From assembly GCA_963695545.1 (NCBI GenBank), contig OY968796.1:2016001-2080000 (forward strand): a stretch of 64,000 nucleotides of DNA. The letters are read 5' to 3'. Within the stretch, counting starts at the first letter, position 1. The number at the start of each line of letters is the position of its first letter. The notes below the pieces were generated by a model that was not told the DNA's origin, made no database searches, and saw nothing but the letters and a program-made list of their open reading frames with translations. This DNA comes from Terriglobia bacterium. Lineage in GTDB: Bacteria > Acidobacteriota > Terriglobia > Acidiferrales > UBA7541. The translations under genes were made by a program, and so were the position numbers. Below, piece after piece: positions 1-64,000 of this stretch.

Positions 1-266
1 AGCTGCTTCAGAACTTGCTGCGCGTAAAGCGGAGCCATCGCGGCGGGCAATTGGCCCCCGCGCTCGATGCGCTCAAGCTGCTGCTGCACGTCGGTGAGCG
101 TGATCGAACTATCGCCCACAGTGGCCACCACGTCGGCGCTGGGAGTGTCCGTGGTGCCCTGGCCCGGCACAAGATATAGCAGCATGCCAATGCCGAGGGC
201 GCCGACCACGATTCCCAGAACGATGCGCACGCCGACTTTCCGATTGTCAAACCACTTTTTTGCCAA
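1..266 (-). CDS. PpiD/SurA-N-terminal-domain periplasmic chaperone (5' part only, runs off the window)
   Basis: Manual translation from TTG at 266: LAKKWFDNRKVGVRIVLGIVVGALGIGMLLYLVPG...DVVATVGDSSITLTDVQQQL (N-terminal TM anchor plus VA.V....IT motif); GAGGAG RBS upstream. Confidence 0.7.
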   Translation of the reverse strand, partial: MAKKWFDNRKVGVRIVLGIVVGALGIGMLLYLVPGQGTTDTPSADVVATVGDSSITLTDVQQQLERIERGGQLPAAMAPLYAQQVLKQ

Positions 267-345
267 GGGACGACTGCTCCTCAGGAAGGCTGGCGCACGC
301 CACAGCTTAGCTTAGCTCGAAACTTCGGCCCACTTCCAACCTGCC

Positions 346-375
346 ATTATAGAGGAGTCGCGCTCGGCGGCTCAA
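346..375 (-). promoter_or_regulatory. sigma70-type promoter for the ppiD-like gene
   Basis: TTGAGC-N18-TATAAT on the minus strand. Confidence 0.55.
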
Positions 376-534
376 TGAGTATTCGGCCGGGATGATTTTC
401 GGCCGGTGCGGCGCGCCGCCGGAGGTGGCGCGCACTCGATAGTGCCTGCCAGGAAAGCGCCCTCCGCGTGCTGTCTTGCGGGGTCTCGGTGCCTATGCTA
501 CTTTCAAAACTGGCTCTAAATCAGTGTTTTTTCA

Positions 535-1815
535 ATGCAAATTCAACCACAAACGCCCGGGTCGCGCACGAAAATCTCACGCGTCGAGGTGTACTGGACG
601 GCGGTCACCTACAAGACCATCGCCGTATACCTGCTGCTGATTTTCGCCGTGGTCATGGCCACGCTCTATCTGGTTTATCCAGAGTGGTACAGCGTCGCAG
701 TGACGCGCGTCGAACGCGCCATGGGCGCCAGCGCGAAAAGCGCAGCCGCGCTTTCGCAAAACCAGGCGCGCTTCGTGAATCTTGATGGCCGCGTGCAAGT
801 GAAGAAGGCCAATTCCGTGCAGTGGGCCGACGCCGATTATCGCGCCACGCTCGACAAGGGCGATTTGATCCAAACCGCCGCGGACGGCGCGGCGCGCATC
901 ACCTTCATGGACGGCACGACGTTCACCGTGAAATCGAACACCCTCGTGACCGTTGAAGAGAATTCCGTCGACAGCGACAGTTCCACGCGCGTTGGCATGC
1001 ACATCAGTTCCGGCGCCGTGGATTTGACCACCGGCACGTGGCAATCGCCGCGATCGAAGGCTGAAGTTTCTTTCTCGAACGCCGTGGCTTCGGTACGTGA
1101 AGACAGCCGCGCCGCCGTGCGCAGCGATCCATCCACGCACGAAAACGAAATCACGGTCTCCAGCGGCGCCGCCGAACTTTCGCGCGGCGACGAACACGTC
1201 GAAATCGGCAAGTACGAACGCGCTACGCTGCCGGCCGAAGGCGGTCCGATCCTGACGACGAATGTGCTGGCGCCTCCCGATCTGACGGAACCCGTGAACC
1301 TGCAACCGCTGATCGACGCCGATCCGAAACACCTTTCGATTCATTTCGCGTGGACCGCGGTGCCGGATGCGGTCAGCTACGATCTGAAGATCGGTATGAC
1401 CTCGATGTTTTCACGCATCGCCGTGGACAAGATCGTGACGGGGACTTCCGCCGACGTCACCGGTCTCGACGCGGGCGATTACTATTGGAGCGTCACGGCG
1501 ACCGACTCGCACAAACATGAGAGCGAGCCGAGCGAAGCCTATAAATTCACGCTTGTGGCCGAGGGCAAGGGCCAGGACATGCTGCTCGAAGTGGACGGCA
1601 CGGAATTGCACGGCAATGTCGTCGAGATCATCGGACGCACCGATCCCGGCGCGGCGCTGATCATCGACGGTGAATCCGTGGCGGATATCGATCCCGAGGG
1701 ACGCTTCCGCTTCTTTACGCCGCCGATGGCCCGCGGCAGCCAGGTGATCACCATCACGGGACAAAACCGCCGCGGGGGAACGGGCACGACGAGAGTTCCG
1801 ATTGTAATTCCTTAG
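535..1815 (+). CDS. membrane-anchored FecR-domain protein with C-terminal FN3/Ig-like domains
   Basis: N-terminal TM helix; GDLIQTAADGAARITFMDGT FecR-like motif; GDYYWSVTATD FN3-like motif. Confidence 0.7.
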   Translation: MQIQPQTPGSRTKISRVEVYWTAVTYKTIAVYLLLIFAVVMATLYLVYPEWYSVAVTRVERAMGASAKSAAALSQNQARFVNLDGRVQVKKANSVQWADADYRATLDKGDLIQTAADGAARITFMDGTTFTVKSNTLVTVEENSVDSDSSTRVGMHISSGAVDLTTGTWQSPRSKAEVSFSNAVASVREDSRAAVRSDPSTHENEITVSSGAAELSRGDEHVEIGKYERATLPAEGGPILTTNVLAPPDLTEPVNLQPLIDADPKHLSIHFAWTAVPDAVSYDLKIGMTSMFSRIAVDKIVTGTSADVTGLDAGDYYWSVTATDSHKHESEPSEAYKFTLVAEGKGQDMLLEVDGTELHGNVVEIIGRTDPGAALIIDGESVADIDPEGRFRFFTPPMARGSQVITITGQNRRGGTGTTRVPIVIP

Positions 1816-2964
<1,149 letters not shown>

Positions 2965-3075
2965 CTCCGGCGCGATGCGCATGGTCCAGTCCGCGCCGAA
3001 CGTGCTGTTTAGAACGAATCCCGTAACGAATGTCGTAAGCGGCGCAGAGAAGCGCGATACGATGTCCGCACTTCC

Positions 3076-4008
3076 ATGATTCCCGCTCCATCGCGCCACA
3101 AATCGCTCAAATTGCTGGGAGTCGTACTCGCGCTTCAGGTGCTGCTGCTGGCCGTGCAAATCCGCAGCGAGCGCCGCGTGCGCTTGATCCGCGTGTGGGC
3201 CGTCGAACTATTTTCGCCGATTCAGCGCGCCGGCGCGTGGAGCATTGATCTCATCAAGGGCGGCTGGGGCGGATACATCGCGCTGCATCATACGCGCCAG
3301 GAAAATCTCGAGTTGCAGAGCGAGCTCGATCAAATGCGCATGCGCAACCAGGAGCTCGAAGGCCGCGCCGACGAAGCGGATCGCTTGGGGCGCCTATTGG
3401 GATTTCGCCAGGCGCATGGCGAAGTGCCCATGCTCGCGGCGCAAGTGATCGGCGCGAGCCCCGATCCCGGCAGCCACATTCTCTATCTCAATCGAGGCTC
3501 GCGTGACGGCGTGAAGCGCGATATGGGCGTGATCACTCCAGACGGCGTGGTCGGCAAGATCTTGGCCGTTTATCCCGGCACCTCACAGGTGCTCGTTCTG
3601 AACGACAAAGATAGCGGCGTCGGCGCGCTGCTCGCCACGACGCGCACGCAAGGTCCGGTGAAAGGCATGGGCGAGCCGCTGCTTGATATGGAGTACGTGA
3701 GCGGCGATGAGAAGGTCACCGTCGGCGAAGCGGTGCTCACATCCGGGCAGGACCGCATCTTCCCCAAGGATTTGCCGGTCGGCAACGTCGTCGAAGTGCA
3801 GCCTGACCCGCACTCGCCATTCATGGTGATTCGTGTGCGCCCCGCCGCGCAATTGGATCAGCTCGAAGAGGTGCTGATTCTGCTCACGCGCCAGGATTTC
3901 AGTTTGCCGCAAGCCGATCAAGCGCCGGCCGCTGCGGCGCCGCCTGCGCCCGCGCCGGCCGCCGCATCCGGCTCGGGCGACGCGCCCGCGGCCACCACTC
4001 CTCCATAG
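3076..4008 (+). CDS. mreC: rod shape-determining protein MreC
   Basis: TM plus coiled coil, GVVGKI and LTSGQDRIFPKDLPVG; operon position. Confidence 0.95.
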   Translation: MIPAPSRHKSLKLLGVVLALQVLLLAVQIRSERRVRLIRVWAVELFSPIQRAGAWSIDLIKGGWGGYIALHHTRQENLELQSELDQMRMRNQELEGRADEADRLGRLLGFRQAHGEVPMLAAQVIGASPDPGSHILYLNRGSRDGVKRDMGVITPDGVVGKILAVYPGTSQVLVLNDKDSGVGALLATTRTQGPVKGMGEPLLDMEYVSGDEKVTVGEAVLTSGQDRIFPKDLPVGNVVEVQPDPHSPFMVIRVRPAAQLDQLEEVLILLTRQDFSLPQADQAPAAAAPPAPAPAAASGSGDAPAATTPP

Positions 4009-4027
4009 CGCACAGGAGCGCACTCGA

Positions 4028-4552
4028 ATGGAAGACGTCGAAATTCGCGTAAGTGCAGACCAGCACATCGAGGTGCACCGGTACGCCCCGGGCGCGATTG
4101 CGCTCACGGTTGCGGCGGCGCTGGTGCTGCAGGCATTTCTTCCCGTCCATTTCGCATGGACCAGGATGCTCGAGTTGCCGCTGCTCGTGACGATTTATTT
4201 CGCGCTGAGCCGAAGGAACGCTTCGATTGGTTTGCTGCTGGGGATGACCGTTGGCCTTTTGCAAGACGCTCTCAGCGGCACGCCCATCGGACTTTACGGT
4301 ATCGCCAAAACGCTGGTCGGTTACGCCGCCTCTTCGATCGGCGCGCGGATCGACGTCGAGCACTGGGCCAGCCGCTTCCTTCTGACCGTAGGCTTCTTTT
4401 TCTTTCACCACGCGGTGTTCGCGCTCACACGCCGCTTGCTCCTGGGCCAGCACGAGACGTACCTGACCGTGCCGTTGCTGCTCGCTGCGCTCGTCAACGG
4501 AGCAGTCGCGCTGGGATTATTTCCGTTGCTCGACCGGCTGCGAAAGTCTTGA
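4028..4552 (+). CDS. mreD: rod shape-determining protein MreD
   Basis: Hydrophobic, GLLQDALSG motif, follows mreC. Confidence 0.9.
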   Translation: MEDVEIRVSADQHIEVHRYAPGAIALTVAAALVLQAFLPVHFAWTRMLELPLLVTIYFALSRRNASIGLLLGMTVGLLQDALSGTPIGLYGIAKTLVGYAASSIGARIDVEHWASRFLLTVGFFFFHHAVFALTRRLLLGQHETYLTVPLLLAALVNGAVALGLFPLLDRLRKS

Positions 4553-4735
4553 ACCAATTTTGGTAATCGGGCGCGCCGGCGGGCGTAGCAAACCCGCGTC
4601 ACGCGCCGCCGCTGCGGTTGCACCAAGTTGGGACGGATGATACCGTGAGCACGTTGAGGCCGGTCCGCGCAGAGCGCGGTGCTTCAGCGGTGTCGGTGCG
4701 TGCGCGGTCGGGCGACGCCCCGGCGCGGAGTGCGC

Positions 4736-6634
4736 GTGTCGATCTGGTTTGAAAACGATAAAAAGTTGCCCCAGATGCGGTTGGCGGCGGTTTCCTACGG
4801 AATCGTCGGGCTGATTGCGTTGCTGCTGTTCGGCTTCTGGAATCTCCAGGTCATCCAAACCACTCACTACGCGGATCTCGCCGAACGCAATCGCATCCGC
4901 TCGATTCCCATCATCGCGCCCCGCGGTTCGATTCTTGATCGCTCCGGCCGGGTTCTCGTCGACAACTATCCCTCGTTCAGCGTGCTGCTGTTGCGCGACG
5001 ATCCGAAGGTCACGGAATCGCTTCTGCCGCAAATCGCCGACGGGCTCGGCATGACGCTCGCCGATTTGCGCGCGCAGATCGACGCGGCGAAGGCGCTCCC
5101 CGACTTCCAGCCCATCGTCATCAAGCCCGAAGCCACTCCGGGCGACATCGCGTTCATCGAATCGCATCGCCCCGACATCCCGGTGCTCGAAATGATGATG
5201 GTTCACCGCCGGCGTTACGGACAAAACGATTTCCTGGCCAACGCCATTGGCTACGTGGGAGAAGTGAGCACCGATGACATTGCCGCAAGCGGCGGCCGTC
5301 TGCGGTCCGGAGACATCACAGGGAAGTCGGGCCTCGAAAAGCAATATAACGACACGCTGATGGGCACCGACGGCTTGCGGCGCTCGATCGTCAATAGCGT
5401 CGGCAAAGAAGTCGGCCAGCTCGAACAACAGGATCCCACGCCCGGCAGGCCCATTCGCTTGACGATCGATTACGATCTGCAGTCGGTGGCCGAGCAGGCT
5501 ATGGCCGGGAAAATGGGCGCGGTTGTGGCCCTCGACCCGCGCACCGGTGAAGTGCTGGCGATGGTCAGCCACCCCGCTTACAACCCCAACGATTTCGCGG
5601 TGCGCATACCGCGCGAAGAGTGGGATCAATTGAACAACGATCCCGATAAGCCGCTGATCAATCGCGCCATTCAGGCGCAGCTCGCGCCGGGCTCGGTCTT
5701 CAAGATTTACGAAACCACGGCGATGCTCGAATCGAAAGCCATCCCCGCGGACTTCAAAGTCTTCTGCCCCGGCTACGCGACGTTTTACGGCCGCGTGTTT
5801 CACGAATTGAATCCTGGAGACTCCGCCCACGGCGAAATGGATTTGCACACAGCGATCGTGAAATCGTGCGATATCTATTTCTATAACGTCGGCCAGCGGC
5901 TTGGCATAGACCGGCTTTCGTACTACGGCACAAGCTTCGGCCTCGGCCGCAAAACTGGCGTCGATCTGCCCGGCGAAGATTCCGGTTTGATGCCGTCGGA
6001 AGCGTGGAAAGAACGCGTCTTTCACGAGAAATGGTATGCGGGCGAAACGATTTCACTCGCCATCGGCCAGGGCGCAACCGAAGTGACGCCGATGCAGATG
6101 GCGTACACGATCGGCGGAATTATTTCCGGCGGCAGATTCAAGCAACCGCATCTCCTCATGAGCGATCAGCCCGTGCCTGAAGTGGATTTCCCGATCTCCG
6201 ATTCGACCGTGGATTTCATCACGCAAGCGATGTGGAGCGTGGTGAATGAAGGCGGCACGGCTGCGGCGTCGAAATTGCCGGGGATCGAATTTTGCGGCAA
6301 GACCGGCACGGCGCAAGTGATCAGCGCCGAGGGGAAGGAGAAAGCCACGAACAAATCGGCATTGAAAAATAATGCCTGGTTCGTGGGCTTCGCTCCGCGG
6401 CGCAATGCGGAGATTGTTGTCGCCGTGCTCGTCCAGGCCGGCGGCTACGGCGCCGAAGCCGCCGCGCCGGTCGCGCGCGATGTGGTGAAAGCGTATTACG
6501 ATAAGAAGGCCGGCACCTATAAAGGCCCGCAGGAATATGCATCGAATCCGCAGAAGCCGGCAGCGGTTCCGACCAGCCCGACCGCGACGGCGCAAGCAGC
6601 TCCGGCCACGGCCAATTCCGCCAGCCGGCCCTAA
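4736..6634 (+). CDS. mrdA: penicillin-binding protein 2
   Basis: PGSVFK (SxxK), SCD (SxN-like) and KTGT motifs; GTG start at 4736 chosen. Confidence 0.96.
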   Translation: MSIWFENDKKLPQMRLAAVSYGIVGLIALLLFGFWNLQVIQTTHYADLAERNRIRSIPIIAPRGSILDRSGRVLVDNYPSFSVLLLRDDPKVTESLLPQIADGLGMTLADLRAQIDAAKALPDFQPIVIKPEATPGDIAFIESHRPDIPVLEMMMVHRRRYGQNDFLANAIGYVGEVSTDDIAASGGRLRSGDITGKSGLEKQYNDTLMGTDGLRRSIVNSVGKEVGQLEQQDPTPGRPIRLTIDYDLQSVAEQAMAGKMGAVVALDPRTGEVLAMVSHPAYNPNDFAVRIPREEWDQLNNDPDKPLINRAIQAQLAPGSVFKIYETTAMLESKAIPADFKVFCPGYATFYGRVFHELNPGDSAHGEMDLHTAIVKSCDIYFYNVGQRLGIDRLSYYGTSFGLGRKTGVDLPGEDSGLMPSEAWKERVFHEKWYAGETISLAIGQGATEVTPMQMAYTIGGIISGGRFKQPHLLMSDQPVPEVDFPISDSTVDFITQAMWSVVNEGGTAAASKLPGIEFCGKTGTAQVISAEGKEKATNKSALKNNAWFVGFAPRRNAEIVVAVLVQAGGYGAEAAAPVARDVVKAYYDKKAGTYKGPQEYASNPQKPAAVPTSPTATAQAAPATANSASRP

Positions 6635-6643
6635 AAGGACGAG

Positions 6644-7732
6644 ATGAGAGAACGATCGGGAATTCGCGATTACGATTGGTGGCTGATGACGCTGGTCTTC
6701 ACGATCTGCGGGATCGGACTGCTCGAGATCTGGTCGGCCACGCATGCCGGCCATCTGAACGGCATGCAATGGCGGCAAGTTTTCTGGATCGCGCTCGGCG
6801 TGGTGATTATGCTCGTGCTTTCGCGCGTGAATTACCACACCATCTTGGATCAGGCGCCGCTGCTCTACGTTATTGGCCTTGTGGCTTTGGTGGCCGTGCT
6901 GCTGGTGGGGCATTCACGGTTCGGGGCCAAAAGGTGGCTGCCGGTGCTGGGCGAATTTTTCCAGGTGTCAGAACTTGTCAAGTTGATTATAATCGTGGTG
7001 CTGGCGCGGTTCTTCAGTGAAGTGCGCACAGACCGGCTTTTGTTGGGAGACCTCGTCAAGGCCGGAGTTTTGGTCGGGGTGCCGGTGGGCTTGATCCTCC
7101 TCCAGCCCGACTTGGGCACGGCGCTGGTGCTGGTGCCGGTAGCGGCCGTAGGCGCATTTCTAGCGGGACTCCAGTGGAAACACGCTTTGTTCGTGGTGGC
7201 TCTCGGAGCTATGTTGCTTCCGGTGGGCTGGCACGTCCTGAAGCCGTATCAGAGATCGCGCGTCACGACCTTCATGCGCCCGGAAGACGATCCCCGCGGC
7301 TCGGGCTATCAGATACTGCAATCGAAGATTGCGGTCGGTGAAGGCGGCTTTTGGGGAAAGGGACTCGGCAACGGCAGCCAGAATCAATTGGGCTTCGTGC
7401 CAGTGCGTTACTCCGATTTTATTTTGGCGGCGCTGGCGGAGGAATTAGGATTTGCCGGCGTCGTGGTCACGCTGGTGCTATACATGGCGCTGCTGTTACG
7501 CCTGGTGCAGAACGCCCAGCACGCGAAGGATCGCGCGGGGATGTTTCTGATCATGGGCGTTACGGCGGCGGTAGGGTTTCACGTTCTGGTGAACGCGGCC
7601 ATGGTGATCGGATTAATGCCGGTCACCGGAATTCCGCTGCCGCTGATGAGCTACGGCGGATCGGCCACGCTGTTCGTATTTTTGGCTTTGGGCCTGGTGA
7701 TGAACGTGCGACTTCGCCGCTTCGTCAACTGA
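6644..7732 (+). CDS. rodA: SEDS peptidoglycan polymerase RodA
   Basis: GAKRW, QPDLGT and GIPLPLMSYGGS motifs. Confidence 0.96.
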   Translation: MRERSGIRDYDWWLMTLVFTICGIGLLEIWSATHAGHLNGMQWRQVFWIALGVVIMLVLSRVNYHTILDQAPLLYVIGLVALVAVLLVGHSRFGAKRWLPVLGEFFQVSELVKLIIIVVLARFFSEVRTDRLLLGDLVKAGVLVGVPVGLILLQPDLGTALVLVPVAAVGAFLAGLQWKHALFVVALGAMLLPVGWHVLKPYQRSRVTTFMRPEDDPRGSGYQILQSKIAVGEGGFWGKGLGNGSQNQLGFVPVRYSDFILAALAEELGFAGVVVTLVLYMALLLRLVQNAQHAKDRAGMFLIMGVTAAVGFHVLVNAAMVIGLMPVTGIPLPLMSYGGSATLFVFLALGLVMNVRLRRFVN

Positions 7733-7966
7733 GGCCAAGTTAGACGGTAATGCAAAGAAACACAGCAGGGAAAAATTGTAGTGTCCCGCCAAGCGCCTGG
7801 ATGGAATTCGGGTCGCGGCCGGGAATTCGAGTATTGCGAGGTTTGCATCGCGTGATGGCGAAAACTGCCCAGCGTAGCCGGTCCCATCCGGCCGTTCCGC
7901 ACAGTGCGGAGCGGCGCGCGTGGATGTTGTGCACCGGCGCCCGGCGATGCCCTCCGAGGAGTTTTC

Positions 7967-10933
7967 ATGTCGAAGGATTTGGTGATATCGGCGTCAGCGC
8001 ACGAAACGCGCGTCGCCATTTTGGAAGAAGGACAGCTTTGTGAAATCTACATCGAACGGGAAAAAGAATTTGCGTTAGTCGGAAGCATTTACAAAGGCCG
8101 CGTCACACGCGTGCTGCCCGGCATGCAGTCGGCTTTTGTGGACATCGGACTCGATAGCGACGCATTTCTTTATGTGAGCGATTTCCTCGAGAATCTCGAG
8201 GAGTACGATCACGTCGTTTCGACCGTCGAAAACAAAGTTGAAAAAATGCAGCAGCAGGGCGGCGAAGTTTTTTCGCAGCAAGCCGAAGCGCCTGCTGCGC
8301 CGGCTGGTGCGCCCGAAGCCGCCGCCGAGCCCGGCAATGAGCCGGCAGCCGAAGCGTCGCCGCGCGAATCCGGCGCGGAGCCGGCGTCGGATTCCGCTTC
8401 GGAATTCGCGAACGATCCACCGCAGCCGACCAGCAACGCCGGCAATTCGTTCAGCCAGGCGCCTGGCGCGCGGCCAGGATCTCGCGGCGGTTATCAGGAT
8501 AGGCAGGGCTCGCGCGGACCGGGTGGTCCCGGCGGCGGTCAAGGCGGCTCCGGCAGACCAGGCGGCCAAGGCGGTTCGGGCCGACCCGGTGGATACGGAG
8601 ATCGCGGCGGTTCAGGCGATCGCGGCGGACCGGGCGGCCGGCGCGGCCGCTGGGGACGCGGAGGCCGCGACGATCGGCGCCGCGGCGGTGGCGGGCGAGA
8701 TTTGCCTTCATCGAAATATGCGTCTCCTCGTTCATCCGACCAGGGATCTTCCGAGCGGCGGCCAAACGAATACCGGCCATCGCCGTCGCGGCCGTACGAA
8801 CCGCCGCCGGCCGATTACGTGCCGGTGATTTTGCCGGGCGAATCGCTGGCAAAATATAAGGATCGCATTCCGGGTCAGCCGCCAGCCGCGGCTCCCGCAG
8901 CGACGGAACCGTTGACGGACGCGCGGCTCGATCAAACAACGCCTGCCGCCGGGACGTTTTCCGACGTCGAACCGCCGCAGACGGTTTCCTCCGCGGCTGT
9001 CGAACCTCCTTCGGTCGCGCCCGACGAAATCGATTCGGCGAGCCTGCTCGAAGCGCATCGCGAATCGCCGGCGGAATCGCGCGACGCGGTTCAACCGTTG
9101 TTTGAGCCGCACGCGGCGCAAGATTCCGATCTCTCCGCGGACGAAGTGACTTCTCTTGCCGAGCAACTCGCCGAAGCCAAGCACGAAGAAGCGCAGGCCC
9201 AACGCGAAGAAGCGGCGCAAGACGCGCTCGACGCCTCGCAAGCCGAGCCGTTTTCCGAGAGCGAGAGCCACGAGCCGCCCGAGGGCCACTCGGAATTTGC
9301 CGGATTCGACGTGCACGACCGCGAACACGACGAGCACGGCGAAACCGATTCCGGAGCCGAGTCCGGCGCGGAGCACGAGAGCGAAGCCGGCGCCGAACAC
9401 GACGAAGCCGAACTGAGCGGCGCTTCCGAGCAACACGAACGCGACGAGCAGGAAGCCGAGCAGGCCCACGACGACGCCCACGCCGCGGCCGAAGGCGAAG
9501 CGCAATCCGCCGAAAATTTCGGCGAGCGCCAGCCGGACGCGGCCGCGATTCCCGATGCTCCCGGCTCCTCAAACTTTCCTTCATCGAGCGCACGGTTAAG
9601 CCAGCCGCCGCGCGCGCGTTTCCAGCGGCCCATGCGCCGCGGCGGGCGCAACAATCGCGACCGCGATCGCGGCGGACGCCCGCCGATGCGATCGCACGGC
9701 GGACCGCGCCACGACGCGCCGCGGCGGCCGCAACTGATTTCCGAAATGCTCAAGGCCGGCCAGGAAATCATCGTGCAGATCGCCAAGGAACCGCTCGGGA
9801 AAAAAGGCGCGCGCATCACGAGCCACGTCGCGCTGCCGGGGCGCTTCCTTGTCTACATGCCGACGGTGGACCACATCGGCGTTTCGCGGCGCATCGGCTC
9901 GGCCGAGGATCGCTCGCGTTTGCGGCGTTTGGTTTCCGAGGCCAAGGGCACGTTTCCCGGGGGCTTTATCGTGCGCACGGCAGCCGGCGGCGCAACCGAC
10001 GAAGAGATCCGCGCCGACGTGGAATTTCTGGGCCACACCTGGGACACGATTCGCACGAGTTCCGAGCAGCGCCACGCGCCGGCGCTGATGCATCGCGATC
10101 TGAATCTGGTGGAGCGCATCCTGCGCGATTATTTGAGCCAGGATTACGCCGCGATCTGGATCGACAACGAAGAGGAGTTCGGCAAAGTGGTGGAATTCGT
10201 GAACCGCTTCCAGCCGCGCCTGGTCGGCCGCGTGAAGCTCTACACCAAAGAGACGCCGATCTTCGAGGAATTCGGCATTCAGCAGGAACTCGATAAAGCG
10301 CTGCGTCCGAAAGTGTGGCTGAAATCCGGCGGCTACATCGTGATCAACCACACCGAAGCGCTGGTGGCCATCGACGTGAACACCGGCAAATATGTCGGCA
10401 AGGGCTCGACGCGCCTGGAAGACACGATCGTGAAGACCAACGTTGAGGCCGTAAAGGAAGTGGTGCGGCAAATCCGCCTGCGCGATCTGGGCGGAATCAT
10501 CGTGGTGGATTTCATCGACATGGAGGAGCGGCGCAACCGCGACCGCGTGATGGCCGCGCTCGAGCAAGCGCTGCACTCCGACCGCGCGCCGTCGAAGGTG
10601 ATCCCGTTCAACGAATTTGGCCTCGTGAACATCACGCGCAAGCGCACCAAGCAGGCGCTCGAGCGCGTGCTGTGCCAGCCGTGTCCGTATTGCTCGGGCA
10701 GCGGCATGGTGAAATCCGGGCCGACGATTTGCTACGAGATCCAGGCCGAAGCGCGCAAGATGGCCGAGAATCTCGATTCCGGCAGCATGACGCTGCGCGT
10801 GAATCCGGAAATCGCCAAGGCGCTCAAGACGCGCGAATCGAGCATGATCGAAGAGCTCGAACGCGTAACGAAAAAGAGCGTGATCATCCAAGCCGATCCC
10901 ACGCTGCATTGGGAGCAGTACGACATTTACTAA
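7967..10933 (+). CDS. rne: ribonuclease E/G family protein with a very long disordered insertion
   Basis: IYKGRVTRVLPGMQSAFVDIG, AIDVNTGK, LRDLGGIIVVDFIDM, CPYCSGSG; GAGGAG RBS before ATG 7967. Confidence 0.92.
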   Translation: MSKDLVISASAHETRVAILEEGQLCEIYIEREKEFALVGSIYKGRVTRVLPGMQSAFVDIGLDSDAFLYVSDFLENLEEYDHVVSTVENKVEKMQQQGGEVFSQQAEAPAAPAGAPEAAAEPGNEPAAEASPRESGAEPASDSASEFANDPPQPTSNAGNSFSQAPGARPGSRGGYQDRQGSRGPGGPGGGQGGSGRPGGQGGSGRPGGYGDRGGSGDRGGPGGRRGRWGRGGRDDRRRGGGGRDLPSSKYASPRSSDQGSSERRPNEYRPSPSRPYEPPPADYVPVILPGESLAKYKDRIPGQPPAAAPAATEPLTDARLDQTTPAAGTFSDVEPPQTVSSAAVEPPSVAPDEIDSASLLEAHRESPAESRDAVQPLFEPHAAQDSDLSADEVTSLAEQLAEAKHEEAQAQREEAAQDALDASQAEPFSESESHEPPEGHSEFAGFDVHDREHDEHGETDSGAESGAEHESEAGAEHDEAELSGASEQHERDEQEAEQAHDDAHAAAEGEAQSAENFGERQPDAAAIPDAPGSSNFPSSSARLSQPPRARFQRPMRRGGRNNRDRDRGGRPPMRSHGGPRHDAPRRPQLISEMLKAGQEIIVQIAKEPLGKKGARITSHVALPGRFLVYMPTVDHIGVSRRIGSAEDRSRLRRLVSEAKGTFPGGFIVRTAAGGATDEEIRADVEFLGHTWDTIRTSSEQRHAPALMHRDLNLVERILRDYLSQDYAAIWIDNEEEFGKVVEFVNRFQPRLVGRVKLYTKETPIFEEFGIQQELDKALRPKVWLKSGGYIVINHTEALVAIDVNTGKYVGKGSTRLEDTIVKTNVEAVKEVVRQIRLRDLGGIIVVDFIDMEERRNRDRVMAALEQALHSDRAPSKVIPFNEFGLVNITRKRTKQALERVLCQPCPYCSGSGMVKSGPTICYEIQAEARKMAENLDSGSMTLRVNPEIAKALKTRESSMIEELERVTKKSVIIQADPTLHWEQYDIY

Positions 10934-10968
10934 AAACCGCTTCGCAAACAGCACCATCGTGCATTTCG

Positions 10969-11007
10969 CGGCCTCAGGGGTTAACGCCCCTGAGGCCGTT
11001 GTGTTTT
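10969..11007 (+). terminator. intrinsic terminator after rne
   Basis: CGGCCTCAGGGG-ttaacg-CCCCTGAGGCCG hairpin followed by TTGTGTTTT. Confidence 0.75.
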
Positions 11008-11089
11008 GGGGAATCGTCCGGGACGCGAGAGCTCCTTTTCGCCCAGAGGTGAGCTGGCGACGCGGCCCAAACGTAGTGGATGGTCTTGA

Positions 11090-11492
11090 GGGGGTACACC
11101 CCCGGGTATGTTTTGCGTAAGAGCGGCAAACAAACGACTTCCAGGAAAAGAGTGACAAAGAGTGCGGAAGAGATTGAGAACAATAGACTTGCGATCGTTT
11201 ATTTTCAACGAGATGCGCACTGTTTTGGATGTCGCTGAAAATGAAAGAATTGGAGGGGTGGTTTGTTGCAGAAGAATGCGACTCGATCGAATTGTACCGA
11301 TGATATTTGGTAGGGCGCGCAAGCCGGGCGGAGGCAAGCTCCGCCCCTACATACGGAAAATTCGTCGCGCGGGCGAGCGGCAAGCGTGTGCGTCTCCAGC
11401 TCATGCGCGAGCATAACACTTCTGTAACCTATATGTCAATATAACTCATGGGGAATATTATTCGAATAGCTGTGGAAATTATTTCGAATAGT
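11090..11492 (-). repeat. dispersed intergenic element, copy A (homologous to 32500-33010)
   Basis: Colinear shared blocks AAAGAGTGCGGA, TTTCAAYGAGATGCGCACT, GCGCGGGCGAGCGGC, TGTCAA and TTCGAATAG. Confidence 0.85.
11310..11350. repeat. GTAG-family REP-like palindrome
   Basis: Minus strand reads GTAGGGGCGGAGCTTGCCTCCGCCC. Confidence 0.65.
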
Positions 11493-11519
11493 GGAAAACG
11501 CAAGAAGCAACCCGGACAT

Positions 11520-11562
11520 TCGAAATCCCCACCCTTTGCTGCGCAAAGGATGGGCCACCCCG
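11520..11562. repeat. REP-like palindrome
   Basis: CCCACCCTTTGCTGCGCAAAGGATGGG imperfect hairpin followed by CCACCC. Confidence 0.6.
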
Positions 11563-11683
11563 GGCTGCGCGAAGCGCAGCCCGACGGACGAGCTATGTTG
11601 CCTCGGGATGGAGATCGCCACCGGTCTGACCGATGGGTGCGGGTCAAAAAAAGGGGAAGCCCCAACTGAAGGGTGCGCCACCC

Positions 11684-11795
11684 GCCATTCTCTTGAGTTC
11701 TTCCAGCGTTTCGGCCTGCGTAAAATGGAATATCCCGGGGCGCGTGCTTCGTATCCGCCCTCCGGTGATTTCTCCACTGCGAAGATAATTTCCCC
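11684..11795 (-). pseudogene. HicB-like antitoxin fragment
   Basis: EIIFAVEKSPEGGYEARAPGYSI, then after a 1-nt frameshift TQAETLEELKRM; no start codon, truncated. Confidence 0.7.
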
Positions 11796-11862
11796 TTGGT
11801 CCGTGCCGAATTCCGACGCTGCATTGCTGAATGTTAGATTGCGAAGTCCGAACCGGCGGCCG

Positions 11863-12570
11863 TCAGGAGCCCGCGTGGGGAGGCTCGAAGACGAATGCGA
11901 TGGCGAGTTTCGACGCGACGGGTTTGCCACGCAGTGTGGCTGCTTGGAATTGCCATTTTGCGAGAGCGTCGGTGGAAAGAGCCGTGAAGGGGCCGGGCCC
12001 GCTCATCTGACGAAGCACTTTGGTGGCGACAACGTCGCCCGCCGGGCCGACGGTCACTTGAACGATGACCGAGCCGAACGTCGAACTGTTTACCGGATAG
12101 TTGGGATAGGCGACGGAAATAATTCCGGCAGGGGCGTAGTCCGGGTCCGCGCTGTCCTCGCGTGCCTCGGGTAGCACGGGCTTGAAATTCCTCGGAGGCG
12201 GAATCTGCGACGCGAAGTACATCGGCGGGCGAACCAAGAACACCACCGTCATTTCAGATGGAATCGGGCCGCTCGGGGCTATCGCCGGACGAAATCCCCA
12301 CTTTCGAACGATCGATTCCGCCGGCGCAACGATAGGCAACCCGCCTCCCGACAGCCCGGGATTCCGCAGATCCGTGATTCCGCTCACCGCGCCTTGGTTA
12401 TCCAATGAGACGTCCAAAACGACAAAGCCATCGTCGACCACCTCGTAGGGACGGTATGCGTCTGTAACGGACGTCACTTCCGGTGGCTTGAAAGAGATTT
12501 GCGCCAGGCCAGTAATCGTCAGCGCCACAAGAACGCAGAGGGTGCTCGCCGCTCTCCGAAGCATTTTCAT
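11863..12570 (-). CDS. secreted protein with two TonB C-terminal-like domains
   Basis: Signal peptide; YP...GSVIVQVTVGPAGDV and KWQFQAATLRGKPV; a similar first repeat with KWGFRPA. Confidence 0.75.
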   Translation of the reverse strand: MKMLRRAASTLCVLVALTITGLAQISFKPPEVTSVTDAYRPYEVVDDGFVVLDVSLDNQGAVSGITDLRNPGLSGGGLPIVAPAESIVRKWGFRPAIAPSGPIPSEMTVVFLVRPPMYFASQIPPPRNFKPVLPEAREDSADPDYAPAGIISVAYPNYPVNSSTFGSVIVQVTVGPAGDVVATKVLRQMSGPGPFTALSTDALAKWQFQAATLRGKPVASKLAIAFVFEPPHAGS

Positions 12571-12628
12571 GATGCTGAAATTGTAGAGCCTGGCGAATGG
12601 GCCGTACAACCAACCTGTGCTGTGTGTG

Positions 12629-13318
12629 CTACGGCTGAGCGCCGGGCTTTTGAAGCCGGGAGGCGAACGGGAGGGTTGCTACGCTGAAATAGATCGTGGT
12701 GTCGACATCGGTGAAGTCTCGCTCCGGCTTCTTTGGTTTTCCGGTGTCTAGGTCGAGATATTTTTCGGTGATGTCATGGATGCGGCCTCGGCTGTCGAAT
12801 TTCCATTCGCGGCGGCAAATTTCGTTGACGGTGAAATTATCGAGGTCGGAAGTTACCTCGCCGATGGTGCCGTCGGCCTCGAAGCAATAATCGGCGACGA
12901 TCGTTGAACCTGCGGTGGGAAGCGTGATTCTGGCATGGACGACACTGCCGTTGCTGAGCCAGACCAAGGCTTGGTCCTCGAAATTGGCGTACGTGGCGAC
13001 TTTCTGCAAATTCGCGGGCGATGGAAATTGTTGCCACGCGCCGGGACTTCCACCGTCGGGATCGTCACGGCCGAAGGATTCGTCGGGCGCGGCCGCTTTG
13101 TCGCGCGCGAAGATTTCGCCGCAGGATTTTTCGATCGCGGAGGCGGATTCTGAGGACGGCTTCGATTGGGATGGAGCGTCGTTCGGCGGCGAGGGATTGG
13201 CGGCTTGCGCGGCATCGCTGGCAGCAAGAACGAGCGCGGGGCCGGGCGCAAACATGCACGGGAAGCACAACAAGGAAACTTCCGCGACAACTAGAAGCAC
13301 TGCGCGCGTCGTTCTCAC
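12629..13318 (-). CDS. hypothetical exported protein
   Basis: GTG start with GGAGAG RBS, hydrophobic N-terminus, globular C-terminal region. Confidence 0.55.
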   Translation of the reverse strand: MRTTRAVLLVVAEVSLLCFPCMFAPGPALVLAASDAAQAANPSPPNDAPSQSKPSSESASAIEKSCGEIFARDKAAAPDESFGRDDPDGGSPGAWQQFPSPANLQKVATYANFEDQALVWLSNGSVVHARITLPTAGSTIVADYCFEADGTIGEVTSDLDNFTVNEICRREWKFDSRGRIHDITEKYLDLDTGKPKKPERDFTDVDTTIYFSVATLPFASRLQKPGAQP

Positions 13319-13368
13319 TCGAGACTTCTCTCCTGAATTACAAAACGCAGGCCAGCGAGCAGTGCGGC

Positions 13369-13983
13369 TTAATCGCTGTCGAAGCGCTGCTCTTTCCACG
13401 GATCGCCGTACATGTTGTAGCCGTTTTGTTCCCAGAAACCGGGAGCATCGGCGGGCAAGAGCTCGAATCCGCGCACCCATTTCACGCTCTTCCAAAAATA
13501 AAGATGCGGCACAACCAAGCGCAGCGGATAGCCGTGGTCGGGCGCGAGAGGTACGCCGTCGTGCTTGAGCGCAAACAGCGTTGTGGGCCGCATCAGATCG
13601 GCGAGCGGCAGATTGGCGGTGTAGCCGTGCTCGGCGATGATCATCGCGAAATGCGCGGTGGGTTTGGGTGTCGCGAGTTTCACGACGTCGGTGAAGAGCA
13701 CGCCCTCCCAGTGATTGTCGAAGCGGCTCCAGCGCGTGACGCAATGAATGTCGGATAACGTTTCGGTGCGCGGCAGCCTGTTAAATTCGTCCCACGAAAG
13801 GCGCACGGGCGTCTCTACCAAACCTGTGATTTTGAAATCCCAGGTGGCTGGATCGAATCCGGGCACGCTGCCGTACTGCAGCACGGGCCACTTGAGTGTG
13901 GCCGATTGACCGGGCGGCAGGCGGCCCTCTTCGCGCATTTTGTTTTCGAGATGCTTGCGCTCGCTGATTTCGCCGAAAATCAT
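13369..13983 (-). CDS. sulfite oxidase-like molybdopterin oxidoreductase
   Basis: DIHCVTRWS, HGYPLRLVVPHLYFWKSVKW and GFWEQNGY motifs. Confidence 0.93.
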   Translation of the reverse strand: MIFGEISERKHLENKMREEGRLPPGQSATLKWPVLQYGSVPGFDPATWDFKITGLVETPVRLSWDEFNRLPRTETLSDIHCVTRWSRFDNHWEGVLFTDVVKLATPKPTAHFAMIIAEHGYTANLPLADLMRPTTLFALKHDGVPLAPDHGYPLRLVVPHLYFWKSVKWVRGFELLPADAPGFWEQNGYNMYGDPWKEQRFDSD

Positions 13984-14104
13984 GGCGCTGGTCTCCGTTC
14001 CGCACACAAATATTTGGAGGCGCGACTATTCTACTATGCAATTGCTGCGCACGATTGGGGGCGCGATCGGCCGGGCTGGGTCGGCGTGCCGGCTCGTGTC
14101 GCCC

Positions 14105-14124
14105 CCTGCCTACCGGCAGGCAGG
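14105..14124. repeat. CCTGCCTACCGGCAGGCAGG mini-palindrome
   Basis: CCTGCC-TACC-GGCAGG hairpin plus CAGG tail; related sequences near 32726 and 33825. Confidence 0.6.
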
Positions 14125-14205
14125 CTAAGGGCTGGTTCTGCGTCGTCCGGGCGATCGCGCGGCGTTGCGTGCGTTCTTGATCGGTGTCGCGGGCGAAAAT
14201 TGTTT

Positions 14206-14278
14206 TGTAGCGGAGGCCTTTAGGTCTCCATCTTGGTGCTGCGTGAAAAATGCTGGAGGCCTAAAGGCCTCCGCTACA
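14206..14278. repeat. inverted pair of GTAG-family REP elements
   Basis: TGTAGCGGAGGCCTTTAGGTCTCCA ... TGGAGGCCTAAAGGCCTCCGCTACA; third copy at 34040-34063. Confidence 0.8.
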
Positions 14279-14397
14279 CAAACCGAGGTCTTGCCTCGGT
14301 GTCGGGCGCGCAGCGCGGGGCGCTGGACGGTGCGTGCAACTGGGCGTGATAAGATTGATTACGGCACTATTAAACTTCGTATCTGACCGAGGTTTCT

Positions 14398-15348
14398 TTG
14401 ACCGCGCGAATTCTCAACGGCAACGCCATCCGCGACGAGATTTATGCGGAACTGCAACACGAAATCGCCGCGCTCGCCGCGGAGGGAATCCGGCCGGGGC
14501 TGGCCGCAGTGTTGGCCGGCGACAATCCGGCTTCGCACATTTACGTGAAGAGCAAGATCGCGGCGTGCGAAAAGCTCGGGCTGGGGAGCTTCCAGTTCGC
14601 GTTGCCGTCGACTGTGCAAACCGCCGAGCTTCTCGCGCTCGTGGAAGATCTCAATCGGCGCGATGACGTGGATGGCATTTTGGTGCAATTGCCGCTGCCG
14701 GCGGGCGTGGATTCCAAGCGCGTGCTCGAAGCCGTGGACCCGGCGAAGGACGTGGATGGTTTTCATCCGCTGAATCTCGGCAAGCTCGTAGCGGGGCGGC
14801 CGGGGCTTGTGGCCTGCACACCGGCCGGCATCATGGAAATTTTGCGCCGCAGCGGAATTGCGATCGAAGGAGCTAACGCCGTGGTGCTCGGCCGCAGCGA
14901 CATCGTGGGAAAGCCGATGGCGCTGCTTCTGCTGCACGCGAACGCCACGGTGACTGTGTGCCACTCGAAAACGCGCACACTTCCCGGCATCGTTAGTGGC
15001 GCGGACATCGTTGTCGCGGCGATGGGTCGCCCGGCGATGGTGGAGGCAAGCTGGATTCGCCCGGGCGCGACGGTGATCGACGTGGGGATCAATCGGCTCA
15101 CGGACGCCGTGGAAGTCGCGCGCATCTTCGTGAATCACACCGAGCGGCTGGAGCATTTTCGCGATAAGGGATCGGTGCTCGTCGGCGACGTTCATCCCGA
15201 CGCCGCGGAAGTTGCCGGCGCGATCACGCCCGTGCCGGGCGGCGTTGGGCCGCTGACGATTGCGATGCTCATGAGCAACACCGTGCGCGCGGCGCGGATG
15301 CGGCGAGGCGCCGGCGGCGTGTCGGCGCGAAGCGCGGGGAGGGCCTGA
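14398..15348 (+). CDS. folD: bifunctional methylenetetrahydrofolate dehydrogenase/cyclohydrolase
   Basis: GILVQLPLP, KDVDGFHP, GRSDIVGKP and TPVPGGVGP motifs. Confidence 0.98.
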   Translation: MTARILNGNAIRDEIYAELQHEIAALAAEGIRPGLAAVLAGDNPASHIYVKSKIAACEKLGLGSFQFALPSTVQTAELLALVEDLNRRDDVDGILVQLPLPAGVDSKRVLEAVDPAKDVDGFHPLNLGKLVAGRPGLVACTPAGIMEILRRSGIAIEGANAVVLGRSDIVGKPMALLLLHANATVTVCHSKTRTLPGIVSGADIVVAAMGRPAMVEASWIRPGATVIDVGINRLTDAVEVARIFVNHTERLEHFRDKGSVLVGDVHPDAAEVAGAITPVPGGVGPLTIAMLMSNTVRAARMRRGAGGVSARSAGRA

Positions 15349-15998
15349 TGCTGCGCGTGGGACTCACGGGCGGAATCGCCTGCGGCAAAAGCACTGTGGC
15401 CGCGATGATGACCATGGTCGGATGCCACGTGCTCGAAGCCGATAACCTTGCGCACGATCTGATCGAGCCGGGGCAGCCTGCGTACGACGAAGTTGTGCGC
15501 GAATTCGGCAGCGGAATTCTCGCCGCCGATAAGCGCGTGGATCGGGCCGCGCTCGCGCGCATCGTGTTCGGTGATGGCGCGCGTCTTCTCGCGCTGAACA
15601 GCATCGTTCATCCGCGCGTGCTCGAAGTCACCGACAAAGAATTTGAGCGTCTGGCCGTGGCCGATCCTTCGGGCGTGGCCGTGCTCGCGGCGGCCTTGTT
15701 GATCGAGGCCGGCTACGACGCGCATCTCGATCGCCTGGTGGTGGTGTGGTGCCGGCCGGAGCAGCAGATCGTGCGCTTGACCGACCACGCGTCGGGCCGC
15801 GGCATGACGCGCGCCGAAGCCGAGCAGCGCATCGCCGCGCAAATGCCGCTCGATCGCAAGAAAGCCATGGCGGACGACTTGATCGACGCTTCGGGAACGC
15901 TCGACTCCACGCGGCGGCAGGTGACGGCGCTCGTCGCGCGGCTGAAACGCCTTGCAGCGGAAGGCGCCGCGGCGGGAGAAGAAAGGATATCGCCATGA
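15348..15998 (+). CDS. coaE: dephospho-CoA kinase
   Basis: VGLTGGIACGKST, LNSIVHPRV and RIAAQMP motifs. Confidence 0.96.
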   Translation: MLRVGLTGGIACGKSTVAAMMTMVGCHVLEADNLAHDLIEPGQPAYDEVVREFGSGILAADKRVDRAALARIVFGDGARLLALNSIVHPRVLEVTDKEFERLAVADPSGVAVLAAALLIEAGYDAHLDRLVVVWCRPEQQIVRLTDHASGRGMTRAEAEQRIAAQMPLDRKKAMADDLIDASGTLDSTRRQVTALVARLKRLAAEGAAAGEERISP

Positions 15999-17149
15999 AG
16001 GGCACGCATTCGATTCCGCGCGCGTTGCGCTTTATCGCGTTGGGCGCGATCCTGGGCCTGGGTTGCTACTGGGCGGGCAGCCGCTGGGGCACGCGCCAGC
16101 CGGATCGCGTCGAAGCGCTGCCGCAACCACCCGCGCCGCCGAATTTAACGGGCATGAGCGAGGACGAAGCCATCAACGTGAAGGTTTACAGCGAAGCGGC
16201 GCCCGCGGTGGCGAACATCGTGACGCGCACGCTTGAGTACGACGTGTTCATGGACCCGGTGCCGGCCGAAGGCGCGGGCTCGGGATTTGTGATGGACCCT
16301 CGCGGCTACATTCTGACCAACAATCACGTGATCGAAAACGCGCAGGCCATCGAGGTGACGCTCGGCGACGGTCAGCGCTTTCCCGCCAAGCTCGTCGGAA
16401 CCGACGTGCGCGACGACGTGGCGCTGATCAAGATCGATCCGGGCGATCACAAGCTGATCGCGTTGCCCATGGGTGATTCGACCACGCTGCAGGTGGGCCA
16501 GCACGTGCTGGCCATCGGGAATCCGTTCGGATTTCAAAGCACGCTGACCACGGGCGTCGTCAGCGCGCTGGGGCGAACCGTGCAGACCAGCGACGAATCG
16601 TTCATCGATGGCGCGATCCAAACCGATGCCGCGATCAATCACGGAAATTCCGGCGGACCGCTGCTTGATTCGCACGGCGACGTGATCGGCATCAATAGCG
16701 CCATCTATTCGACATCGGGAACGACGGCGGGCATCGGCTTTGCGATTCCCATCAACACCGCGAAGCGCATCGCGAACGATCTGATCACCAACGGGCGCGT
16801 TCGTGAGGTTTACCTGGGCATTCAAGCGCTCGCGCTCGATCCGGGGTTCGCGCAGGCGCTTGGCCTGCCGGTTGACGAAGGGCTGCTGATCGAAGACGTG
16901 GACCAGGGAAGTCCCGCGGCGCGCGCCGGACTTCGCGGCGGCGATCGCGTGGTGATCGCCGGAATGCGCCGGATCGAGATCGGTGGCGACGTGCTGACCG
17001 CCATCGATGGACAGAAGATCGCGAGCCAGCTCGATATGGCCGTGGCGCTCGATAAGGATCATCCCGGCGACACGGTCACGCTTGAAATTTATCGCGGCAA
17101 TCAGAAGACGGACGTGCGCTTGACGCTCGGCGAGCTAAATCCGCAGTAG
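15995..17149 (+). CDS. HtrA/DegP-family serine protease with one PDZ domain
   Basis: LTNNHV and QTDAAINHGNSGGPL motifs, C-terminal PDZ; ATG 15995 overlaps the coaE stop. Confidence 0.95.
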   Translation: MKGTHSIPRALRFIALGAILGLGCYWAGSRWGTRQPDRVEALPQPPAPPNLTGMSEDEAINVKVYSEAAPAVANIVTRTLEYDVFMDPVPAEGAGSGFVMDPRGYILTNNHVIENAQAIEVTLGDGQRFPAKLVGTDVRDDVALIKIDPGDHKLIALPMGDSTTLQVGQHVLAIGNPFGFQSTLTTGVVSALGRTVQTSDESFIDGAIQTDAAINHGNSGGPLLDSHGDVIGINSAIYSTSGTTAGIGFAIPINTAKRIANDLITNGRVREVYLGIQALALDPGFAQALGLPVDEGLLIEDVDQGSPAARAGLRGGDRVVIAGMRRIEIGGDVLTAIDGQKIASQLDMAVALDKDHPGDTVTLEIYRGNQKTDVRLTLGELNPQ

Positions 17150-17200
17150 GCGCGCGCCGTCACCGTGCAGCAGCAGTGCGGCCGGCGGGATTACAACAGC

Positions 17201-18028
17201 TCACGCGTTCCACTCCGCTCGAGCGCGATCGCGCTCCTTCTCCGAAAGCGCGAACCATGACTCGCCCAAATCGCGCGCGCGTTCAAGCGCCGCTTGCAGT
17301 TCAGCGTGCTTGGCCTCGACTTCGCCGCGCTCGGCGTGCCGCGAGACTTCGATCGGCGGATGTATCACCACGACGGCGCGCGAATATAACTTGGGGATTT
17401 GAAACAGATCCCAGGTTTTCCGGAGCGTGCGCGCCCGCTCCACGCCGATGTGGAACGCAATGATGGGCTGCCCGCTGCGTCGCGCCAGCATCGCCGGGCC
17501 AGGCTTTGCGACGTAACGCGGGCCGCGCGGCCCATCGATCGTGAACGCCACGTCGTGCCCTTGTTCGAGGCTGTTCGCCATTTCGGCCAGACCGCGCAGG
17601 CCGCCGCGCGACGAACTCCCTTGCGCCGTGCCGAAGCCGAAGCGCTCGATCACCCGGCGCGTCCACTGGCCGTCAAAATTCGCGCTGTTCAGCACCACGA
17701 TGCCGCGTTCGCGCCACCACCACGTAGCGCTGAAAATGGCGCGGTGCCAGAACGCCAGGATCGCGCGGCGCCCCGCGGCATGCACGCGCTCGATATTCGC
17801 CGCGCCGAGCACCTCGAAGCGCAGCGTCGGTCCTATCGCGCGGATCAGCGCGTAGCCCGCGAATCCGAGCACGGGCACTTGCAGTCGTCGCCAGGATGAA
17901 AGCGGCGCCAGGTGAACGTCGTAGTGGCGCGCGAGCGCTTGCTCGTCGGCGGGTTCTTCGCCGGAGCCGGTGCCCAGTGCGGTGCGTGAACTTGTCACGG
18001 GCTGAGCGTATTTTGCGGGCTCCGTCAT
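17201..18028 (-). CDS. lysophospholipid acyltransferase family (DUF374-like) protein
   Basis: FWH, GSSSRGG and FTIDGPRGP motifs. Confidence 0.85.
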   Translation of the reverse strand: MTEPAKYAQPVTSSRTALGTGSGEEPADEQALARHYDVHLAPLSSWRRLQVPVLGFAGYALIRAIGPTLRFEVLGAANIERVHAAGRRAILAFWHRAIFSATWWWRERGIVVLNSANFDGQWTRRVIERFGFGTAQGSSSRGGLRGLAEMANSLEQGHDVAFTIDGPRGPRYVAKPGPAMLARRSGQPIIAFHIGVERARTLRKTWDLFQIPKLYSRAVVVIHPPIEVSRHAERGEVEAKHAELQAALERARDLGESWFALSEKERDRARAEWNA

Positions 18029-18128
18029 CGGCTCTCGGTATGGTTCGGTTCCGTCACAGGCTGTCGGTGTCGTACGGCGCCGACACGGGCCGTCGGTGTA
18101 TTATAGGTGAATATTTAACGGCCTCACG

Positions 18129-19211
18129 ATGACCTCACGCAACGTTTCCGCGTCTCGGCCCGCCACAGCGTCCACTCGCCGTTGGATCGCGTTCGTGTGT
18201 TTTGTGGCTGCCGGGTGCGCGCTGGCCCTCGCGGCACAGTCTCCGCCTCCCGATGCCATCGGGACGATCGAAGGCGATGATCTGCTGGTGCAAGGCGCGC
18301 CGAACGAAGCGATGGTAGTGCAACAGGGCGTCACGCCGCTCGATAGCGGAGCCAGCATCACGGTTCGATCGGGTCAGGCCCTCGTCCAACTGGCCGCGGG
18401 CGGCGAAATCGGTGTGTGCGGCCCGGCGCACTTCTCGGTACTGCAATCCGGCACCTCGCTCACCGTCGCGCTCGACTATGGGCGCGTTCATCCCAAGCTG
18501 CCGCCATCGGCGAGCATCGTGATTTTCACGCCGCTGATCGCCGCCACTCCCATCGCCATCGGACAGCAACAGCGCGACCTGGATGTGGGCCTGACGTCGA
18601 GCGGCGCGATGTGCGTCGCGTCGACGCAAGGCGCTGTGCGCATCGCGCAGCAATTGTCAGACGAGAGCGTGATCGTGCCGGAAGGAGGCGCCATCAATCT
18701 CGCTGGCGCGGCGCTTGCGCCGGCCGAGCAGGCGGGCACGTGTTCTTGTGAAGTCCAACTGGCCCGCAGTCCTCAGGCACCGCCGCCGTATGAGCCTCCG
18801 CCGGCGGTTGAATCGAGTGAAGCAACGCAGCCCACTCAAACAGTTGCGCAGCTGCCGCCTGTCGATGTGGCGCGGCCGGCGCCCGTCGCGCCCGTCGCTT
18901 CATCCGATAGCGATCAACCGATCTACCAGGTTTTCATGCCGCCGCTGACCTTTAACGCTTCCTCGCCCTCACCGTCGGCCGACCCCAGCCAACAAATAAT
19001 CACGATCGTGCGCCACTCGCGCGTGCAACCGGGGGCGCTTTTCGTCGGCGTCGTCGAAGCCGCGGCGCTGCCGACGCCAAATCCGCTCGCGTCCGCCGCC
19101 CCGGAGGCGCCGCCGCAACGCACAACTGGCCGCCCGGCTGCGCCTGCGCGTGCCGGCGTCTATCAGCGGGTTCGCAGTTATCTACGCAACCTCTTCGGAA
19201 GTCCTTCGTAG
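18129..19211 (+). CDS. exported protein with FecR-like beta domain and Pro-rich tail
   Basis: Signal peptide, beta-rich N-domain, Pro/Ala-rich C-terminus. Confidence 0.6.
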   Translation: MTSRNVSASRPATASTRRWIAFVCFVAAGCALALAAQSPPPDAIGTIEGDDLLVQGAPNEAMVVQQGVTPLDSGASITVRSGQALVQLAAGGEIGVCGPAHFSVLQSGTSLTVALDYGRVHPKLPPSASIVIFTPLIAATPIAIGQQQRDLDVGLTSSGAMCVASTQGAVRIAQQLSDESVIVPEGGAINLAGAALAPAEQAGTCSCEVQLARSPQAPPPYEPPPAVESSEATQPTQTVAQLPPVDVARPAPVAPVASSDSDQPIYQVFMPPLTFNASSPSPSADPSQQIITIVRHSRVQPGALFVGVVEAAALPTPNPLASAAPEAPPQRTTGRPAAPARAGVYQRVRSYLRNLFGSPS

Positions 19212-19281
19212 TGCGGGCGACGGCTTCCCGAGAAACATTACCGGCAGTTTGACCGTAGCGTATTGACATACATCCGGCAGA

Positions 19282-21366
19282 GTGGTACTTTGCCTGCGGC
19301 GCCCTCCGAAAAGTGTTTTTTTCCAATCTTTGCCCAATCTGTTTCGCCGCCACCTTTGTGAATCGCGGAGCATTTCGAGTGTTGCCAGGCGAGGCGCGCC
19401 CAGCGCCGCACGGGCGCTCGCGTGGGCGGTTCTTGCTGCCGTGCTCCTGCCGTGTCTTGCCGCATGCGGTGGCGGCGGAAGTTCCGGCGCCGCCGATCCG
19501 GTAGATCCGCCTCCGCCCGCGCCGACGACGGTCACGCTCGCGCCTCCGCTCGCAAGCGCGACGACATCGCAGTCGATCTCCTATTCCGCCGGCGGCACAA
19601 ACACCACGAACAGTAACGTCAACTGGACCGTGGACAGCGTGGCCGGCGGAAACTCCACCGTCGGTACGATTTCCGCCACCGGGATTTACACTCCCACGTC
19701 CGCGGCCGCGGGAAAACACACCATCGCGGCCACAAGCATGGCGACGCCAACGGCCTCGGCTTCGGCGACCGTGTGGGTGACAACCTATGCAGGCACGTTC
19801 ACCTGGCGCAACGACGCGCAGCGCTCGGGCCAGAATGAGCTGGAGCAGGCGCTTTCTCCTGCGACGCTCAACAGCACGAACTTCGGCAAATTATTTTCAT
19901 GTCCCGTGGACGGTGAGATTTTCGCCGAACCGCTTTACGTTGCGAATCTCGCGATCTCCGGCGGCACGCACAACGTCGTTTTCGTGGTCACGGAAAACGA
20001 CAGCGTGTATGCCTTCGACGCCGATGCTTCGCCCTGCGTGACCTACTGGAGCGACGCGACCGGAACTCCGACAACCTTGCTGCCTGCCATGGAAATCCCC
20101 GTACCTGATCAAGACGTGAACTCCACCGACATTGCGCCCACGATCGGCATCACCGGCACGCCCGTCATCGATTCCGCCACGAACACGATTTATTTCGTAA
20201 CGAAGACCAAGAACACCGCCAACCTGAACCCAACGTATTTTCAGCGGCTCTATGCTCTTGATATCAATACCGGCGCGGAAGACCCCGGCAGTCCGGTTGA
20301 AATTCTCCCGTCGGCAGCGGGAAATGGCGACGGCAACGGCGGCGGCGGAATGGTGGCGCTCGATGCGCGGACTCAGAATCAAACCGCGGCGCTGCTGCTT
20401 CTCGGTCACACCGTGTACGTCGCATTCGGATCGCTCACCAGCGCTGCGCCGTATCATGGCTGGGTGGTCGCGTACGACGAGACGACGCTCGCGCAGGTCG
20501 GCGCTTTCCTCGACACGCCGAACGGTTCCGCCGGCGGAATCTGGCTCGGCGGCGCCGGCTTGTCGGTGGATCAGGATTCGGGCTACATCTACGGCGCGTC
20601 GGGCAACGGCACATTCGATGCGCACAACGTCGCGCCGCCCAACAACGACTATGGCGAAAGTTTTTTCAAAATCAATCCTGTGCCGGTCGCCGCGCAATTG
20701 GGCCTCGTCGATTATTTCACGCCGTGCAACGAATTCACGCTCTCCAGTGCAGGGACCAACATTGGTTCCACTGGTGTGGTGCCCTTGCCCGACGCCGCCG
20801 GCAGCGCGGCCCATCCGCGCCTGCTGCTCGGAGGAAATGAGGCCGGCACTCTGTACCTGCTCGACCGCTCGAGCCTGGGCCATTTCGATGGCGGCACGTG
20901 CCCGGATACCGCGCCGGTCGAGGAGGTTTCGTTCTCGGGCGCGCTCTCTGGCACGCCGTCCTTCTGGACCGATTCGACGGGCGTGATTCGCGTTTACTCC
21001 GGCGCGAATGGCGCGAAGCTCGGGGCCTATCCGATCTCGAACGCGGTTCTCGCGTCTACGCCAGCATCGCAATCGCCCAGCGTCTTCTCGGGTGACGCGC
21101 CATCACCTGCGATTTCTTCAAACGGCGCGACGGCCGGAATTGTATGGGTACTCGATAGCGCGGGCTATAGCAACACTCCGCCGGGCCCTGCCGTGCTGCA
21201 CGCGTATGACGCAACCAATCTCGCGTCGGAGCTTTACAACAGCAATCAGGCGGGCGCGCGCGATCTTCCGGGCGTGGCGTTGAAATTCACGGTACCGACG
21301 GTGGGCAACGGCAAGGTGTACGTCGGCACGGAAACGGAACTCGACGTCTACGGTTTCCTGCCTTAG
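19282..21366 (+). CDS. lipoprotein with Ig-like and PQQ-like beta-propeller domains (start uncertain)
   Basis: LAACGGG lipobox; FGKLFSCPVDGEIFAEPLY, GITGTPVID and PTVGNGKVYVGT motifs. Confidence 0.8.
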   Translation: MVLCLRRPPKSVFFQSLPNLFRRHLCESRSISSVARRGAPSAARALAWAVLAAVLLPCLAACGGGGSSGAADPVDPPPPAPTTVTLAPPLASATTSQSISYSAGGTNTTNSNVNWTVDSVAGGNSTVGTISATGIYTPTSAAAGKHTIAATSMATPTASASATVWVTTYAGTFTWRNDAQRSGQNELEQALSPATLNSTNFGKLFSCPVDGEIFAEPLYVANLAISGGTHNVVFVVTENDSVYAFDADASPCVTYWSDATGTPTTLLPAMEIPVPDQDVNSTDIAPTIGITGTPVIDSATNTIYFVTKTKNTANLNPTYFQRLYALDINTGAEDPGSPVEILPSAAGNGDGNGGGGMVALDARTQNQTAALLLLGHTVYVAFGSLTSAAPYHGWVVAYDETTLAQVGAFLDTPNGSAGGIWLGGAGLSVDQDSGYIYGASGNGTFDAHNVAPPNNDYGESFFKINPVPVAAQLGLVDYFTPCNEFTLSSAGTNIGSTGVVPLPDAAGSAAHPRLLLGGNEAGTLYLLDRSSLGHFDGGTCPDTAPVEEVSFSGALSGTPSFWTDSTGVIRVYSGANGAKLGAYPISNAVLASTPASQSPSVFSGDAPSPAISSNGATAGIVWVLDSAGYSNTPPGPAVLHAYDATNLASELYNSNQAGARDLPGVALKFTVPTVGNGKVYVGTETELDVYGFLP

Positions 21367-21389
21367 TGATTTAATTCAATCCGGCGCGC

Positions 21390-23066
21390 TCACATTCCTT
21401 CGTAGTTCGGTCCACCTCCGCCTTCCGGTGGAACCCAGGTGATGATCTGGTAGGGATCGGCGATGTCGCAGGTCTTGCAATGCACGCAGTTGGATGCGTT
21501 GATTTTCAAACGCAGCGCGTCGCCAGTGCGCACCATTTCGTAGACCGCGGCCGGGCAGAAATATTGGCAGGGATTCCCGTATTCGGAGGCGCAGCGGTCC
21601 GCGCAGATGTTTGTGTCGGCCACGTGCAAATGGCACGGCTGGTCTTCTTCGTGGCGCGTGCCGGAATGATAGACGTCGGTGAGCCGATCGAAAGTGAGTT
21701 TGCCGTCGCCTACGAAGCGCGGCGGCGCGGCTTGGCCCGCCACGATCTTGCGATATTCCTCGAAGCCGGGCCGAATGCGCATCGGGTCCACCAGGCCTCG
21801 TCCGCCGGTCGCCATTTGCAGCGCGGTGTTCAGTAGGCCCGCGTACAGGCCGTGCTCGAATCCTTGATGGAAATTCCGCACGCGCCAGAGTTCAGGCTTA
21901 ATCCAGCTTTCGTCCACTTTTTTCGAGAATAAAGAAAGCGCGCGCGCCGAGGTGTCGCCGGAGCGCAGCGCTTCGAGAATTGTTTCGGCCGCGAGCATGC
22001 CGCTCTTGATCGCGAGATGAATGCCCTTCAATCGCTGGCCGTTCAAGAAGCTGGCGGTGTCGCCGATCAGCAGCACGCCGTCGGCGTAGGTTCGCGGCAT
22101 CGAATACCAGCCGCCTTCGGGAATGGTTTTCGCGCCGTAGCGCACCAGCGTGCCGCCTTCGAGCACGCGCCGCAAATGCGGATGCGTTTTGTAGCGCTCG
22201 AAGGCTTCGTGGGGATCGAATCGCGGATCGTGATATTCGAGGCTCACGACCAAGCCCACCGAAACGCGGTTGTCGCGCATGCCGTACAGCCAACCGCCGC
22301 CATGTTGCGAAGATTCGAGTGGCCAGCCCATCGTGTGCGCCACGCTGCCCGGCGCAATGCGTCCCGGCGGAACTTCCCACAGTTCTTTGATGCCGATGGC
22401 GTAGACCTGCGGATTCAAACCGTCAAGATGAAGCCGCGAAACCAATTCTTTGGTGAGCGAGCCGCGCGGTCCTTCGGCCAGCACCGTGACTTTCGCGCGC
22501 AATTCGTAGCCGGGCGTGTAGTTTTCTTTTCGCTTGCCGTCTTTGTCGAGACCTTTGTCTTCGGTGCGTACGCCCACCACGGTTTCGCCCGATTCGCCCG
22601 CGTACATCAGTTCGGCTCCGGCGAATTGCGTGAACAAATTCACGTTGGCCTGCTCGACGAGGCCGGCCATCCACTTCACGAGACGATTCAGAGAAACCAC
22701 GTAGTTGCCGCGATTGCGCAGCGGCGGAGGCGTGATCGGAAATTTCAGCGCTCGCGAACGCGTCAGAAAATAGGCCGCGTCGTCCGTGACCGGCGAATCA
22801 AGCGGCGCGTGCTTTTCAAAATCGGGCACGAGCTCGGCCAGGCCGCGCGGATCGAGCACCGCGCCGGAAAGCTGATGCGCGCCCGGCTCGCGCGCTTTTT
22901 CCAGAACGTAAATGTTCTCCGCGGGAAGCGCGGGCTTCGCGCCGGATTCGTTGTGTTTGCGGATCAGGTTCGCAAGATGCAGAGCGCATGCGAGTCCCGC
23001 CGGCCCCGCGCCGACGATCAGCACATCCGCGTCGAGACGCTCGCGTGCGGTGGATTCGAGAGGCAC
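21390..23066 (-). CDS. electron transfer flavoprotein-quinone oxidoreductase
   Basis: IVGAGPAG FAD motif; C-terminal 4Fe-4S motifs CPAAVYE and NCVHCKTCD. Confidence 0.95.
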   Translation of the reverse strand: MPLESTARERLDADVLIVGAGPAGLACALHLANLIRKHNESGAKPALPAENIYVLEKAREPGAHQLSGAVLDPRGLAELVPDFEKHAPLDSPVTDDAAYFLTRSRALKFPITPPPLRNRGNYVVSLNRLVKWMAGLVEQANVNLFTQFAGAELMYAGESGETVVGVRTEDKGLDKDGKRKENYTPGYELRAKVTVLAEGPRGSLTKELVSRLHLDGLNPQVYAIGIKELWEVPPGRIAPGSVAHTMGWPLESSQHGGGWLYGMRDNRVSVGLVVSLEYHDPRFDPHEAFERYKTHPHLRRVLEGGTLVRYGAKTIPEGGWYSMPRTYADGVLLIGDTASFLNGQRLKGIHLAIKSGMLAAETILEALRSGDTSARALSLFSKKVDESWIKPELWRVRNFHQGFEHGLYAGLLNTALQMATGGRGLVDPMRIRPGFEEYRKIVAGQAAPPRFVGDGKLTFDRLTDVYHSGTRHEEDQPCHLHVADTNICADRCASEYGNPCQYFCPAAVYEMVRTGDALRLKINASNCVHCKTCDIADPYQIITWVPPEGGGGPNYEGM

Positions 23067-23167
23067 GCGGCGATTCTAGCAGGAAAGCGAAATCGCGCGC
23101 GGACGACGCGGGCGCCGCCCGCGCGAATTGGCAACGTCGATGCTTCGAGAGCCTGCGGCGCGGCTGG

Positions 23168-24151
23168 CTATGTTTTTGTTTTTTCCAGTTCGTGCGCGAG
23201 CGCCGGGATCAACTCGAAGATGTCGCCGACGATGCCGTAGTCGGCGACCTCGAAAATGGGCGCGTGCGCGTCCTTGTTGATTGCGACGATCGTGCGCGAG
23301 CCTTTCATGCCGACCACGTGTTGAATTGCGCCGCTGATTCCGAGCGCGAGATAAAGTTTGGGCGCGACGGTTTGGCCGGAGCTGCCGACTTGCCGGTCCA
23401 TCGGGAGCCAGCCTTCATCGCAGATCGGACGCGATGCGCAGAGCTCGCCGCCCAGCGCTTTGGCCAGTTGCGCGGCGAGCGGAATATTTTCCGGCGCTTT
23501 GATGCCGCGGCCGACGGCGACGAGAACTGGCGCCTGCGTCAGGTCCACCGCCTGCTTTGATTCCTGGAAAGGCGCTTCCGGCTTGGTTCGTATCTGCGCC
23601 GTGTCGAGATTCACCGCGACTCGCTTCACCGGTGCTTTCGCCGAGCCGTGCGACACTTTGTCTCCGCGAAACGCGCCCGCTTGCAGCGACGCGAACCACG
23701 GCCCCGCGCCCTCAAAGCTCACGTCGGCCGCGGTGCGTCCTTGAAACATCTGGCGCACGAAAACGAGGCGCCCGTTTTCGAGGCGATATCCGACGCAATC
23801 GCCGATCATGCCTTTGCCGAGCGAAGCGGCGAGTTGCGGCGCGAAATCGCGTACTTGATACGTGTGCGGAAAAAGCACTAGATCGGGCTTCGCCGCGGCG
23901 ATCGCTTGCGAAAGCGCGATCGTGAATCCGTCCGGCGTGTAGGCGTCAAGTAGATCGTGCTCGACAACAAAAACTTCATCAAGCTTCGCGCTCGCCAATT
24001 CTTCGGCGAGCGCCACAACGCCCTTGCCGATCACCAGCGCCGCGAGGCGCCCCTGCGTTTCCGCGGCGATTTGCTGCCCCGCGGCGAGCGCTTCAAAGCT
24101 CGTTTTGTTCCACGCGTCGGAGTGCTGCTCGGTTACGACCAGAATATTCAT
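23168..24151 (-). CDS. etfA: electron transfer flavoprotein alpha subunit
   Basis: QVGSSGQTVAP and GISGAIQH..GM motifs; ATG at 24151. Confidence 0.96.
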   Translation of the reverse strand: MNILVVTEQHSDAWNKTSFEALAAGQQIAAETQGRLAALVIGKGVVALAEELASAKLDEVFVVEHDLLDAYTPDGFTIALSQAIAAAKPDLVLFPHTYQVRDFAPQLAASLGKGMIGDCVGYRLENGRLVFVRQMFQGRTAADVSFEGAGPWFASLQAGAFRGDKVSHGSAKAPVKRVAVNLDTAQIRTKPEAPFQESKQAVDLTQAPVLVAVGRGIKAPENIPLAAQLAKALGGELCASRPICDEGWLPMDRQVGSSGQTVAPKLYLALGISGAIQHVVGMKGSRTIVAINKDAHAPIFEVADYGIVGDIFELIPALAHELEKTKT

Positions 24152-24165
24152 CTGGAGCGGCTCAT

Positions 24166-24936
24166 TTAGATAACGCGGGCTTCGTGGCGCAATTTTTCCA
24201 CCAGCTTCGCCGCCGCTTCCGCCGGTGTGCCGGTGATGAATTCGGTTTTTTTTGTCTTTTGCGGAACGTAAATGCGTTCGACGCGCTCTGTCACCGCGGA
24301 CGAAACGCCCAGCGATTCCTGCGCGATCGTGACGATTTCTTTTTTCTTCGCGGCCATGATGCCCTTGAGCGTGGCGTAACGCACTTTGTTGATTCCGGAT
24401 TGAATCGTCAGCACGGCGGGCCAGGGTAAAGCGATCCATTGGAACCAGCCGGCTTCGAGTTCGCGCTTCACGCGCAGACGGTTCTCATGCACTTCGATTT
24501 GCATGATGAGCGTCGCGTGCGGCAGCGCCAGCAATTGAGCCAGCAGGACGCCGGTTTGGCCCGAACCCTGATCGTCGCTTTGCAGGCCGGTGAGAATAAG
24601 GTCGGGCTTCTCGCGTTCAATCGCCGCGGCCAAAGAGCGCGCGGCGAGCAGCGGATCGAGCGCGAAGAATTTATCGTCGGCGACGTGAATGCCGCGATCG
24701 GCGCCCTTGGCCAGCGCTTCTTTGATGGCTTGCTTCGCGCGCTCGGGGCCCATCGAAAGCGCGATCACTTCGCCGCCGTGCTTTTCCTTCAGGCGCAGCG
24801 CTTCTTCGAGCGCGAAACCATCTGGCTCGTTCATCTCGAAGCCGATGTCGGATTCACGAATCCATTTGCCGTCTTCAGAAATCGCGAGAGGTGCGTCTTT
24901 GGCGGGAACTTGCTTTACGCAAACGAGAAGTTTCAC
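24166..24936 (-). CDS. etfB: electron transfer flavoprotein beta subunit
   Basis: VCVKQVP, ALAKGAD and RYATLKGIMAAKKK motifs. Confidence 0.96.
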   Translation of the reverse strand: MKLLVCVKQVPAKDAPLAISEDGKWIRESDIGFEMNEPDGFALEEALRLKEKHGGEVIALSMGPERAKQAIKEALAKGADRGIHVADDKFFALDPLLAARSLAAAIEREKPDLILTGLQSDDQGSGQTGVLLAQLLALPHATLIMQIEVHENRLRVKRELEAGWFQWIALPWPAVLTIQSGINKVRYATLKGIMAAKKKEIVTIAQESLGVSSAVTERVERIYVPQKTKKTEFITGTPAEAAAKLVEKLRHEARVI

Positions 24937-26186
24937 CGGCCGTTCCAGCGGCGAAAGATCAGCGCGGCGTTGGTGCCGCCAAAACCGAAGGAGTTCGAGA
25001 GCGCGTATTCGACTTCAGCTTTGCGCGCGTGATTCGGAATGTAATCGAGGTCGCACGCAGGGTCGGGATTTTCGTAATTGATCGTCGGCGGCAATGTCTG
25101 ATCGCGCAGCGCGAGCACGCTGATGCCGGCTTCGAGTCCGCCCGCCCCGCCGAGCAAATGTCCGGTCATGGATTTCGTGGAGCTGACGGCAATCTTGTGC
25201 GCGACTTCACCGAAAGCGCGCTTCATGGCTTTGGTTTCGATGGCGTCGCCGAGCGGCGTCGAAGTGCCGTGCGCGTTTACGTAGCCGACCTGGCCGGGCT
25301 CGACTCCGGCGTCGCGCATGGCCCTGCGCATCACGCGAAACGCGCCGTCGCCATCTTCAGAAGGCTGCGTGATGTGGAACGCGTCCCCGCTCATTCCATA
25401 GCCCACAATTTCCGCCAAAATGTTGGCGCCGCGGCGCTGGGCAAGATCCAGCGATTCAAGGATCAACACACCCGAGCCTTCGCCCACCACGAACCCGTCG
25501 CGCTGCGCGTCGAAGGGACGACTGGCGCGGCCCGGCTCGTCGTTCCGCGTGGACAGTGCCTTCATCGACGAAAATCCGCCGATGCTCATCGGAGTGACGG
25601 CCGCTTCGCTGCCGCCGCTGATCATGGCCTCGGCGTCGCCGCGCTGGATCAGTCGAAACGAATCTCCCACGGCGTGAGCCGAAGCCGAGCAGGCCGTCGT
25701 CGTGGAAGAGTTTGGCCCGCGCGCGCCGTAGCGAATCGAAATGTGACCCGAGCCGAGATTGGCGATCGACGCTGGAATGAAAAACGGTGAGATGCGGCCG
25801 GGACCGCCTTGCATCAGTTTGGTGTGCTCGCGTTCGATCACGTCGAATCCGCCGATGCCCGTGCCGATGTACACGCCGACGTCGTCGCGGAGTTCCGGCG
25901 AGATCTCGAGGCCCGACATGCGCATCGCGGAGTCGGCGGCGGCCAGCGCCAACTGAATGAACCGGCCGATTTTCTTGACTTCTTTTTTTTCGAGCCAGTT
26001 CAGCGGATCGAAATTGCGGACTTCGCCGGCGATCTTGCAATCGAACGCCGTGGCGTCAAAATGCGTGATCGGCCCGACTCCGGGCTCGCCGGCGAGCAAC
26101 CGCGGCCACACTTCTGCGGTGCCGATGCCGAGGTCGCAGACGAGGCCGACACCCGTTACGACTACCCGGCGGTTCAACGGAGCCAT
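24933..26186 (-). CDS. fabF: 3-oxoacyl-ACP synthase II
   Basis: TACSAS, NAHGTST, KSMTGHLLG and SNSFGFGGTN motifs. Confidence 0.98.
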   Translation of the reverse strand: MAPLNRRVVVTGVGLVCDLGIGTAEVWPRLLAGEPGVGPITHFDATAFDCKIAGEVRNFDPLNWLEKKEVKKIGRFIQLALAAADSAMRMSGLEISPELRDDVGVYIGTGIGGFDVIEREHTKLMQGGPGRISPFFIPASIANLGSGHISIRYGARGPNSSTTTACSASAHAVGDSFRLIQRGDAEAMISGGSEAAVTPMSIGGFSSMKALSTRNDEPGRASRPFDAQRDGFVVGEGSGVLILESLDLAQRRGANILAEIVGYGMSGDAFHITQPSEDGDGAFRVMRRAMRDAGVEPGQVGYVNAHGTSTPLGDAIETKAMKRAFGEVAHKIAVSSTKSMTGHLLGGAGGLEAGISVLALRDQTLPPTINYENPDPACDLDYIPNHARKAEVEYALSNSFGFGGTNAALIFRRWNGR

Positions 26187-26222
26187 TCTCGTGCTCCTGC
26201 GTGCAATGCGGGGAGCGGTCGA

Positions 26223-26468
26223 TTACTTTTTGGCAGAGGCGTGCTTTTCGATGTAATCGATCGCGTCTTTCACGGTGGCGATTTTTTCGGCGTCCTCGTC
26301 GGGGATTTCGATCCCGAAGGCTTCCTCAAACGCCATCACCAGCTCAACCGTATCGAGCGAATCCGCGCCCAAATCGTCCACAAACGAAGCCGTCGGAGTC
26401 ACTTCCGCCTCGTCAACCCCCAGTTGCTCGACGATGATCTGCTTGACGCGCTCTTCCGTGCTGGCCAT
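26223..26468 (-). CDS. acpP: acyl carrier protein
   Basis: [14 protein letters not shown] motif. Confidence 0.98.
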
Positions 26469-26607
26469 TCTGTTTTGCCTCCGCTCTGGCTGGTTTGGGC
26501 TCAGGCTTTCGATTTCGATTCAGACTACCCCTATTGTTTCCCGCCCATTCTATGCAGGCAATGCGGGAAGGTCAACCGCGCGCATTCGCGGCGCGGGGCG
26601 CTGCGGC

Positions 26608-27354
26608 CTAGCCCATCCTCAGGCCGCCGTTGACGTCGAGCACGGCGCCGGTGATGTACGCGGCCTCGTCGCTTGCCAGAAAAACGATCGCCGCCGCGAT
26701 TTCCGCGTCGGTGCCCATGCGGCCGAGAGGGATTCGCTCGAGCAGCGCTTGCTTAACGGCGTCGCTGAGCGGGTCCGTCATCGGCGAAACAATGAAGCCG
26801 GGCGCGACCGCATTCACGGTGATGCTTCGCGAAGCCACTTCGACGGCCAGCGCGCGCGTGAGGCCGATCAATCCGGCCTTTGCGGCGACGTAGTTTGACT
26901 GGCCTGCGTTGCCCGTCTCAGCTACCACCGACGTCACGTTGATGATCCGGCCCGAGCGTTGCCGCATCATCACGGCCAAGGCTTGCTGCGCGCACAAATG
27001 CGCGCCGGTCAAATTCGTGCGCAGCACGGCGTCCCAATCGTCGGCCTTCATGCGCACGGCCAGGCCGTCGCGCGTGATAGCGGCGTTGTTCACTAAAATG
27101 TCCAGGCGGCCGAAGCGCTCGATGGCGCGCTTGAAACCCGATTTCACCTGTTCCGCGTCAGCCACATCCATCGGTACGGCCAGCGCTTCCGCACCGGCCG
27201 CCGTGACTTCGGCTTCGATGGCCGCGAGTTTTTCGGCGTTGCGCGCGGCGAGCGCCACGCGCGCTCCGGCGCCGAGCAGCGCGAGAGCCGTGGCGCGGCC
27301 GATGCCTTGCGAGGCGCCAGTTACCAGAGCGACTTTTCCCGTCAGATTGAACAT
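26608..27354 (-). CDS. fabG: 3-oxoacyl-ACP reductase
   Basis: TGASQGIG, NNAAITRD and YVAAK motifs; operon context. Confidence 0.96.
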   Translation of the reverse strand: MFNLTGKVALVTGASQGIGRATALALLGAGARVALAARNAEKLAAIEAEVTAAGAEALAVPMDVADAEQVKSGFKRAIERFGRLDILVNNAAITRDGLAVRMKADDWDAVLRTNLTGAHLCAQQALAVMMRQRSGRIINVTSVVAETGNAGQSNYVAAKAGLIGLTRALAVEVASRSITVNAVAPGFIVSPMTDPLSDAVKQALLERIPLGRMGTDAEIAAAIVFLASDEAAYITGAVLDVNGGLRMG

Positions 27355-27388
27355 GGAAAATTCAGACTGTCTCCGAATTCGATTTCGA

Positions 27389-28351
27389 CTAAATCTCGGA
27401 CACTTCGGCTCGGGCTTGCGCCAATTTTTCGAGCGTCGTGCCCAGCGATTTTTCGTCTTCGACGTTCGAGCAGTGCACCGAGCGATCCATTTGACGCAGC
27501 AGTCCGCTCAGCACGCGCCCCGGACCGACTTCGACGAACGACGTTACGCCTTCTTCGATCAGCGCGCGAATCGATTGTTCCCAGCGCACCGGCAACGTCA
27601 CCTGGCGAATCAGCGCCGAGCGTGCTTCGTCGCCCGTAGTAATAATCTCGGCGTCGACGTTCGTGACCAGCGGAATCTCGAGGGGGCCGAACTTTGTCGC
27701 GCGCAAATCGCCTTCGAGGCGCTCGGCCGCCGGGCGCATCATTTCGCTGTGAAACGGAGCAGAGACCGCCAGCACCACGGCGCGTTTCGCCCCCGCTTGC
27801 GACGCCAATTCTACCGCGCGCTTCACCGCTGCCGCGCTGCCGGAAATTACCGTTTGATCCGGAGAATTCAAATTGGCCGGCGCGGCCGTTTCTTCGGCCG
27901 ACGACGATTTGCGGCAAATGTCCGCCACCTGCGCAGGCGAAAGTCCCATGATCGCGGCCATCGCGCCTTGACCCTCGGGCACGGCCTCCTGCATGTACTG
28001 GCCCCGGCGGCGCACCAGTCGCACCGCATCGGCGAAATCGAGCGAGCCCGCCGCGACCAGCGCCGAAAATTCGCCTAGGCTGTGCCCGGCGACGTAATCC
28101 GGGCGTATGCCATTTTCCGCCAACAGCCGCGCCGCGGCCACCGATACGGTCAGGATCGCGGGCTGGGTATTGACGGTTTTTTTCAGTGCCTCTTCGGAGC
28201 CATCGAAACAAATCCCGGAAAGCGATTCGCCCAGCGCGCGATCCGCTTCGGCGAACGTGACTGCCGCGGTAGGGAATTTCTCCGCGAGGTCTTTGCCCAT
28301 CCCCGGATACTGGGCGGCTTGACCCGGAAACATGAACGCCAGCTTGCCCAT
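27389..28351 (-). CDS. fabD: malonyl-CoA:ACP transacylase
   Basis: FPGQ, GHSLGE and SAPFHS motifs. Confidence 0.97.
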   Translation of the reverse strand: MGKLAFMFPGQAAQYPGMGKDLAEKFPTAAVTFAEADRALGESLSGICFDGSEEALKKTVNTQPAILTVSVAAARLLAENGIRPDYVAGHSLGEFSALVAAGSLDFADAVRLVRRRGQYMQEAVPEGQGAMAAIMGLSPAQVADICRKSSSAEETAAPANLNSPDQTVISGSAAAVKRAVELASQAGAKRAVVLAVSAPFHSEMMRPAAERLEGDLRATKFGPLEIPLVTNVDAEIITTGDEARSALIRQVTLPVRWEQSIRALIEEGVTSFVEVGPGRVLSGLLRQMDRSVHCSNVEDEKSLGTTLEKLAQARAEVSEI

Positions 28352-28564
28352 CTTGCGGCCTGCTTTCTTTCTAGGTGTCTTTGTCCCTCAGACCCTGGGT
28401 GTCCGGGGTTCCTCGCGGTGCCAGCCACTTCGCCGCATCGAGCACAGTCATGCGGCTGGCCGTGCCTCGTCGCCGCTGGCCGTGGTTCACCAGGGAGGCT
28501 TTGGGTCAACTCGCGTGCAGATCGTGTGCAGATACGTTACAGATCGACGAGCGGCTTCCTCGGC

Positions 28565-28744
28565 TCAGGCGGTCGTGTCGACGACTTCGCGTCCCTTGTA
28601 ATAGCCGCAGTGTGGGCAGGCCTGATGCGGCTGTTTCATCTCATGGCAATTCGGACATTCGGCGAGCGCAGGCGCCTTCAGGTGGTCGTGCGCGCGCCTC
28701 TGGTTCTTGCGCCGATGAGAATGACGACGTTTCGGATTGGGCAT
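28565..28744 (-). CDS. rpmF: 50S ribosomal protein L32 (59 aa, absent from the ORF track)
   Basis: MPNPKRRHSHRRKNQRRAHDHLKAPALAECPNCHEMKQPHQACPHCGYYKGREVVDTTA; AAGGAG RBS. Confidence 0.97.
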   Translation of the reverse strand: MPNPKRRHSHRRKNQRRAHDHLKAPALAECPNCHEMKQPHQACPHCGYYKGREVVDTTA

Positions 28745-28807
28745 ACAAACTCCTTCGCGGGGCCCGTAGGGGACGGCTGTATTCTATGCCGTTTCGCCGC
28801 TGGATGA

Positions 28808-29341
28808 CTAATGCTTCTTCTGCCAGTTCTGCTTGATTCTCCCGAGCACCGCCAGGCGGGGATCCACGGCGTGTGCGTCGCAGCGGCAATCCTCGCCATT
28901 CAGATTGGCGCCGCACTGCGGACATAAGCCGCGGCAATCGCTGCGGCATATCACCTTCATGGGCAACGCTAACAGCACTTGCTCGGCCAGCACGTCGGCC
29001 AGGAACAGCCCATCGCCCTCGAAAAAGCCGATTTCCGTATCGTCCGTCTTGAGCCGAAGTTCCTCTTCGCGGCTCATGCCCTCCAGCGGCTTGTAGGTCA
29101 GGTCGAAATCGCGGCTGATCTCTTCGACCACCGGCTCAAGGCAACGCGCGCAGACCATCTCAAGGCGCGTGTGCAGGTCGCCGACCAGGCGAATTTGGCC
29201 GTCGAGCAATTCGGCCTTCGCGCTCACCTCAAGTGGCTCAACCTGGCGGAATTCGGCCGAGTGGAAATCCAGCGTTCCCGGAGCGTAGCTCTTGTGGAGC
29301 TGGATCTTGTGCAGCGCGAGCTCTTTGACGTCGATAAACAT
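28808..29341 (-). CDS. yceD: YceD/DUF177 family protein
   Basis: CARCLEP and LPMKVICRSDCRGLCPQCGANLN motifs; upstream of rpmF. Confidence 0.93.
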   Translation of the reverse strand: MFIDVKELALHKIQLHKSYAPGTLDFHSAEFRQVEPLEVSAKAELLDGQIRLVGDLHTRLEMVCARCLEPVVEEISRDFDLTYKPLEGMSREEELRLKTDDTEIGFFEGDGLFLADVLAEQVLLALPMKVICRSDCRGLCPQCGANLNGEDCRCDAHAVDPRLAVLGRIKQNWQKKH

Positions 29342-29373
29342 CGTGTTTCGTGTGCCTGTTCAGGCAAATGTTA

Positions 29374-29401
29374 ATTATAGGGACCGTCTGGGCCAAGTCA
29401 A
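29374..29401 (-). promoter_or_regulatory. sigma70-type promoter of the yceD-rpmF operon
   Basis: TTGACT-N16-TATAAT on the minus strand. Confidence 0.65.
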
Positions 29402-29693
29402 GGAAGGCTCGCGGAGGGCGTGATACTCGTGGCGCGTCCGCTTCGAGCCAGATTGTCGCGCACCAACGGGGCCTATCCATCATCAAACGATCAGGAGCAG
29501 TCAGAGCGGCGGTCGGCGCCGGGTGCGCGTTTTGAGCGGATTTCTGATCCGATGGCGACGCGTTTATGGGTGCCAAAAAGCTAGTACCCGATTGGAGTCC
29601 TACCGAGAACAAGCCGTGTGATTGCGTTCGCGGGGGCGCGTATGTTCGTTGTGTCGGGTGCAAGGACCTCTCAGAACGGATTTGGTGCGAGAC

Positions 29694-30026
29694 ATGATGC
29701 TGATTATTCCGTTGGCGATTTTGGCTGCGGTGGGATTGGTGATATTGCTGCGCCCCTGGCCATTTTTCATCCCACACGAAGAATCGCAGGGCTCGAACGG
29801 GGAAGTGAACAACCGAAACATTGCCATACAATTCGGCAAGTGGGTTGAGCGCCAGGCGCGCGCGCGCGGACTCAGCGTTCGCGGATTTGCGCGAGCCGTG
29901 CCCATCGAATGCCCCAAGTGCCACAAGACTTCCAATTATTTCGTCTACCCCGATGAAGTTTGCGAGCGTTGCTGGCGCGCCACGCTCAAGCCGATCTCCA
30001 CGCCCATCAAAGACGATCGGCACTAG
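29694..30026 (+). CDS. small membrane-anchored zinc-ribbon protein
   Basis: N-terminal hydrophobic helix, CPKC...CERC. Confidence 0.5.
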   Translation: MMLIIPLAILAAVGLVILLRPWPFFIPHEESQGSNGEVNNRNIAIQFGKWVERQARARGLSVRGFARAVPIECPKCHKTSNYFVYPDEVCERCWRATLKPISTPIKDDRH

Positions 30027-30232
30027 ATTCGCGTAACTCCGATTTCGTTTCGGTCCCGCAGCAATTCGCCCCGGCGCCGGTTCGCCTGAACCGGATTCGC
30101 TGCGGAAATGTTAGCTCCATGCCACTCCCGTTTGCGGACGCGACCTTGAAGCTCGTAGTATTTCTCATCGTTCTCCGCTGACGTTTCTCACGAATGACGG
30201 AGACGCGCGTGTCGTCGAAAGGAGTCTTGGCG

Positions 30233-30508
30233 ATGGAAGATCACATTGAATCGAAGCACGGCGATGGTCGCGCCATCGAAAAAAAGGCTGGCGCATTTGG
30301 ATCGGCGGCCATCGGCGCATTCGCGATCGGCGCGTTTGCCGTCGGTGCATTCGCGATCGGGGCGCTGGCCATCGGGCGGCTGGCGATCGGAAGGATGCAA
30401 ATCCGGAAAGCCAGAATCAAGTCTCTCGAGATCGACGAACTTTCTGTGAAGCGGCTGCGCGTCTCGGATCTCGTCGTAAGTGACTCGGTCAGCTTGCCCC
30501 CACGATGA
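30233..30508 (+). CDS. small protein with (I/V)GAFA pentapeptide repeats
   Basis: AAGGAG RBS; 15-bp imperfect tandem repeat at about 30300-30390. Confidence 0.65.
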   Translation: MEDHIESKHGDGRAIEKKAGAFGSAAIGAFAIGAFAVGAFAIGALAIGRLAIGRMQIRKARIKSLEIDELSVKRLRVSDLVVSDSVSLPPR

Positions 30509-31631
30509 GTTCGCCGTGCAGGCGCAGCAGGAATTGATCGGTCATGCCGGCGATGTAGTCGCAGACGACGCGATGCGGGGCGGTAGTTTGCGCCTGGCGC
30601 GCGTAGTAAGGCGGCATGGCTTCCGGGCGATCGATGTAGTAAGCGAAGAGTTGTTTGAGCGCGGCGACGGAGCGATCGCGGTCTTCCACGATGGATGGAT
30701 GCTCGTAGAGGCGAGTGCGCAGAAATTTCTTGAGCGTGGCGTTGCCCGCGGCGATGGCGGGGCTGAAGCCGGCGAGGCGGCGCGGGAAGCGGCGCACTTC
30801 TTCAACGCTGCCTGGATTCGCGGCGCGAACCTGCTGCGCGGTGTGGTCGATCAAATCGGTCGCGAGAAGATTGAGCAGACGCTTCAATGCTTCGTTGAAT
30901 TTCAGCTGCGCGCGGCCGGTCGGATGGCCGCGCTCGACATTCGCGTAGCATTCGGCGAAGAGCGGCACGTCGGCGCAAATCGTTGTGACGTCGATGAGGC
31001 GCGCTTCGCGTCCGTCGTCCAAGTCCGCGGTGTTGTAGGCGATTTCATCGACGGAATCCATGATTTGCGCTTCGAGCGGTGGACGCTCGTCGAGCAGATA
31101 TTCGGCGAGCGCAGGGAATTCGCGCGCGTCGTAGTCATGCGAATGCTTGACGATTCCTTCGCGCACTTCAAACGTGAGATTCAGGCCGGGGAAATCCAAG
31201 TAGCGCTGCTCGAACTGCTCGACGATGCGCAGAGCGTGCAGATTGTGATCGAAGTGGTCGCCAAACTTCTGCATGAGCGCATCGAGCGCGGCTTCGCCGG
31301 CGTGGCCGAACGGAGGATGTCCGAGATCGTGCGCGAGGGCCAGAGCTTCGGCGAGATCGGCGTTGAGCGAGAGCGCGCCGGCGATGGTGCGCGCGATTTG
31401 CGCGACTTCGAGCGTGTGCGTGAGGCGCGTGCGGAAGTGGTCCGAGTAGCGCGTGGTGAAAACTTGCGTTTTGGCTTCGAGGCGGCGAAACGCGCGCGAG
31501 TGAATCACGCGGTCGCGATCGCGCGCGTAGTCGTTGCGATACGGATGCGGCGGCTCGGGATAGCGCCGGCCGCGCGTGGCACGGACGTCCATGGCGTACG
31601 GCGCGTTCGGAGGATTCGACTCGGCCGTCAT
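30489..31631 (-). CDS. dgt: dGTP triphosphohydrolase-like HD protein
   Basis: AFRRLEAKTQV, RTRLTHTLEV, HDLGHPPFGHAGE and DYIAGMTD motifs. Confidence 0.96.
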   Translation of the reverse strand: MTAESNPPNAPYAMDVRATRGRRYPEPPHPYRNDYARDRDRVIHSRAFRRLEAKTQVFTTRYSDHFRTRLTHTLEVAQIARTIAGALSLNADLAEALALAHDLGHPPFGHAGEAALDALMQKFGDHFDHNLHALRIVEQFEQRYLDFPGLNLTFEVREGIVKHSHDYDAREFPALAEYLLDERPPLEAQIMDSVDEIAYNTADLDDGREARLIDVTTICADVPLFAECYANVERGHPTGRAQLKFNEALKRLLNLLATDLIDHTAQQVRAANPGSVEEVRRFPRRLAGFSPAIAAGNATLKKFLRTRLYEHPSIVEDRDRSVAALKQLFAYYIDRPEAMPPYYARQAQTTAPHRVVCDYIAGMTDQFLLRLHGELIVGAS

Positions 31632-31651
31632 CGCGCTGGGTTATAAAAAAG

Positions 31652-32377
31652 CTAAGACTTAGTGTTCAGTAATTCCAACCGCTCGTCGGCCTGATCGGCG
31701 ACGGGCGTGCCGGAATAATCCGTCTTGATCTGGTTGTAAAGCTTGGCGGCTTGCGCGGGATCGCTTTGGGCGTAGTGATCGGCCAGACTCAGCAGGACCA
31801 TCGCCTTGGGCACCAGCACCGAGGGCTTGTCCTCAAGCAGCTGGTACAAGGCGACGGCTTCGGGGCCGCGGCCGTTTTTATCGTAAAACTGCGCGAGCTG
31901 AAAGCGCGCCAGGGCCGCGAAGTCGGGATCGCTGCCGCCGGCGACGGCTTTCAGATTCTTCTCGGCTTGGTCATTGCTGCCGAGCGCTTCAAGACACAGC
32001 GCGTCGTAGTAGCGAGCGACTTCGCCGGGATGGGTGCGCGGGTAGCGGGCGGCGACGTCGGCGAACTTGCGTTCCGCGTCGGTGTCGCGGGTTTTTTCGT
32101 CGCCGTAGGTGAGTTCGCCGGGCGTGGCGGGCTCGCTCGGTGTGGCGATGGGCGCTTCGTAAGTCTTGAGAGCGTCGCCGAGGCTGGCTTCGGCTTTCAC
32201 GGTCTGCCGCTGCGTATAGAATCGCCAGCCGAAGATGCCCAGCGCGATGAGCAGCACGATGCTGCCGACGGTCCAGGCGGTTTTCTGGTGAGTGGCCACG
32301 GCTTCGGCGCCGTGGACGATGCCGTCGCGGAATTCGTCTCGCTTCAATTCTTTGCGCGAAATGTAGTGCTGTGGCAC
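31652..32377 (-). CDS. YfgM-like membrane-anchored TPR protein
   Basis: SRKELKRDEF N-terminus, one TM, helical TPR-like repeats. Confidence 0.8.
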   Translation of the reverse strand: MPQHYISRKELKRDEFRDGIVHGAEAVATHQKTAWTVGSIVLLIALGIFGWRFYTQRQTVKAEASLGDALKTYEAPIATPSEPATPGELTYGDEKTRDTDAERKFADVAARYPRTHPGEVARYYDALCLEALGSNDQAEKNLKAVAGGSDPDFAALARFQLAQFYDKNGRGPEAVALYQLLEDKPSVLVPKAMVLLSLADHYAQSDPAQAAKLYNQIKTDYSGTPVADQADERLELLNTKS

Positions 32378-32499
32378 GAACCGCTCCTCAATTGTTAAGT
32401 CCGGCCGTCATCGTATCATACCGGGCAGGCGAGTGCCGGAACGCGACGATTCCATGCGGATTGGCTGTTTTCTAGTGATCGGATACTGATGGCCGAGAC

Positions 32500-33010
32500 A
32501 GGGTATATATACCCCCGTACCAAAAACGTAAAATGATGATTGCAAAAGGTTTGCAGGGAAAGAGTGCGGATGAGTGTGAAAATAAATGTTTTGATATTGC
32601 GTTGTTTCAATGAGATGCGCACTCTTTTGTAATTGATTGAAAACAAATGGTTTGGAAGGGCGATTCGATGCAGGGAATTGCAGTTTTTGCGGAGGGATCC
32701 TTCGAGTCGCCCGACGCGCGGCTCGCCTGCCACGGCGGGCAGGCTCAGGACTCGAATGGTTGGAAGCAATGCGCTCCGCGCAGACCGGCGCCGGATGCTC
32801 AAGTCGTGGAGATTGCGACAAAGCGCCCTTCGCGGCGCGTTCTGCGGAGGCGATCGGAGCAGACGGGAACAGGTAGCGCGGGCGAGCGGCGTGCGTTGCC
32901 CGCAGTTTTGGCGGCGCAGGTGTGCGTTTCGAGGTCACACCCAAGGTTAGCACGAACAATACTATGCTGTCAACATATATCTATGGGGTATTCGAATAGG
33001 GCATTCGAAT
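32500..33010 (-). repeat. dispersed intergenic element, copy B (homologous to 11090-11492)
   Basis: Same blocks in the same order as copy A, with a longer variable middle. Confidence 0.85.
32763..32788 (+). repeat. 26-bp palindromic mini-element GAAGCAATGCGCTCCGCGCAGACCGG
   Basis: Identical to 52456-52481 and to the units at 61644-61751. Confidence 0.95.
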
Positions 33011-33091
33011 GGAACGGATGGAATGGACCCACGCTTCGCTCGAGTATGATCCGACGGGAGTCGAACGCAGGTCAGGGCCCGCTCTGAGCAA

Positions 33092-33475
33092 TCACCAATC
33101 GAGGCGACGGAGTCCGGAGACGAGATCGAAGTGCTTGTCTCGGCTGAGGAGAGGCAGCGAATGCTGGCGGCAGGCCGCAGCGATCCACAGATCATTGGAG
33201 GGAATCGGCTTGCCTTTCTTTTTCAGGTCCAGGGCGATGGCCGCGTAGGAGTGCGTGGTTTCTTCGTCGATCTCGAGCACGTCCACTGCGGAGATCCATT
33301 CGCGGAGCCAATCCTGGTAAAGCGCGCGGTGGCGGGACTGGGCGATTCCGAGGCGGTATTCGCCCAAGACAATCACGGGAACGGCCAGGCGGCCGGCGCG
33401 CTCGGCGACGTCCATTGCGGACGCTTGGCCGTCGGCAATCGCGGACAGCGCGTTGGTGTCCAAAATCAACGCCAC
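33092..33475 (-). CDS. vapC: VapC-family PIN toxin
   Basis: LILDTN, IPSNDLWIAA and LSRDKHF motifs. Confidence 0.93.
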   Translation of the reverse strand: MALILDTNALSAIADGQASAMDVAERAGRLAVPVIVLGEYRLGIAQSRHRALYQDWLREWISAVDVLEIDEETTHSYAAIALDLKKKGKPIPSNDLWIAAACRQHSLPLLSRDKHFDLVSGLRRLDW

Positions 33476-33711
33476 ATCTCCGGATCGATTTTCTCGGAAT
33501 CCTGATCGATCAGGCGGTTGATGCGGACAGTCTCCTTATGCAAACGTTTCAGTTTGCCCATAAGCTTCACCCAGGGTTTTCCGCCGGTGTTGGGCGCCAG
33601 TTTATCCTTCACCGCTTCGGTTACAAATTCACGGAGTGGAATCCCCCGTGAGGCCGCCGCCGATTTTGCGCGTCGAAAGACAGGATCGGGAATTTCCAAT
33701 GTGGTCTTCAT
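33466..33711 (-). CDS. vapB: VapB-like ribbon-helix-helix antitoxin
   Basis: MKTTLEIPDPVFRRAKSAAA; overlaps the vapC start. Confidence 0.85.
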   Translation of the reverse strand: MKTTLEIPDPVFRRAKSAAASRGIPLREFVTEAVKDKLAPNTGGKPWVKLMGKLKRLHKETVRINRLIDQDSEKIDPEMWR

Positions 33712-33719
33712 GAGGCTAT

Positions 33720-33746
33720 CCTCCCATATTTATGGGAGGGCGTCAA
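33720..33746 (-). promoter_or_regulatory. palindromic operator in the vapBC promoter
   Basis: CCTCCCATA-tt-TATGGGAGG just downstream of a TTGACG -35 box. Confidence 0.7.
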
Positions 33747-34039
33747 CCGGCACGCAGCCTTGGACACGGAAAAGGGGCGCGAAAAAAGGCGACGGAGAGG
33801 TCCCGCCTCCTCGGTCCCGCTTTCGCCACGTCGGTGGCGGGCAGGCGGGATGACGACGTGCGAGGGCAGAGTCGAGACGGGTAAGGCGTCGTGTCACACG
33901 AACGCGCGCGACGAATGCCTCGTGCCTGGACGACGGCGGGAAGCCTTCGTCTCTCACGCTCATGTGCCTCGAGCGTCTTGGGACACGACGGAGTGGCGGC
34001 GGGGCGTTAGCGGCGATTGCGGTGAGAAACGGCGAGGAT

Positions 34040-34063
34040 GGAAGCCTGAAGGCCTCCGCTACA
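34040..34063. repeat. GTAG-family REP element
   Basis: GGAAGCCTGAAGGCCTCCGCTACA, near-identical to 14254-14278. Confidence 0.75.
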
Positions 34064-34178
34064 GGCGCTCGGAGTGCGTTGCGGCGACAGAGAGGACACT
34101 CCCTCCTACGGCGGGCGGTCGGGACGACAGCGCGGGGAATTGGCGAGTGGCTGGCCCTGATTGCGGGCGCGTGTGCAG

Positions 34179-34216
34179 AAAAAAAACCTTCCGGGCGGGA
34201 TGCCGCCCGGAAGGTT
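34179..34216 (-). terminator. intrinsic terminator of the TonB-dependent receptor gene
   Basis: AACCTTCCGGGCGG-gatg-CCGCCCGGAAGGTT hairpin with an A8 run (U-tract on minus). Confidence 0.85.
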
Positions 34217-34230
34217 GGTTTGGCGTTCGG

Positions 34231-37200
34231 TTAAAAGTTGAAGCGGAAGGTCATCTGTCCGATTCGTGGATCGTTGGCTTGGCCGGCTGAGATAGGGATG
34301 TTGCCAAACTGAACGTTGCCCGGCGTGGTGCTGCCGTAGGCAAAGTGGGGAGTATTGAAAACGTTGAAGAACTCCATACGAAACTCGAAGTTGTAGCGCT
34401 CTCGGATTTCGAACTTCTTGAAGACCGAGAAATCGAAGAGCGGAGTCTCCGGTTCGCGGATGTCCATGTAGGGGAGAATGGTGTTCGGAGTAAACGGAGA
34501 CTGTGCCTGGAATGCAGGTGTTCCCGTGCCGCCGCAAGCTGTGGCCAGCGTGCCGTTGGGGGCGGTTGACGATGGGGCGGTCAGGTAGCAAGGATTCCAG
34601 TAGCTACTCAGCGTTGGATTGGCGACGGCCGGATTGGCCAGCGGATTCCAACCGAGGCCGTTGTCACTGTTCTGACCAGGAGTAACCACGCCAGTGGAAC
34701 TGCCCGGATTCGGGATCAGCAGTCCGTTCTGCCAGCGCATCACGCCGTTGACCTGCCAGCCGCCAAGGGCAGCGCGTTCCCATCCGTTAAAACTACCGGG
34801 CACGGGAACCGCGTAGGTGACCACCAAATTGAAAATGTGATTCGGCTGTTGGTCCTGGTAGCGCGTGAGTTGGTCAAAAGTGTTATAGGGGTTTATGTAC
34901 CAGTTCTTGTCCATGATTTTGGCAAACGTGAAGTTGGCATTCACGCTGAGGCCATGGGACAAGCGCTGGATAACCGTTGTCTGGAGGGAGTTGTAGGAGC
35001 TCTGGCCGACGGGAACGTCATTCTCCTGGACAGTTCCGAATTCAGGATAAGGAAGAAGCAGTTCCCAGTAAGGAATCGTGGCTCCGTTTATACTGCCGCC
35101 GGGCACGAGCCCTGCCATGGGATTTGTCACCGAAGCCGTCAGCTTGGCGGTGTTCGCGGCGCTGGTCGCGTTGTACGTGGCGCTGGTGGGATTGTAAAAT
35201 TGCGCGGGGAGCGCGTTGATATCCTTCGAAACCTGGAGGCGGCGAGCGGCGTTCGCCACATATCCGATTTCGAACACGGTATTCGGCGCAATCTGGTACT
35301 GAAGGCTCAAGGAGCCGGCGTATCCGTAAGGAACGGTGCGCAGCGGGTCCTCGAAAGTTACGTTTTGGCCCAGAAAAGTCTCAAGGCCGGCCGAACTGCC
35401 CGTAGGAGCGATAAACCCGTTTGGATACGGATTGGTGAATGAACCCGCGCCATTGGGTGCACCCGCGGGCGTCTCGCCGCCGTTGGTCGAAGCATTAAAC
35501 GAGGTGCTCGAACTGAAACCCGAAAGTAGCGCATTGTCGTCGATGGTCGGGATATACATGATGCCGACGCCACCGCGGAGAACCATTTTCGGAGTTACCT
35601 GAAGGGCCAGGCCAAAGCGTGGCTGCCAATCTCCAAAATCTTTCTTGAAGGGATAGCGGTTCGTGGCGCTGGCGAAGGTCAGGCCGCCTTCAACGGGCAG
35701 GCCATTCGGAAATTGGGTGGTCGAGACGAAGCTTGCCCCGATTGGATTCGAGCAATCGAGGCAAAAACCGTCGTTGATACTGTTTCCACGCGCCGTGAGG
35801 GGTTGTTCATAATCCCAGCGCAAGCCAAGATTCAGCGTAAGCTTGTGCGTGACGCGCCAGTCATCCTGCAGGAAAACACCATAGTAGAGCTGCTGGTAGG
35901 ACGGGAAAGCGGCGTTACTAGCGGCCGAGGCAGAGGACGGATAGCCCAGCAGAAACGATGCAATGGGATTGCCCTCGATCAGACCGTCGGAAGGATTCGG
36001 GGTGGAACCTGCTGCACCGGTGTAATTCTGCTCCGTGAACCCTTCGTTGAAGCTGAAGGTTCCGAGGTTCGACTCCGAGCTAATTACGCCGTAATTTAGG
36101 CTATCGAACTCGAAGCCGATCTTTAGCGTTTGCGTCGCCAGGCTTTTCGACAGAATCGCCGCTTCGGAGGACTCGACCGCGTCACTTTGCTGGCCACCTC
36201 CGCCGTTCTCCAAACCGACATAGTTGGAGTCAAAGCTGAGCCCCGGAAATGACGAGGCGGGCGCGGATGAGCCGACCATCGGCCCGGAAAAGCCCAAACT
36301 CGATAGGGGATAGGTGACGCCGGGATATTGAAGTGAGAACGGATGCTTGAGGAAACTCGCCCTGGTATCGAGAACAAGTGTGGGCGAAATCACGCTGACC
36401 CAATCGAGTTGAGCGCCCAAGTCGTTGCGGGTGTCGTAGTAACCGAAGCCGGGGCTGCCACCCGTGGGCGCGATTAGACCAGGAAACGGATTGGGAAGTT
36501 GCTGATCGCGATAGCTGCGGAAGAAAAGGACATTGAACTTTTCCTTGTCGTTGAGTATTTGGTCCACACGAGCAAGGAACGAGTAGTACTGGTCGTTGGT
36601 CGAGAGGGTTGGAGAGGTGAAGTTATTGGTCCCGCCGGTGGTGGTGGACGGGAAATACATCTGCAGAATCTTCTGCGCCACGGGGTTAATCATGCTGGTG
36701 GGGATAATATTTTCGTTGGTCGTGGTGCACACCGTTTGGCCGTCACAAATTTGGGTGCGATTCAATCCATTTGCACTCGACGTCGGATCGTAAATATCGT
36801 CCACGCCCTGGAAATTGCCGGCGATTTCGGCCTGCGTGGGTATGGTGTTCGTGGCTGGGTCAATCTGGTTGTTTGAGACCCGCTCGTAAGCGACGGTGAA
36901 GAAGGTCTTGTCATGTCCGTTGTAAAGTTTGGGTATCCAGACGGGGCCGTCAATGACGAAACCGGGCTGGTTCCAGTGGTTCACGCCGCGAGCAATCACG
37001 GCCCGGGAGGTCACACCTCCTGAGGTCACGGTGTGATCGTTGTTTTGGAATGAGTTCGCGTCAAAATCGGTATTCTGGAAAATGTAGTAGGCCGCGCCGT
37101 GGAATGTGTTCGTGCCGGTTTTGATGACCGTGTTGATTACGGCGCCGTCGGTGTGTCCGTACTGCGCGTCGTAGAGGGCGGTCTGCGTGGTCACTTCTTC

Positions 37201-37914
37201 GACCGCTTCCGGCGAAGGAACGAAATCGGTGTAGATGACGGCGGAATTGCGCTCCGGCGCATCGTCCGGGATTCCATCCAATTCGAGTCGATGTAGGTCA
37301 GAGATTCCGTTGATGACCATCTGCGAGGCAACACCACTGAAGGGCTGAGTGAACTGGCTGGCCGCGCGGTCCATGTAGGCGTTGGAATACGTGCCCGCTG
37401 ACAGATCGCCGTCGATAAACGGATTGCGACCAATGTTCGGCAGATCGGCAACTTGAGCTGCGTCGAGCGTCTGGCCGATGGCTGCCGTGCCGGGGGTCAG
37501 CAGCTGTCCTGTGGCTTGCACGGTGACCGTCTGCGACGCTGCCCCGACTACGAGTTGGAAGTCCACCCGCGCTTTGCCGCTGGCTTGGAGAACGATTCCA
37601 GTTTTCACCGCGGGTTTAAATCCCTGGTCGTCGACCTCGATTTTGTAGTTGCCAGGCACCAGGAATGGTATCGAATAGGTGCCGTCCTGATTGGTCGTGC
37701 CTGGGGTCACGACGTTGGTGTCGGTGCTCGTGACTTTGACATTCGCGCCGCTCACAAGCGCGCCGGCGGGATCGGTGACCGTGCCGGAAAGCGTGGCGAG
37801 GTATTCCTGAGCGGACAGACTCGGCGCATGAATCAGCAGAAGCGACGCACAAAGCGAAAACAGAACTGCCAAACCGCACGCGCGCGTGCGCGGACCTTTC
37901 AACATCGCAGTCAT
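34231..37914 (-). CDS. TonB-dependent receptor (Oar-like) with N-terminal carboxypeptidase-regulatory-like domain
   Basis: LSGTVTDPAGA, KTGTNTFHG, QDDWRVTHKLTLNLGLRWDY, C-terminal RIGQMTFRFNF. Confidence 0.93.
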   Translation of the reverse strand: MTAMLKGPRTRACGLAVLFSLCASLLLIHAPSLSAQEYLATLSGTVTDPAGALVSGANVKVTSTDTNVVTPGTTNQDGTYSIPFLVPGNYKIEVDDQGFKPAVKTGIVLQASGKARVDFQLVVGAASQTVTVQATGQLLTPGTAAIGQTLDAAQVADLPNIGRNPFIDGDLSAGTYSNAYMDRAASQFTQPFSGVASQMVINGISDLHRLELDGIPDDAPERNSAVIYTDFVPSPEAVEEVTTQTALYDAQYGHTDGAVINTVIKTGTNTFHGAAYYIFQNTDFDANSFQNNDHTVTSGGVTSRAVIARGVNHWNQPGFVIDGPVWIPKLYNGHDKTFFTVAYERVSNNQIDPATNTIPTQAEIAGNFQGVDDIYDPTSSANGLNRTQICDGQTVCTTTNENIIPTSMINPVAQKILQMYFPSTTTGGTNNFTSPTLSTNDQYYSFLARVDQILNDKEKFNVLFFRSYRDQQLPNPFPGLIAPTGGSPGFGYYDTRNDLGAQLDWVSVISPTLVLDTRASFLKHPFSLQYPGVTYPLSSLGFSGPMVGSSAPASSFPGLSFDSNYVGLENGGGGQQSDAVESSEAAILSKSLATQTLKIGFEFDSLNYGVISSESNLGTFSFNEGFTEQNYTGAAGSTPNPSDGLIEGNPIASFLLGYPSSASAASNAAFPSYQQLYYGVFLQDDWRVTHKLTLNLGLRWDYEQPLTARGNSINDGFCLDCSNPIGASFVSTTQFPNGLPVEGGLTFASATNRYPFKKDFGDWQPRFGLALQVTPKMVLRGGVGIMYIPTIDDNALLSGFSSSTSFNASTNGGETPAGAPNGAGSFTNPYPNGFIAPTGSSAGLETFLGQNVTFEDPLRTVPYGYAGSLSLQYQIAPNTVFEIGYVANAARRLQVSKDINALPAQFYNPTSATYNATSAANTAKLTASVTNPMAGLVPGGSINGATIPYWELLLPYPEFGTVQENDVPVGQSSYNSLQTTVIQRLSHGLSVNANFTFAKIMDKNWYINPYNTFDQLTRYQDQQPNHIFNLVVTYAVPVPGSFNGWERAALGGWQVNGVMRWQNGLLIPNPGSSTGVVTPGQNSDNGLGWNPLANPAVANPTLSSYWNPCYLTAPSSTAPNGTLATACGGTGTPAFQAQSPFTPNTILPYMDIREPETPLFDFSVFKKFEIRERYNFEFRMEFFNVFNTPHFAYGSTTPGNVQFGNIPISAGQANDPRIGQMTFRFNF

Positions 37915-38286
37915 CGTGGACTCCTCCTAAGTAACTTCCGAACGCGATTGGGCAGACAGACCCCGTGCCACCCGATGGGGCGGCTGGTTAACACGGCGGC
38001 GAGTGGCGGCGGAAGTAGGTTAACGGTTAATTTACGGTTAAGAGCCCGGAGGCGCGGGCATGCGCAACACTAAGAACTCGTTAGAGATGAGGCAGTTAGG
38101 TTTATCCGTGACATTCGTCGCGGCGCGCCGAGGCGTATGCAACATCGAGCCCCAGCGGCGGATCACCCGAGTGAATATCGACGCGCGGAACCATTCCTGG
38201 AACCAATCCCGCCTCAGAATTGATGTATACTGCCGTTCAACAGCAGCGGTTGGGGCGACCTCTGCAGGCATCTTGGGGTGTGGTCC

Positions 38287-39895
38287 GTGGAATCCACAGT
38301 TACCAAATTTGAGGCCGAGCGCGCCGAACTCGATTCGCTCCTTGGTTCCGAGACATTCGGACGCATAAACAATCTGGCCAAAATTCTGAGCTTTGTCTGC
38401 GAGAAATACTTTCAGGGATCCACCGGCGAAGTCAAAGAGTACGACATCGCGGTTCATGCTTTGGGGCGCCCCAAAGATTTCGATCCTCAAATCGACGCGA
38501 TCGTGCGAGTGACGGCGCACGCTCTTCGCAAACGGTTGGAACAGTACTACCGCACGGAAGGTGCGGAGCACGCGGTACAGATCTACCTGCCCTCGGGCCA
38601 CTACATTCCCAAGTTTGTGCGCAGGCCAGAGCTGAAGACAGAAAAACTTCAGCTGGATTTAAAAGAGGATGTCGAGGCTCCGCCAGCTACTGAAGATTCC
38701 CTTGCGGCCGCGGGATTTTTGCAAAATGCGTCGGGTCGTGAACCGGCCGTTCTTGACCGCGAGGAAAGTAAACGTGAACTTGAGCCGGCCGTTTCTGCGC
38801 CGCGCGCCGTAGTTGGACGCCCGATCGAAACGTGGGCCATGATCGCCGTGGCGCTGGTATGTCTATGCGGGCTCGCCGCAGTCACGGTATACGTGCGCAT
38901 GCGCGCGCGCTCCAGAGAGGCCCAAGCGCAGTCGGATTCGCTGGTTTCGTTACCGGCTGCCAGCGCCCCCGCGGGCACCGTCCGCACTTTGATTGGAGAC
39001 GGCCGGGAGCCTTATGTGGATCGTGCCGGACAAACGTGGGGCAGCGATTCTTTTTGCACCGGCGGAAGCACCTTCAGTGCCCCAGCTCGACCGGTACTTG
39101 GGACATTCGATACTCAATTATTTCTCGGGGGACGCAGCGGGCTGTTCCACTGCGCCTTTCCGGTGCCCTCGGGGACCTACGAAGTGCATCTTCTGTTCGC
39201 CGAAACGACCAGCGTCGAAGAAACCGGCCGCACGGTCGATTACTCTCTGAACGGCGGGCCTACGAAGGGATTGGATGTGGTGGACGACGCCGGTGGCAAC
39301 GACACGGCAACCGAAAAAGTATTCACCAACGTTCAGCCGCAACAAGATGGCAAGATCCACCTCGATTTTACGTCCAATCAATCCTATCTGAATGCCATTG
39401 AAATTCTGCCCAGCGTTCCGGATCGAATGCTGCCGGTTAGAATTTATGCGGGAGAAACTCCTTACCGCGATTCCGAGGGCAATGTTTGGCTCCCCAACCG
39501 GGATTATTTCGGCGGGCGGGAGAGCCATTACGAGGTTGTGGATGCGGCCAGTCTTCCGGATGGCGGTCTATACGCGTCACAGTGGATCGGCCATTTCCGC
39601 TACGTGATCCCGGTTGCGGCGGGGGAGAAATACACGGTGAAGCTTTATTTTTCGGGAATCTTATTTCGGCGGCCAGGACGGCGGAGGCGGCGTGGTGGGC
39701 AGCCGGGTTTTCGACGTGTGGTGCAACGGTAGCGTGGTGTTGAAAAATTTCGATATCCTGAAAGAGGCGGGCTCCGCGCCGCTGACAAAGACCTTCGCCC
39801 ACGTCGAACCCACGGGTCAGGACAAGATCGAGATCTACTTCGTGCCTGTGGTCAATTATCCCTCGCTGAATGCCATCGAAGTGACTGCGGAATAG
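38287..39895 (+). pseudogene. membrane-spanning regulator with N-terminal wHTH-like domain and two malectin domains; frameshifted near 39650
   Basis: KEYDIAVHALGR..FDP..DAIVRV...LRKRL..YY domain, TM helix, GTYEVHLLFAE; the C-terminus RVFDVWCNG...LNAIEV lies in another frame. Confidence 0.75.
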
Positions 39896-40074
39896 ATTGG
39901 CGCGCGCCGCCGGGCGACTGGGAATTCGGTTCGTAGCGCGCGTCTGGTCCAACTCTAACGGCTCGCCCGATTCATCCGATGGCGGGAGTAAATGCGCGGG
40001 AGAGGACGCTTAGCGCGCACCCGGGCCTGCGGGTGAAAATTGCCGCACAGGCCCGGAAAACCTCGATCGGCGGG

Positions 40075-40281
40075 TTAGACTGCGGTGACGTTCTCGGCCT
40101 GGAAACCCTTGGGCCCCTGGCGGACTTCAAATTCGACCAGTTGTCCTTCGTTCAGGGTCTTGTAGCCGTCCATCTGGATCGCGGAGAAGTGCACGAAGAC
40201 ATCTTCGCCCGACTGGCGCTGAATGAATCCGTACCCTTTGGAAGCGTTAAACCACTTCACCACACCTTGTTCTCTGGCCAA
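40075..40281 (-). CDS. cold-shock protein
   Basis: [13 protein letters not shown] and DVFVHFSAI motifs; TTG start. Confidence 0.97.
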
Positions 40282-40530
40282 CTTCCTGACTCCCTTCGAT
40301 CTGAGATGTTCCCACTTGACGGGATGTAACGCCTGTCGGTAGCAAGACCAAGCCCGCCTAAATGACGCCCCAAGCACGGCCCCGTTCACCAAACGGGATT
40401 ACAAAACCCCCCAATGCCGCGATACTCTAGATAAAAAGTGAAAGTTTGTCCAGCGGATACGGAGCCTTCGGAGTTCACGATGTGGGACGCGACGAAAGGC
40501 AGTCGCGCGGCGCGTGGGCGCGGGTGGCGG

Positions 40531-40986
40531 CTATTTCCCGGTCTTGCCGCCGGCGTTATTCGAGGCCGGAATTCGCTTGGACATCACGAGTTCCGCGCCC
40601 CCCGAGCGCCCTCGGCGCACCTCGAATTCGTCCATGAACGTGCGCATCAGGAAAATTCCGCGCCCGGAGGTTTTCAGCAGGTTTTCGTCGGTGAGCGGAT
40701 CGGGTACGCTTGAGAGATCGAAGCCGGTGCCCTGATCGAGAACGTGGATCACCAGCTTTTCGGGGCTGCGCACGAACGTCAAATGCACTTTTTTCGCGCG
40801 CTCGAGGCCGTTGCCGTAGTTGACCGCGTTGATCACGCCTTCGCGCACGGCCATGCTGATTTTGTAGCGCTCGCCGTCGTCGAAGCCGGCGGCCTCGGTG
40901 ATGCGCATGCAGATCTCTTCGGCCAGGGAAACGCTGTCGATTAACGATTCGAGCGTCACTTCGACGTGTTGAAGGTCCGAGGGCAT
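40531..40986 (-). CDS. RsbW-like anti-sigma factor/serine kinase
   Basis: EGVINAVNYGN, DQGTGFD and SGRGIFLM motifs. Confidence 0.9.
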   Translation of the reverse strand: MPSDLQHVEVTLESLIDSVSLAEEICMRITEAAGFDDGERYKISMAVREGVINAVNYGNGLERAKKVHLTFVRSPEKLVIHVLDQGTGFDLSSVPDPLTDENLLKTSGRGIFLMRTFMDEFEVRRGRSGGAELVMSKRIPASNNAGGKTGK

Positions 40987-41087
40987 GGGCGCCGCTCCGG
41001 GAGGCCGGGCGCGTATCCGTAGCACAGCCGAATGAGGCGAGTCAATACGGGAAGATACGGGTAAGATCGGCCAAGCCGGGACCAGCG

Positions 41088-41621
41088 CTACGGTTTGGGT
41101 TGCGCGGCCGGCTCTGGGCTCGCAGGTCCGGTGGGCGAAGCGGACGCGTCCTCCGGCTTTGGCCCGAATGCTTTGTGGATCGAGAAGAGCACCAGGGCCG
41201 CCAGCGCCCCGGCCGGCGCTGCCAGCCACGCCGCTTCGCGTTCGACGATCATCGGCGCGAGCACGAAAAATGACCAAACGCTCGGCATGTTGCCCGGCTG
41301 CCAGAGCATGGCGTCGCCCCAGCGCGCGAAGGCGTAGATTTCAAGCGGCGCCAGCACCGCTCCGGCCGCGGCCCACTGCCAGGCGCGGGCGAAGTGCGCG
41401 ACGATCGCCACGCGCCGCAGCAAAAATCCGCCGATGATCGAATCGAGGAAACCAAATATCAGGCTGAAGAAATATACGGTGAGCAGATTGCTCGCGCCGC
41501 TTGACCCGTGCAGCGGCGAATGGCCGCCGGTCGCGGCGTGGGCCCACACGGCGAGCGCCAGAAAAAAACAGCCGCAAATCCAAGAGGCCAAATAGTAGGC
41601 CAGACTTCCGCTGCGCGTCAT
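41088..41621 (-). CDS. hypothetical membrane protein
   Basis: About four hydrophobic helices; start overlaps the thyX stop. Confidence 0.6.
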   Translation of the reverse strand: MTRSGSLAYYLASWICGCFFLALAVWAHAATGGHSPLHGSSGASNLLTVYFFSLIFGFLDSIIGGFLLRRVAIVAHFARAWQWAAAGAVLAPLEIYAFARWGDAMLWQPGNMPSVWSFFVLAPMIVEREAAWLAAPAGALAALVLFSIHKAFGPKPEDASASPTGPASPEPAAQPKP

Positions 41622-43201
41622 ATGCGGCGCTGCGTGTTCGGAAAATCCACCCAGACTTTCACGCCGCAGAAGTGCGAGCCTTCCGTGCAGATCGGCGAAG
41701 CCACTCCCGCGCGCAGCGCGCACGGCGGACCGAGATGCCGCCCCAGCGCCGGCAGCGCCGCCTGCACCTGCGCGATTTCTTCCATCGAGGCTTGGTAAAT
41801 TTCTTCCTGCGCGTTGAAGCAGGTGCGCATGGTCCACTTGTGCAGCAAGTGCAGCAACGAGCCCGATTCGACCAGGCGAATCGAAGTGGCATTCGGCAGC
41901 AGGTAGAGCGCGTATTCCGCGGGAACTCCGCGCGCCATCAATTCATTCTTTGCCGTCCACGCATCGGCCATCGCGCGCTCGAAAATTTCGCGCGCGTGCG
42001 CATTCGCCGCAATCAGCATGGGCACGATGAAGTCGGGCTCATCCGCTCCGGCGAAGGCCAAAATCGGACGCGAGCCGGGCACCATGCGGTGGCGCTGATC
42101 CTGGCTATCGGCCGTGTGGCTAATTTTTTTCGCGAAAGTGAAATGCGCGTGTTGCAGCGCGCGCATCATCGGCGCGTGCACACCGACGTTGAGCGTCTCA
42201 AGGCGATATGGATTGCGCGCGGGATTCAGCAGGCGGTCGAGCGCTTCCGAGTCCGGGCAGTCCGATTCCGTGAGGCCCAGCACGGCGCGATACGCCGCGG
42301 CCACCACGTGCGGCGCTGACGGCGAATAATCCACGAGCTTCGAGGTGCGCCCCGCGAGATCGGCGTCAAATTCGCGCGCGAACGCGCCATCGCCCGCGCG
42401 AGCTGGCGCGATCGCGCTCCACTCGGGCGGCTCGTCCATCGGCTCGGTCTCAAAGCGATCGAAAAATTGCGGATCGACTTCGCGCACGCGCTCCACCATT
42501 TCGCCGATCACGCAGCGCGCCTCGGTCGGCGCGTCCGAAGCCGCGGCCATGCGCCACAGCCGATGCAGCACGATGCCCGAAAGCGTGTGCACCATCGTGG
42601 TGGCCGCAGCCACCGGCAGAACGTAGCGCGCCACTTCAATCGAACGTTTTTCGGCTTGCCGCTCGACTTTGTCAACGCGCTTCGGGTGCGAGATGGAGCT
42701 GAGGTGCCAGATGTCGCCAAGAATCGCGCGCGCGTCATCCACCAGCAACGCGCTCAGGTCGCGATAGCTTTGCCAGGCGCGTTCAACCGCGCGGCGATAA
42801 ATTTCTTCTTCCGCCGCGCCGAAGGCGGGCCCGGAAGCGGGAAGATAGGCCGACGCGTGGTCCAGGCGAACGTAGCGCTGGCTCTGCTGTTCGGAATTGT
42901 AGAAAGGATGCGCGTGCAGAAACGACCACACGAATTGCCGGCTGACGTTCTCCAGGCCAAATTCAAAGTGCGCGTGCTGATAGACGGTGTGATGACCGGC
43001 GAAAAAAGTGGCCGCGCCGATCATCACTCGCTGCTTGTCGGTGATTTCTTCTGCGCCGATCAGTCGCGGCGCGTAGCACGTGCGCGCGGCGGCGATGGCG
43101 GAATCGTAGGGATGTGCGAACCAGTTGCGCAGCGTCACGCGAGGTGTCGCCGCCTCGAACGTTACCGGTGCGACCGCTCGCCGCGTGGACTCGATGGCCA
43201 T
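41618..43201 (-). CDS. thyX: FAD-dependent thymidylate synthase with two tandem ThyX domains
   Basis: GHHTVYQH, SEQQSQRYV, EVARYVLP, QDQRHR and RTCFNAQEEI motifs. Confidence 0.85.
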   Translation of the reverse strand: MAIESTRRAVAPVTFEAATPRVTLRNWFAHPYDSAIAAARTCYAPRLIGAEEITDKQRVMIGAATFFAGHHTVYQHAHFEFGLENVSRQFVWSFLHAHPFYNSEQQSQRYVRLDHASAYLPASGPAFGAAEEEIYRRAVERAWQSYRDLSALLVDDARAILGDIWHLSSISHPKRVDKVERQAEKRSIEVARYVLPVAAATTMVHTLSGIVLHRLWRMAAASDAPTEARCVIGEMVERVREVDPQFFDRFETEPMDEPPEWSAIAPARAGDGAFAREFDADLAGRTSKLVDYSPSAPHVVAAAYRAVLGLTESDCPDSEALDRLLNPARNPYRLETLNVGVHAPMMRALQHAHFTFAKKISHTADSQDQRHRMVPGSRPILAFAGADEPDFIVPMLIAANAHAREIFERAMADAWTAKNELMARGVPAEYALYLLPNATSIRLVESGSLLHLLHKWTMRTCFNAQEEIYQASMEEIAQVQAALPALGRHLGPPCALRAGVASPICTEGSHFCGVKVWVDFPNTQRRI

Positions 43202-43291
43202 GGCCCGTTCGGCATTCTACACCGGGCAAGCTCGGGCGCGGGTCCTACTTACTTAGTGTCCGCCAAATTTTTTGCGCAGGGAACGACGCGC

Positions 43292-43537
43292 TTATTTTTT
43301 CTTGGCGTCGGCGGCGGCCTTCACGGCTTCCGCGGCCTTTGCGTATTTGCGGGTGAAGCGTTCGACGCGCCCGGCCGTATCCAGCAGCTTTTGCGTGCCG
43401 GTGAAAAACGGATGGCAGCTTGAGCAGATTTCGACTTTCAGCAAATCGCCCTTGATCGTCGAGCGCGTCTTGAATGTCGCGGCGCAGGCGCAGTGCACGG
43501 TCACTTCGTGGTAGTCGGGATGAATGCCGGGTTTCAT
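43292..43537 (-). CDS. rpmE: 50S ribosomal protein L31 (zinc-binding type)
   Basis: [12 protein letters not shown]...[10 protein letters not shown]. Confidence 0.97.
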
Positions 43538-43821
43538 GGGGAGTGCTCCTATGTGCGGGCCGGTCTGCACGGCGTCCGATTAGGTCGGCACAGCCGCGTC
43601 GCTAGGTCCGCTGACAATCGTTAAGCTTACGCGAAACTTGAGCGCTTGCCAATTAGATAGGTTCAGGACAGCTTTGGATTCTGTTTATGACTTCCTCGAG
43701 GCGCCAATTCACAACCGGGCCAAGACCGGCGTTCCACTCAAAGCTCAAAAACCATTCCGAGCGCGCCGAACGCGCCTTGAATCCGCTAAAATAAAGGTTT
43801 CGCGCGATTCTCAGGAGGATC

Positions 43822-44511
43822 GTGATGCCGCACGGCGCAGGCTCGTTCGCGCAAATTCGCGCGCTGGTGTTCGATCTCGATGGCACGCTGATCGATTCTA
43901 AGCTCGATCTGGCGCTCGCCGTGAACGCCACGCTGGCCGCGGCGGGGCGCGCGGAGCTGCCGCACGAGCGCGTTTTCAGCTACGTTGGGCAAGGGGCGAT
44001 GCGCTTGGTGGAAAGGGCCCTGGGCGATGGCGCGTCCGTGGAAGAAATCGAAGGCGCGCATGATTTTTTTCTTTCCTACTATCGCGCGCACATGCTGGAC
44101 AACACCGTGCTTTATCCCGGCGTGCGCGAGTGTCTCGAAGCGCTCGGGGATCGGCCCATGGCCGTGCTCACCAACAAGCCCTGGCGCTTCAGCCGAGAAA
44201 TTCTCGAAGGTCTGGGCATCGCGCGATACTTCAAGGAAATTTATGGCGGTAACAGTTTTGAAACGAAAAAGCCCGATCCCTTCGGCATGCTCGCGATTCT
44301 CGAAAAATTCGGAATCGCACCGAACCACGCGATGCTGGTGGGTGATTCCGACGTGGACGTGCAGACCGCCCGCAACTCCGGCTCGTGGGCCTGCGGCGTC
44401 AGCTACGGATTCGGCGCTGAGAGTTTGAAAGGTTGTCCGCCCGACATTCTGCTCGATAGCCTGGCCGAGCTGCCCGCATATCTCGATGATCCGGCCGAGC
44501 AGGGCGGTTAG
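43822..44511 (+). CDS. HAD-family phosphatase (phosphoglycolate phosphatase-like)
   Basis: FDLDGTLIDS, TNK, KPDP and VGDS motifs. Confidence 0.9.
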   Translation: MMPHGAGSFAQIRALVFDLDGTLIDSKLDLALAVNATLAAAGRAELPHERVFSYVGQGAMRLVERALGDGASVEEIEGAHDFFLSYYRAHMLDNTVLYPGVRECLEALGDRPMAVLTNKPWRFSREILEGLGIARYFKEIYGGNSFETKKPDPFGMLAILEKFGIAPNHAMLVGDSDVDVQTARNSGSWACGVSYGFGAESLKGCPPDILLDSLAELPAYLDDPAEQGG

Positions 44512-45455
44512 GGCGTGCCGGTCTGGCCCTGGGCCGCGAACCACTCCCACGTTCGGCGCAGTCCTTCCTCAAATCCGACCGTCGGCTCGTATCCGAGTTG
44601 CTGCCGCGCCAGCTCAATGTCCGCCTGCGAATCGCGAATGTCGCCCGCTCGCGGCGGCCCGTACTGCGCGCGCGCGGGTCGGTCCGAGATTTTTTCGAGC
44701 AGCTTCAGCGTCTGATTGAGTGTGTAGCGATTCCCCGTGCCCACGTTGAAGGCCAAGCCCGAGGCTGCCGAAGCTTCGCAGGCGCGGAGATTCGCCTGCA
44801 CGACATTCTCGACGTAGGTGAAATCGCGCGATTGTTCTCCATCGCCGTAGACGATCGCGGGCTTGCCGTCGCGCAGCGCCGCGCAAAACAGAGACAGCAC
44901 GCCGGAATACGGCGAGCCGGGGTCCTGCCTCGGTCCGAACACGTTGAAGTAGCGCAGCGACACCGTTTCAAGACCGTAGCTTCGCGTGAAAACCTGCGCG
45001 TAGAGTTCCGTCGTCAATTTCGAGGCGCCGTAAGGGGAGATCGGCGCCGTCACCATCGATTCGGATTTCGGCAACGTCGGCGATTCGCCGTACACGGCAG
45101 ACGAGCTCGCCAGAACCACGCGCGAAACTTGCGCATCGCGCGCGGCCACCAGCACATTCAGCGTGCCATCCACATTGATGCGATTGGTCTTGATCGGATC
45201 TTTCACGGAGCGCGGCACGGAAACGCGAGCCGCGAGATGAATCACGAAATTCGCTCCGCGGAATGCTTCGCGTGCCGACTCGAGGTCGGCGACGCTGCCT
45301 TTGCGCAATTCGACGGCGCCGCCGATTTTCGCCAGGTTTTCCTGATGACCCGAAGAGAAATCGTCGAACACCACGACGCTGTGGCCGCGCCGGATCAATT
45401 CCTGCACGGTATGCGAGCCGATGAAGCCTGCTCCGCCGGTCACTACATAACGCAT
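44508..45455 (-). CDS. NAD-dependent nucleotide-sugar epimerase/dehydratase (WbpP/GalE-like)
   Basis: TGGAGFIGSH, SPYGASK and RYFNVFGPRQ motifs. Confidence 0.93.
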   Translation of the reverse strand: MRYVVTGGAGFIGSHTVQELIRRGHSVVVFDDFSSGHQENLAKIGGAVELRKGSVADLESAREAFRGANFVIHLAARVSVPRSVKDPIKTNRINVDGTLNVLVAARDAQVSRVVLASSSAVYGESPTLPKSESMVTAPISPYGASKLTTELYAQVFTRSYGLETVSLRYFNVFGPRQDPGSPYSGVLSLFCAALRDGKPAIVYGDGEQSRDFTYVENVVQANLRACEASAASGLAFNVGTGNRYTLNQTLKLLEKISDRPARAQYGPPRAGDIRDSQADIELARQQLGYEPTVGFEEGLRRTWEWFAAQGQTGTP

Positions 45456-45665
45456 CGCGCAACTCCCGATTTACGCTGGTCCGAAATTTTTCCGGGCAAC
45501 GAGCGTTTCATCTCACGCACGTCGCGCCGCGAACACCTGAGAGGTCTCGTGCCGCGTTCTGGTACGCTTCACTATAGCGCGGCGAAAGCTCCGCGAGTCG
45601 CGCGCCACGCGGCGCGTTGCGAAAACATCAGGATCGCGCGGAGGATGATCGTTCGCCCCGACATC

Positions 45666-46481
45666 ATGCTCAGGAAATCCGTCAACGCGAACGCGGGATA
45701 CTTGCTGGCGCTGCTGCTGTTGTGGCCGGCGCAAATTCCCGCCGCACCACGGCAGACTCGCCCAAAGCAGATCAGCACGAAAACCAAAACCGCTGCCCAG
45801 CCGCCCGACGCGCCGGTTCCTTTTGCGGTCGGTGAGACGCTCCAGTACCAGGTTCTTTGGACGCAATATCACGTGCATGCCGCGACGCTCGCGTTCTCCG
45901 TTGTCGAGAAACGCGATTTTTTCGGTCGCGCGGCGTGGCACTTCCGCATTGTGGTGCACACCATCGATACCATGGGAACCGTTTATCCCCTCAACGACCA
46001 GTTCGATTCCTATTCGGATGCCGCGAAGCTTGTGAGTTTGCAGTACGAAATGTATTTGCGCGAAATGGGCACAGTGGAGAATACCGTCGATCACATGTCG
46101 GACGCTGGAACGCCCGCGCCGGCCGGCGTGCACGTCTCGCAGGTTCCACCGGGCACGCGCGACGCAGTCGGCTTTCTTTATGCGCTCCGCGCCAACGACT
46201 GGCAGCGCACGCCGGAGTTCGATGCGCCGGTCTTTGACGCGCACAATCTTTACGATGTTCACGCGCGACTCGAATCGGCGACCGATACCGTGCAGGTTCC
46301 GGCCGGGCAGCTTGCGGCGACGCGAATCGCCGTGAACGTCTTCGCGAACGGAAAGGCAAGGCAGGACATCAGCTTCCATGTGTGGCTCGGCCATGACGCC
46401 GCGCGCACGCCTCTTCTGATCGTGGCCGAAGTTCCGATTGGCAACGCGCGCGTCGAATTGTTGACTTTGCCGAAGCGCTGA
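45666..46481 (+). CDS. DUF3108-like exported protein
   Basis: Signal peptide, PFAVGETLQY, VQVPAG and WLGHDAARTP motifs. Confidence 0.7.
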   Translation: MLRKSVNANAGYLLALLLLWPAQIPAAPRQTRPKQISTKTKTAAQPPDAPVPFAVGETLQYQVLWTQYHVHAATLAFSVVEKRDFFGRAAWHFRIVVHTIDTMGTVYPLNDQFDSYSDAAKLVSLQYEMYLREMGTVENTVDHMSDAGTPAPAGVHVSQVPPGTRDAVGFLYALRANDWQRTPEFDAPVFDAHNLYDVHARLESATDTVQVPAGQLAATRIAVNVFANGKARQDISFHVWLGHDAARTPLLIVAEVPIGNARVELLTLPKR

Positions 46482-46536
46482 TCGGCGATGAGCACCGAGG
46501 TTTGCGACGAGTATGACTGCGGTGAAGTCCGGGATA

Positions 46537-46923
46537 TTACCGAGTGCGAGGCTTGCGATCAACTGCATCCGGCGAGGCCGCCGGCTCCGGCGGAAAACTG
46601 ATGTGCCAGAAGTCCGGCGCGGATTCGAGGAATTCGAGGCCGACCTGAATTTTTCCGGAGGACACCGGCCCGAGGTAAACCACGCGGCAGGCTTGTTCTT
46701 GCTGCGTTGTGCGGTTTACGATGCGCAGAGTCTGTCCTTCTTTCATGGTTGCCGCGAGCGCGAGCAACGCGCCGTGCGCGTTGAGAACCAGACTTGCGGT
46801 AGTTTCTTCGACTTCCTTGCCGTCCGGGCCCTTCCACTTCACGGTGACCGGGATGCTCATGACCACGCGCTGACTTCTGCGGCGGGCAGCGGCGGGATCG
46901 TGTGAGAAGCTTGGTTTTTTCAT
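46537..46923 (-). CDS. PilZ-domain protein
   Basis: RRSQR motif, variant NAHG second motif, VGLEF C-terminal strand. Confidence 0.8.
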   Translation of the reverse strand: MKKPSFSHDPAAARRRSQRVVMSIPVTVKWKGPDGKEVEETTASLVLNAHGALLALAATMKEGQTLRIVNRTTQQEQACRVVYLGPVSSGKIQVGLEFLESAPDFWHISFPPEPAASPDAVDRKPRTR

Positions 46924-47038
46924 CGGAACACCGTAAGTTACCGTAAAGCGTCCGCGTCGATGCGGCAAGCGGTCACAGCAAGAATTCTCTCAATCAGTAA
47001 CCCTTTGCGACTGTTGCTCACTTGCAGCGCGCGGCGTT

Positions 47039-48388
47039 TCAGCACAGTACAATTTTTTGGCGGTGGCGCGTCACGCGGCGCGTGGCATTGCGCGCGTCCA
47101 CGACCAACTGCGCCGACTCGACGATCCCACTGTAGTCGTACACCGAGTGGTCCGTGGCGATGAGCACGCAGTCGTAGCTGGCGAGCACGCCTGCGTCGAG
47201 CTTCACCGAGCGTTTTCCTGTGTAATCGTAGTGCCGCATCTTGTGCAGCTCGGGGAAATACGGGTCGTTGTAATCGGTCTTCGCGCCCCGCCCTCCAAGC
47301 AACTCCATGATTTTCAGCGAGGGGGATTCCCGCAGATCGTCGACGTCTTTTTTATACGCGACTCCCAGCACCAGGATGCGCGCGCCCTTCAGCGTCTTGC
47401 CGCGGTCCTTCAGCGCCGCAGCCATGGCGTCCACCACGTGATCCGGCATCGCCGTGTTGATCTCACCAGCCAGCTCGATGAAGCGCGTCGAAAAATCGTA
47501 TTCCCGCGCTTTCCACGCGAGGTAGAACGGATCGACCGGAATGCAATGCCCGCCGAGCCCAGGTCCGGGAAAAAACGGCATAAATCCGAATGGCTTGGTG
47601 GCCGCCGCGTCAATCACTTCCCAGACGTCCATGCCCATTTTCTGGCACAGCAACTTCAGTTCGTTCACCAGCGCGATATTCACGCAGCGGAAAATATTTT
47701 CGAGCAGCTTGGTCATCTCGGCGGCCCGCGTCGAACTCACCGCCACCACGCGAGTGACGATTTGTCCGTAGAGCGCCTGCGCCGCGCGGCTGCTCGCGGC
47801 GTTGACGCCGCCCACTACTTTCGGAATTTGCGCCAAACCGAAATTTTTGTTGCCGGGATCTTCCCGTTCGGGCGAATACGCCAGAAAGAAGTCCGGACCT
47901 TTTCCCCCGTCCTCGGCGTCCGGCGGACACCGCAGGCCGGTCTCGGTCAGAATCGGCAGCACAAGTTCTTCGGTGGTTCCAGGGTAGGTCGTCGATTCCA
48001 GCACCACCAGCTGGCCGCGCGTCAGGGTCGCCGCGATGGCTCGCGTCGTCTGCTCAACGTATTGCAGGTCCGGCTCGCGCCGCTCGTCGAGGGGAGTCGG
48101 CACGCAGATCATGATCGCGTCCATCCGGGCGAGTTCGCCAAAATCCGACGTGGCCCCGAAATGCCGCGACCTCACGTACTGCTGAATTTTCACCGTGGGC
48201 ACGTGGCCGATGTAGCTGTGTCCGCGATTGAGCGCGTCGACTTTTTTCTGATCCAAATCGAAACCGGTCACGCGATGGCCCACTTCGGCGAATCGCAGCC
48301 CGAGTGGCAGACCGACGTAGCCGCAACCGACCACGCCGACGCGCAGCTGCGCCCCTTTGAAAAATTCCGGCTTGCGGTCTACGGCCAT
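47039..48388 (-). CDS. UDP-N-acetylhexosamine 6-dehydrogenase (WbpA/WbpO-like)
   Basis: GCGYVGLP, LESTTYPGTT, GGHCIPVDP and YKKDVDDLRESP motifs. Confidence 0.94.
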   Translation of the reverse strand: MAVDRKPEFFKGAQLRVGVVGCGYVGLPLGLRFAEVGHRVTGFDLDQKKVDALNRGHSYIGHVPTVKIQQYVRSRHFGATSDFGELARMDAIMICVPTPLDERREPDLQYVEQTTRAIAATLTRGQLVVLESTTYPGTTEELVLPILTETGLRCPPDAEDGGKGPDFFLAYSPEREDPGNKNFGLAQIPKVVGGVNAASSRAAQALYGQIVTRVVAVSSTRAAEMTKLLENIFRCVNIALVNELKLLCQKMGMDVWEVIDAAATKPFGFMPFFPGPGLGGHCIPVDPFYLAWKAREYDFSTRFIELAGEINTAMPDHVVDAMAAALKDRGKTLKGARILVLGVAYKKDVDDLRESPSLKIMELLGGRGAKTDYNDPYFPELHKMRHYDYTGKRSVKLDAGVLASYDCVLIATDHSVYDYSGIVESAQLVVDARNATRRVTRHRQKIVLC

Positions 48389-48517
48389 GGCAGAGTTTTA
48401 TCTTTCATCCGGCGGACTCGTGACTATAGCAATTTCCATCGTGCGTCCAAAGCGGGTGCGGGCCCATCGCCTCGCGCCATCTATCAGGGCTGGGACAATA
48501 AGCTAGCGGTGCCGGGA

Positions 48518-49195
48518 TCAGGGCGTCCCGCTGTGCTTCTGGAAGCACAGCAGTATCAAATCGGCCCGGCGCCGCACACCGAACTTGCTGAGAAGATTGG
48601 ATACGTGGAATTTAACCGTGCGCTCGGAAATATTCAAATGGTTCGCGATTTCTTTGTTGGCCTGGTTTTCGAGCAGGGCGTCCAGCACTTCCTGTTCGCG
48701 ACGACTCAGATCGCTGTAGCCTTCCGCCTTGATGCGCCGGCTCGCGGCCCCGCTCAGAACCGATTCCACAAAGCCGGCCAGCACCGCGCGCGGCACCCAA
48801 TAGCCTCCGAATTGCGCTTGCGATACGGCATGCGCCAATTGGTCTCGAGCTTCGGAGTAAGTCAACAGGCCCTTGGCTCCCAGGCGCAGCAGCGAGTGGC
48901 CTTCCTGCGCGCTGAATTTTTCGGCCACGACGAGGACGCGCGCGGTCGGGTATTTTTCAAGAATGTTCGCGAGCAGTGCGCCCGTCGCGGGGCGCGCCAT
49001 GTTGGCGTCCACGACGTACACGAGAGCCCGCGGCATGGTCAGCTTCCTGAGATCGGGTCCGAGCGTGGATTCGAGCGTTCGGGAGATCAGGCGGAATTCC
49101 GGACCGGCGAGCACTCGCTCAAATTCCGAGAGCACCAGCGGGTGCGATGAGAGCAAGCACACCGGCACCGTTCGCACGCGAGGTGATTGGGCCAC
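48518..49195 (-). CDS. LuxR/NarL-family regulator with atypical receiver (start uncertain)
   Basis: LSRREQEVL...NKEIA..LNISERTVKFHVSNLLSK HTH. Confidence 0.9.
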   Translation of the reverse strand: MAQSPRVRTVPVCLLSSHPLVLSEFERVLAGPEFRLISRTLESTLGPDLRKLTMPRALVYVVDANMARPATGALLANILEKYPTARVLVVAEKFSAQEGHSLLRLGAKGLLTYSEARDQLAHAVSQAQFGGYWVPRAVLAGFVESVLSGAASRRIKAEGYSDLSRREQEVLDALLENQANKEIANHLNISERTVKFHVSNLLSKFGVRRRADLILLCFQKHSGTP

Positions 49196-49361
49196 GTTTT
49201 CGAGGGTATACGAATCGCTGGGGACGGGCAAGGAAACCCCGACGAGCGTAGTGACAATCAGGTAACGCGGTTGCGCGCGCGATTTAGCCCCTGTTGTCCG
49301 TTGGGACAATGGGATTCTCGGCGCCCCGCATCCTCTCGCGGCTTTCCGGCAAAATCTCAGG

Positions 49362-49682
49362 ATGACCTCAGTCTCTCGACCGCGACGCTACCCGCGCCTG
49401 GGCCTGCCGAAGGGCATGCTTGTCGCCTGGCAGTGCGGCGGTCAAAGAACGGTTTCTCGCGTCGCCACGCTCGCGCTAGGGGGAATTTTCATCACTACCA
49501 AGAATCCTGCGTCGGTCGGAGAAGTCTTGAGGCTGATTTTCGACGTACCGGCAGGCGAGGTTCGTGCTCGCGCCGTGGTGCGGGATTCGCAGCCGGGCCG
49601 GGGCATGGGAGTTGAGTTTACTGCGATGTCCTCAGAAGCGCGGGCGCGCCTGGATCGCGTGCTGCGCCGCCTATTGAAATAA
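49362..49682 (+). CDS. PilZ-domain protein
   Basis: RRYPR motif, TLALGGIF, GMGVEF. Confidence 0.82.
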   Translation: MTSVSRPRRYPRLGLPKGMLVAWQCGGQRTVSRVATLALGGIFITTKNPASVGEVLRLIFDVPAGEVRARAVVRDSQPGRGMGVEFTAMSSEARARLDRVLRRLLK

Positions 49683-49929
49683 ACGGTTCATTCTGCTGTC
49701 CCCGATCGATGACAGCCATGGCAGCCACGAGTTGACCGCCAGATGTCCGCCCACGGTCGATCAGGCTACATGGCTGCTCATAAGCGGAAATCGATTTCCT
49801 ACGATTCCCGCCGCGCTGCATGCTGCGCAACACGCCCAGCACGGGAGTCTCTATGTCTTTTTCATTAAGTCGTTTACGGAGGGTTTGCGCGCGCGGGAAT
49901 ATCCACAGCCGGAAGGCGCCGCGCCGCCG

Positions 49930-49946
49930 CTGGCTATAAAAGTGCA
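49930..49946 (+). promoter_or_regulatory. candidate sigma54 (-24/-12) promoter
   Basis: CTGGCTATAAAAGTGCA, GG-N10-GC spacing, about 80 bp before ATG 50025. Confidence 0.55.
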
Positions 49947-50024
49947 CTATCAATTAACGCACAGGGGAAGTTGGCCTCCACACCTAAAGGGCAAATGCTG
50001 GGGAAACGGTAGCTCGGCACACAT

Positions 50025-51104
50025 ATGGCTGAAGCCGGCGTCGCACGAAGTGCATACGCACCGCGGAACGAGCAACTGCCCCCCGAACGAATCATCTTCG
50101 GGCGGTCGGCGGCGATGCTCGCCATACGACAAAAGATCGAACGAATCGCTTTGACCGGCGTTCCGGTGCTTATTCAAGGCGACAGCGGAACCGGCAAAGG
50201 AGTTCTGGCGCGCTACATTCACGAGCGATCGGGCGCGGCGCCGCGGCCGTTTATCAAAGTGAATTGCGCGGCGATTCCCGGCTCGCTGCTTGAAAGCGAG
50301 CTGTTCGGCTACGAAAAAGGCGCGTTCACCGGAGCATATGCCACCAAGCCGGGCCGCGCGGAGCAAGCCGAGGGTGGCACGCTTTTTCTAGACGGCATCG
50401 ATGAGATCGACCGCTCGCTGCAAGCCAAGCTTTTGCAACTACTGCAAGACGGGCAATTTTCACGTATCGGTGGGCAAGAAGACCGGCACGTAAACGTGCG
50501 CGCACTGTGCGCAACGCATCGCGCTCTGGAGCGCGAAATCGAAGCCGGTCGCTTCCGCCAAGACTTGTTTTACCGCATCAACGTGGTCAACCTGCACTTG
50601 CCGCCGCTTCGTTCGCGCCGCGAAGACATTCTCGATCTAGCGCACTATTTCCTGGAGCTACATCAGCGCCGCCACAACACCCTGGCGCGCGCGTTTTCCG
50701 GCACGATGCTGCAACTTCTCGCGAGACATCCCTGGCCGGGCAACATCCGCGAGCTTGAAAACCTGGTCGAACGCTACGTCATCCTCGGTTCGGAGGACGC
50801 CGTGACCACCGAACTGCTCCACTGGGAGCAGACTCATCTATCGTCGGAATTGCCTACCGATGGGCCGATTCATTTGAAGAAGATCACGCGCCAGGCCGTA
50901 CGCGATCTGGAAAAGAAAATCATTCTGCGCGTGCTGGAAGCCAACCGATGGAATCGCAAGCGCGCCGCGGTTGAGCTGAAAATCAGTTATCGAGCGTTGC
51001 TCTATAAGATCCGCCAAGCCGGCCTTCCACCGAAACGCTCCCTGCGGCACAAGGAAGAACCCGGGCTGGATTCGGCGGTGGACGCAAGGAATCGCGCGCT
51101 ATAA
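50025..51104 (+). CDS. sigma54-dependent activator lacking an N-terminal input domain
   Basis: GDSGTGK, ESELFGYEKGAFTGA, WPGNIRELEN, Fis-type HTH. Confidence 0.93.
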   Translation: MAEAGVARSAYAPRNEQLPPERIIFGRSAAMLAIRQKIERIALTGVPVLIQGDSGTGKGVLARYIHERSGAAPRPFIKVNCAAIPGSLLESELFGYEKGAFTGAYATKPGRAEQAEGGTLFLDGIDEIDRSLQAKLLQLLQDGQFSRIGGQEDRHVNVRALCATHRALEREIEAGRFRQDLFYRINVVNLHLPPLRSRREDILDLAHYFLELHQRRHNTLARAFSGTMLQLLARHPWPGNIRELENLVERYVILGSEDAVTTELLHWEQTHLSSELPTDGPIHLKKITRQAVRDLEKKIILRVLEANRWNRKRAAVELKISYRALLYKIRQAGLPPKRSLRHKEEPGLDSAVDARNRAL

Positions 51105-51356
51105 CTCGCAGTGTTCGTGAGCCGTTCGCCGCGCGGATTGCCTCGGCTCGCCCGTAATAAGCCCAACTAAAACATAAGCTTGCGTCCGCCAGGGGTGATT
51201 CCTTCGCATGGTAAATGTTTGCCACATAGTGTAATCGCTTTGGAGTCAAGTAGTACCTGGTTCGACGATTTCTGGTTGGGCCCAAGATGTCCGTAAATGC
51301 ATGTAAAAAAGGAACTTGTCCGGGCCGCGGCGCGTCGTTTGGATCATTTTCGATAA

Positions 51357-51372
51357 CGGTCACGGCCTTGCT
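51357..51372 (+). promoter_or_regulatory. candidate sigma54 (-24/-12) promoter
   Basis: CGGTCACGGCCTTGCT, GG-N10-GC, about 38 bp before ATG 51410. Confidence 0.5.
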
Positions 51373-51409
51373 CCTATGGTTCCGCTCGTAGACTGACCAC
51401 GAGACCACC

Positions 51410-52414
51410 ATGAAAGCAACAGACCAGGCACCGATCAACAGTTTGGCCGCTCAAAAGGCAGCCGCCCGAGGCTACTTCATGGGGGCCGCAAGTCCTGCCA
51501 TGCGACTGATCGAACGCACGATCGCAGACCTGGCACCAACGAATATCCCCGTGCTTCTGGTCGGAGAGAGTGGCACGGGCAAGGAAATCGTAGCGCTCGA
51601 GCTGCATCGCCTCTCTCGGCGCGGCCACCTGGCTTTCGTGAAATGCAGATGCGGTGCGATGACGGAGCAGGCTTTGCGCGCGTGCTTGCGGGGCGACGCC
51701 AGCGGCGTGGCAACAGCGGACAGCTCCGAGTGCGGGACGCTCCTGCTCGATGAACCCACTCAGCTGAATCCAGAATCCTGGGGTTCGCTCTTGCACCTTC
51801 TGCCGGACGCCGACGCCGCGGTGGAGCCAGTGTCCGGCGTACGCTTGGTTTCCGCGACGTCCCACAACATCGAAGAAGAAGTGCGAACGGGTCGTTTTCC
51901 GCGCGAGTTGTACTATCGATTGAATGGCGTGACGCTGCGGTTGCCTCCGCTGGCTTCGCGCAAAGAGGATATCGCGGGCCTGATGGATTATTTCCTGAAG
52001 AAGTATTCGGCTCTGTTCGACAAAGCGGAACCCGTCCTTGAACCCATCGCATGGGATATCCTGATGCGACATTCCTGGCCTGGAAACGTCCGCGAACTAG
52101 AGAACGTGGCGCGTAAAATCATAGCGTTGGGCGACAGCGAACTGGCGCTCGCGGATCTTGAAGCCGGTTTAAACGCGGTCGAACCAGTGAAATCCCTGGA
52201 AGGAGTCTCCGCAGCGGCGCGCCCGTCGGGCATGCGTCCGCTGAAAGAGGCGTCTCGCGAGGCTTCGCGGCAGGCGGAACGGGAATTGATCGCGCGAGCT
52301 CTTGATCGTACACACTGGAACAGGAAACGCACCGCGCGTGAGCTACAGATCAGTTACAAGGCCTTACTTTACAAACTCAAGCAGTTGGGGTTAAGCGATC
52401 AGGAAAGTGAATAA
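51410..52414 (+). CDS. degenerate sigma54-activator-like AAA+ protein lacking the GAFTGA loop
   Basis: GESGTGKE, LYYRLNG, WPGNVRELEN and HTH present; ESELFG...GAFTGA absent. Confidence 0.88.
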   Translation: MKATDQAPINSLAAQKAAARGYFMGAASPAMRLIERTIADLAPTNIPVLLVGESGTGKEIVALELHRLSRRGHLAFVKCRCGAMTEQALRACLRGDASGVATADSSECGTLLLDEPTQLNPESWGSLLHLLPDADAAVEPVSGVRLVSATSHNIEEEVRTGRFPRELYYRLNGVTLRLPPLASRKEDIAGLMDYFLKKYSALFDKAEPVLEPIAWDILMRHSWPGNVRELENVARKIIALGDSELALADLEAGLNAVEPVKSLEGVSAAARPSGMRPLKEASREASRQAERELIARALDRTHWNRKRTARELQISYKALLYKLKQLGLSDQESE

Positions 52415-52436
52415 TCGAATTCTGAGGAGAACTGCA

Positions 52437-53129
52437 ATGAAGGAAACGGTTGATCGAAGCAATGCGCTCCGCGCAGACCGGCTCAGCAACGCACTCCGCG
52501 CCGACGGGCGGAACCTTGCGATGTTGGTTTTGCTGATCATGTTTGTGGGCCTCCCGCTCGCCGCTCAGGATCAGGCGTCGGGCAAGGCCGCACAAAGCCC
52601 GGCATCCGCCCCAGACGCTTCCGTCCCGCAGACGGCCGCGTCGGATCCGACGTACATCATTGGCTCCGACGACGTGTTGGACATCAGTGTCTGGAAAGAG
52701 CCGGACGTTTCTCGCGTCGTGCCGGTGCGACCTGACGGCAAGGTATCGCTGCCGCTCGTGAGCGACGTGCAAGCCGCCGGCCTGACGCCGAGCGAACTTG
52801 CCGCGGACCTCACCACGCGTCTGAAAAAATTCCTGAACGATCCGCAGGTCACGGTGATCGTCACGCAAATCAACAGCCGCCGTGTGTACATCGTTGGAGA
52901 AGTGGCCCGGCCGGGAGCGTTTCCGCTGCTGCCCGACATGACGGTTCTGCAGGCGCTGGCGGACGCCGGCGGGTTCACGACGTTCGCGAACACCAAGAAA
53001 ATCCACATTCTGAGAACGATCAACGGCAAGCAGACCGAATTCCCGTTTGAATACCACGAAGTCCTTGAGGGAAACAAGACTTCGGAAAACATCAAGTTAT
53101 TGCCGGGCGATGAAATCGTCGTCCCGTAG
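52437..53129 (+). CDS. polysaccharide export protein (Wza/OPX family)
   Basis: YIIGSDDVLDISVW, VRPDGKVSLPL and SLBB motif LQALADAGG. Confidence 0.92.
   Translation: MKETVDRSNALRADRLSNALRADGRNLAMLVLLIMFVGLPLAAQDQASGKAAQSPASAPDASVPQTAASDPTYIIGSDDVLDISVWKEPDVSRVVPVRPDGKVSLPLVSDVQAAGLTPSELAADLTTRLKKFLNDPQVTVIVTQINSRRVYIVGEVARPGAFPLLPDMTVLQALADAGGFTTFANTKKIHILRTINGKQTEFPFEYHEVLEGNKTSENIKLLPGDEIVVP
52456..52508 (+). repeat. 26-bp mini-element plus a degenerate tandem copy in the Wza N-terminus
   Basis: Exact copy at 52456-52481, then TCAGCAACGCACTCCGCGCCGACGGG at 27-bp period. Confidence 0.9.
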
Positions 53130-53143
53130 GGGGTATTGATTCG

Positions 53144-54610
53144 ATGAAGCGCATCTCACTCGCCGGATTGCTTCTCGCCGCGCTTTTTTGCGTGCCGGCT
53201 GCGAGGAGTCAGCAGTCGACTCCGGATCAAGGGACCAGTACGCCTGCCGCTCCCGACCAACCGCTGCCGGCACCGAACACGACGCCCTCCAGCGGCAGTA
53301 CAAACGATGCCGGCGCCGCGCCTGCGGGGCGCTCGCTTTTGGGTTCGGACGCAGCCGACCAATCCCCCGCTGATACGTTGCCGCTTTCCGGCGCCCAGCA
53401 ATTGACGATTCCCGGTACGACTGAGCCCACGAATTTCTTCGACGCGAGCGCGCTGTTTTCGGGAAGTGGGGATAGCGGCGTGATCAACGCTCAGAAGTTG
53501 CCGACGTGGGGAGCGAGCGAGGTCGCGGGAGGTGAGATTACGGTCGATCGTTCCTGGAACGCCGATCGCTTTGCGTTGTCTTATTCGGGCGGAGGCTTGT
53601 TTTACCAGCCGAGCGCGTTGTATCCGGACGCGATGTTCCACACGCTTTCCGTAGGACAACAATTTGCCTGGAAACGATTGACACTCCGCTTGATGGATCA
53701 ATTCTCGTACTCGCCGACCTCCTTATTCGGCGGAGCGGGCCTCGGCGGACCGGGACTATTGGCCGAGACGGGGCAGACGACGACCCCGCTCAGTCCGATT
53801 TATGGCGTCAGCGACACGATTCTGACGGGCGAATCCCGAGTCGTGAACAACTCCGCAGTCGGTGAAATTCAGTACAACTTTTCTCTGCGTTCCTCGTTCA
53901 CCGTTACAGGCTCCTACGGGGTGCTCGACTACGAAGGCGGAGGTTACATAAGCAGTCACGACTACGTGGTAAGCGCGGGATACAATTACGCGCTGACCCC
54001 GAAAGACGCATTGGCCGCCACTTACAGCTTTACCCAGACGCAGTTCACCGGAGCGCCCGAAAACCTGAGCTTCGAGGCGGTGAATCTTGCGTACTCGCAC
54101 CAAGTGAGTGGCCGCTTGGTATTTCAAATCAGCGCGGGGCCTGAGTTCACCGAGTTTCACAATTACACGCCGAGCGTAGGAAATGCCGTGGGATTTAGCG
54201 TGGATACCGGACTGCAGTATCGGCTGCGCCGCAGTTCTTTCGGTGCGGCTTTCTCGCGCGGTGACAACGCCGGGTCCGGTGTTTTCTTCGGCTCGGTCAG
54301 CGATTCGGTCACCGGTAACGTGAGTCACCAGTTTTCACGATTCCTGACGGGCGTGGTGTATGTCGGATATTCGAAGAGCGGAAGTTTGGTGAGCGTGCCG
54401 GGAGTCGCGAATGAATTTCACGATTGGTTCATCGGAGCCAGTTTGGGGCGCCAGTTCGGGCGCTACACGCACTTGAGTTTCAATTACGGAGCGGAACAAC
54501 AGCCTTCGGACGGAATCTGCCCGGTGACGAGCTGCGGCACGAACCAGGTGGTTCAAACCATCGGCGTCGCGCTTGACTTGCACATACATCCGATTGGCAC
54601 TGTCGAGTGA
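53144..54610 (+). CDS. outer-membrane beta-barrel protein, polysaccharide-export associated
   Basis: Signal peptide, alternating aromatic beta strands, directly after the wza-like gene. Confidence 0.75.
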   Translation: MKRISLAGLLLAALFCVPAARSQQSTPDQGTSTPAAPDQPLPAPNTTPSSGSTNDAGAAPAGRSLLGSDAADQSPADTLPLSGAQQLTIPGTTEPTNFFDASALFSGSGDSGVINAQKLPTWGASEVAGGEITVDRSWNADRFALSYSGGGLFYQPSALYPDAMFHTLSVGQQFAWKRLTLRLMDQFSYSPTSLFGGAGLGGPGLLAETGQTTTPLSPIYGVSDTILTGESRVVNNSAVGEIQYNFSLRSSFTVTGSYGVLDYEGGGYISSHDYVVSAGYNYALTPKDALAATYSFTQTQFTGAPENLSFEAVNLAYSHQVSGRLVFQISAGPEFTEFHNYTPSVGNAVGFSVDTGLQYRLRRSSFGAAFSRGDNAGSGVFFGSVSDSVTGNVSHQFSRFLTGVVYVGYSKSGSLVSVPGVANEFHDWFIGASLGRQFGRYTHLSFNYGAEQQPSDGICPVTSCGTNQVVQTIGVALDLHIHPIGTVE

Positions 54611-54700
54611 GTGCGATTATCGGGCCTCCGCGTAGCGATGCGGCATGAAGAGCCGCCAAGATCAAGCGGGCTTGCGCAGGAGATCACAGAAGCGGCGCGC

Positions 54701-55441
54701 TCAGCCCAATAAGTTGTAGCGGAGAATGCACCACAGAGTGCGGAAGCCGTCTTTCCATGTGATTTTCTTGCCGTCCGCGTAGGTGCGGCCGGAATAGGAA
54801 ATCGGCACCTCGTAAATGCGCCATCTTCCCTTGGCAACTTTGGCGGTCACTTCCGGCTCGAAGCCGAACCGATTCGACCGCAGTTCCATACCCTCGATCA
54901 CCTCGCGCCGGAAAACTTTGTAGCAAGTTTCCATGTCGGTGAGCTTCAGATTCGTCATGATGTCTGAAAGCAGCGTCAGAAATTTATTGCCGACGTAATG
55001 CCAGAAATAGTGGACTCGCTGTGGTCCGCCGAGGAAGCGCGAACCGTAGACCACGTCGGCGCGACCGTCGAGAATCGGCTTGAGCAGATTGCCATATTCC
55101 GCCGGGTCGTATTCTAGGTCGGCATCCTGCACGATAAAAATCTCGCCCGTGGCGGCCTTGAAACCGCGGCGCAGCGCCGCGCCTTTGCCGCGATTGCGCT
55201 CCTGGAAGAGGAAACGAACGTTGTGGAGCGCGAGACTTGCGGCGCCGTCGAGCACGGCGGCGGCCGGCTCACCCGCGGTCTGCGCCCGGCAAAGCGCTTC
55301 GAGGAGTTGGCGCGTGCCATCGGTTGAGCCGTCGTCGATGACAATAATTTCCTTGTCGATCGAAGCGGCCTGGACGCGCAGCAAGACGCTCTCCACGTAG
55401 GCGCGTTCGTTGTATACCGGGACGATGACGGACACGATCAT
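54701..55441 (-). CDS. glycosyltransferase family 2 (DPM-synthase-like)
   Basis: PVYNE, DDGSTDGT, QDADLEYDP and TDMETCYK motifs. Confidence 0.93.
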   Translation of the reverse strand: MIVSVIVPVYNERAYVESVLLRVQAASIDKEIIVIDDGSTDGTRQLLEALCRAQTAGEPAAAVLDGAASLALHNVRFLFQERNRGKGAALRRGFKAATGEIFIVQDADLEYDPAEYGNLLKPILDGRADVVYGSRFLGGPQRVHYFWHYVGNKFLTLLSDIMTNLKLTDMETCYKVFRREVIEGMELRSNRFGFEPEVTAKVAKGRWRIYEVPISYSGRTYADGKKITWKDGFRTLWCILRYNLLG

Positions 55442-55594
55442 CGGGTGACGAATCTCCGAATCGGATTCATTTCGCGCGTTCCCGGGCTACACATGGGATG
55501 TTTCAAGCGCAACATCATGCGGGAGCTTGTGCGTGAACGCAATTGCTTTGCGCGACGCCGCGCCGTCGGCGTCACGGGCACGCGTGGCGCTGCG

Positions 55595-56464
55595 TCATTT
55601 CCCCGAGCCAGCCGGCGCCTCCGCCGGGCCCGGCGCAGCCGAAACTGATGGATAACGGCCGAGCAGGCTGTTCCATCGAATCACGGCGAGATCTCCGACC
55701 ATCTGCAGGCCGTCGCCGAGGACGTGCACCCGCGTGGCCGGGTCGTGAGCCCATCGCACGGGAACTTCGACGACGCTTAATCCATGGCGGCGCGCCAGGA
55801 ACAACAGCTCGGGATCGAAGCCGAAGCGCTCGATTCGTTGTTGCTCAAACAGGATTTGCGTGCGCTCGCGGCGAAAGGCTTTGAATCCGCACTGCGTATC
55901 GGCGAACGGCACGCCAATGAGCGCCCGGACGGCCCAATTGAAAGATTTCCCGGCCATTTCTCTGACGCCGGATTGATGCACTTCGATCAGGCCGCGATTG
56001 AGCGCGCGCGAACCAATCGCGACGTCGGAATTTTCGAGCGCGGCGAGCAGCTTATCGGCTTCCTCAATCGGCGCCGAAAGATCCGCGTCGGTGAAGAGCG
56101 CGACGTTTCCCTTGGCCTCACGCATACCGTGGCGCACGCTGTAGCCTTTGCCGCGATTGCCGGCGTTCGAGACGAGACGCAATCCGGCGATTCGCGAGCG
56201 CAAGCTTTCTACCACCTGCGCAGTTTGGTCGCGGGAACCGTCGTCGACCACCAGAATTTCCCAGGTCAACGGACGTGCGGCGAAATACTCCTCGATCCGC
56301 GCGAGTGTCGGCGGCAGGCGCTTTTCTTCGTTGTAGGCCGGAATAATTACAGATACGTCCGGAGATGTTGGAGTGGATTTCTGCCCGGATTCCGGAGTTT
56401 GGGAATCGACAAAGGGAAAAGTTGCTGAAGTGCCGCGCCCCGAATCAGGCGGTGCGGGGCTCAT
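55595..56464 (-). CDS. dolichyl-phosphate beta-glucosyltransferase-like GT2
   Basis: PAYNE, NRGKG, FTDADLS and DTQCGFK motifs. Confidence 0.92.
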   Translation of the reverse strand: MSPAPPDSGRGTSATFPFVDSQTPESGQKSTPTSPDVSVIIPAYNEEKRLPPTLARIEEYFAARPLTWEILVVDDGSRDQTAQVVESLRSRIAGLRLVSNAGNRGKGYSVRHGMREAKGNVALFTDADLSAPIEEADKLLAALENSDVAIGSRALNRGLIEVHQSGVREMAGKSFNWAVRALIGVPFADTQCGFKAFRRERTQILFEQQRIERFGFDPELLFLARRHGLSVVEVPVRWAHDPATRVHVLGDGLQMVGDLAVIRWNSLLGRYPSVSAAPGPAEAPAGSGK

Positions 56465-56783
56465 TGCGGATGATCTCGTAGCGTTCGATCACCGCGGCCA
56501 CACCCACTCGGGTGGATCCATTGTCCGGCCGCCGATCGACGCGCACTACTTTCCCCATGGCGCGTATAAAGACTTCCGAACCACGGGTGACCTCGGCGGG
56601 CAATGTGAGCGTGATGTCCAATTCGCTGCCGGAATTCAAATCTTCTTCCAGCGTGAAATAGACGCCGCGCGTCGAGATGTCTCGCGTCTTGCCATTGCGA
56701 GCCGAGACTTCCTTCTCGATGGGAAGCCGGATAATGACCGGTAGTGCAAGGTCGTATCTTCGAGCCGTACGTCTGTCGGTCAT
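56445..56783 (-). CDS. PilZ-domain protein
   Basis: RRTARR and DISTRG canonical motifs. Confidence 0.88.
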   Translation of the reverse strand: MTDRRTARRYDLALPVIIRLPIEKEVSARNGKTRDISTRGVYFTLEEDLNSGSELDITLTLPAEVTRGSEVFIRAMGKVVRVDRRPDNGSTRVGVAAVIERYEIIRNEPRTA

Positions 56784-56845
56784 CAAAACCAATCCCCCGA
56801 ACCATCCCGGACGCGCGCTAAGCACGCCTCACGCTCCTAGTAGGG

Positions 56846-56862
56846 AGCACTTGCCATTCCAA
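56846..56862 (-). promoter_or_regulatory. candidate sigma54 (-24/-12) promoter
   Basis: TTGGAATGGCAAGTGCT on the minus strand, GG-N10-GC, about 60 bp before ATG 56783. Confidence 0.5.
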
Positions 56863-57140
56863 AGAGCGCCCGCAATTCAAGAATCGCAAAAGCCGGCTCA
56901 GAAGCGGCGGAACTCACTCGCGGTGCCAAATTGCGGCGCGACGAAAATAACTCATTTACAATAAGCACAATAGACCGAATTCGCCGACCCCAATGTTTTC
57001 CCACAAAGGGATAACTTCGGGGCGCCCGTCTGCGACCGGCTCGGGCCCGGATTGTAGCCCCAGTTGCAGGGTAAACGCTAGGCCCAGTTGCGACAGGAAT
57101 GCCTTGAATAGGCAACAGGTTGCAGCTTTTCCGGGCACGC

Positions 57141-58613
57141 CTATTCGACGTTGCCGGCCGGAACCGCGGGTATTTTAGGTTGAGCTGCTGCCGGTTCGGG
57201 GGTCGCCGTGCTGCGTCCAGACCGCCCGGAATCCAGATTGAATTGGCGGATCTTGTAGAGCAGCGCCTTGTAGCTGATACCGAGCATCTTGGCTGCGTCC
57301 TTGCGGCACCAGTGCGTTTTCTGCAGCGCGTCAGAGATCGCTTCCATTTCCGCTTCGTCCTTGAGTCCGCGCACGAGGGCTTTCAGTCCCTGCGCGCGCG
57401 CGGGAACCGGCTCGTCGCGCGGAGCGGTGCGCTGCTGCGTGGCGGACATCTCAAGCAACTCACGCAGACCGCCTTCGTCATCTTCGAGGATGACGTAGCG
57501 CTTGACGAAATTTTCGAGCTCGCGCAAATTTCCCGGCCAGGGATAGCGCACGGCCGCCTCCAGCAAGTACTCGGACGGCGCCGGCGCGGTCTTCTGAAAC
57601 TTCACGCTGTACTTTTCAAGAAAATGCCGGAACAGCAGGGGGATTTCTGAAGTCCGCTCGCGCAGGGGCGGCACATTTATGGAAAGTACGTTTAGGCGGT
57701 AGTAGAGATCCTCGCGCAGACGGCCGGATTTCATGGCTTCTTGTACTTCCATGTTGGTCGCCGCCAGAACGCGGACGTCAACCTCGATCAGATGCCGTCC
57801 GCCGAGGCGCGAATACTGGTGATCCTGCAAGACGTGCAGCAGCTTGGCCTGCAGATGAGGGCTCATCTCTGCGATTTCGTCGAGAAAAATCGTGCCCTTG
57901 TTGGCTTGCTCGAACTTGCCGGGCTTGGAGCGCACGGCTCCCGTGAACGCGCCTTGCTCATATCCGAACAGCTCGGATTCGAGAAGCTCGCCGGGCAGGG
58001 CCGCGCAGTTAACTTTTATGAAAGGCTGGGTGCGCCGGTTCGAGCGAATGTGGATCATGCGCGCGACCACTTCCTTGCCCACGCCGCTTTCGCCGCAGAT
58101 GAACACCGGTACGTCCACCGGCGCGATTTGCAGCACCTGCTGGCGGATGCGAACCATTTGCGGGCTGGCGGCCAGGAAGGTCATGTCTTCGGTCAGTTGG
58201 TCGCAATATTCGGTGAGTGCCTTGTTTTCGTTACGCAGCTCGCGTTTCTGGCGGCACTTCAGCATGGCCACGTCGAGCTCGCCCTTCTCAAACGGCTTAG
58301 TCAAATAGTCGTGCGCGCCCAGGCGAATCGCCTCGACGACCGTGCCCACTTCGTTTGAGCAGGAAAGCATGATCACGCTGAGCGAGCGGTCAACGTTCAT
58401 GATCTGCTTGAGCGTGTCCAGGCCGTTCAGCTCGGGCATGAGCACGTCCAGAATTATGAAATCCGGCCGCTGGCCGGTCTTTAGCAGTTCGATCGCTTCC
58501 GTGCCACTACCGATAGTTTCGACGTCGTAGCCATCGACTTCGAGCAGCGTTTGCAGGTATTTCCGAATACTCGGTTCGTCGTCGACGACAAGAATTCTTT
58601 CTCGATTAGCCAT
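57141..58613 (-). CDS. NtrC-family sigma54-dependent response regulator
   Basis: REC (VVDDE, LDVLMP), GESGVGKE, GAFTGA, FLDEI, HTH. Confidence 0.96.
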   Translation of the reverse strand: MANRERILVVDDEPSIRKYLQTLLEVDGYDVETIGSGTEAIELLKTGQRPDFIILDVLMPELNGLDTLKQIMNVDRSLSVIMLSCSNEVGTVVEAIRLGAHDYLTKPFEKGELDVAMLKCRQKRELRNENKALTEYCDQLTEDMTFLAASPQMVRIRQQVLQIAPVDVPVFICGESGVGKEVVARMIHIRSNRRTQPFIKVNCAALPGELLESELFGYEQGAFTGAVRSKPGKFEQANKGTIFLDEIAEMSPHLQAKLLHVLQDHQYSRLGGRHLIEVDVRVLAATNMEVQEAMKSGRLREDLYYRLNVLSINVPPLRERTSEIPLLFRHFLEKYSVKFQKTAPAPSEYLLEAAVRYPWPGNLRELENFVKRYVILEDDEGGLRELLEMSATQQRTAPRDEPVPARAQGLKALVRGLKDEAEMEAISDALQKTHWCRKDAAKMLGISYKALLYKIRQFNLDSGRSGRSTATPEPAAAQPKIPAVPAGNVE

Positions 58614-58648
58614 GGTCCTTCCTTCCTCAAACTCTGCGAAAAATTTTC

Positions 58649-59887
58649 TTATGCGGCGTCCAGCGGCAGCAGAAACGTGAAAGTGCAGCCGCGGCGGGGT
58701 TCGCTATCCACCCAGATTTTCCCGCGATGCGCCTGGACCAGCCGCTTGGCGATTGCCAAGCCCAGCCCCATGCCGGACGAGGAGCGATCCACGCGCACGA
58801 AATCTTCGAAAATTTCCTGATGGTGTTCGGCGGCGATTCCTGGGCCCGTGTCCGAGACCGCGACGCGCACGCTGTTGGCCCGCTGATTGCGCTGGGAGCG
58901 GCGCTCGGTGGGGGGAAGCTCCTCTGCCGCGCGGCGCTCCCAAAAATGCGGCTCGGCGCGCAGCGTGACTGTGCCGCCGGCCGGAGTGTGCTTGAGCGCG
59001 TTGTCGAGCAGATTGGCCACGGTCTGCTGCACCTTCTGATAGTCGAACGCGAGCGCCGGCATATCCGGCGCAAAGAAAGTATCGAGACGCACATTCTTGC
59101 GAACAAACGCCTCGCGCCAGCGCGTCTCGATTTCGGTGAGGCAATCGCGAAGATCGTTTTCGCGCAGATGCATCACCAGTTTGCCGCTCTCGAGCGCCGA
59201 ATAATTCAGGAACATCGAAACCAGACGCACCAGACGTTCGCAACTTTCTTTCGATTCTTGCAGGATATCCTGCTGCTTCGCAGTGAGCTTGCCGAGCGAT
59301 CCCGAGAGCAGCAGATCGTAGTATCCCTTGATTACCGCCAGCGGCGTCTTCAGTTCGTGCGCGGCCGAGGCCAGAAACACCGTCTTCTGTCGATTCACTT
59401 CCTGAAGCCGGAGATACGCCGCCAGAAGATTGCGGTAGGTAATCTCGCGCTCCTGCAACAATTCCTGAACCGTGCGCTGCATCTCGGTGTCGCTGTCCGC
59501 AGGTTCGTGAGAAGAGGGTTCGGACTCGAGGCGCACCACCAGCCAATCCGGCTCCGGCAGCCATTGGATGCGAGCTTGAGCGAGTCCGTTCGGACACTCC
59601 ACGCGGAGCTTCACTTCGCTCTCGCCACTTTCCATTTGCTCGACGATCACCTTCGGATCCACGCGGAGCAAATTGGAAAACAAATTCGAGTGCATCTCGG
59701 CGGCGACGCCGCGAGCCGCCAGATACTGCTTGGCATGCAGATTCGCCAGGATCACGCGTCCATCGCGCTCGGCGACCAGAATGGGCTGCTCCAGCAGATC
59801 CAGAAGGCTGGCCATCATGCCTAGCGGCAGACTTTCTTTGGGTCGATTCTCGACAGCGGTGCCGTGCTTCAAGTGAATTCCCCTCAC
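58649..59887 (-). CDS. cytoplasmic PAS-like sensor histidine kinase
   Basis: AHELKTPL, NLLDNALKH, DTGPGI and GLGLAI motifs. Confidence 0.95.
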   Translation of the reverse strand: MRGIHLKHGTAVENRPKESLPLGMMASLLDLLEQPILVAERDGRVILANLHAKQYLAARGVAAEMHSNLFSNLLRVDPKVIVEQMESGESEVKLRVECPNGLAQARIQWLPEPDWLVVRLESEPSSHEPADSDTEMQRTVQELLQEREITYRNLLAAYLRLQEVNRQKTVFLASAAHELKTPLAVIKGYYDLLLSGSLGKLTAKQQDILQESKESCERLVRLVSMFLNYSALESGKLVMHLRENDLRDCLTEIETRWREAFVRKNVRLDTFFAPDMPALAFDYQKVQQTVANLLDNALKHTPAGGTVTLRAEPHFWERRAAEELPPTERRSQRNQRANSVRVAVSDTGPGIAAEHHQEIFEDFVRVDRSSSGMGLGLAIAKRLVQAHRGKIWVDSEPRRGCTFTFLLPLDAA

Positions 59888-60150
59888 AAGAACTGAACCG
59901 CCGGGACGCTTCGGAAGGATGCTCGAAAGCCTTGCGTCGTCTATGCGGTTTTATTTTGCGGGACCGGGTGGATAGTCGCAGAAGGGCTCAGAGGTGTCAA
60001 TGGTAAATGGGTTCCATCTTGCACAATTGTAGTAAAGAAGTGGACCGTTTTTCCCCAGACCAGTGAAGAAAACTTTTGCATGTCACTTTCGCAGCTTGGC
60101 GATCACGCTTGTTTTCAATTACTTACACGGTTGAGCGGGGACCGCTTAAC

Positions 60151-60167
60151 GTGGACTCAAATATGCT
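60151..60167 (+). promoter_or_regulatory. candidate sigma54 promoter with an upstream IHF-like site
   Basis: GTGGACTCAAATATGCT (GG-N10-GC); TTTCAATTACTTA at about 60113; a second candidate TGGGTTCCATCTTGCA at 60008. Confidence 0.5.
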
Positions 60168-60246
60168 ACCTTGGTCCGGGTACTAGAACGAAGGTACCAG
60201 CAGCGTCAGGAGATTTACCCCGAAAATATCGGACGTTACCGTTCGT

Positions 60247-60570
60247 ATGCGCTTACCCCCGACCGAGCGCCGACGCTCTTCCCGTATCCATTTGCAAATC
60301 CCCGTTTTCGTTCGCGGTGTTGACAGCTCGGGCGCCGCCTTTCTGGATCTGACGAAAACGCTGGATATCAGCGCCACAGGCGCGTTCATCGCCAGTTCCC
60401 GCGCGCTAAACTCGGGTCATCTGGTTTATCTAACCGTGCCGGCTCCTTCGCCTTCGACCACGGGCACCCTGCCCGCGGAGACGCCTCCGATCCAGGCGCG
60501 GATATGTCGCCAGCAAATTGCCGGAGATATGCATTTAATCGGCTTGGAATTTCTGACGCCCTTGGACTGA
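60247..60570 (+). CDS. PilZ-domain protein
   Basis: RRSSR and DISATG motifs. Confidence 0.88.
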   Translation: MRLPPTERRRSSRIHLQIPVFVRGVDSSGAAFLDLTKTLDISATGAFIASSRALNSGHLVYLTVPAPSPSTTGTLPAETPPIQARICRQQIAGDMHLIGLEFLTPLD

Positions 60571-60746
60571 ATTCAGGGCGAACGTACAGAGCATGAATGA
60601 TTTAGCTCCGAGTGTGAAAGATGTTGCCACTTCTAGGTATTGTGGCGTCCTACCGCGCAGCGCCTCTGGTGCAACCAGAGGCTTTGTCCTTCTAAACAAA
60701 ACACATAGATGACCAGGATAGGAGCAGAGCGCCCCATAGCGGTCGA

Positions 60747-60762
60747 TGGCAGCCGGCGTGCT
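60747..60762 (+). promoter_or_regulatory. candidate sigma54 (-24/-12) promoter
   Basis: TGGCAGCCGGCGTGCT, GG-N10-GC, about 70 bp before the cyclase gene. Confidence 0.55.
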
Positions 60763-60830
60763 ACTTTATCAGAGCTTCTCTCTGCAATCCCCCAAACCGC
60801 AGTGGGGGTGAGCTGGAGTTCTGGACCATA

Positions 60831-62183
60831 TTGATGCCCAGCCCGGCTGACCCACCCAACCCGCGCGTGCAGGCCGACGACGGCTTTCTTCAGTTACTCC
60901 TGGAGACCCTCGAAAGCCTGGAGAATCCCGCGCGCGCGCAATTCCTTCAGCGCTTTTTCAAAGCCATCGCTCAGGTTGAGTTGAGCGAATCGGTCAGTTC
61001 GGAATATTGGGAACGCATTCGCACGCGCATGCGAGAGACGAGCGAGATTCCGGGAAGTCCGGTTTCGTTCAAGCGCGCCATCATGGACGTGCTGATCAGT
61101 TCGGAATCGCTGCGCGTTCCGATTCTGATCGAATACGAGGAGCTCAAGAAATTACAGGTGAATGCCGCAACCGATCCGCTGACGGGTCTCTACAACCGGC
61201 GCCTGTTCGATGAATATTTCGACAAGGAACTGAATCGCTCCGCGCGCTACAACCACCGGCTTGGCCTGGTGGTTTTCGATATGCACGTTTTCAAGCAGAT
61301 CAACGACCGCTACGGCCATCCGCGCGGCGATCAATTGCTGCGCGCCGCGGCGCAAACGCTGCGCGAGTCGCTGCGAACTTCCGACTATGCGTTCCGAATC
61401 GGCGGAGACGAATTTGCGTTGCTGCTGCCCCAGACCGATGCCGAGCAAGCGCTCGCCCTCGCCCGGCGTCTGCGCGCCGCGTTCTCGGAGCAGATCGAGC
61501 CGATGCGCCTGGGCGTCGCGGTGGGTCTCGATTACGGCGTGGCAGTTTATCCCGAGGACGGCGGCCAGAAGGAATCGCTGCTGGGCGTCGCGGACGAACG
61601 TCTCTACCAGTGGAAGACCTATCGCCGCCCGGATCGGTCTGTTGAAGCAATGCGCTCCGCGCAGACCGGTGAAGCAATGCGCTCCGCGCAGACCGGTGAA
61701 GCAATGCGCTCCGCGCAGACCGGTGAAGCAATGCGCTCCGCGCAGACCGGTGAACCGACGCGCACGGCGCAGACCGGTGAAGCAACGCGCGCCAGACCGG
61801 CTGGAGACCAATCTACGGAACCGCCCGCGCCGCCGGCGGCGGCTTCAGCGGGGCGCAACGTACCCGCCGCGCCCGCGAAGCCCGTGGCGCCGCAAGATTC
61901 ACGCGAAACGATCGAAGAGCGCCGCAAATCGGAGCGCGTGGCGCTTTCCGGAACGACAGCCTATGCGCAATTGGCCGATGTGGCGGATCGCACTGCGCGC
62001 GTCGTGGATCTCAGCTCTGGTGGCGTCGCGCTCGAGATGGCGCGCCCCGAGGAGGTTGGCGCAACGTTCTCCGTCGTGCTGCACGTGCCCATTCTTCCTC
62101 CTGTGCGGGTGAGCCTGCGGCGAATCTATTTTCGCGCGGGGATTGGCGAAACGGCGCGGATCGGCTGCGCGTTCGTCACGTAG
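60831..62183 (+). CDS. diguanylate cyclase with C-terminal PilZ domain
   Basis: TDPLTGLYNRR, RTSD I-site, RIGGDEF; C-terminal RKSER and DLSSGG. Confidence 0.93.
   Translation: MMPSPADPPNPRVQADDGFLQLLLETLESLENPARAQFLQRFFKAIAQVELSESVSSEYWERIRTRMRETSEIPGSPVSFKRAIMDVLISSESLRVPILIEYEELKKLQVNAATDPLTGLYNRRLFDEYFDKELNRSARYNHRLGLVVFDMHVFKQINDRYGHPRGDQLLRAAAQTLRESLRTSDYAFRIGGDEFALLLPQTDAEQALALARRLRAAFSEQIEPMRLGVAVGLDYGVAVYPEDGGQKESLLGVADERLYQWKTYRRPDRSVEAMRSAQTGEAMRSAQTGEAMRSAQTGEAMRSAQTGEPTRTAQTGEATRARPAGDQSTEPPAPPAAASAGRNVPAAPAKPVAPQDSRETIEERRKSERVALSGTTAYAQLADVADRTARVVDLSSGGVALEMARPEEVGATFSVVLHVPILPPVRVSLRRIYFRAGIGETARIGCAFVT
61644..61800 (+). repeat. 27-bp in-frame tandem repeat (4 perfect and 2 degenerate units)
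   Basis: GAAGCAATGCGCTCCGCGCAGACCGGT x4, encoding EAMRSAQTG. Confidence 0.97.
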
Positions 62184-62194
62184 AGCAATCCGCG

Positions 62195-62755
62195 CTATTC
62201 GACTTCGCGCAGCTTCAGGCGGATCTGACGCGAACAATAAAGCAGGGCCTGCTGCACGCGTGCCAAGCCGAGTCCCCAACGCACGCGAGCTTGTTCGGCG
62301 GTCTCGGCGCGCGCCAGCAACGCGATTTTCAGGCAATGGCCTGATTTTGATTCGGCGGGGAATTCGCAGCCAGCGACGGCCAGTTCGCACGTAAGCGCTT
62401 CGGCCGGTTCGCGCAGAAGCAGTCCCGAGAGTTGTACGGCAAGATGCTCGTAGCGGTCGCGTTGATGGTTGAGCGTGGGATCGGCGAACACAAGGATCAC
62501 CGATGAGCCGAAGCCGGCGGGCGCGGGAGTTGCGGGCTGCGCCGGAGTTTCGCCGGCCTTTGCGGCAAAGCTTGCGAACAGGGACTCGGCTCCGTTGATG
62601 ATTTCAAGGAAGCGCCCGAGCGGAGGGTTCGCATCTGCCGCGCAAACTTGTTGGAAGGCCTGAGGCTGCTTGCGCAAATTCACGTAGCCTTCGGCAGGCG
62701 GGAAAACCTTGCGCTTGGACGGCCCCGCGCCGTCCACTTGGAGTTCGACACGCAC
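62195..62755 (-). CDS. hypothetical protein (start uncertain)
   Basis: Globular-looking C-terminal 186 aa of the 293-aa ORF, ending RWGLGLARVQQALL. Confidence 0.6.
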   Translation of the reverse strand: MRVELQVDGAGPSKRKVFPPAEGYVNLRKQPQAFQQVCAADANPPLGRFLEIINGAESLFASFAAKAGETPAQPATPAPAGFGSSVILVFADPTLNHQRDRYEHLAVQLSGLLLREPAEALTCELAVAGCEFPAESKSGHCLKIALLARAETAEQARVRWGLGLARVQQALLYCSRQIRLKLREVE

Positions 62756-62934
62756 GGACGAGACGCTACACCGCGGCGCGCGCAGGCTCAAGCTCAAAAC
62801 GCGCCAAGGGGCCGGCGGCGCGACCTCTCGATCAAAGCGCCCGCGCGGATCGAGCGGCGATGCTCGCTTGCCGCGCGAACAAATTCTAAGGTACGCTGCG
62901 TGACTCGACGCGCGTGTCCACGGGGTGTTGGCGC

Positions 62935-63372
62935 ATGATCTGCCCGAAGTGTTCCGGCGAGGAATGCAGGCGATCCCATCGCGAAGATTCGCGCGATTTC
63001 GCTTTCGGCGTGACGGGCCTGCGCCCCTGGCGCTGCCGCGATTGCCAAGAGCGCTTTTACGCGTGGTCCGTGCCAATTGCGTACGTGCACTACGCGCATT
63101 GCCTGCGGTGCGGCAATCTCGCAGTGAAGCGCATCTCTCCCGATTACGTCGCGGGGTCCTTCGCGTGGTTGTTCCGCATCATGCGTTTGCCCGCCTATCG
63201 CTGCGCGCCGTGCCGCAACAAATTCTTTTCGATTCGCCGCCATCTTCGCGTGGTTCCGACGCCGCAAACGCCCGCGGTTCCCGGAACCGGATCGGCCCCT
63301 GCGCCGGCGAACGAATCGGCCCGCGACCTCGCGGCACGTCGCCTTGACGCCGCCAACGTGCGCAAGCTATAA
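62935..63372 (+). CDS. double zinc-ribbon protein
   Basis: Four CxxC motifs: CPKC, CRDC, CLRC, CAPC. Confidence 0.7.
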   Translation: MICPKCSGEECRRSHREDSRDFAFGVTGLRPWRCRDCQERFYAWSVPIAYVHYAHCLRCGNLAVKRISPDYVAGSFAWLFRIMRLPAYRCAPCRNKFFSIRRHLRVVPTPQTPAVPGTGSAPAPANESARDLAARRLDAANVRKL

Positions 63373-63400
63373 CCGATCGAAGCCGTCACGATTCTTCTGC

Positions 63401-63475
63401 GGCGATATCGTCTAAAGGTTAGGACGCGGCCCTCTCAAGGCCGAAATCCGGGTTCGAGTCCCGGTATCGCTACCA
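63401..63475 (+). tRNA. tRNA-Glu (anticodon CTC)
   Basis: GGCGATA/TATCGCT acceptor stem, CGGCC-CTCTCAA-GGCCG anticodon arm, GGTTCGAGTCC T-arm, encoded CCA. Confidence 0.97.
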
Positions 63476-63496
63476 TTCAGCCGCCCGCTTCGGGTT

Positions 63497-64000
63497 CTAA
63501 TGACGAACGATCCATCCGCTGAGGCTGTCGATTATTTCGGGCGACTCGGCATTGGCCAGAAGGGAATGCTGCACATTGGGGTAGGAATCGTATTCTTTGT
63601 CTTGAGTGTCGAGAAGAGCGAACATCTTGCGCGCGCTGCCTTGCGAACCGACGCTGTCCAGGTCGCCTTTCATTACCAACGTTGGGACACGAACCATTGG
63701 CGCCACGGCAGTCCAGTGAGCCCTGTTGCGGCGAAGTTCCAGGATGTAATTCACGCTGATCTTGTCGTAAACGAGCGGATCGGGAAGCGCCGTGGACACG
63801 GATTCGACAGCTTGTTTGTCGTGGCTGGAGCCGCGGCCGACCAGATTGATATCCGGCCGGTCTCGCAAGAATAGTAAATCGGGCAGATAGAGCCACATCT
63901 TGAACTGCTCATATTGCTTCCGATTCACTCCGAACACGGGGGAGAGAAGAATGAGTCCGGAAATATCCTGTGGATTTTCTTTCGCGTAGTTCAGCGCAAA
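63497..64000 (-). CDS. alpha/beta hydrolase (3' part only)
   Basis: Frame open to the window edge: ALNYAKENPQDISGLILLSP, VPTLVMKGDLD, YPNVQH. Confidence 0.8.
   Translation of the reverse strand, partial: FALNYAKENPQDISGLILLSPVFGVNRKQYEQFKMWLYLPDLLFLRDRPDINLVGRGSSHDKQAVESVSTALPDPLVYDKISVNYILELRRNRAHWTAVAPMVRVPTLVMKGDLDSVGSQGSARKMFALLDTQDKEYDSYPNVQHSLLANAESPEIIDSLSGWIVRH

Follow-up and report, generated by a model that had tools for sequence, protein, structure and literature searches.

Dispersed promoter-bearing cassettes in an Acidiferrales genome are candidate packaging start sites for a resident gene-transfer-agent-like cluster

The window analyzed here is a stretch of 64,000 nucleotides from a Terriglobia bacterium of the order Acidiferrales (contig OY968796.1, positions 2,016,001 to 2,080,000), whose genome (G000) is a single contig of 4.16 Mb with 60.6% GC. 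It contains two copies of an intergenic element, both on the minus strand, with the following features in window coordinates.

11090-11489, minus strand: complete type A element (copy 1), with the rne/rng terminator on one side and a tonB-like gene on the other
11461-11489, minus strand: two TTCGAA boxes, predicted as sites for a regulator, on either side of a CTGTGGAAA motif and upstream of the -35
11410-11439, minus strand: copy 1 sigma-70-type promoter TTGACA-N18-TATGCT with an extended -10 TG, from promoter scans
9596-11404, minus strand: copy 1 leaderless ORF of 602 codons from ATG 11404, protein not conserved
11105-11275, minus strand: copy 1 AT-rich core of degenerate ~24-bp units (predicted protein-binding sites), with dyad arms at 11215-11225 and 11157-11167
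11090-11108, minus strand: copy 1 terminal G-tract TACCCGGGGGTGTACCCCC, which forms the family's conserved 3' end
32500-33010, minus strand: complete type A element (copy 2), preceded by a PIN-domain toxin gene and followed by a TPR gene
32991-33010, minus strand: copy 2 pair of TTCGAA boxes, from motif positions
32944-32973, minus strand: copy 2 promoter TTGACA-N18-TAACCT with an extended -10 TG, from a family-specific scan
32408-32938, minus strand: copy 2 leaderless ORF of 176 codons from GTG 32938, ending 30 nt before the TPR gene
32520-32690, minus strand: copy 2 AT-rich core of repeats, whose dyad arms lie at 32617-32627 and 32559-32569
32501-32520, minus strand: copy 2 terminal G-tract TACGGGGGTATATATACCC, from profile alignment of the ends

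An earlier note on this DNA had described the pair as two diverged, colinear copies of a promoter-bearing element. The similarity is far beyond chance, the profile and promoter scans given below having no match in the reversed genome. In both copies AAAGAGTGCGGA (11157 and 32559) is followed 46 bp later by TTTCAAYGAGATGCGCACT (11203 and 32605), and then by GCGCGGGCGAGCGGC (11367 and 32876), GTGTGCGT (11386 and 32920), TGTCAA (11434 and 32968), ATGGGG (11448 and 32983) and a doubled TTCGAAT (11461 and 11483 in copy 1, 32991 and 33004 in copy 2), all at the positions first reported, as is the minus-strand promoter geometry of both copies. While the position of GCGCGGGCGAGCGGC is right, the motif occurs only 3 times in G000 and thus belongs to the variable part rather than to the family as a whole. 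What did not hold was the count of two: a core profile and a promoter matrix scanned over G000 together brought the number to 112, and the idea of a multi-copy, promoter-bearing element of no recognized family was borne out. The variable part of copy 2 also holds a separate repeat of ~27 bp (window 32763-32792), which is found in dozens of places in G000 and stands four in tandem with a 27-bp period near window 61644-61750.

The 112 copies in G000 comprise 90 of type A and 22 of type B. BLAST searches with both window copies returned dozens of matches in G000, an iterated core profile picked up 90 loci with scores over 30 bits but nothing in the reversed genome, and a promoter matrix found 105 sites, with none in the reversed control, and revealed the second core type. 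A plain consensus promoter scan listed copy 1 and missed copy 2 because TAACCT is too distant from TATAAT, while the family-specific scan picked it up. The identity of each copy to its nearest relative in G000 is 81% at the median and reaches at most 91%, so that the copies appear by sequence to be old or fast-changing. The cassette measures 0.2-0.7 kb, or ~1 kb when it carries a gene. Two further minus-strand loci, G000:C1:1205303 and 1310860, have the family promoter, a TTCGAA box and a leaderless start with no core within 300 nt; they are truncated copies, one of which precedes a small ribosomal-protein-like gene.

Outside G000, the promoter pattern is present in 5 of 5 same-genus genomes and in 8 of 36 genomes of the family, and 80 of the 114 stretches listed among named GTDB records belong to Acidobacteriota (Terriglobia/Acidiferrales). 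Because a generic end pattern was too strict (one of 61 genomes matched), we used an element-end model, R1, which found 4-86 copies in 20 of 36 family genomes, counts that are lower bounds since R1 scores at most 87 candidates per genome, and none in 15 genomes of the sister family. Among viral contigs, the core pattern had no match, the zinc-finger profile described below had no confirmed match, and the promoter pattern had 43 matches with no recognizable core among the matches listed.

Each copy has the same order of parts: a TTCGAA box, a sigma-70 promoter, a leaderless start codon, a GC-rich variable stretch, an AT-rich repeat core and a G-tract. TTCGAA lies within 60 nt upstream of the -35 in 95 of 102 strong promoters, with peaks at -20, -23 and -27, and is additionally found at +50 to +53 in 34 of the 102. 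The family promoter is TTGACA-N17/18-TG-TAnnnT with a freely varying spacer, and the start codon follows the -10 by 5 nt in 68 of 81 copies. Type B cores usually have three direct units of ~24 bp with a 39-bp period (35 of 40 gaps). Type A cores have units that look related to these by eye, and carry a dyad whose arms are 58-59 bp apart in 71 of 78 copies. A reading of the TTCGAA motif as a LexA box is not favored, since TTCGAA is absent upstream of both lexA and recA in G000. The lexA upstream region has a TTCGCC direct repeat, and the elements often begin with RTGTTCGCC, so that the two may partly overlap.

The frame that opens at the leaderless start codon is under evident constraint. It stays open to the end of the core in 94 of 100 copies, compared with 19 of 200 for the other frames. 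The values are 76 of 81 in type A (7 and 12 for the other two frames) and 18 of 19 in type B (0 and 0), and this selection upholds the leaderless start proposed in the earlier note. The leaderless small gene in the usual sense, also proposed there, fails: one fixed anchor in the type A core is crossed in two different frames (33 and 28 copies), so that the protein product is not conserved, and a conserved small protein was rejected on this ground. In copy 1 the frame runs through the core and continues antisense into rne/rng. The transcript strand has a C/G ratio of 1.76. From these sequence features we infer that selection is for being translated, probably against Rho termination, and not for the peptide.

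A same-strand gene lies downstream of 78 of the 112 elements. We classified 67 open leaderless ORFs with such a gene on home-made gene calls: the stop codon lies no more than 15 nt from the start of the gene in 22 (an ATGA overlap in 10 of these) and before that in 23, while 11 ORFs are fused in frame to the called gene and another 11 reach further into it.

The strong, conserved promoters would also suit elements that specify structured non-coding RNAs or short peptides, and type A cores indeed fold better than shuffled sequences (median z -2.2 in 22 copies), with the dyad spacing given above. However, type B cores have no such advantage over shuffled sequences (median z -0.15), and compensatory pairs are absent from the type A dyad, a test made weak by the near-invariance of that dyad. 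No curated Rfam model matched over the element at E<=1, the only gathering-score match in the window being one tRNA, and the use of two frames over the same core speaks against a peptide. An Rfam-type non-coding RNA was therefore rejected for want of a curated match or covarying structure, and the RNA option of the earlier note is weak. An RNA or a peptide would also leave the zinc-finger and tail links described below unexplained. We give this explanation very little credence.

The elements are regularly placed along the chromosome. In G000 their mean spacing is 37 kb with a coefficient of variation (CV) of 0.58, compared with 0.99 for random placement (0 of 5,000 trials) and 0.985 for placement restricted to random intergenic gaps (0 of 5,000). 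The 39 loci detected in the single-contig genome G015, where detection is possibly incomplete, are also regular (CV 0.69, p 0.009) at a mean of 114 kb. Since this mean differs from the 37 kb of G000, the spacing is not a fixed headful.

Evenly spaced sites opened by transcription might organize the chromosome or serve as back-up replication sites. Regular spacing and a G-tract where the transcript ends are in keeping with this, and 26 of the 130 genomic sites of TTTCCACA, which we take to resemble a DnaA box, fall inside elements where ~2 are expected. On the other hand, none of the 9 sites of the canonical TTATCCACA does, the elements show no replication strand bias in G000 (43 vs 47), their distribution is patchy within one family (20 of 36 genomes), and the tail match described below would remain without a role. 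We consider such a function most improbable.

The two flanks of the elements differ. Genes upstream of the elements are less host-like in codon use than those downstream (Wilcoxon p 5e-9), the upstream DNA of G000 elements is lower in GC and in coding density than the downstream DNA, and gaps of more than 500 nt number 29 upstream and 2 downstream. Foreign-looking DNA thus collects upstream of elements. In the window, the accessory DNA upstream of copy 2 (33092-33740) holds the PIN-domain toxin gene and a small upstream ORF, and that upstream of copy 1 (11500-11830) holds small hairpin repeats and a short ORF remnant.

Comparison with relatives, where orthologous sites are empty or hold other genes, showed that sites are occupied in some genomes and empty in others. 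The copy 1 site was read in 4 of the 5 same-genus genomes and has no element in any of these, and G003 has none directly after rne. The copy 2 site is occupied in G003 by an element of type B, equally placed and oriented, and G004, G002, G001 and G005 have none. Type B in G003 (L347) and type A in G000 at one site suggest replacement or repeated use of the site.

Such a pattern of occupancy could be produced by a non-autonomous mobile promoter moved by an unknown recombinase with target immunity, the link to packaging being a relic of phage origin. Target immunity, a property of Tn3, Tn7 and Mu, would yield regular spacing, and a promoter serving its neighbor would agree with the 78 elements that have a same-strand downstream gene and the 22 ORFs that stop within 15 nt of it, 10 of them with ATGA. 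The persistence of elements in 11 genomes without a match to the virion cluster described below also fits. Nevertheless, no near-identical copies are found (the maximum stays at 91%), and the element ends read show no terminal inverted repeats, as the earlier note had said. A MITE or IS end was rejected on the same two grounds. We regard the mobile promoter as an unlikely explanation, and return to it with the tail evidence.

Some elements carry a gene. A gene for a protein of 139-170 amino acids is found on 4 of the 112 elements, and all 4 of its homologs in G000 lie directly behind an element. In other genomes, 23 of 30 loci of this gene have an element end just upstream on the same strand, compared with 0 of 30 loci of the cluster small gene described below. 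The protein has the invariant residues C17, C27, C39 and H42, a C-C-C-H set which suggests a putative zinc finger, and the structure model has a helical hairpin (H70-85/H91-115, pLDDT 82-91). The protein had no match in Pfam, PHROG or NCBIfam, and fold searches and sequence searches of solved structures gave no clear match. The nearest named Atlas family is DUF5763 at 0.84, which is a lead only; relatives number 2,362 at 50% clustering. The zinc-finger genes on type B elements (L170; L179, L180, L183, L256 and others) are without the tail considered below, and have an extra helix and an acidic end. Distant homologs (L191-L197, family f3) have other upstream motifs, with direct repeats like AACCGCAAAAACCGCAGAAACCGTAGAC. 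The homolog L196 has a TTCGCTTATTATTCGCC box similar to the repeat that precedes lexA in G000, and this one lineage may be SOS-controlled.

G000 also has a virion cluster of ~35 kb on the minus strand (G000:C1:3384400-3419000; L207, L208) with host-like composition. It contains the only large-terminase gene (terL) of the genome, a portal candidate, a capsid gene, tail-like genes, a lytic transglycosylase gene and a replication-initiator-like gene; no element lies inside it. The capsid gene is present in 19 of 36 family genomes, one copy each, at 61-92% identity, and the cluster adjoins aspA in G000, G001 and G016 (two genera), the aspA adjacency matches in G008, G015 and G032 being 38-41% paralogs only. 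The single-copy capsid and the place next to aspA fit vertical inheritance, and the cluster is a candidate acidobacterial gene transfer agent (GTA) in its own right. The G000 cluster is damaged, with the portal candidate split into 698 and 93 amino acids and an IS3 in place of the scaffold candidate, and terL is frameshifted in G001 and G035. Acidobacterial prophages have been listed and, in the sections consulted, are not called GTAs (PMC5900883); the prophage clusters of that list may include this one.

The cluster has a small gene, which in G000 (3395093-3395368) is displaced downstream of the capsid gene, and which lies upstream of terL in 9 of 19 loci in relatives. Of 80 terL loci in a viral collection, 52 of them with enough upstream DNA, 22 have the small gene 200-500 nt upstream of terL, and none of the 80 has an element or a zinc-finger gene. 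The small protein has a short helical core with no evident DNA-binding domain. It had no sequence match in PHROG, Pfam or PDB and no clear fold match, and its Atlas neighbors are viral hypothetical proteins, Uroviricota clusters at 0.95 and DUF5681. Since neither this protein nor the zinc-finger protein matched a small-terminase (TerS) family or a phage record, the assignment draws on position, architecture and the tail, from which we infer a putative TerS without a DNA-binding domain. The small gene also has a second subfamily, with a tail like VQLVHNVPRPDR (L215, L217, L219, L221 and L223 in G017, G013, G039, G048 and G010). It occurs in genomes that gave no elements with model R1, where packaging may proceed without sites or with elements of other types.

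Elements and cluster only partly coincide. Among the 20 element-bearing family genomes, 9 have a capsid or terL match and 11 have neither, five of the latter being at least 95% complete; 11 family genomes have the cluster and no element match. For two of the genomes without a cluster, the small gene is present in congeners (in 7 of 20 and in 7 of 12), so that loss or assembly gaps are possible.

The zinc-finger protein and the cluster small protein share a C-terminal tail. In G000 the tail is EPVIWDMPGPDREQ in the cluster protein and GPVIWDMPGPDRER in the zinc-finger protein, and three of the four zinc-finger genes match the cluster protein there. Searching G000 with the cluster protein gave two zinc-finger tails as the next matches, and in a profile comparison the two families align over the tail only (probability 91%, E 9e-7). 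Near-identical tails are shared within a genome: PVIWDMPGPDRE in G000, VWDIPGPDP in G003, IEYQ(L/F)VSNVPRP in G032 and IDWTGIPRPD in G090. The own-genome tail score is 61.0 compared with 35.5 when shuffled (0 of 20,000 permutations) in the 14 genomes that remain after 16 of the 30 with a cluster small-gene locus were left out for a tail not parsed or fetched, and with G065 kept despite a mis-parsed cluster tail that lowers the score. Shuffled within genus the score is 52.5 (1 of 20,000); kinship contributes to the match, and the own-genome cluster protein ranks first in 8 of the 14 genomes. A tail was parsed in only 23 of the 77 zinc-finger proteins examined, 2 of them doubtful. Of the genomes dropped by the parser, the tails disagree by eye in G153 and G188, and match in G122 (VVWDIPM in both). 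Zinc-finger genes were likewise present in every one of 26 further genomes selected for having this small-gene subfamily, against a background of 19 of 36 family genomes.

The DNA differences between the two tails in G000 are mostly at synonymous sites. A mobile promoter that merely retained a relic of phage origin would not keep an own-genome tail match with such differences. The tail bears as well on an anti-phage explanation, in which invading phages of this lineage would have their terminase poisoned or diverted by the zinc-finger proteins, and the elements would act as decoy packaging sites through which host DNA fills the capsids. Elements and zinc-finger genes do occur where no resident cluster was found, and satellite proteins block helper packaging via TerS or TerL, as the excerpts consulted describe for Rpp (PMC6739421) and Gpi (PMC11417361). 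The tail, however, tracks the chromosomally fixed cluster protein of the same genome and not outside phages, and we hold the decoy to be quite unlikely.

Taken together, the evidence from sequence points to an option absent from the earlier note, a DNA-level site tied to a virion-packaging cluster. The element family is real and strongly selected, and its copy number, anatomy, open-frame selection, regular spacing, flank asymmetry, linkage to the zinc-finger gene and genome-matched tails are direct observations. On balance we favor, as the probable reading, that the 112 cassettes are pac-like packaging start sites for the GTA-like cluster and that the four zinc-finger genes encode predicted terminase adaptors. 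In this proposed mechanism, the cluster small gene would encode a TerS without a DNA-binding domain. The zinc finger would read the phased repeats of the core, the pac-like site, and the shared tail would bind TerL or co-assemble into the TerS ring, so that the zinc-finger protein would supply a sequence-specific head to the terminase of the cluster. Transcription, sustained by translation across the C-rich strand, would license the site and feed the downstream host gene, and packaging would run downstream from the element. We propose that downstream genes are thereby refreshed by recombination while upstream DNA gathers foreign genes.

A more far-reaching version is possible, though we hold it only tentatively: an undescribed GTA of Acidiferrales soil bacteria with non-random packaging, in which ~100 transcribed pac cassettes would be spread along the whole chromosome, exchangeable zinc-finger adaptors whose tail docks with the terminase would determine the cassette family in use, and the cassettes would be a new class of minimal element that spreads as the first DNA loaded into each particle.

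Parts of this arrangement are familiar from headful phages. TerS is described as having N-terminal DNA binding, central oligomerization and C-terminal TerL binding, and the suggestion is that its ring wraps ~100 bp, in the portions of PMC6854486 consulted. Like the pac and TerS of P22 and SPP1/SF6 in the same source, the cassettes have a promoter followed by a phased repeat array, and a gene with a putative N-terminal DNA-binding domain, central helices and a tail common to a terL-linked gene. Unlike them, the sites here are ~110 dispersed copies, 108 without the gene and none inside the virion cluster, and a zinc finger replaces the helix-turn-helix with no family or fold match to known TerS. 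RcGTA, as excerpted from that source, resembles our cluster as a single-copy, conserved, host-like head-tail-lysis cluster in a fixed place whose putative TerS is without the DNA-binding part; here, the candidate sites are scattered over the entire genome, and a replication-initiator-like gene is retained in the cluster.

Satellites hijack packaging in a comparable way. Rpp of E. coli PICIs joins the TerS ring (PMC6739421), and with the Gpi/Gps proteins and pac mimicry of Vibrio PLE (PMC11417361) and the TerS of SaPIs (PMC12829572), each as far as the excerpts go, it shares with the cassettes an element protein that here is predicted to redirect the terminase of another element. Downstream chromosomal DNA would also be packaged in both. 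The excerpt of PMC12829572 describes lateral transduction as packaging that proceeds downstream of a chromosomal site, which would fit the flank asymmetry of the elements. The cassette, by contrast, has no integrase, replication genes or att sites, holding a promoter, a core and at most one gene; it does not class as a PICI or satellite, G000 having 5 tyrosine-recombinase matches in total, and the cluster with which it is paired is inherited vertically, where satellites have a helper phage that infects the cell. The putative mobile promoters and the Correia, ERIC and REPIN repeats, as described in the part of PMC3575422 seen, are likewise dispersed intergenic repeats that place promoters before unrelated genes, but the copies here are ~80% alike, vary in promoter spacer, keep a translated unconserved ORF, stand at even intervals and have a link to a terminase-like gene. 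Our literature search on acidobacterial repeats, GTAs and terminases, mobile promoters and DUF5681, made mostly without subscription papers, found no description of the element or the cluster. Three findings are new here: the tail matched genome by genome, which links the cassette to one particular resident terminase cluster; the even spacing; and the result of the frame test. On our best reading by analogy, the cassette would act like a pac-TerS hijack module reduced to a dispersed unit.

Even if the packaging role fails, selection on ~100 promoters and open frames without a conserved protein is unusual, and the leaderless frames likely lie behind a number of 'hypothetical proteins' in acidobacterial annotations. 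GTAs are defined by packaging without discrete start sites, and none was known to use such sites as of 2019, according to the excerpted part of PMC6854486. If the packaging-site reading is true, the cassettes would represent a third mode between generalized and lateral transduction in an abundant soil phylum, and would account for the way in which conserved and foreign DNA alternate in directional patches on these chromosomes. Both a service to the host and a selfish hitch-hiker on the cluster are compatible with packaging sites; the question of who benefits from GTA-type packaging would become testable, because encapsidated reads should start at predictable coordinates.

Follow-up and report, generated by a model that had tools for sequence, protein, structure and literature searches.

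The field has yet to establish how repeats of 20-30 nt move, although very small repeats within genes are already known as small dispersed repeats (SDRs), Rickettsia palindromic elements (RPEs) and intragenic REPs. For SDR1-8 of the Nostocaceae, Elhai et al. in 2008 reportedly found repeats of 21-27 nt with compensatory changes. We know of no enzyme that has been assigned to SDR-like elements. Insertion of IS200/IS605 elements leaves no target duplication. In the accessible text of the papers concerned, the SDRs of Nostocaceae are described as apparently mobile (PMC5861425, PMC2884548, PMC3116915), and SDR5 is said to target HIP1 (PMC5861425). REPs of the GTAG and CGTC types include intragenic copies, a minority lying in frame in genes, among them DNA-repair genes (Di Nocera et al., available portion of PMC3733652). 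The TnpA-REP enzymes studied so far cleave between C and T or between C and A, according to the excerpt available from PMC8266576. TIRtron/TIRYT elements are treated in PMC3733652 and PMC6006769, where, in the sections at hand, TIRYT activity is inferred and not demonstrated. IS608 works with a pair of hairpins and a pair of guides (PMC5934647, in part), and the RPEs measure about 150 bp (PMC10969869, in part).

We analysed a 64-kb stretch (positions 2,016,001-2,080,000 of contig OY968796.1), hereafter the window. The original prediction had described here a 26-bp palindromic unit occurring identically at three unrelated loci. It corresponds to a real, well-bounded and lineage-restricted micro-element, and literature searches returned no description of this 27-nt sequence family.

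Genomes and search settings

The genome containing the window (G000) is 4.16 Mb long, consists of one contig and is 94% complete. Five relatives in its genus (G001 to G005) complete a set of six genomes; G003 is a draft assembly of about 240 contigs. Units were counted with an iterated weight matrix at a cut-off of at least 18 bits, with an order-5 Markov genome as control, and a looser cut-off was used for the statistics on 48 pairs of neighbouring units. Genes in G000 were called by a self-trained gene caller, which marked 81% of the genome as coding. From 189 filled loci, 26 distinct filled/empty pairs were obtained, the relatives being only 70-89% identical. The survey of Y1 flanks covered 36 loci in the six genomes, comprising all six Y1_Tnp matches of G000 together with 30 out of 36 found in the relatives.

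The 27-nt unit and its copies in the window

The identity of the 26-mer at three loci was confirmed, with six exact copies at 32763, 52456, 61644, 61671, 61698 and 61725, where 100 shuffles gave an expectation of 0. The real unit, nevertheless, is 27 nt long and its 5' end lies one base earlier. The tandem array that had been placed at 61644-61751 therefore keeps its four perfect units but begins at 61643. From 14 clean filled/empty pairs (see below), the unit can be written as Y-RAAGCAATGCGCTCCGCGCAG-N-CCGG, and its profile contains a purine tetranucleotide, RAAG, separated by 3 nt from the stem. The internal hairpin with a 5-bp stem and a 3-nt loop is the minimum-energy fold, as had been proposed; it is weak (-5.3 kcal/mol) and of no unusual stability (z -1.2). 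There is a single hairpin per unit, the unit ends are not complementary, and the minus strand presents GGAG in the loop. The stem-closing pair 8-20 covaries among 129 distinct units (TA 63, CG 25, TG 18, CA 15; Fisher p 2e-5), to which subfamily structure could contribute. Among stem mismatches of the top strand, G-T is found 41 times and A-C 24 times (p 0.046).

The absence of stop codons from all six frames is true of the 26-mer only, since the 27-nt array has TGA in one of the six, and stop-free 26-mers are commonplace (43% of 20,000 shuffles). It is only because its copy begins with C that the Wza frame is open.

Table 1. Positions of the element, its host genes and related features. Coordinates refer to the window unless G000 is given.
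Feature	Position	Strand	Remarks
Perfect 27-nt units, four head to tail, in the linker between GGDEF and PilZ	61643..61750	+	reads (EAMRSAQTG)x4
Decayed fifth unit (27 nt)	61751-61777	+	
Shortened sixth unit (23 nt)	61778-61800	+	
Host gene of the array, GGDEF-PilZ protein	60834..62183	+	449 aa; reading frame stays open
Perfect unit in the Wza N-terminus	52455..52481	+	begins with C; reads RSNALRADR
Decayed second wza unit	52482..52508	+	similar stretch in G003 and G004
Host gene wza, polysaccharide export protein	52437..53129	+	230 aa from ATG 52437
Intergenic unit, placed at one end of a different REP-like repeat	32762..32788	+	
Diverged intergenic unit	4660..4686	-	4 mismatches; overlooked in the original prediction
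Hairpin and tail matching element positions 8-26	11560..11578	-	one mismatch; within a gene-less Y1/TIRYT-like terminal repeat copy, ~11503-11704
uvrC with insert	G000 3089862-3091706		insert at residue ~440

The peptides read from the two genes, EAMRSAQTG in the GGDEF-PilZ linker and SNALRADR in Wza, were correct, and the copy at 32763-32788 is indeed intergenic (Table 1). The GGDEF domain spans residues 112-264 and PilZ residues 363-448, with the array in the linker between them. This array is absent from the orthologues in G001 to G004, and in the alignment with G003 and G004 it amounts, as a whole, to a net gain of 54 residues. Another assembly has this protein with two units fewer and with no difference over the aligned residues (431 of 431), so how many units the array really holds may depend on the assembler. 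The amplification by slippage that had been suggested fits such a change in copy number, although assembly collapse may also account for it.

The Wza protein has Poly_export and SLBB domains. At the position of its perfect unit G004 lacks exactly 27 nt, and G003 has a heavily decayed unit, a contrast hinting at refreshing by conversion or re-insertion. A second composite of the unit with the REP-like repeat found at the intergenic copy is present elsewhere in G000. Inside that REP-like repeat there is an 18-nt hairpin with CCTG...CAGG ends (window 32726-32743), which is missing from a paralogous repeat near G000 704,900. An AT-rich dispersed repeat, present at 32500-32680 and genome-wide, is the top other 16-mer family (46 copies).

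Family size and genomic placement

The whole-genome search for more copies retrieved 8 exact ones and 66 with at most four mismatches in G000, while the weight matrix recovered 141 units in this genome and 1 in the Markov control. These units form 99 loci, of which 68 are intergenic, 6 are on gene edges and 25 lie within called genes. Sitting inside genes is thus not a general rule, as about 70% of loci are intergenic. Neither did we find a special compatibility with coding DNA: besides the frame with a stop, only 25 of the 99 loci are wholly in genes in a genome that is 81% coding, which means that coding insertions are strongly depleted.

Head-to-tail neighbours at 27 nt account for 40 of the 48 pairs, and one pair is inverted. 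The original prediction of a 27-nt period wherever the unit is tandem holds for these 40, but three pairs have a period of 32 and one of 28. Internal array junctions often have a target-like N-N-T end, of the left-flank type, and terminal units end with CGG. No replichore bias was seen (53 vs 46 loci, with poorly defined origin and terminus). A called start codon is found within 30 nt of 29 of the 74 non-coding loci (20 antisense, 9 sense; p 0.06), an excess that depends on the self-trained caller and on an understated null, and in several intergenic copies the called start is the element's own ATG. Intergenic copies lie near gene starts as often as near gene ends.

Distribution across genomes

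From 201 genomes of the family searched with a degenerate pattern, matches were found in four (63 in G000, 28 in G003, 15 in G004 and 1 in G001) and none in the other 197, including G002 and G005 (0 copies). Among 185,579 species genomes scanned there were nine loci, eight in two records of Ca. Acidiferrales and one on a short contig; no cyanobacterial record was among these nine genome-collection matches. The element turned up almost exclusively in three genomes of one genus of Ca. Acidiferrales. Since a UvrC grouped with that of G000 at 90% is labelled Ca. Acidiferrales too, as are the two records with the motif, G000 is probably an acidobacterium of this order. The short contig, 1.8 kb long and filed under Rhodanobacter, contains two element copies and is 99.9% identical to G000 1094111-1095949, being probably mis-binned. 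In metagenomes we found 41 element loci, whose best G000 matches are 71-89% identical, and the exact Wza sequence is present on 5 contigs. Carriage by phages was rejected, since the sole match in the viral collection is about 90% like the G000 chromosome.

Insertion boundaries and target

Clean empty sites differing by multiples of 3 nt, as anticipated, were found in 14 of the 26 filled/empty pairs, 11 differing by exactly 27 nt and three by 54, with one of the 14 'empty' sites holding a decayed unit. The other 12 pairs differ by 0, 0, 24, 24, 36, 55, 60, 65, 68, 114, 164 and 186 nt. At -1, 10 of the 14 empty sites in the clean pairs agree with the left flank and 0 with the right side; at +1, 13 of the 14 agree with the right flank and 4 with the left side. 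The empty sites thus correspond to the left flank as far as -1 and to the right flank starting at +1, so that the inserted unit has 27 nt and generates no target duplication. A one-nucleotide duplication at positions 0/27 was considered and discarded, since T predominates at position 0 irrespective of the base in the empty site.

Nine of the 14 empty sites have T at -1, and nine have C at -4. In G000, 63% of the filled loci show C at -4 and 76% show T at -1, the latter being part of the scoring, because the weight matrix took in position -1. The target is a loose C-N-N-T, and the unit lands just 3' of it. Judging from the empty sites, the cuts would fall between T and Y and between G and Y. 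Breakpoints of the element are at one position across unrelated loci, and the empty sites have no long homology to it. The cleanest pair is within G000 itself: of three Y1 paralogues, one is longer by 27 nt, in frame. Occupied loci differ between congeners. It is, then, the DNA that is mobile and not a peptide that is conserved, as originally proposed: filled and empty sites differ by exact multiples of 27 nt, and five of the six possible frames are used inside genes.

Proteins carrying insertions

Clean insertions of nine residues were found in UvrC, FolC, a PuuD-like hydrolase and the Y1 transposase paralogue. A lactate-oxidation Fe-S protein and prephenate dehydrogenase have insertions of several units, and the insert aligns less clearly in RecQ, in a TonB protein and in two further proteins. 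The UvrC insert (Table 1) is absent from G001, G002, G004, G005 and 9 of the 15 cluster members among those listed, and it falls in a gap relative to the solved RNase H domains 2NRT and 3C65. The UvrC loop is an insertion hotspot, with at least three other, different inserts of 9-10 residues in relatives, G003 included. The insert of G003, which has 27 nt, begins with TTGAA and ends near CCGG; it was rejected as a sister family, being single-copy in 5 genomes.

A candidate mobiliser

A RAYT/Y1 gene flanked by the motif, which had been expected, was found at none of the 36 Y1 loci: one of them has an element copy inside the gene, and another has a weak copy about 1.3 kb away. Three of the six Y1 genes in G000 lie between terminal inverted repeats (TIRs) of ~165 bp, and these TIR-flanked genes have class-2 Y---NP motifs. 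Two intact paralogues are at G000 1475749-1476375 and 1478770-1479396. A hairpin in their terminal repeats matches element positions 8-26, the 3' 19 nt, at 16-17 of 18 scored positions, with 1-2 mismatches. Outside the elements, four G000 sites match positions 8-26 with at most two mismatches, of which three are in Y1 terminal repeats (that at 11560-11578 included), in a search that yields 2-5 matches per genome by chance in the Markov control. With a hairpin-plus-tail pattern, chosen and tuned after the terminal-repeat match had been noticed, 34 matches were obtained, 29 in elements and five elsewhere, all five in Y1 terminal repeats; none of 75 other such hairpins has the tail. The terminal-repeat copies share one ancestor.

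The terminal-repeat hairpin is present in five of the six genomes of the genus and in 0 of 31 other genomes, which matches the genus restriction of the element. The Y1 clade or the hairpin is also present in the element-poor G001 (1 copy), G002 (0) and G005 (0); in the element-rich draft G003 the search for the hairpin gave no match. When the guide-pairing rules for IS608 and TnpA-REP were worked through manually, they failed to predict the boundaries of the 27-mer.

Two more Y1 genes of G000 (1387402-1387944 and 1424767-1425324) have short flanking palindromes of their own, with TTCA/TGAA loops, and G000 contains over 30 occurrences of words from one of these palindrome types.

Other candidates were searched for as well. 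Neither Cas1 nor an RVT_1 reverse transcriptase had a match in G000. IS110 was not found in G000, G002 or G003 and occurs in G001 and once in G004, while no TnpB was detected in 5 genomes, G000 among them. The only high-copy IS, a 1.25-kb integrase-type element with nine copies, was also rejected, as it was not seen adjoining the motif. This element, which from our reading we take to be IS3-like, occupies G000 15537-16786 and eight other loci, and its nine near-identical copies suggest recent activity.

Proposed mechanism and alternatives

Any account of the movement has to accommodate what the comparisons establish. The unit has a set length and set boundaries, inserts without duplication and with a bias in its target, has been gained in particular lineages, stands in frame in housekeeping genes and matches the terminal-repeat hairpin. 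We suggest, giving it close to an even chance, that the repeat is a scarless, non-autonomous element of 27 nt, cut and pasted in trans as single-stranded DNA by the TIR-flanked Y1 (HUH) transposase of the genus. The link to this enzyme is indirect, through the hairpin common to the terminal repeats. The Y1 enzyme would bind the 5-bp hairpin on the top strand, with one cut following the terminal CCGG and the other preceding the unit's first base, and the 27-mer would be joined after the target T, in the manner of IS200/IS605. A double-stranded circle of 27 bp is not feasible, which indicates a single-stranded intermediate. Since 27 nt leave the reading frame intact, units that land in a linker, a loop or the n-region of a signal peptide could persist as nine extra residues, most remaining coding insertions being presumably purged. 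Arrays may later gain or lose units through slippage or through renewed insertion at one site. A narrower proposal, which we hold to be possible and rather doubtful, is that the TIR-flanked Y1 element itself gave rise to a 27-nt parasite with one hairpin, derived from part of its terminal repeat and pasted scarlessly as single-stranded DNA.

The same scarless element might instead owe its movement to another enzyme or to an RNA intermediate, as is said to have been proposed for the cyanobacterial SDRs, with the terminal-repeat match due to shared ancestry or chance. We consider this somewhat unlikely. It agrees with the lack of Y1 loci flanked by the element (36 loci), with cut sites that differ from the TnpA-REP rules and with stem mismatches slightly favouring G-T over A-C, and the proximity of 29 of the 74 non-coding loci to a start codon could mean coupling to transcription. 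That excess, however, comes from a self-trained caller with an understated null, and its 20 antisense vs 9 sense cases give p 0.06; moreover, RVT_1, Cas1, IS110 and TnpB were not found in G000, and the only hairpin-plus-tail matches outside elements are those in Y1 terminal repeats. It is also conceivable, and in our view improbable, that no dedicated enzyme takes part and that host repair or template switching spreads the hairpin oligomer through microhomology and gene conversion, with slippage building the arrays. The target flanks do resemble the 3' end of the element one period away (C at -4 and 23), internal junctions frequently repeat the left-flank type, and the wza site is perfect in G000 and decayed in G003, as such a process would have it. 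The single breakpoint position across unrelated loci, empty sites devoid of long homology and a unit length that stays constant in intergenic DNA as well are difficult to reconcile with it.

Two further readings would deny that the element is selfish, or that it exists. The many intergenic copies near start codons, together with the GGAG of the minus-strand loop, would suit a protein-binding or translation-control site kept by selection near gene starts, yet site occupancy varies between congeners, both orientations are found inside coding loops and 197 of the 201 family genomes searched have no copy, so that we give this reading very little weight. As for an assembly artefact, the GGDEF-PilZ protein that is two units shorter in another assembly is the point in its favour. 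Against it, the copies are diverged from one another, they are found in 41 metagenome loci and in two other genomes, an independent contig 99.9% identical to G000 has two of them, and the exact Wza sequence recurs on 5 contigs. For the family this explanation is largely refuted, and we regard it as extremely improbable.

Significance

The boundaries of the family are mapped, its target is biased, filled sites can be compared with natural empty ones, and paralogues of a candidate enzyme are intact in G000, so what it adds is a concrete and testable enzyme lead. The family also offers a clear example of how, within one genus, non-coding DNA has supplied new loop and linker peptides to essential proteins, UvrC and FolC. 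If the reading of a Y1 parasite is true, this would be among the smallest transposons and the first of its size class with an assigned enzyme. It would equally represent a natural insertion of nine-residue peptides into a proteome, in which a copy of the enzyme's own gene was also hit. If the link to the enzyme fails, it would be another lineage-specific tiny repeat of the sort already described.

Comparison with known systems

A CRISPR-repeat origin was considered for ATTGAAGC, which we take to resemble the ends of type I-G CRISPR repeats, and it was rejected: the units are head-to-tail without spacers, Cas1 was not found in G000, and the sole Rfam match in the window is a tRNA gene (63401-63472). 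A MITE was discarded as well, the ends not being complementary and target-site duplications being absent.

REPs share with the element a palindrome of 20-50 nt (27 nt here), high copy number (141 units), a mostly intergenic location (68 of 99 loci) and a minority of copies in frame, and its RAAG purine tetranucleotide 3 nt before the stem recalls the REP-Mb type with a 5-bp stem. Unlike REP/BIME/REPIN sequences, though, it lacks a GTAG or CGTC tag at the hairpin foot and is arranged head-to-tail (inverted in 1 of 48 neighbour pairs). It also departs from REP/RAYT systems in having no RAYT gene between its copies (0 of 36 Y1 loci) and in lying near gene starts as often as gene ends, and the boundaries between T and Y and between G and Y fall outside the cleavage rule of TnpA-REP. 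As in TIRYT-dependent elements, its 3' 19 nt are common to the terminal repeats of a TIR-flanked Y1 in G000. The 27-mer, however, consists of one sub-hairpin with a new 8-nt head, rather than a TIR copy or a TIR dimer, and such a minimal derivative is not described in the accessible parts of PMC3733652 or PMC6006769. RPEs are likewise palindromic, in frame in unrelated genes and a source of added peptide, but they measure ~150 bp against 27 nt, and the present element uses five frames and is mostly intergenic.

The resemblance to IS200/IS605 lies in the precise insertion 3' of a short target without duplication. Here there is one hairpin rather than two ends, neither tnpA nor tnpB inside, no detected replichore bias and a degenerate target. 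Of the fixed tetra- or pentanucleotide that a guide sets for IS200/IS605 elements, what was observed here is a loose C-N-N-T, and the pairing rules yielded no guide. The Nostocaceae SDRs are closest in size to the 27-nt element, and the likeness is one of description: both are very short, dispersed as well as tandem, lineage-restricted and apparently mobile, with a target preference and compensatory changes. The element differs from them in belonging to another phylum (Ca. Acidiferrales), in its loose C-N-N-T target and in having a candidate HUH enzyme. In sum, it does not belong to the REPs, MITEs, RPEs or CRISPR repeats, and it works like an SDR or a minimal passenger of the IS200/IS605 type.
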